A stretch of 17,933 nucleotides of DNA, taken from NCBI GenBank assembly GCA_964592405.1, contig CAZQBY010000004.1:1-17933 (forward strand), given 5' to 3'. The DNA is from an uncultured archaeon (GTDB taxonomy: Archaea > Altiarchaeota > Altiarchaeia > JAFGQM01). Under the pieces are notes generated by a model. It ran no database searches, was not told where the DNA came from, and saw only the letters and a list, made by a program, of their open reading frames with translations. The translations under genes were made by a program, and so were the position numbers. Positions 1-17,933 of this stretch are shown here, in pieces; position 1 is the stretch's first letter, and every line of letters begins with the position of its first letter.

Positions 1-13
1 CTTCTAACTAATC

Positions 14-297
14 GGCAGCGGCCGGACGACTGTCGGGCAAAAGCCTGAGTGAAGTCGGTGCACAGGGAAACCGCAGGATGGTAACATCCGTGCAGAGATG
101 CACGCTCTGTCACAGAAACGCTACGGACTTCGGTTAACTGTGATGTTCTCTCTGAGGTTTCCGAAGAAGCCGATGAAACGGACTAATCTGCGGTGTGTAA
201 GGCCTTTGTGCCGCTGAGTTGAATGTCGTCATGCGGGTTTGATGAAGCGTTCAATTCGCTGAACCTGCCAACAGAACACCGGCTATGAGCCGCTGCC
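14..297 (+). ncRNA. rnpB: RNase P RNA (archaeal, reduced/atypical)
   Basis: P1 GGCAGCGGC (14-22) pairs with GCCGCTGCC (289-297). P2 GACGAC (25-30) pairs with GTCGTC (225-230). Short P3 hairpin at 33-48. CR-I-like GAGTGAAGTCGGTG (47-60) pairs with CR-V ACAGAACACCGGCTA (271-285). P8 (76-89) and P9 (90-103) carry GNRA loops. CR-II ACAGAAA at 112-118, CR-III GATGAAACGG at 172-181, P7 at 71-75/189-193, P19 at about 233-268. Confidence 0.93.
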
Positions 298-300
298 ACC

Positions 301-340
301 TCATTCCTTTACTCCTCACTCCAGCATCAGCCTTTCTTTT
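301..340 (+). terminator. Pyrimidine/oligo-T tracts after the RNase P RNA, probable archaeal terminator
   Basis: TCATTCCTTT and CTTTCTTTT directly follow the 3' strand of P1. Confidence 0.4.
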
Positions 341-393
341 CGCCGGCGTTTATGCATACCAAACCTTTTTTTGTTAGTTCTTTTAAATGTTAT

Positions 394-1281
394 ATGAACC
401 GCTCCGAGTTGCTGCAGAAGACTATTAGTGTGCTTCATAAAGCTGATTTTTGGGTCTATTTCAATGAAGGTTTGAGGCAGTACTTTGATCTCATAGGCAT
501 CAGGGATTTTAGGATATTTGTCAAGGTTCTTATGAATATAGACAATCTTGGAGCTGTGGAAGGGTCTGAGCTCAAAAAATTTGCCCAAGTCTTTTCGGCT
601 CAATCCTTTGTTGTTGGTGAGCGCGCAGGCATGGAGCCCCTGAGAGACGGTGTCTTTTACCATAGATTTGACAATCCCTGTGTCAATCTGTCTACTTTCA
701 CTAGTATCCTTAGGGGAGAATCCATCTCACGGTTTACCAAACGAGGCCACTTCTTGGTAAGCATAGATGGAGACGCACTGAAGGAGCTGAGAGAACAGAG
801 GGGACTGAGCCAGGATGACCTTGCTCGCATTCTGGGGTGCACCGGTCGGACTATCTGCCGTATCGAGAAGCACAACCGGATAGGTGAGGATCTGCTGGAG
901 AAACTGGTCGAATACTTTGGCCGGGATATGGAAATAGGACCAGTGGAACTCCGGCAGCCGGCTGGCAAGATAGAGGTTCCGATCTCCGACCCCCTCAAGA
1001 AAGAGATAATTCGAGAATATTTCCGCCTCAAATTAGACAATGTCCCATTCCAGATGCAGATAGACTTCGCTTTGGAGGAAAAGCCTGTGTTAACGCCTGT
1101 CAGCCGGACGGAGGGAGAGCTTCGCCACAAACACAGGATTGCGAAGAATCTCTCTGAACTCTTGGAATGTGGAGTGGTCCATATAACAAAAGAGCAGCGC
1201 AAGCGCAGGATATCTGCTATTTCCTTCAACGAACTCCACACAATTTCATCCAAGAGAGAGATACTTGATAGGTTGGATTAA
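394..1281 (+). CDS. Archaeal HTH-type (Cro/C1, XRE) transcriptional regulator, COG1395/MJ1164-like
   Basis: N-terminal FDLIGIR..IFVKVLMNIDNL, then LRDGVFYHRF, and a central HTH LKELREQRGLSQDDLARILGCTGRTICRIEK. Start placed at ATG 394 (MNRSELL) rather than 352, because the 14-codon extension looks like T-rich non-coding DNA. Confidence 0.82.
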   Translation: MNRSELLQKTISVLHKADFWVYFNEGLRQYFDLIGIRDFRIFVKVLMNIDNLGAVEGSELKKFAQVFSAQSFVVGERAGMEPLRDGVFYHRFDNPCVNLSTFTSILRGESISRFTKRGHFLVSIDGDALKELREQRGLSQDDLARILGCTGRTICRIEKHNRIGEDLLEKLVEYFGRDMEIGPVELRQPAGKIEVPISDPLKKEIIREYFRLKLDNVPFQMQIDFALEEKPVLTPVSRTEGELRHKHRIAKNLSELLECGVVHITKEQRKRRISAISFNELHTISSKREILDRLD

Positions 1282-1298
1282 CTTGACATCAGATTAAA

Positions 1299-1790
1299 AT
1301 GAAAACATCAAACAGTTTGCCTTCGGGTCAGTTTGCAGAATGCGTCGCACTGATAACAGCCAAGCTTGGTAAAAAGGAGAATGCCATGCCAGCTACTTGG
1401 GCAATACCTGTTTCATTCTCTCCAAAACTTGTAGCAGTCAACATAGCTCCGGAAAGATACACCCATGATATGATCAAAGAGTCGGGGATGTTCGGCGTCT
1501 GCCTGCTGGCCGGGGACCAGGTCGAACTTTCGCGCTATGCGGGCTCCTGCTCGGGCAGAGACGCCCAGAAGTTTGAGAGGATACCCCACTTCAGGGGTGA
1601 TGCAGGCCTGCCCCTGGTGGAGGGCGCTGTCGCTTGTATGGAGTGCAGAGTCGTGGATTCGGTTACTGAGGGAGATCACACGGTTTTCACGGGCGAGGTG
1701 ATTAACCTCTATGCGGATAATACAAAGAAGCCCCTGTTACTGTTCAGGGGGGAGTACTACAAATTAGGCAAATCGCTCGGAACCTACTAG
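1299..1790 (+). CDS. Flavin reductase-like FMN-binding protein (DIM6/NTAB family)
   Basis: Motifs NAMPATW, PVSFSPKLVAVNI, RYTHDMIKESGMF, SGRD..KF, ECRV..GDHTVFTGEV. Confidence 0.88.
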   Translation: MKTSNSLPSGQFAECVALITAKLGKKENAMPATWAIPVSFSPKLVAVNIAPERYTHDMIKESGMFGVCLLAGDQVELSRYAGSCSGRDAQKFERIPHFRGDAGLPLVEGAVACMECRVVDSVTEGDHTVFTGEVINLYADNTKKPLLLFRGEYYKLGKSLGTY

Positions 1791-1870
1791 ATACTCCCGG
1801 ACTAACTTCCGGGCTAACTACTACCGGAAAACAACTGAAGCATCAAAAACAAATACTGTTTGAGCCAAAA

Positions 1871-1886
1871 CAAAAACTTTTTATAG
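1871..1886 (+). promoter_or_regulatory. BRE/TATA promoter of the thermosome gene
   Basis: CAAAAACTTTTTATAG: purine-rich BRE followed by TTTTATA, about 120 bp upstream of ATG 2006. Confidence 0.6.
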
Positions 1887-2005
1887 ACAAACTAACTAAT
1901 ATTCTACCGCAAATTATTATTTTCTATTGGGAACAAGGTATCTCACCCGCTTGATATTTTGGCGGGATTTTTAACTTCATTCAAAAATCAAAAATTCGAT
2001 AAAAA

Positions 2006-3649
2006 ATGGCACAGACGGTACCAGTGGTGTTGCTCCCTGAGGGCTACACAAGAACCCAGGGGCGCGACGCCCAGAGGATGAATATAATGGCTGCCAAGAT
2101 GGTGGCCGAAGCGGTCCGAACAACCCTCGGACCGAAGGGAATGGATAAGATGCTCGTGGACGATCTTGGCGACATCGTCATAACCAACGATGGAGCCACA
2201 ATAGTTGATGAGATGAAAATCGAGCATCCAGCAGCGAAGATGATAGTCGAGGTTGCCAAGACCCAGGATGAGGAGGTGGGTGACGGCACCACGACAGCAG
2301 TCATCATAGCAGGCGAGCTCCTAAAGAATGCAGAGAAGCTCCTAGATCAGGGTATCCACCCATCAGTGATTGTGAGGGGGTATAGGATATCAGCAGAGAA
2401 GGCGATAGACGTGCTAAACAAGATAGCCCACACAGTAAGCATAAAAGATAAGGAACTCCTCCAGAAGATAGCCGAGACGGCAATGACCGGCAAGGGTGCA
2501 GAGATGCACAAGGAATACTTGGCTGAATTGGCAGTCAGGGCAGTATCGCAGGTGGCAGAGGAGAGAGGAGACAAGATTGAGATAGATACCGACAATATCA
2601 AGCTTGAGAAGAAACAGGGCGCCAGCATCAGAGACACAGAACTGGTGCAGGGTATCATAATCGACAAAGAGGTAGTCCATGACGGAATGCCAAAGAGAAT
2701 TGAAAATGCGAAGATTGCCTTAATAGATTCTGCTCTTGAGGTCAAGGAGACTGAAACAGATGCCGAGATAAGGATAACCTCACCAGAACAGCTACAGGCC
2801 TTCCTTGATCAGGAGGAGAAGATGCTGAAGGAGATGGTTGAGAAGATTGTGGACAGTGGTGCCAATGTGCTTTTCTGTCAGAAGGGCATTGATGATATGG
2901 CCCAGCACTACCTGGCAAAGAAGGGTGTTCTTGCCGCGCGGCGCTGCAAGAAATCTGACATGGAGGCACTTGCAAAAGCAACTGGTGCACGGGTGGTCAC
3001 CAGCATTGATGATCTCTCCGAGAAGGACCTTGGTTCTGCTGGTCTGGTTGAGGAGAAAAAGATATCTGGTGACAAGATGATATTTGTCCAGAAGTGCAAA
3101 GATCCAAAGGCAGTCAGCGTCTTGATAAGGGGCGGTACAGAGCATGTTGTTGATGAAGCTGAGAGGGCTTTCACCGATGCCATTGGTGGGGTCGCTTCAG
3201 CAATCGAAGTAGGTAAAATAGTTACAGGCGGCGGAGCTGCAGAAATTGAGATCGCCAAGAGCCTGCGCGAGTATGCAGAGTCTGTTGGTGGCCGGGAGCA
3301 GCTGGCAATAAACGCCTTTGCTGACTCTGTTGAGATAGTGCCAAGAACACTGGCCGAGAGCGCAGGTATGGATGCCATCGATGTCTTGGTAGAACTGCGC
3401 GCAAAGCATGATGATACAGATGGAGCGCAGATAGGTTTCAATGTCCTCGATGGCAAAACAGAGAATCTCTGGAAGAAGGGCGTCGTCGAGCCGCAGAAGA
3501 TAAAGACCCAGGCAATAAAATCAGCGGCCGAAGCGGTTGAGCTTATTCTGCGCATCGACGATGTGATAGCAGCTTCCAGCAAGAGCGACTCCGGCAGTTC
3601 GCCAAAGATGCCAGGCGGACCGGGGGGCATGGGTGACATGGAGATGTAG
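2006..3649 (+). CDS. ths: Thermosome subunit (group II chaperonin)
   Basis: [22 protein letters not shown] and GDGTTTAV motifs, with a C-terminal [11 protein letters not shown] tail; 547 aa. Confidence 0.99.
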
Positions 3650-3677
3650 GGGATAACCCTACACTCCCCCAATTCCA

Positions 3678-3748
3678 TTAATTTTTATTTTACAATTCTA
3701 TTTTAACATTATTTCACATTATTCTGTTTTTTACATTATTCTATTTCA
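3678..3748. repeat. AT-rich degenerate repeat and T-rich terminator zone after the thermosome gene
   Basis: ACATTATT at 3706, 3716 and 3733; TTTTACA(TT)ATTCTATTT at 3688 and 3729; several T runs on the + strand. Confidence 0.55.
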
Positions 3749-3795
3749 GTTTGGGAACCAACCCAATACAGAAGGAGACTGGGCAGGGCCCTACC

Positions 3796-3954
3796 CTAAA
3801 GGAGCTTCAGAACCAATTCAAACACTATGAAAGCTACTACCATGCCTATAAATAACATTGGCTCTACTTCTATACCCCTCTCTTCATTGAAGTATCTTAT
3901 GATACCCGCTCCCGTGAGCGGATTCTCTGCCTGGGACCTTTTTAATGCAGGCAT
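3796..3954 (-). CDS. secG: Preprotein translocase subunit Sec61beta (archaeal SecG), 52 aa, absent from the ORF track
   Basis: Hand translation: MPALKRSQAENPLTGAGIIRYFNEERGIEVEPMLFIGMVVAFIVFELVLKLL*. It has the AG(L/I)(I/V)RYF(D/N)EE signature, a conserved Pro and one C-terminal TM helix. A GGTG SD-like motif lies upstream. Confidence 0.93.
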   Translation of the reverse strand: MPALKRSQAENPLTGAGIIRYFNEERGIEVEPMLFIGMVVAFIVFELVLKLL

Positions 3955-3991
3955 TTTAGGATAAGCACCATTCGCTTATTTAGAAATATTA

Positions 3992-4002
3992 GTTTAAAAA
4001 GC
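3992..4002 (-). promoter_or_regulatory. TATA box for Sec61beta
   Basis: Minus strand GCTTTTTAAAC about 40 bp upstream of the ATG at 3954. Confidence 0.55.
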
Positions 4003-4010
4003 TATAATTG

Positions 4011-4589
4011 CTACAATTCTAGAAAGTTTCTTATAATCTTCCGCCCATCCTTGGTCAGCACACTCTCCGGGTGGAACTGGATACCATAGACTGGATACTC
4101 CCTGTGCTCCACAGCCATGATCTCTTTGTCATCATTGCTTATGGCACAGACCCTGAGGCAGTCCGGCATGGTTTTGTCATCTATTACCAGCGAATGATAT
4201 CTGACAGCCTTAAAGGGATTTGGAATTCCCTTGAACAGTTTCTTGCAATAGTGGCTGATCATCGATGTTTTTCCATGCTTGAGGCTCTTGGCATGCCGTA
4301 TGGTTGCTCCATAAACATAACCTATGCACTGGTGGCCAAGGCAGACGCCAAGTACCGGCATCTCTGATCCGTACCTCATTATAACTTTGTTTGAAACGCC
4401 AGCATCTTCCGGGCGCTTTGGACCGGGAGATATAAGTATCCTGTCGATTTCCTCCCTCTTTATGATCCTGCTGATTTCATCTAGGCTGGTGCGGTTGTCA
4501 ACAACTGTGGGCTTTGCCCCCTCCTCACCGATGTATTGCACCAGATTATAAACAAACGAATCTATATTGTCTATTACCAGAACCTTCAT
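4011..4589 (-). CDS. trpG: Anthranilate synthase component II (class I glutamine amidotransferase, TrpG/PabA)
   Basis: MKVLVIDNIDSFVYNL, ISPGP, GVCLGHQ, RYHSL and QFHPES catalytic motifs. True start is ATG 4589, just after the trpE stop. Confidence 0.93.
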   Translation of the reverse strand: MKVLVIDNIDSFVYNLVQYIGEEGAKPTVVDNRTSLDEISRIIKREEIDRILISPGPKRPEDAGVSNKVIMRYGSEMPVLGVCLGHQCIGYVYGATIRHAKSLKHGKTSMISHYCKKLFKGIPNPFKAVRYHSLVIDDKTMPDCLRVCAISNDDKEIMAVEHREYPVYGIQFHPESVLTKDGRKIIRNFLEL

Positions 4590-4596
4590 CTTGTCG

Positions 4597-5991
4597 TCAA
4601 TCCAGTTTTTGCATACCTCCCAGTGCCTTAAGCATGCCTTCTGCCTTGTTAACAGTTTCTCGATATTCCAACTCAGGTCTGGAGTCAGCAACTATTCCTG
4701 CACCGGCCTGCATGTAGGCAGTCTCACCTTCAAACACCAGAGTCCTTATTGTTATGGCAGTGTCCATGTTGCCGTTAAAAGAGAAGTATCCGACTGAACC
4801 AGCGTAGATGCCCCTCCTAGAGGGCTCGAGCTCGTTGATTATTTCCATGGCCCGTACCTTGGGAGCGCCGCTGACGGTGCCGGCAGGGAAGATGCTCTTC
4901 AGGGCATCAAACGGGTTCTTGTCATTCCTCAGCTCACCCTCGACCTCTGATACCAGGTGTTGTACATGGCTGTATTTCTCCACAGACATGAACTTATTAA
5001 CCCTGACACTGCCGAACTTTGCCACCCTCCCTATGTCATTTCTGCCCAAATCCACCAGCATCAGGTGTTCAGCACGCTCCTTCTCGTTCGCAAGCAGCTC
5101 TTTCTCCAGCTTTTTGTCCTCTTCTTCTGTTGTTCCACGTTTTCGCGTCCCGGCTATTGGATATGTAAACATTTTTCTACCTTCCACTCTTATCAGCATT
5201 TCAGGACTGGATCCCACTATCTTGCGGTCTCCGAAGTCAAGGTAGTACATATATGGGGACGGGTTTATCCTCTTCAGGTTTCTAAAAACACCAAACGCAT
5301 CGCCGCCGAACTCAGTCTCAAAGCGTTGTGACAACACGGCCTGTATTATATCCCCCTCTCTTATGTAACGAAGCGTTGTCCGCACCATCTTCCTGAACTG
5401 ACGTTCACTCATATTGCAAGAAATATGTATGTCATTCTTCTCACTGCTGTCAAACTTGGGGAATTCAAAGGAAGAGGCAAGTTCATTTAATTCTCTTATA
5501 GTGGCTGCCTCGTCGCATTCACCAAATTCGTTCTGCGTGAGCAGGGTCTTTCCTGCCTTGTGGTCAAAGATGATGTTGTTCTTTGTCAGGACAAACTCGC
5601 AATCCGGTTCTCGTAGGTCATCCCTGTTCTCATCTAGGTCTATATAATACCTAACCAGGTCATAGGCCAGATAGCCAACCAGCCCACCAAAGAATCTGAT
5701 GTTGTTTCCGCCGACCAGTCTGAACTGACACATCAGATTTTGCAGAACTTCCAGAGGATCGCGTCCTTCAACTTCCAGTCCATCCAGTGCCGGATCATCT
5801 GTTGTAAGGTTTATTTGCCCATTCTTTATAACCAGCTTGGCCACAGGATTGAAGCCTATGAACGAATAGCGTGCAACCTTCTCCCCACCCTCAGCCGATT
5901 CCAGCAGATAGGTGTCTTTTCCACGGACTGCCGCATAAGCACTATCCGGGTCTCTCAAATCCAGTCCTACAGACACGGCCTTTACATTCAT
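4597..5991 (-). CDS. trpE: Anthranilate synthase component I
   Basis: LLES-x10-S and NPSPYM Trp-feedback motifs; PIAGT (TrpE-type, not PabB PIKGT); KERAEHLMLVDLGRND; FPAGTVSGAPKVRAMEII; QAGAGIVADS. Confidence 0.92.
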   Translation of the reverse strand: MNVKAVSVGLDLRDPDSAYAAVRGKDTYLLESAEGGEKVARYSFIGFNPVAKLVIKNGQINLTTDDPALDGLEVEGRDPLEVLQNLMCQFRLVGGNNIRFFGGLVGYLAYDLVRYYIDLDENRDDLREPDCEFVLTKNNIIFDHKAGKTLLTQNEFGECDEAATIRELNELASSFEFPKFDSSEKNDIHISCNMSERQFRKMVRTTLRYIREGDIIQAVLSQRFETEFGGDAFGVFRNLKRINPSPYMYYLDFGDRKIVGSSPEMLIRVEGRKMFTYPIAGTRKRGTTEEEDKKLEKELLANEKERAEHLMLVDLGRNDIGRVAKFGSVRVNKFMSVEKYSHVQHLVSEVEGELRNDKNPFDALKSIFPAGTVSGAPKVRAMEIINELEPSRRGIYAGSVGYFSFNGNMDTAITIRTLVFEGETAYMQAGAGIVADSRPELEYRETVNKAEGMLKALGGMQKLD

Positions 5992-6097
5992 TCTTTTGAA
6001 TTTTGCTTGAAATTCTTTAAAAGTGATTAATTTATTTCAATTTTCTCTACAATATGATAGCTTTTTATATCTTTAATCATTAAATTATCAAAAAATC
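5992..6097. promoter_or_regulatory. Divergent promoter region between trpE and the Lrp gene
   Basis: Minus-strand CTTTTAAAG (6015-6023) about 25 bp before the trpE ATG. Plus-strand CTTTTTATAT (6061-6070) about 28 bp before the Lrp ATG. Confidence 0.65.
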
Positions 6098-6574
6098 ATG
6101 GAAAAACAGGAAAAAAAACTACGGATTGATGACATAAACCTGGGGATACTCCGTATTCTACAGCGTAATGCACGCACACCTTTCCTTGAGATTGCGCGTG
6201 CTGTAGGGGTTTCTGGAGCAACAATTCATGATCGCGTCCGCAATATGAGAAAGGCGGGAATTATAGAGGGATTTACTACCAACATCAATTTCAAGAAACT
6301 TGGTTATGAAGTGACTGCAATTGTCAGCATAATCCTAGACCACCCAAGCCTTGACCTGAAGAAACTGAAGGAGGACCTGCTGTCCATACCTGAAGTAACA
6401 GAGGCTCACAATCTGACAGGTGACACGGACCTCCTTCTCAAGATCCGGACCAAGAGCATAGATGACCTCCGCGACCTCCTCACCAAGAGGATACAGTATT
6501 TGCAGGGTGTAAAGCGTATTAGCACCAGTATAATTCTCGACTCCCCGGTGGACAGAAATGCCGTGCTACTTTGA
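6098..6574 (+). CDS. Lrp/AsnC family transcriptional regulator
   Basis: IDDINLGILRILQRNARTPFLEIARAVGVSGATIHDRVRNMRKAGIIEGF HTH, plus a RAM domain (PEVTEAHNLTGDTDLLLKI). Confidence 0.96.
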   Translation: MEKQEKKLRIDDINLGILRILQRNARTPFLEIARAVGVSGATIHDRVRNMRKAGIIEGFTTNINFKKLGYEVTAIVSIILDHPSLDLKKLKEDLLSIPEVTEAHNLTGDTDLLLKIRTKSIDDLRDLLTKRIQYLQGVKRISTSIILDSPVDRNAVLL

Positions 6575-6664
6575 TTAGCCCCAGGCATTTTTATTTGGGG
6601 CTCTATTATCCTATAAAGGTACTAGTGCTAGATATTGCGGAAGGGTTAAGTATCACAGAAATGC

Positions 6665-7471
6665 TTAATCAGTCATAAGCTTTATGAACAGCCCGGTTGC
6701 AACCAAATCAGCTGTGGCCCCTGGATTTAGGGCATTACCATCCGAACGCAGATAAGCATCCAGCTCATCAATACTCATGATGCCTTCCAGTACCTGTCCT
6801 GCCATCTCTGAGACCTTCTTCGCCATTTCCAATCCCCTCTTGCGTGCAATAAGGGTGTCCGGATATTTTGACAACACACGCAGATATTCAGTGATTATGG
6901 ATTCTTTATTGGTCTTTATCATCCTTCCTATTGCGCGCGCAATAGGATAATCCATAATCCACTCACGTGCAAGCCTGTCATAAGACTTGGCCATTTTCAT
7001 GAGTCCCAGTGGCGTTATACCCTCCATATCAATAACATCAAAAATCTCCTTAGAATAGATATCATATCTCGCCAGATTCAAATCTCTCAGTTTCATGCCG
7101 CCTAGCTTTCCCTTCTGCATAGCCTTAACAATCCATTTTGTATCCTCGGTTGTTAATGAGGATAATAGCCTTCTTGTACTTCCGCCTCCAACTGCCGCCA
7201 GTGGCATAAACATAATCACTATGCCAAAGTTTATATTTTTCTCCCCAGATGTGGCATCATAGATAAGTCTGCCTATCCTCGCTGTCTCTCCTGCACGCGC
7301 AGCCTCCTCTACAAACGGCTTCAGACTGTCTGCAGCCCTTATAAAGTCCTGATAGGACATGTTACTGAATCCCCTAGTAGGTGTAACATTTCCCGGCTTC
7401 TCTGCTGACACCTCCAATACCGCTGCCCTGCGGGCACATTCGGCTATAAACTCGGGACTCTTATTTCTCAT
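6665..7471 (-). CDS. CitG-like triphosphoribosyl-dephospho-CoA synthase family protein (archaeal type)
   Basis: LEVSAEKPGNV, NINFGIV..PL, PDTLIARKRG and NPGATADL motifs. Confidence 0.87.
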   Translation of the reverse strand: MRNKSPEFIAECARRAAVLEVSAEKPGNVTPTRGFSNMSYQDFIRAADSLKPFVEEAARAGETARIGRLIYDATSGEKNINFGIVIMFMPLAAVGGGSTRRLLSSLTTEDTKWIVKAMQKGKLGGMKLRDLNLARYDIYSKEIFDVIDMEGITPLGLMKMAKSYDRLAREWIMDYPIARAIGRMIKTNKESIITEYLRVLSKYPDTLIARKRGLEMAKKVSEMAGQVLEGIMSIDELDAYLRSDGNALNPGATADLVATGLFIKLMTD

Positions 7472-7489
7472 ACGGCTAATAATATTATC

Positions 7490-8152
7490 ATGCGGAACAG
7501 AAAACTTTTAACAATATACCAGAGGCTTCTAGATGCCTACGGTGCTCAGGGATGGTGGCCTGCCAAGACGCGCTTTGAGGTCATAGTAGGAGCCATATTA
7601 ACGCAGAACACAAACTGGAAGAACGTGGAAGCAGTAATGGCAGAATTGGAGAGAAGACATCTTCTGAGTCCAAGGGCACTGGCGGGGATTAAGACCAGTG
7701 AGCTTGCACAGCTAATAAGGAAAACCGGCTACTTCCGCCAGAAGGCCAAGAAGATAAAGGCTTTTCTCGATTATTTTAGGACTTATAATTTTGATTTGGA
7801 TTCCATGATGTGTTTGGATAAGGATGTCCTGCGCACACAGTTGTTGCAGATTTGGGGCATAGGCCCCGAGACGGCAGATGCCATTCTCCTCTATGCCCTT
7901 GATAAACCAGTGTTTGTGGTTGATGCATATACCCGACGCACATTCTCACGCATGGGTCTGGTTGATTATAGGATATCTTACGAAGATCTGCGGGCCTTCT
8001 TTGAGCAGCGCCTACCTTCTGACTTGGAGCTGTTCAAGGAGTTTCATGCCCTCATTGATGAACTGGCCAAGAGGAACTGCAGGCCAAAGCCCCAATGCCA
8101 GAACTGCCCTGTTGTAAGCCTATGTGCCTACAGATCCCAGACGTTCATCTAG
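7490..8152 (+). CDS. Endonuclease III-related HhH-GPD DNA glycosylase with C-terminal Fe-S motif (COG2231-like)
   Basis: QGWWP..FEVIVGAILTQNTNWKNV, HhH LLQIWGIGPETADAILLYA (Glu at the Nth lyase-Lys position), FVVDAYTRR, and CRPKPQCQNCPVVSLC. Confidence 0.92.
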   Translation: MRNRKLLTIYQRLLDAYGAQGWWPAKTRFEVIVGAILTQNTNWKNVEAVMAELERRHLLSPRALAGIKTSELAQLIRKTGYFRQKAKKIKAFLDYFRTYNFDLDSMMCLDKDVLRTQLLQIWGIGPETADAILLYALDKPVFVVDAYTRRTFSRMGLVDYRISYEDLRAFFEQRLPSDLELFKEFHALIDELAKRNCRPKPQCQNCPVVSLCAYRSQTFI

Positions 8153-9765
8153 AACAAGGGCTCAATATCAATCTCTGCTAGGGCAACAGGATATTCCAAG
8201 TGGAAGTTCTCTAGAACCTCTGGGCATACCTCTCCAAAAACACCTACGGGTTTCCTGCCGACAATAATCTCCCCACATCTTCCTTTTATGAATGTTGGTC
8301 TGTTAGCCTCCCTGAGTCTATAATCGACACCAAGGTTCCTCAGCAGGGCTTCGACCACAGATTGCATCTCCGAGAGATTTACTTCCTGCCTGAGGATCGC
8401 CATCCCCAATATCCGCCTGTTTTTACATTCCTTACGACTTGGAACCACGTCGTCCAACTCAAATATCCTCTGAGGTATACTCTTTTTCTTGTTGTTGGCC
8501 AGTGTATTCAGGAGAGAAGGTATAACAGAAGGCCGGATAACAGTAAATTCTTCTGTACGTGGATTTTTTATTCTGATCGGTTCGGCATCTATCTTTGCCA
8601 TTTTGAGAGCACTCGGATTTGTTAGCGTAAATGGAAGTGTTTCCTGGAAGCCCAATCCCAGCATCAAAATCTTTAGACTAAAACTTCTCTCCTCCAGAAT
8701 ATCCGGTTTTCCGATACTTGGAATATCTGTTTTTTCAGGTTTGAAGTTCTCATAACCATACGCTATTGCCAGATCTTCCACAATGTCTATGGGATGTAGC
8801 ACATCAGCCCTGTAACAGGGTATAAGAACCTCCAGAGAATCTGCATTTGCCTTCCCAACACCATAACCCATTCTCTTCAGAAGGCTGATCATGGTCTTTC
8901 TATCCAATTTCAGTCCAAGTAATTTATTTGCATAGGGCGTCTTTAGCTTCATTACTTCAGGCGACATGTCCAACTTCTGATTGTCAACAACCACAGAGAC
9001 TATCTGCCCACCACGGTCTGCAAGAGAAGCAAGCACAATGTTGAGTGCATGCTTCAAAGCAGGCTGGTTTGTCCCGGTCATCTCAATGAAAAGGTTAGAA
9101 GTCTGTTCCGTAACCCGCGTGCGTTCTGCATTGATTATGGGTGGCAGAGAGACGACTCCTCGCGCATCCAAAACAACAGGTAGCAGTTTCCGGCCCTCCA
9201 GGATGTGGCGATAGTCTATGCCTTTCGGATGTCTCTTGAGCACCTCGCCCAAGGTCATCTCCTCTGAAAAATCAAGCGGGATGAACGTCAATGAATCCGG
9301 CTTCACGGCCCTATACTCATAAGGCGGAGTGGTCTTATCAAAGTCATGTATTCCTATTGCCACCTTGGAGCGCTTTCTTCCATGAGAACCATGCAGAGCC
9401 TCCTGTATCTGAATGATGGACTGGATAATATCTTCACTCATAGGTAGGTTCTTGACTATGGCCGAGACAATGTAGGGTCTGATCAATTTGACACTGCTGT
9501 CAACAGCCAGCTTTATCAGCGAGTCTTCCACCTTATATTCCTTCAGGCCTACCTCCACACCTGTGAAGGTCTTATATGCGCGCGCAAAGCCCTCCACCGA
9601 GAGCATATCGGGTCGGTTTGGGAAAACCTCAACGACCATTCTGTCTTCTGTCACTTCCTCTACTCCTGTGCCAAGCATTGCTATGCGCTCTTCAAGCCTC
9701 CTGAGGGGAATCCTTTTGCCGACAAGCTGCATGAAGTCGCCAGTCCGGAATTCGACAGTAGGCAT
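8149..9765 (-). CDS. pheT: Phenylalanine--tRNA ligase beta subunit (archaeal type)
   Basis: MPTV start, NRPDMLSVEGFAR, GRKRSKVAIGIHD, SLPPIINA, YRADVLHPIDIVEDLAIAYGY, FIKGR..G.FGEV.PEVLENF.L. Convergent 4-bp overlap with the glycosylase gene. Confidence 0.97.
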   Translation of the reverse strand: MPTVEFRTGDFMQLVGKRIPLRRLEERIAMLGTGVEEVTEDRMVVEVFPNRPDMLSVEGFARAYKTFTGVEVGLKEYKVEDSLIKLAVDSSVKLIRPYIVSAIVKNLPMSEDIIQSIIQIQEALHGSHGRKRSKVAIGIHDFDKTTPPYEYRAVKPDSLTFIPLDFSEEMTLGEVLKRHPKGIDYRHILEGRKLLPVVLDARGVVSLPPIINAERTRVTEQTSNLFIEMTGTNQPALKHALNIVLASLADRGGQIVSVVVDNQKLDMSPEVMKLKTPYANKLLGLKLDRKTMISLLKRMGYGVGKANADSLEVLIPCYRADVLHPIDIVEDLAIAYGYENFKPEKTDIPSIGKPDILEERSFSLKILMLGLGFQETLPFTLTNPSALKMAKIDAEPIRIKNPRTEEFTVIRPSVIPSLLNTLANNKKKSIPQRIFELDDVVPSRKECKNRRILGMAILRQEVNLSEMQSVVEALLRNLGVDYRLREANRPTFIKGRCGEIIVGRKPVGVFGEVCPEVLENFHLEYPVALAEIDIEPLF

Positions 9766-9800
9766 TGCTTATTTAAGTATATCATGCTTAAAAGTAAGAT
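9766..9800. promoter_or_regulatory. Two interleaved divergent TATA boxes in a 35-bp spacer
   Basis: Plus TTATTTAAG at 9769-9777 and minus CTTTTAAG at 9794-9787, each about 22-24 bp from its own start codon. Confidence 0.55.
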
Positions 9801-10031
9801 ATGAAAGGCCTTGTTGCAGTTATGGTGTTGCTCTTGGCGGCCACGGTATTGGCCCAGGGGGTTGGCCAGAACGAAACTCCGGACTCAACAACAGATTTTA
9901 TTATGGATATAAACCCAGTAGTTCTAATAATAGCCGGTGTGGTACTCTTTTTTGCCTCAAACCTCGCCAAGCTGATAGCGATAGTACTGATACTGGTGGG
10001 GATAGCAAGTTTGATAATCTCTTCCATCTGA
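9801..10031 (+). CDS. Small membrane protein with signal peptide and C-terminal two-helix hairpin
   Basis: MK + hydrophobic + VLA-Q signal peptide, short polar linker, two hydrophobic helices; visibly similar to the next ORF. Confidence 0.8.
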   Translation: MKGLVAVMVLLLAATVLAQGVGQNETPDSTTDFIMDINPVVLIIAGVVLFFASNLAKLIAIVLILVGIASLIISSI

Positions 10032-10063
10032 AGATTTTTGTCTTCCCACTATCTATATAAACG

Positions 10064-10426
10064 ATGAAAAAAGCGGTTTTGGTAGTGATGTTATTCCTGC
10101 TGGTTCAGCTGGCGGTCGGTGTAAATGCTCTTAATGATTCTGAAAATGTTACAGAAACAAATGTCACTGAAACACAGAGTGACAACGTTTCTCTCCCATG
10201 GCTTCCACAAATCAATACGACAGAACTTGGTGAGAAGTTTAAGAACGCTACGGAAACCGGGGTAGGGCCCCTGGATCAGGCTATTAACTTTCTTTCGGAT
10301 GCCAGTCCGTTTCTGCTACTGATAATAGGTATTCTGCTGATAGTCTTGGCGGGCTTCGGTAAGATAATAGGAATAGTACTCATTGTGCTGGCCATCATTC
10401 GACTTATCTGGCTCATGTTCTTCTAG
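10064..10426 (+). CDS. Membrane protein with signal peptide, sequon-rich linker and C-terminal two-helix hairpin
   Basis: MKK signal peptide ending VNA; six N-x-S/T sequons; C-terminal hydrophobic hairpin. Confidence 0.82.
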   Translation: MKKAVLVVMLFLLVQLAVGVNALNDSENVTETNVTETQSDNVSLPWLPQINTTELGEKFKNATETGVGPLDQAINFLSDASPFLLLIIGILLIVLAGFGKIIGIVLIVLAIIRLIWLMFF

Positions 10427-10427
10427 A

Positions 10428-10565
10428 ATGCACGGTCTATGTGATATTTGCGGTGCGGAGTCAGTTCTCCAAACCTGCCGGCTGTGTGGTGCTAGGGTCT
10501 GCCCAGCATGTTTTGATCTGACTACGAACTTCTGCAGGCGTTGTTCTCGCGGAAAAACCTTCTAA
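10428..10565 (+). CDS. 45-aa zinc-finger microprotein with four CxxC motifs
   Basis: MHGLCDICG..TCRLCGARVCPACF..FCRRC. ATG 10428 is 1 nt after the upstream stop, so preferred over the track start at 10383. Confidence 0.78.
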   Translation: MHGLCDICGAESVLQTCRLCGARVCPACFDLTTNFCRRCSRGKTF

Positions 10566-10612
10566 TGATGATTTTTATAAGGTGAAAACGCTAAATTATA
10601 TGCCCAACTAAA

Positions 10613-10981
10613 ATGTTCATTAAGAAGGAAGAAGAACTATTTGACCTTGAGGCAGTTATGCCAAAGGAGTATAAGGAGGAAGCCCTAAAAGACTCTGGGG
10701 AAATTGTGACTGTGCCCCAGCCCGGGATTACTGACCTAACGCAGGTGTGCTACCTGTGTAGCAGGGGATCCCATGAGGCAGTCCTGATACCAGTTCTTCA
10801 TCGAGGAATTGAAAAATGGGTGTGCCCCAAGTGCCTCAAATCGGCTATAGATGCGGATTCCCAGTCCAGTTATTCCAGTTCACCAGAATTTGGAGTGGCT
10901 GGGAGTGGGCTCAGTAATGGTACGGGTGGGGGCTCAACAGAGAACAGCGAATACCGCAGCCCGATGTCGATGTTCGACTGA
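10613..10981 (+). CDS. Hypothetical protein with one Zn-binding module and a Ser/Gly-rich tail
   Basis: CYLC..LIP..G..KWVCPKCL; TATA-like TTTTTATAAG at about 10572-10581 upstream. Confidence 0.72.
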   Translation: MFIKKEEELFDLEAVMPKEYKEEALKDSGEIVTVPQPGITDLTQVCYLCSRGSHEAVLIPVLHRGIEKWVCPKCLKSAIDADSQSSYSSSPEFGVAGSGLSNGTGGGSTENSEYRSPMSMFD

Positions 10982-11000
10982 TTTACGGGTTATCAGGGAT

Positions 11001-12122
11001 TTACTGGTTTATCAGGGCATTGATCCTCTTTATAGCATTGAGTCTATCCCGGTTTCCCAGCTTTGCCTGTCTGATTGAATCACTCAGAGTCTCTATGACT
11101 TTCTCATAGTGCTCCAGGTTTGGTTTGTATGGAAACCCATCCTTTCCACCAAGGCAAAAACTGTATCTGCATGGATCCGTAAAGCTGGGTTCTTCACCAT
11201 AAATCAGATCTGACAAAAGTGCCAAACTCCTGACTGTGGCCGGACCAACACCCCTCATCCCAAGGAGCTGTTCAAAATCCTCAATCTTCTCCTCGTAAGT
11301 TCTCAGGAGTATCTGCCTGATTTGTTTGAGATTTATGTCCTCCAGCAAGACACGATGTCTCTTTGGCATCTCCAGAACAGGAAGCATATCAAAGTCATTT
11401 AGGGTTCTTTGTGCCCCATTCTTTATCTGCCTTGTGAGCCTTATGATCCATTCCGGGCTTTCTCCTGCCAAATCCACACAGGCCTTTCTGGAACCTTTGC
11501 TCTCTTTTGCTACCATATTGAGCGTCTTCCCAGTAGAGTCGCAGCATATAGCGTGGTGTGGCTCTTCGACAAAGCTCCTAACCTCCCCTCCCAGCCAGTG
11601 ATACCTGCGTGCATATTGTTTTTGTGGGTTCATACCCTGCTGTATAACTGCCCATTCCCCTCTTTCTGTCATAATCAGGCAGTGGTGGTAAAGATAAAAT
11701 CCATCTTGAACAGCTGCATTATCCACTTTGGCAGCGAGTTTGCTCGATTTCTTTAGGTTCTCAATCTTTTTTGTAGACAGGGAGAATGTCTCACTGTTTT
11801 TTTCAATATCATCAGGCGTCCTTTTTGAAGCCTTTCCTTTGCCCCCACATATTGCGATCCCCATTTCCTCCGGCTCAACAGCTGTCTTTAGGGCACCGAG
11901 GAGTGTGGTGGATACCCCCGAACTATGCCAGTCAAAGGCTATTGCACAGGAAAATGCCTGAAACCAGTAGGGGTCAGTGAGTCTTCTGAGGAACTCTTCC
12001 TGCGAGTATTCATGGATAATGACCTCTGTTATTGCCTTCGACAGGCGGGTCATCCTGTCAAAAAGCCATCGTGGACATTTGCCTCCGTGCAAGGGTAGAT
12101 TGGCTATGCCAGTCCGTCTCAT
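11001..12122 (-). CDS. DUF763 family protein
   Basis: RTGIANLPLHGGKCPRWLF, DPYWFQAFSC..FDWHSSG, GGKG, AKVDNAAVQDGF.LYHH, QQGMN..ARRYHW, GGKDGFPY. Start set at MRRTG (12122). Confidence 0.9.
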   Translation of the reverse strand: MRRTGIANLPLHGGKCPRWLFDRMTRLSKAITEVIIHEYSQEEFLRRLTDPYWFQAFSCAIAFDWHSSGVSTTLLGALKTAVEPEEMGIAICGGKGKASKRTPDDIEKNSETFSLSTKKIENLKKSSKLAAKVDNAAVQDGFYLYHHCLIMTERGEWAVIQQGMNPQKQYARRYHWLGGEVRSFVEEPHHAICCDSTGKTLNMVAKESKGSRKACVDLAGESPEWIIRLTRQIKNGAQRTLNDFDMLPVLEMPKRHRVLLEDINLKQIRQILLRTYEEKIEDFEQLLGMRGVGPATVRSLALLSDLIYGEEPSFTDPCRYSFCLGGKDGFPYKPNLEHYEKVIETLSDSIRQAKLGNRDRLNAIKRINALINQ

Positions 12123-12184
12123 ATAATCTACTATACCCAAAATACTATTAAAACTAACGGGGCTGTGAGCAGTGAGCAATAGTT

Positions 12185-15082
12185 TTATTGGGGACTTACA
12201 GACTGAGCGTTGTTATCCTCGTTGCATTCATCTAATGCGTTGTTGTAATCTGCCACCACGGTTGCAGTATAACTATCAACCCACCAGTCAAGCTGGTTGC
12301 AGGACTCCGGTCCGCTACCTGAGACTGTGCCAGATTTATAGAAGCTGGTAGTAAAGGTGCTGCTCTCTTGCCCGCTGTTCAGGGATGGTATGGACTCTGT
12401 CTGGCTGCCCACATTGGGGGATATCTCCACCTCTGCACTCGAAGCACCAGATGCAGCACTTCCAGTATTCCTTATCTTAAAGTTAACCTCACCCTCCAGC
12501 TCGCAGAAAGTCTCACATACTTCGCCCTGACAGGTGGTCGAGGCGCTACGATGAATGTTTGCCGAAAGTGAGCTGACATACAGGTCCGGACAGGGCGCTT
12601 GAACACATCTATAGCAACCGGTATCCTGATATTCTTCACAAATCTCGCCCGCATCACACTCACCTTCGCAGTTTGGATCTTCATATAAACCAGAACCGCA
12701 CTCTACATTCATACAATACCAACATTCGTATCCCTCATGGAAGGCGCAATAATCCGGCTCATCACACTCCTCTTCACATTCTCCCTGTGAATCATACATC
12801 CCTCTGTCAGCACATGTTTCTTCGGGTTGCCACTGCACACAATACCAGCAGTTGGTGCTCTCATCTATAGCGCAGTGGTCCGGATCCTCACACTCTGATT
12901 CACAATCACTTTGTGATCCATACATGCCCATGTCCTCGCACACCTCTGTCGGGGTACCACAGACATAGCATGGGACATCGGGATCCTCAACTACACACTC
13001 TTCTCCCTCTTCACACTCACCATCACAGTCTGAGGAGATATATTCACCCCTGCCGCAGATGCTCTGGAGATAGCAGCAGTCCGTGGCCTCGTCGCAGACA
13101 CACCTCTGATAACCCTTCCTTCTTTCCTCACACTCATCCGGAGTGTATTGGTTCTCCGGGCATCCCTCCTCTTCAATGCAGTACCAGCACTGGTCGTCGC
13201 CCATGATGCATGAGCCATCACAGCTTGCTTCACATTCAGTCTTATAGAAGAACCCATCCGGTCCACATTCTTTTTCCTCTGGTGGAGTTTCAATCAGTTC
13301 ACATTCGCAGTTCTGGTTGCATACCCCATTTTCCGGACATCCGGTTGGATCTGCTTTGGGATCGCATTCTTCATCCCCGTTTATCACCCCATCACCGCAT
13401 TTTGGTCCGCAGGTCAGCGGCAGACATTCACACTCCTGGCTGTCTATCTTTGGAGTCTGTTTCTTTTTGTACTCCTTGGCTACAGATAGCTTGGCTTTGG
13501 CTGACGCATGCGCCTCAGCTATTGAAACATATCCGTCCTTATCCGTATCTGCATGGACTGGATCATACATATCCTTAACATAGCCGTTGGTATAATCGCC
13601 ACCGTGCCATCTGCCGTTATTATCCTTGCCAAAGAATGCTACTTCATCGCTGGCAGAGGAGACTGCTACAGTTCTTCCGACTCCCTTGAGTATGTCAAAG
13701 AAGTTACCTGAATGGCATGACTCAATGACTATGCTCACATGGCAGCTCTTCTCTGGAGTCTTACAGTCCTCTTTGGGGCAGGCTGGCAGGTACTTGCTTA
13801 TGAGCTCGTCGAGCTTCTCCGGCGTGAGCACCTCCTTCCCACCCTTCTTACCATTGAGTATTATGCCGCCGCTGGGCCAGGTCTTGCCATACCTTCTCCC
13901 GCCCTTCCTCAAGCCGTGGCCTATGATGTATATCATGACCCTGTCAACGCACTTGACCTCGTTGCCTAACTTCTTGAACGCGGCTTCTATGCCCGCGAGG
14001 CTGCTGTAGCCGCCGGCCGTGACGCCGTTGTCCGACATCTCTCCAATCTCATCGTCCCAGTGCGGCGCTAGGTAATGCCCCCTGTCATAGCCCTGCTCAC
14101 CCAGCATCCGCCAGATATCATCTGCCGAGTCCATTGCCTGCCGTCTGCGACTGTTATCCCCTGCATTGATTACGATGGCATGATACTTCACAGGTGTGGT
14201 GCATGGACCTTCATTCGGCCCAGGACCTCTTGGTCCTCCACCACCTCCGCCGCCCGGTCCCTTGGGGCACCTGCAGTTCGCCTTACACTTACCCGGACAG
14301 GCCTTGTCATCTTTGCCGTCACATTGTTCACCGGCATCCTTCACATTATCACCACAAATCGGCTTCCTCTTGCCGCCACCACCACCTCTTTTGCGGTGTC
14401 CGGCGTTGAGTTCTACCAGAAAATCCTGTATCTCTCCATATTCAAAGGCCCCCTGTCCCTTCCAGTCCTTATAATCTATGGGTTTACGGGTTATTGCGAG
14501 CCGAGCCCATACCGGTGTGGGCATTATCATACCACTCCCCCAGTTGAACCAGTCTGTCTCTACCCATTCCGTAGAGCCGGGTGCTATTTCAATCTCTTGA
14601 TTCTGGATGGCCCACTCCTTGCCATTCTGTTTTCCACCCCATGTACCATTCTTATCAAAGTCAAACAGCACGTTTATATACCTTTTCCCTTTGGGGGCAG
14701 TATCATCTATCGTGACCTTGAACTTGAGCCGGGCCTTGGCCGGGATGCTGACCGCCATGATTAGAAGATAAACCGGATCATCCCTGTCAGTGTCCACCAG
14801 ATTCTGAATGCCGTCCGGATCAGCCGGATCGTTGGCATCGTCTTCGGCGCTGACCTCTGTGCCTATCATCTCACCACCGGGCTTAAGGATATGGCCGCCT
14901 ATCAGGCCAGAGGTGCTGTTATATAGCGTTGGAAACCTTCCGGCAATTCCCGGATATGCATCCATACCATCCGGCGCATCGCCATAATCGCCGTTTGGGG
15001 CTTGTGCTTGTGCAGAAACAAAACCAAAGAAGACTATAGACACAACAGCTGCAAGTATCCACAATCCTTTCCTATCCATCAT
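12185..15082 (-). CDS. Large secreted multidomain clan CD cysteine peptidase (GEVED-like, caspase/C13-like, Cys-rich repeats, CARDB-like)
   Basis: Signal peptide; DYGDAPD..FDFDKNGTW..WARL..GEIQD; two CGDxxxxxxExCD modules; YIIGHG (His389) and IVIESCHSGNF (Cys456) dyad; DTDKDGYVSIAEA Ca-loop; six Cys-rich repeats; PDLYV..VADYNNALDECNEDNN C-terminus. Confidence 0.85.
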   Translation of the reverse strand: MMDRKGLWILAAVVSIVFFGFVSAQAQAPNGDYGDAPDGMDAYPGIAGRFPTLYNSTSGLIGGHILKPGGEMIGTEVSAEDDANDPADPDGIQNLVDTDRDDPVYLLIMAVSIPAKARLKFKVTIDDTAPKGKRYINVLFDFDKNGTWGGKQNGKEWAIQNQEIEIAPGSTEWVETDWFNWGSGMIMPTPVWARLAITRKPIDYKDWKGQGAFEYGEIQDFLVELNAGHRKRGGGGGKRKPICGDNVKDAGEQCDGKDDKACPGKCKANCRCPKGPGGGGGGGPRGPGPNEGPCTTPVKYHAIVINAGDNSRRRQAMDSADDIWRMLGEQGYDRGHYLAPHWDDEIGEMSDNGVTAGGYSSLAGIEAAFKKLGNEVKCVDRVMIYIIGHGLRKGGRRYGKTWPSGGIILNGKKGGKEVLTPEKLDELISKYLPACPKEDCKTPEKSCHVSIVIESCHSGNFFDILKGVGRTVAVSSASDEVAFFGKDNNGRWHGGDYTNGYVKDMYDPVHADTDKDGYVSIAEAHASAKAKLSVAKEYKKKQTPKIDSQECECLPLTCGPKCGDGVINGDEECDPKADPTGCPENGVCNQNCECELIETPPEEKECGPDGFFYKTECEASCDGSCIMGDDQCWYCIEEEGCPENQYTPDECEERRKGYQRCVCDEATDCCYLQSICGRGEYISSDCDGECEEGEECVVEDPDVPCYVCGTPTEVCEDMGMYGSQSDCESECEDPDHCAIDESTNCWYCVQWQPEETCADRGMYDSQGECEEECDEPDYCAFHEGYECWYCMNVECGSGLYEDPNCEGECDAGEICEEYQDTGCYRCVQAPCPDLYVSSLSANIHRSASTTCQGEVCETFCELEGEVNFKIRNTGSAASGASSAEVEISPNVGSQTESIPSLNSGQESSTFTTSFYKSGTVSGSGPESCNQLDWWVDSYTATVVADYNNALDECNEDNNAQSVSPQ
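12594..13271 (-). repeat. About six tandem acidic Cys-rich protein repeats within the peptidase gene
   Basis: Approximate unit C-x4-6-Y-x3-5-C-x3-C-x3-5-C-x6-8-C-[WY]-x-C; one unit is degenerate. The two closest copies (CEDMGMYGSQSDCESECEDPDHC..CWYC and CADRGMYDSQGECEEECDEPDYC..CWYC) are 126 nt apart. Confidence 0.85.
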
Positions 15083-15672
15083 ATAGCCTGTATCTCAATA
15101 ACTCCTCCGCAGTCTTCTCCGGCATTGAACATGTCCTCACCGTTTATGTCTGGAGGCCATGACTCCTCATACACGGTCTTCTCACCGGTCGAGGCATCTA
15201 TAAATATGTATCTAACATCGTGCTCGAAGAATGCACCCGGAACCTCATCAACATAGGCAAACCACACCGGGCCTTTAACAGAATACTTGTCTGGATCTCC
15301 TTGTGTAGCTACCTTGTCGCCAGATTGCAGTTGCCTGCAGAATAAGTATGCTATTTCGTTGCCGGTCCTGAAGGCCTCTTCTATCACGGCCTCCATAGCT
15401 CCATTTTCAGAAACTGTTGAGCTCCCTCCGGGGGTTCCAACATCTACCAAACCACCTCCCGGCTCATGGGGCTGTGCTGTTTCACCGCCGGACGGTCCGC
15501 GGGGGCCTGTTGGCAAGAAGTCTTTTGCCCAAAAAGCGATAAATAAGAGGATTACAATCACAACAACAAGGCCTATCACAAGGCCTCCCGCTCTTACAGC
15601 CTTGCTTTTGTGTGCACTTTCTTTGTTCCCGGGGGGTGTTTGTGTATTTCCCGCTCCACCACCCTCTGCCAT
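15079..15672 (-). CDS. Membrane-anchored protein translationally coupled to the peptidase
   Basis: N-proximal TM helix, Pro/Gly linker, then a domain with WFAYVDEVPGAFFEHDVRYIFIDASTG. Its TGA overlaps the peptidase ATG (ATGATG). TATA-like TTTTTAAAG on the minus strand at 15705-15713. Confidence 0.82.
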   Translation of the reverse strand: MAEGGGAGNTQTPPGNKESAHKSKAVRAGGLVIGLVVVIVILLFIAFWAKDFLPTGPRGPSGGETAQPHEPGGGLVDVGTPGGSSTVSENGAMEAVIEEAFRTGNEIAYLFCRQLQSGDKVATQGDPDKYSVKGPVWFAYVDEVPGAFFEHDVRYIFIDASTGEKTVYEESWPPDINGEDMFNAGEDCGGVIEIQAI

Positions 15673-15713
15673 TTTGAGAATCAGCAGGATAATTATGGGG
15701 AAGGCTTTAAAAA

Positions 15714-16646
15714 TCAGTGCAGCTCTTTCCCAATTCCCGCCTTCTTGGCCTTCTCATACACCAGGCTGGCTATTGCCACATCCTGGAGCGCTGTTCCAAC
15801 CGACTTGAAGAAAGTCACATCCTCCGGACTTGTCCGGATATTCTTGCCGGCTATAACATCCTTTATTTCAGTTATCTCACCTTCATAACCTTCCAGATCT
15901 CCGGAGCTCTTTGCATCTGGCGAGTCTATAACGATTTTGGCCTTATATATGAGGGCGTTATCCACCTCCCGCGCGTCTGGTGTGTGGGCACCTATGGATG
16001 TCACATGCGTTCCCGGCTTCACATCTTTTCCAAAAATTACCGGCTTCTTTGAGACAGTTGCGGCAACTATTATATCGCTTTCCATAACCTTCTTGACATC
16101 CACCGACTTTATCGGCAGTCCCAAACCCCTCATATCGAGGATGAACCGGTTTGCAGCCTCCCCATTCACATCATAAACCCTGACCTCCTCTATCTCACGT
16201 ACCTTGGTCAGTCCCTGCAACTGTGTCCTAGCCTGTACGCCACAACCGATTATACCAACAGTCTTTGCGTCTTCACGTGAAAGATATCTGGCGCCTATTG
16301 CGCCAAGCGCTCCGGTCCTGAGGGCGGTAAGATATGTGCCATCCATGATTGCCTTAACCTCTCCGGTTTCGCTGTCACACAGGACTATGGTGGCTATTAT
16401 TGTTGGCCTCCCCTGCTTTCGGTTCTCTGGATAGTCACAAACTATCTTGCAGGCGATACCCATGCCCTCTACATAAACGGGCATAAAACCCCACCAGCGC
16501 CATCCCTCTGTTGGTAGGGTGAACTGGGTCTTTGGTGGATACCGGGTTTTACCACTAGCATGCTTGAGAAAGGCTTCTTCTACAGCCTCTATGGTCTCTT
16601 CCATGGAGACCAAGAATGCCACATCCTCCCTGCTCAAAAAAAGCAT
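15714..16646 (-). CDS. Ornithine cyclodeaminase/mu-crystallin family protein (archaeal alanine dehydrogenase-like)
   Basis: PPK, MPVY, CKIV, DGTYLTALRTGA, Rossmann GIIGCGVQA, GTHVTSIGA, FFKSVGTALQDVA. Confidence 0.92.
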   Translation of the reverse strand: MLFLSREDVAFLVSMEETIEAVEEAFLKHASGKTRYPPKTQFTLPTEGWRWWGFMPVYVEGMGIACKIVCDYPENRKQGRPTIIATIVLCDSETGEVKAIMDGTYLTALRTGALGAIGARYLSREDAKTVGIIGCGVQARTQLQGLTKVREIEEVRVYDVNGEAANRFILDMRGLGLPIKSVDVKKVMESDIIVAATVSKKPVIFGKDVKPGTHVTSIGAHTPDAREVDNALIYKAKIVIDSPDAKSSGDLEGYEGEITEIKDVIAGKNIRTSPEDVTFFKSVGTALQDVAIASLVYEKAKKAGIGKELH

Positions 16647-16707
16647 TTTATATTATTTTATATCCCTTATTTTTATGCCCAAGTCCTAAAAACTTGGTCC
16701 GCTAAAC

Positions 16708-17805
16708 CTACTCTCCAGCCAGCCTCCTGAAGCCCTCTATCAACAGGTCATTTATTTCCCGTTTGCCTGTCGCAAAGCTAACATACCTCTTGTCAAGTTC
16801 TGGAAAAGTGGCATTGACATCTCTTATCAGTATTCCATATTCCTGCAAAAAGAAATCCCTTGCCTCTGTTGAAGTCCGGCCGGTTACTGATACGTCCATG
16901 AACAAAAATGAGGTTGCGGAATCCCAGACCTTAAGCCCCAAGCTCGTGAACTCCCTTGTCATCCTAGTCTTCTCGCTGTTAATAATCTTCCAGACCCTCC
17001 TGTAGTAGGCTAGGTCATCCAGCGAGGCCATAGCCCCGAAGACGCCAAAGCGGTTGGTTTCAAAGCCGTTGAGAATCTTGTTAAAGATCCTGCAGTTCTC
17101 CTTGCAGGCTATTAGATATGCCATCCTCCCGCCAGCCAGCCCAAAGCCCTTTGAGAAGCTGCGCGCAATATATAGATTCTCATACTCGTTGATGACATCT
17201 GCCACAGTTTCTCCACAATATTCATAATAACACTCATCCACGACGACTATACTACTGTGGGCATTCTCCACGATTTTGAGGACATCATCCCGCTCCATTT
17301 TGGCAGAAGTCGGGTTGTTTGGATTGCAGACGAATATCATTTTAGTCCTTTTATCCACAGCCTTCAGTATTCTGTCGGCATCCATCATTAGATCGGGTTG
17401 TGCCGGCACAATCTTCCTTTTACCACCATATCTCTCAACCCCAAGTATAAGCTCCGGATAGGTTGGAGCCATTGATACGATGTTATCACCCGGTCTTATG
17501 AATAGTTTTGGCAGGCGGTTAAAGGCCTGATCCAGGGCTTCATCCAGGACTATCTCCTCACGCTCGACACCTGCATAATCTGCTATCTTCTGCTGTAGCA
17601 TGATTGTTGGTATATCCCCCATATAAACATACTGCATAGCTAGCGGAGCCTGCTCCCTTAAGGTCTCAATGACCTTAGGCGAGAGGTCATACTGGAACTC
17701 ATTGAGATTCAGCCTGACCCGTGGCTCTGTGGCCATCCCCACCCCATAAGCTGCAGCTTCACAGCCTTCCAGATATGACAGCATCAGATCTTTTGCGGAT
17801 ACCAT
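16708..17805 (-). CDS. Class I/II PLP-dependent enzyme, HisC/CobD-like
   Basis: RLNLNE, CNPNNPT, VVVDECYYEY and the PLP-lysine motif RSFSKGFGLAGGRMAY. Confidence 0.88.
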   Translation of the reverse strand: MVSAKDLMLSYLEGCEAAAYGVGMATEPRVRLNLNEFQYDLSPKVIETLREQAPLAMQYVYMGDIPTIMLQQKIADYAGVEREEIVLDEALDQAFNRLPKLFIRPGDNIVSMAPTYPELILGVERYGGKRKIVPAQPDLMMDADRILKAVDKRTKMIFVCNPNNPTSAKMERDDVLKIVENAHSSIVVVDECYYEYCGETVADVINEYENLYIARSFSKGFGLAGGRMAYLIACKENCRIFNKILNGFETNRFGVFGAMASLDDLAYYRRVWKIINSEKTRMTREFTSLGLKVWDSATSFLFMDVSVTGRTSTEARDFFLQEYGILIRDVNATFPELDKRYVSFATGKREINDLLIEGFRRLAGE

Positions 17806-17832
17806 CTTAGAAGTCGCATATTTTGAAGATGA

Positions 17833-17843
17833 TTATAAATAAA
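17833..17843 (-). promoter_or_regulatory. TATA box for the HisC-like gene
   Basis: Minus strand TTTATTTATAA about 28 bp upstream of ATG 17805. Confidence 0.55.
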
Positions 17844-17933
17844 TGAGGATATTCCTATCCACCATTTTCCCACCCGTCCAGCGCCGATGTAGTGTTATCC
17901 CATTATCCGACCTGCATTGATACAGAGATCATT

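Follow-up and report, generated by a model that had tools for sequence, protein, structure and literature searches.

Two adjacent genes on the minus strand were found in the window, the 17,933-nucleotide stretch of DNA from an uncultured vent archaeon that was analyzed here (Table 1). The first encodes a small membrane-anchored protein (hereafter, the partner) and the second a large exported peptidase; the TGA stop codon of the partner and the ATG codon of the peptidase share a 4-nt overlap (ATATGATGG), and the peptidase starts with Met-Met. An earlier sequence-only reading of this DNA had described a TM-anchored 197-aa reading frame overlapping a 965-aa one, and both lie at the positions it gave. 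The separate TATA-like box it assigned to the pair was also borne out: the TTTTTAAA box is invariant in all five aligned upstream regions, which represent three genera. In one of these regions (locus L011), the upstream genes are located on the opposite strand. The box is probably the promoter of the pair. Genes flanking the pair vary from genus to genus. Among the sequencing runs listed for the locus, none was an RNA run. DUF763, which adjoins the peptidase gene downstream in the window, was considered as a possible third component and left out because in genome G003 the pair is followed by a 734-aa reading frame on the opposite strand.

Table 1. Features of the partner–peptidase locus (positions within the window; residues numbered within each protein).
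Feature	Residues	Position	Strand	Remarks
TATA-like box TTTTTAAA		15706-15713	minus	~34 nt upstream of partner ATG; putative promoter
Partner gene		15079-15672	minus	197 aa: cytoplasmic tail, one TM helix, Gly/Pro linker, conserved extracellular domain
TM anchor (partner)	29-49	15526-15588	minus	Kyte-Doolittle hydropathy 3.27; model helix 24-52
Conserved domain par (partner)	85-197	15082-15420	minus	No covering Pfam or NCBIfam model
Loop VPGAFFEH (partner)	144-151	15220-15243	minus	Predicted cover over peptidase active site
Peptidase gene		12185-15082	minus	965 aa, exported protein
Probable signal peptide (peptidase)	1-26	15005-15082	minus	By eye and hydropathy
GEVED-like domain (peptidase)	28-226	14405-15001	minus	Own HMM, 5e-110
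Linker (peptidase)	227-290	14213-14404	minus	Lys/Arg- and Gly-rich, plus one Cys-rich CGDN..C repeat
Clan CD peptidase domain	291-560	13403-14212	minus	Model pLDDT 91.2, pTM 0.91
Catalytic His (IIGHG)	389	13916-13918	minus	Aligned to His of metacaspase-4 YSGHG and legumain DHG
Catalytic Cys (ESCHSGNF)	456	13715-13717	minus	Aligned to catalytic Cys of metacaspase-4 and legumain
EF-hand-like loop DTDKDGYVSIAE	512-523	13514-13549	minus	Sub-threshold Pfam EF-hand_1, E 0.02
Acidic Cys-rich region (peptidase)	561-830	12593-13402	minus	Second CGDG repeat, CWYC-type motifs, net charge -64
CARDB domain (PF07705), C-terminal	856-961	12200-12517	minus	37.4 bits vs. 22.7 cut-off

The N-terminus of the peptidase (MMDRKGLWILAAVVSIVFFGFVSAQA) resembles a signal peptide, as judged by eye and by hydropathy, and its relatives have similar N-termini directly ahead of the conserved GDYGDAPD start. 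Hydropathy gave no sign of a hydrophobic segment within the final 60 residues. Both observations are in line with the earlier description of a protease with its own signal peptide and no obvious C-terminal anchor. The 965-aa peptidase itself (P0001) had no match to Pfam GEVED (PF20009); the homologous regions of P0046, P0052, P0057, P0073, and P0078 passed the GEVED cut-off, and P0028 had a precomputed match.

A Foldseek search with the peptidase domain gave 300 matches with E ≤ 1e-3, of which legumain (3e-8), MALT1, and caspase-7 ranked first. In the VIA comparison, the domain matched legumain with Z 19.8 and metacaspase-4 with Z 18.9; chains of families C13 and C14 scored from Z 19.8 to 13, against about 9 for unrelated Rossmann-type entries. 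Among PDB sequences, the family profile matched metacaspase-4 (1.6e-13) and legumain (5.2e-9). C456 was aligned with the position occupied by Ala in the metacaspase-4 C139A entry and with the Cys of legumain EACESG, and H389 and C456 were invariant in all 10 family members and in all 21 sequences once fused forms were added. The domain possesses both the clan CD fold and a His-then-Cys dyad, and the intact His389/Cys456 pair proposed from the sequence alone was confirmed by this invariance and alignment. We keep the family label at the clan level because the peptidase fails the cut-off of Pfam Peptidase_C13 (PF01650, 22.8 bits): the complete protein scored 14.2 bits and the domain taken alone 18.5 bits. 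With Pfam Peptidase_C14 (PF00656, cut-off 21.4 bits), the 965-aa peptidase gave no match at E ≤ 10; its relative P0029 has a precomputed PF00656 match. In the EF-hand-like loop, residues D512, D516, V519, S520, and E523 were invariant, and this loop probably binds Ca2+. The conserved acidic residues D309, E454, and D496 suggest a preference for basic residues in the P1 position.

Four basic residues precede the TM segment of the partner, and the sequence fits an N-in, C-out anchor. The partner family comprises 18 proteins with 47–99% identity, all of which keep the anchor. The conserved extracellular domain of the partner, which we designate par, lies in a region (residues 71–197) modelled with pLDDT > 95. 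H151 was invariant in all 64 par sequences, and nine more positions were at least 90% conserved; within the loop, P145, F149, and H151 each reached at least 90%. Neither Pfam (2025 copy) nor NCBIfam (release 20) contained a match to par, and searches of PDB sequences, run both with the partner sequence alone and with a profile, gave chance-level rows only. A protein atlas look-up returned unnamed clusters, with values of 0.87–0.88, under the lead threshold. Full-text literature searches, at the level of titles and abstract openings, yielded no description of par.

An exhaustive search with the par profile matched 516 protein clusters. A clan CD domain, called by Pfam C13/C14 or by our own peptidase HMM, was encoded in the same chain in 47 of the best 150 of these 516 cluster representatives; the fusion of the partner motif N-terminal to C13/C14-type peptidases, named in the sequence-only reading, does therefore exist. 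Par was N-terminal of the peptidase in all 42 chains where our HMM located both, and the exact order par, GEVED-like domain, peptidase was found in 12 representatives of the best 150. Within the same 150, the representatives of at least 600 aa numbered 48 (40 with a clan CD domain and 8 without it), and 70 were shorter than 300 aa. Par is not exclusive to clan CD enzymes. Tandem-repeat par proteins were also present. Longer relatives of the partner had escaped a word-index search (none in 1230 candidates), a sensitivity miss that was overturned by the exhaustive profile search.

In a contig scan, par, the GEVED-like domain, and the peptidase were fused in four of five Dehalococcoidia loci, the fifth being truncated at the contig end. 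Further Dehalococcoidia genomes (13 of 81) yielded 16 par matches, 11 of which represented the fused form. Bacterial fused forms contain PKD, Big_7, dockerin, and CARDB domains and begin with lipobox-like or signal sequences. Since homology E-values span 1e-20 to 1e-130, chance is ruled out as the source of this relatedness. Among 61 related archaeal genomes, the partner and the peptidase were present in the same six, and in all six their genes were adjacent and located on the same strand. Counting fusion and adjacency with an HMM, a check that the sequence-only reading had proposed, gave fusion in Dehalococcoidia and constant adjacency of the split archaeal genes.

Five genomes, belonging to three genera, have the split at one common place, and all nine family peptidases without par have a new signal-peptide-like N-terminus after the break. 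As to the direction of the split, in a careful, midpoint-rooted tree eight of these nine peptidases formed one clade (98/98), which adjoined a clade of fused forms (96/97), with more fused forms outside. In genome G056, par is joined to the GEVED-like domain, and the peptidase lies beyond a TAG codon without a change of frame. Pyrrolysine was considered for this in-frame TAG and rejected: no PylS match was found in the genome, which is 74% complete.

The predicted complex of the partner and the peptidase had an ipSAE of 0.84 (0.86, 0.83, and 0.84 in separate runs), versus 0.20 for the best of three controls. This score expresses the confidence of the model. Among solved complexes, 58 of 80 attained the ipSAE pass mark, as did 2 of 110 mismatched pairs; these figures are only rough because our own alignments were used. 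Contact agreement among the three runs was at least 90%, and the pLDDT of the partner was at least 90. In the model, partner residues 146–149 contact peptidase residues 389, 390, 456, and 481–484 with an expected error of 0.7–1.0 A. The C-terminal strand of the partner (192–196) pairs with residues 104–108 of the GEVED-like domain, where the stretch 103–111 is predicted to take part in this pairing, and linker residues 223–230 of the peptidase also lie within the predicted interface. The partner is thus predicted to bind the peptidase, with loop 144–151 placed on His389 and Cys456. No solved complex of this kind could be remembered by the model, as the PDB sequences contain no match to the par profile; the model may echo the packing of par in single-chain relatives. 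The complex prediction, also suggested by the sequence-only reading, passed its controls and brought a conserved loop onto the catalytic dyad.

The fold of par was compared with known structures by several routes. In VIA, the three best matches of the partner among 48161 chains were PepSY-type (4exr_A, Z 5.9; 5boi_A, Z 5.6; 2gu3_A, Z 5.1), with 60–68 residues aligned and Z values under the caution line of 8; these top three comprise the YpeB C-terminal domain, YpmB, and CD1622. Weaker matches included two propeptides, one in a vibriolysin structure (3nqz_A, Z 4.3) and one in a fungalysin structure (4k90_B, Z 3.6). Beyond these PepSY and propeptide rows, no peptidase-inhibitor chain stood out in the VIA list of the partner, whether gingipain prodomain, cystatin-type, chagasin-type, or other, although par may still have such a fold. 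Foldseek with the partner model found nothing in the PDB at E ≤ 0.001 (best E 0.09). Pfam PepSY (PF03413) did not match the partner at E ≤ 10 and matched 4 of 64 par members weakly (best E 0.17); hhalign of par with one PepSY protein aligned 11 columns with a probability of 0.3. A PepSY-like fold of par is a weak lead. In the comparison with PepSY and propeptide folds that the sequence-only reading had proposed, PepSY-type chains thus took the first three places, but with low scores.

The pair is best read as the split form of a widespread, previously undescribed protein composed of par, a GEVED-like domain, and a caspase/legumain-fold domain. The fused parent protein, on the best reading, is a clan CD cysteine peptidase, either secreted or lipid-anchored, with an N-terminal par of about 110 aa. 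We consider it probable (roughly 60%) that fission of the gene gave rise to a prodomain-like cap and dock that is tethered to the membrane and acts in trans. A separate tethered prodomain-like chain had been postulated before, and the fusion, the archaeal adjacency, and the predicted complex support it.

Under this explanation, fission in one archaeal lineage would have left par on its own chain, which retained a TM anchor, and the peptidase would have acquired its own signal peptide. The pair would be transcribed from its own TATA-like promoter, the overlapping or closely spaced reading frames translated, and both products exported. Par would then bind the peptidase outside the membrane, its C-terminal strand joining the GEVED-like domain and its loop 144–151 sitting over His389 and Cys456. 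The partner would tether the anchorless protease at the cell surface and hold it latent, as a prodomain does, in trans; it may also aid protease folding. Both inhibition and tethering are roles that we infer. A tethered cap that stays beside its enzyme would need a release mechanism, and a trigger would presumably free it; candidates are Ca2+ at the EF-hand-like loop, proteolysis of the partner, or substrate.

The best alternative, which we regard as unlikely, is that the partner is a membrane dock for an anchorless surface protease and leaves catalysis unaffected. The kept TM anchor, the lack of a C-terminal hydrophobic segment in the peptidase, and the membrane-proximal position of par in bacterial fused forms as well, with their lipobox-like or signal starts, agree with a dock, as does the predicted strand pairing with the GEVED-like domain away from the active site. 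However, the predicted contacts with the lowest error include the catalytic His389 and Cys456, and the best conserved residues of the partner are located in the contacting loop, for which a simple tether has no need.

Somewhat less likely still is a folding helper only, in which par would be a chaperone-like prodomain, used once and then degraded, with no lasting regulation or docking. N-terminal propeptides of secreted peptidases often are folding helpers, including the PepSY/FTP propeptides of M4 enzymes; the weaker fold matches to the vibriolysin and fungalysin propeptides point the same way, and the tight gene overlap favors joint production of both proteins. On the other hand, the anchor kept in 18 of 18 family members would be superfluous for a transient helper, no processing site was evident, and the fold matches are weak.

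It is improbable that the clan CD domain is a transpeptidase or ligase that attaches or processes surface proteins in the manner of GPI transamidase or asparaginyl ligases, with the partner as a permanent substrate-presenting subunit. GPI transamidase acts together with membrane subunits, and in VIA legumain shares its rank with the GPI transamidase 7w72_K (Z 18.9) and the asparaginyl ligase 5h0i_B (Z 19.8). Chemistry is not readable from such ties, though; the PKD, Big_7, dockerin, and CARDB domains of the fused bacterial forms are typical of secreted hydrolases, and the predicted loop fills the catalytic site instead of leaving access. Finally, a single gene split by a sequencing or assembly error, as the fused homologues and the single in-frame TAG of G056 could suggest, is hardly credible given that five genomes from three genera are split at an identical point, and given the signal-peptide-like N-terminus after the break in nine of nine par-less peptidases, and a TM anchor of the partner that fused forms do not have.

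For the cap and dock in trans, the wider proposal is somewhat short of an even chance: that par is a new, widespread class of active-site caps for secreted clan CD peptidases, present here as a separate anchored subunit of a two-component surface protease. Par is new with respect to Pfam, NCBIfam, and PDB sequences, though it occurs in more than 500 protein clusters. If the proposal is true, one small protein sets both the location and the timing of activity of the enzyme, and bacterial stand-alone and tandem par proteins would be trans inhibitors of caspase/legumain-type enzymes. If the cap inhibits, it would provide a new protein inhibitor scaffold against such enzymes, a name and a role for hundreds of "hypothetical" proteins, and a first handle on the surface proteolysis of little-known uncultured archaea. 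In the natural split form, cap and enzyme can be produced separately, mixed, and titrated.

Control of clan CD proteases by blocking domains is already well known from gingipains, legumain, and metacaspases. As sections of PMC4357240 state, the block in these enzymes commonly comes from an N-terminal region or a prodomain, for example the 229-aa gingipain prodomain and the N-terminal region of metacaspase. The gingipain case (MEROPS C25; RgpB pro/mature complex 4ief) is similar in that, according to the same sections of PMC4357240, an N-terminal domain blocks the active site of a secreted clan CD peptidase; the catalytic fold is also related (4ief_B, Z 10.9). However, the gingipain prodomain is covalent and removed by autoprocessing, whereas here the cap is a separate TM-anchored gene product, and our searches linked par to the gingipain prodomain neither by sequence nor by fold.

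In fold, legumain (C13) came closest (4aw9_A, Z 19.8, rmsd 3.2 over 209 aligned residues), with aligned His and Cys in the profile comparison and a common E-x-C-x-S-G motif, but the peptidase is under the Pfam C13 cut-off, and the prodomain of legumain itself is described in source excerpts as C-terminal, not N-terminal. Metacaspases and orthocaspases (C14B) gave the best sequence match (metacaspase-4) and have in common with the peptidase the SCHSG motif, a high fold score, and, as its conserved acidic residues suggest, a basic P1. Excerpted sources further describe metacaspases as Ca2+-dependent and some of them as blocked by the N-terminal region. In contrast to them, the peptidase has no Pfam C14 match; it is an extracellular protein that contains GEVED-like, Cys-rich, and CARDB modules, and its cap is on a separate protein.

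PepSY modules appear to resemble par in their core, one helix on a small antiparallel sheet, and have a "vDAxTG" motif in common with it. They differ in that the partner has no Pfam PepSY match and fold scores below the caution line, and in that par is larger, has an extra conserved loop, and is paired with a clan CD cysteine peptidase. YpeB is membrane-anchored and encoded beside SleB, its secreted enzyme partner; this pair is a functional parallel to the one described here, an anchored partner for a separately encoded secreted enzyme.

The window codes for a thermosome subunit, an archaeal-type PheRS beta chain and an Lrp/AsnC regulator, and the archaeal genome holding it comprises 1.13 Mb in 22 contigs (87% complete). 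Sequencing runs from three studies, labelled hydrothermal vent metagenome, contain near-identical DNA (share ≥ 0.70). The two genes considered here encode a membrane-anchored partner and an exported peptidase (see table). The partner consists, from N- to C-terminus, of a basic cytoplasmic tail, a very hydrophobic helix (residues 29–49, hydropathy 3.27; residues 24–52 helical in the model), a Gly/Pro-rich linker and a conserved extracellular domain, termed par (residues 85–197). The N-terminal segment of the peptidase resembles a signal peptide and has AQA as its last residues, recognized by eye and hydropathy only; no hydrophobic segment was detected by hydropathy at the C-terminus of the protein.

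Features of the window and modules of the encoded peptidase
Feature	Position	Strand	Description
TATA-like box upstream of the partner gene	15706–15713	-	TTTTTAAA; invariant in 5/5 upstream regions
Partner ORF	15079–15672	-	197 aa; TGA stop overlaps the peptidase ATG by 4 nt
Peptidase ORF	12185–15082	-	965 aa
GEVED-like domain	peptidase residues 28–226		relatives pass the Pfam cut-off
Lys/Arg- and Gly-rich linker	peptidase, after the GEVED-like domain		Cys-rich CGDN..C repeat
EF-hand-like Ca2+ loop, canonical type	13514–13549	-	DTDKDGYVSIAE; D512-x-D-x-D-G-x-V-x-x-x-E523, within the catalytic domain
Acidic Cys-rich region	12593–13402	-	270 residues, 37 cysteines, net charge -64, repeated C..CWYC-type units
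DUF763 gene	11001–12179	-	match at 1.7e-132; 5-nt gap after the peptidase gene
ORF, 120 aa	10064–10426	+	no Pfam match
ORF, 122 aa	10613–10981	+	no Pfam match

Outside and inside its catalytic domain (residues 291–560), the peptidase contains, in this order, the GEVED-like domain, the linker, the EF-hand-like loop, the acidic Cys-rich region and CARDB. The C-terminal CARDB (37.4 bits) was the only Pfam match, and no family match was found for the acidic Cys-rich region. Key residues of the EF-hand-like loop were invariant, and the loop was kept across the whole peptidase family, including the forms in which par and the peptidase are fused in a single chain.

H389 and C456, the latter within ESCHSGNF, were invariant in the alignment of the ten retrieved relatives (43–100% identity over the domain). 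As a profile run against solved structures, a wider alignment matched metacaspase-4 (1.6e-13) and legumain (5.2e-9): H389 aligned with the His of YSGHG and DHG, and C456 with the Cys of DSCHSG and EACESG, respectively. This metacaspase-4 Cys is the position mutated to Ala in the C139A entry. The AlphaFold model of residues 285–560 (pLDDT 91.2, pTM 0.91) gave 300 Foldseek matches at E ≤ 1e-3, headed by legumain (3e-8), MALT1 and caspase-7. In a VIA comparison with 48161 chains, the highest scores went to legumain (Z 19.8, with an rmsd of 3.2 over 209 aligned residues), an asparaginyl ligase (Z 19.8), and GPI transamidase and metacaspase-4 (Z 18.9 each); caspases (Z of about 16), gingipain (Z 10.9) and, at a Z of about 9.4, C11 enzymes ranked lower. 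Thus, the dyad alignment and the profile and fold matches assign the peptidase to clan CD; the placement stops at clan level, short of a choice between C13 and C14. Against the curated Peptidase_C13 cut-off of 22.8 bits, the whole protein scored 14.2 bits and its isolated domain 18.5 bits, both below the threshold. The acidic residues D309, E454 and D496 were conserved in the alignments; they may form walls of the S1 pocket and give a preference for basic residues at P1. In one retrieved protein, P0030 (681 aa), the N-terminal half of the clan CD domain, with the catalytic His, was replaced by a stretch containing a zinc-metallopeptidase-like HEAGHMLGLDD motif. The half with the Cys and the C-terminal CARDB were retained, and the protein may be chimeric or misassembled.

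The partner had no match in Pfam or NCBIfam. Its close family comprises 18 proteins of 170–220 aa with 47–99% identity, all with a TM segment. When 1.84 billion representatives were searched exhaustively with a profile, par was found in 516 clusters at E ≤ 1e-3 (98 at E ≤ 1e-10), always matched at profile positions of about 85–190, and the source names of these proteins were all "hypothetical protein". The best 150 clusters were all scanned with our own HMMs for par, the GEVED-like domain and the peptidase, and 98 of them also with Pfam. In the Pfam scan, no model covered the par domain, and Peptidase_C13 and Peptidase_C14 were the sole catalytic domains found. Of the 48 proteins with 600 aa or more, 26 had one of these at E ≤ 1e-3, the score exceeding the curated cut-off in 22 and falling short of it in 4. 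With both types of models combined, a clan CD domain was located in the same chain as par in 47 of the 150 best representatives: 40/48 of those of at least 600 aa, 7/31 of those of 300–599 aa, and 0/71 of the shorter ones. Par was N-terminal of the peptidase domain in 42/42 chains where both could be located, which confirms the claim, made in the sequence-only reading, that such a segment is found fused N-terminally to clan CD peptidases. The exact order par, GEVED-like domain, peptidase was recovered with strong HMM scores in 12 representatives, and six further proteins among the best 150 combined par with the GEVED-like domain without a peptidase.

Eight long proteins (at least 600 aa) without a detected clan CD domain argue against par being exclusive to this clan. 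Tandem proteins with three or four par copies and no enzyme domain were also found, as were Chlorobiota proteins of about 380 aa with par at the C-terminus behind beta-rich regions; P0035 (457 aa, four copies), P0040 (331 aa) and P0076 (379 aa) are examples of these forms. Such proteins are candidates for free-standing inhibitors.

Of 61 genomes from the same class, six contained true matches to the partner, and the peptidase domain was restricted to the same six; two additional weak matches spanned only the TM and low-complexity part of the partner. In five of these genomes (G000–G004), the peptidase ORF directly followed that of the partner, with an overlap of 4 nt in the window and in the related locus L010, an overlap of 17 nt in L011 and a gap of 32 nt in L006. 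Flanking genes differ in the other genus; therefore, it is the two-gene unit that is conserved. In the sixth genome, G056, belonging to another family, a 372-aa ORF fuses par with the GEVED-like domain, and a single TAG separates this ORF from the peptidase domain, which continues in frame (locus L007, 1399–3324, TAG at 2515–2517). This TAG could mark a true boundary between genes at another position, have arisen by recent nonsense mutation, or be an error; the genome (74% complete) gave no PylS match.

In Dehalococcoidia, all three modules were encoded in one ORF at four of the five loci of a contig scan, the fifth being cut at the contig end. In a further sample of this class, par matches occurred in 13/81 genomes, and 11/16 matches had all three modules; for the remainder, two were cut at the locus end, in three par was accompanied by a weak match to the peptidase, and one carried par alone. 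In the tree of the GEVED-like and peptidase region, eight of the nine par-less peptidases formed one clade (98/98) adjoining a clade of fused forms (96/97). Three additional fused forms branched outside (100/100). In this midpoint-rooted tree, the branch with all nine par-less peptidases on one side had a support of only 65/31. The poorly resolved par-domain tree placed 18/19 TM-anchored partners together, within a group holding par domains of fused forms. The simplest reading of these trees would be that one fission of a fused ancestor gave the partner and peptidase genes. An assembly artefact splitting one gene was excluded, because five genomes share the position of the break and all par-less peptidases have a new signal-like N-terminus.

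The partner model was confident over residues 71–197 (pLDDT > 95) and comprised one helix (89–100), an eight-strand sheet and a short C-terminal helix. Foldseek returned nothing significant for it (best E 0.09). In VIA (48161 chains), three PepSY-type proteins headed the ranking: 4exr_A (Z 5.9, with an rmsd of 2.8 over 64 aligned residues), the YpeB C-terminal domain 5boi_A (Z 5.6) and YpmB 2gu3_A (Z 5.1). The vibriolysin (Z 4.3) and fungalysin (Z 3.6) propeptides and further entries with PepSY domains came lower, and all of these matches were below the caution line of Z 8. Because of these low Z values and the failed PepSY sequence tests, the fold is PepSY-like at most and par is left outside the PepSY family. 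Conservation among 64 par sequences was highest in and around one loop: H151 was invariant (64/64), W137, F138, D142, P145, F149, G163, W172, P174 and N177 were at least 90% conserved, and position 154 was Arg or Lys in 62/64. The Cys pair 112/188 was limited to about one third of the sequences.

The complex of peptidase residues 27–560 (21-row alignment) with partner residues 85–197 (64 rows) was predicted with an ipSAE of 0.84 (runs 0.86, 0.83 and 0.84) versus 0.20 for the best of three controls, so the interface anticipated from the sequence was indeed predicted; the pass mark was reached in the tool's calibration by 58/80 solved complexes and 2/110 mismatched pairs, counts that apply here only approximately because our own alignments were used. 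The runs shared at least 90% of contacts, with a partner pLDDT of at least 90. In the model, the C-terminal strand 192–196 of the partner pairs with GEVED-like residues 104–108, and the conserved loop 144–151 lies on the catalytic cleft, where residues 146–149 contact peptidase residues 389, 390, 456 and 481–484 (expected error 0.7–1.0 Å). No similar solved complex exists for the model to remember. It may reproduce the packing of the single-chain relatives, and would still locate par. The prediction supports, and does not show, that par binds the peptidase and covers its active site.

The two genes are best read as a par-capped clan CD peptidase divided into separate chains. Most likely, the partner would anchor the enzyme at the membrane surface and hold it latent, like a prodomain supplied in trans; it could additionally help the peptidase to fold. 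Alternatively, the partner might act as a tether only, as a folding helper only, or as a fixed subunit of a transpeptidase. Passages of PMC4357240 describe clan CD enzymes as typically restrained by an N-terminal region or prodomain. Control of a clan CD protease by a blocking domain is known in principle. What is new is the par domain family, how widely it occurs, and that par exists as an anchored protein with a gene of its own; a full-text literature search, judged by titles and abstract openings, yielded nothing on the par domain or the two-gene arrangement. A link of the DUF763 gene, located downstream on the same strand, to the partner and peptidase is doubtful, as the pair occurs in G003 without a DUF763 neighbour.
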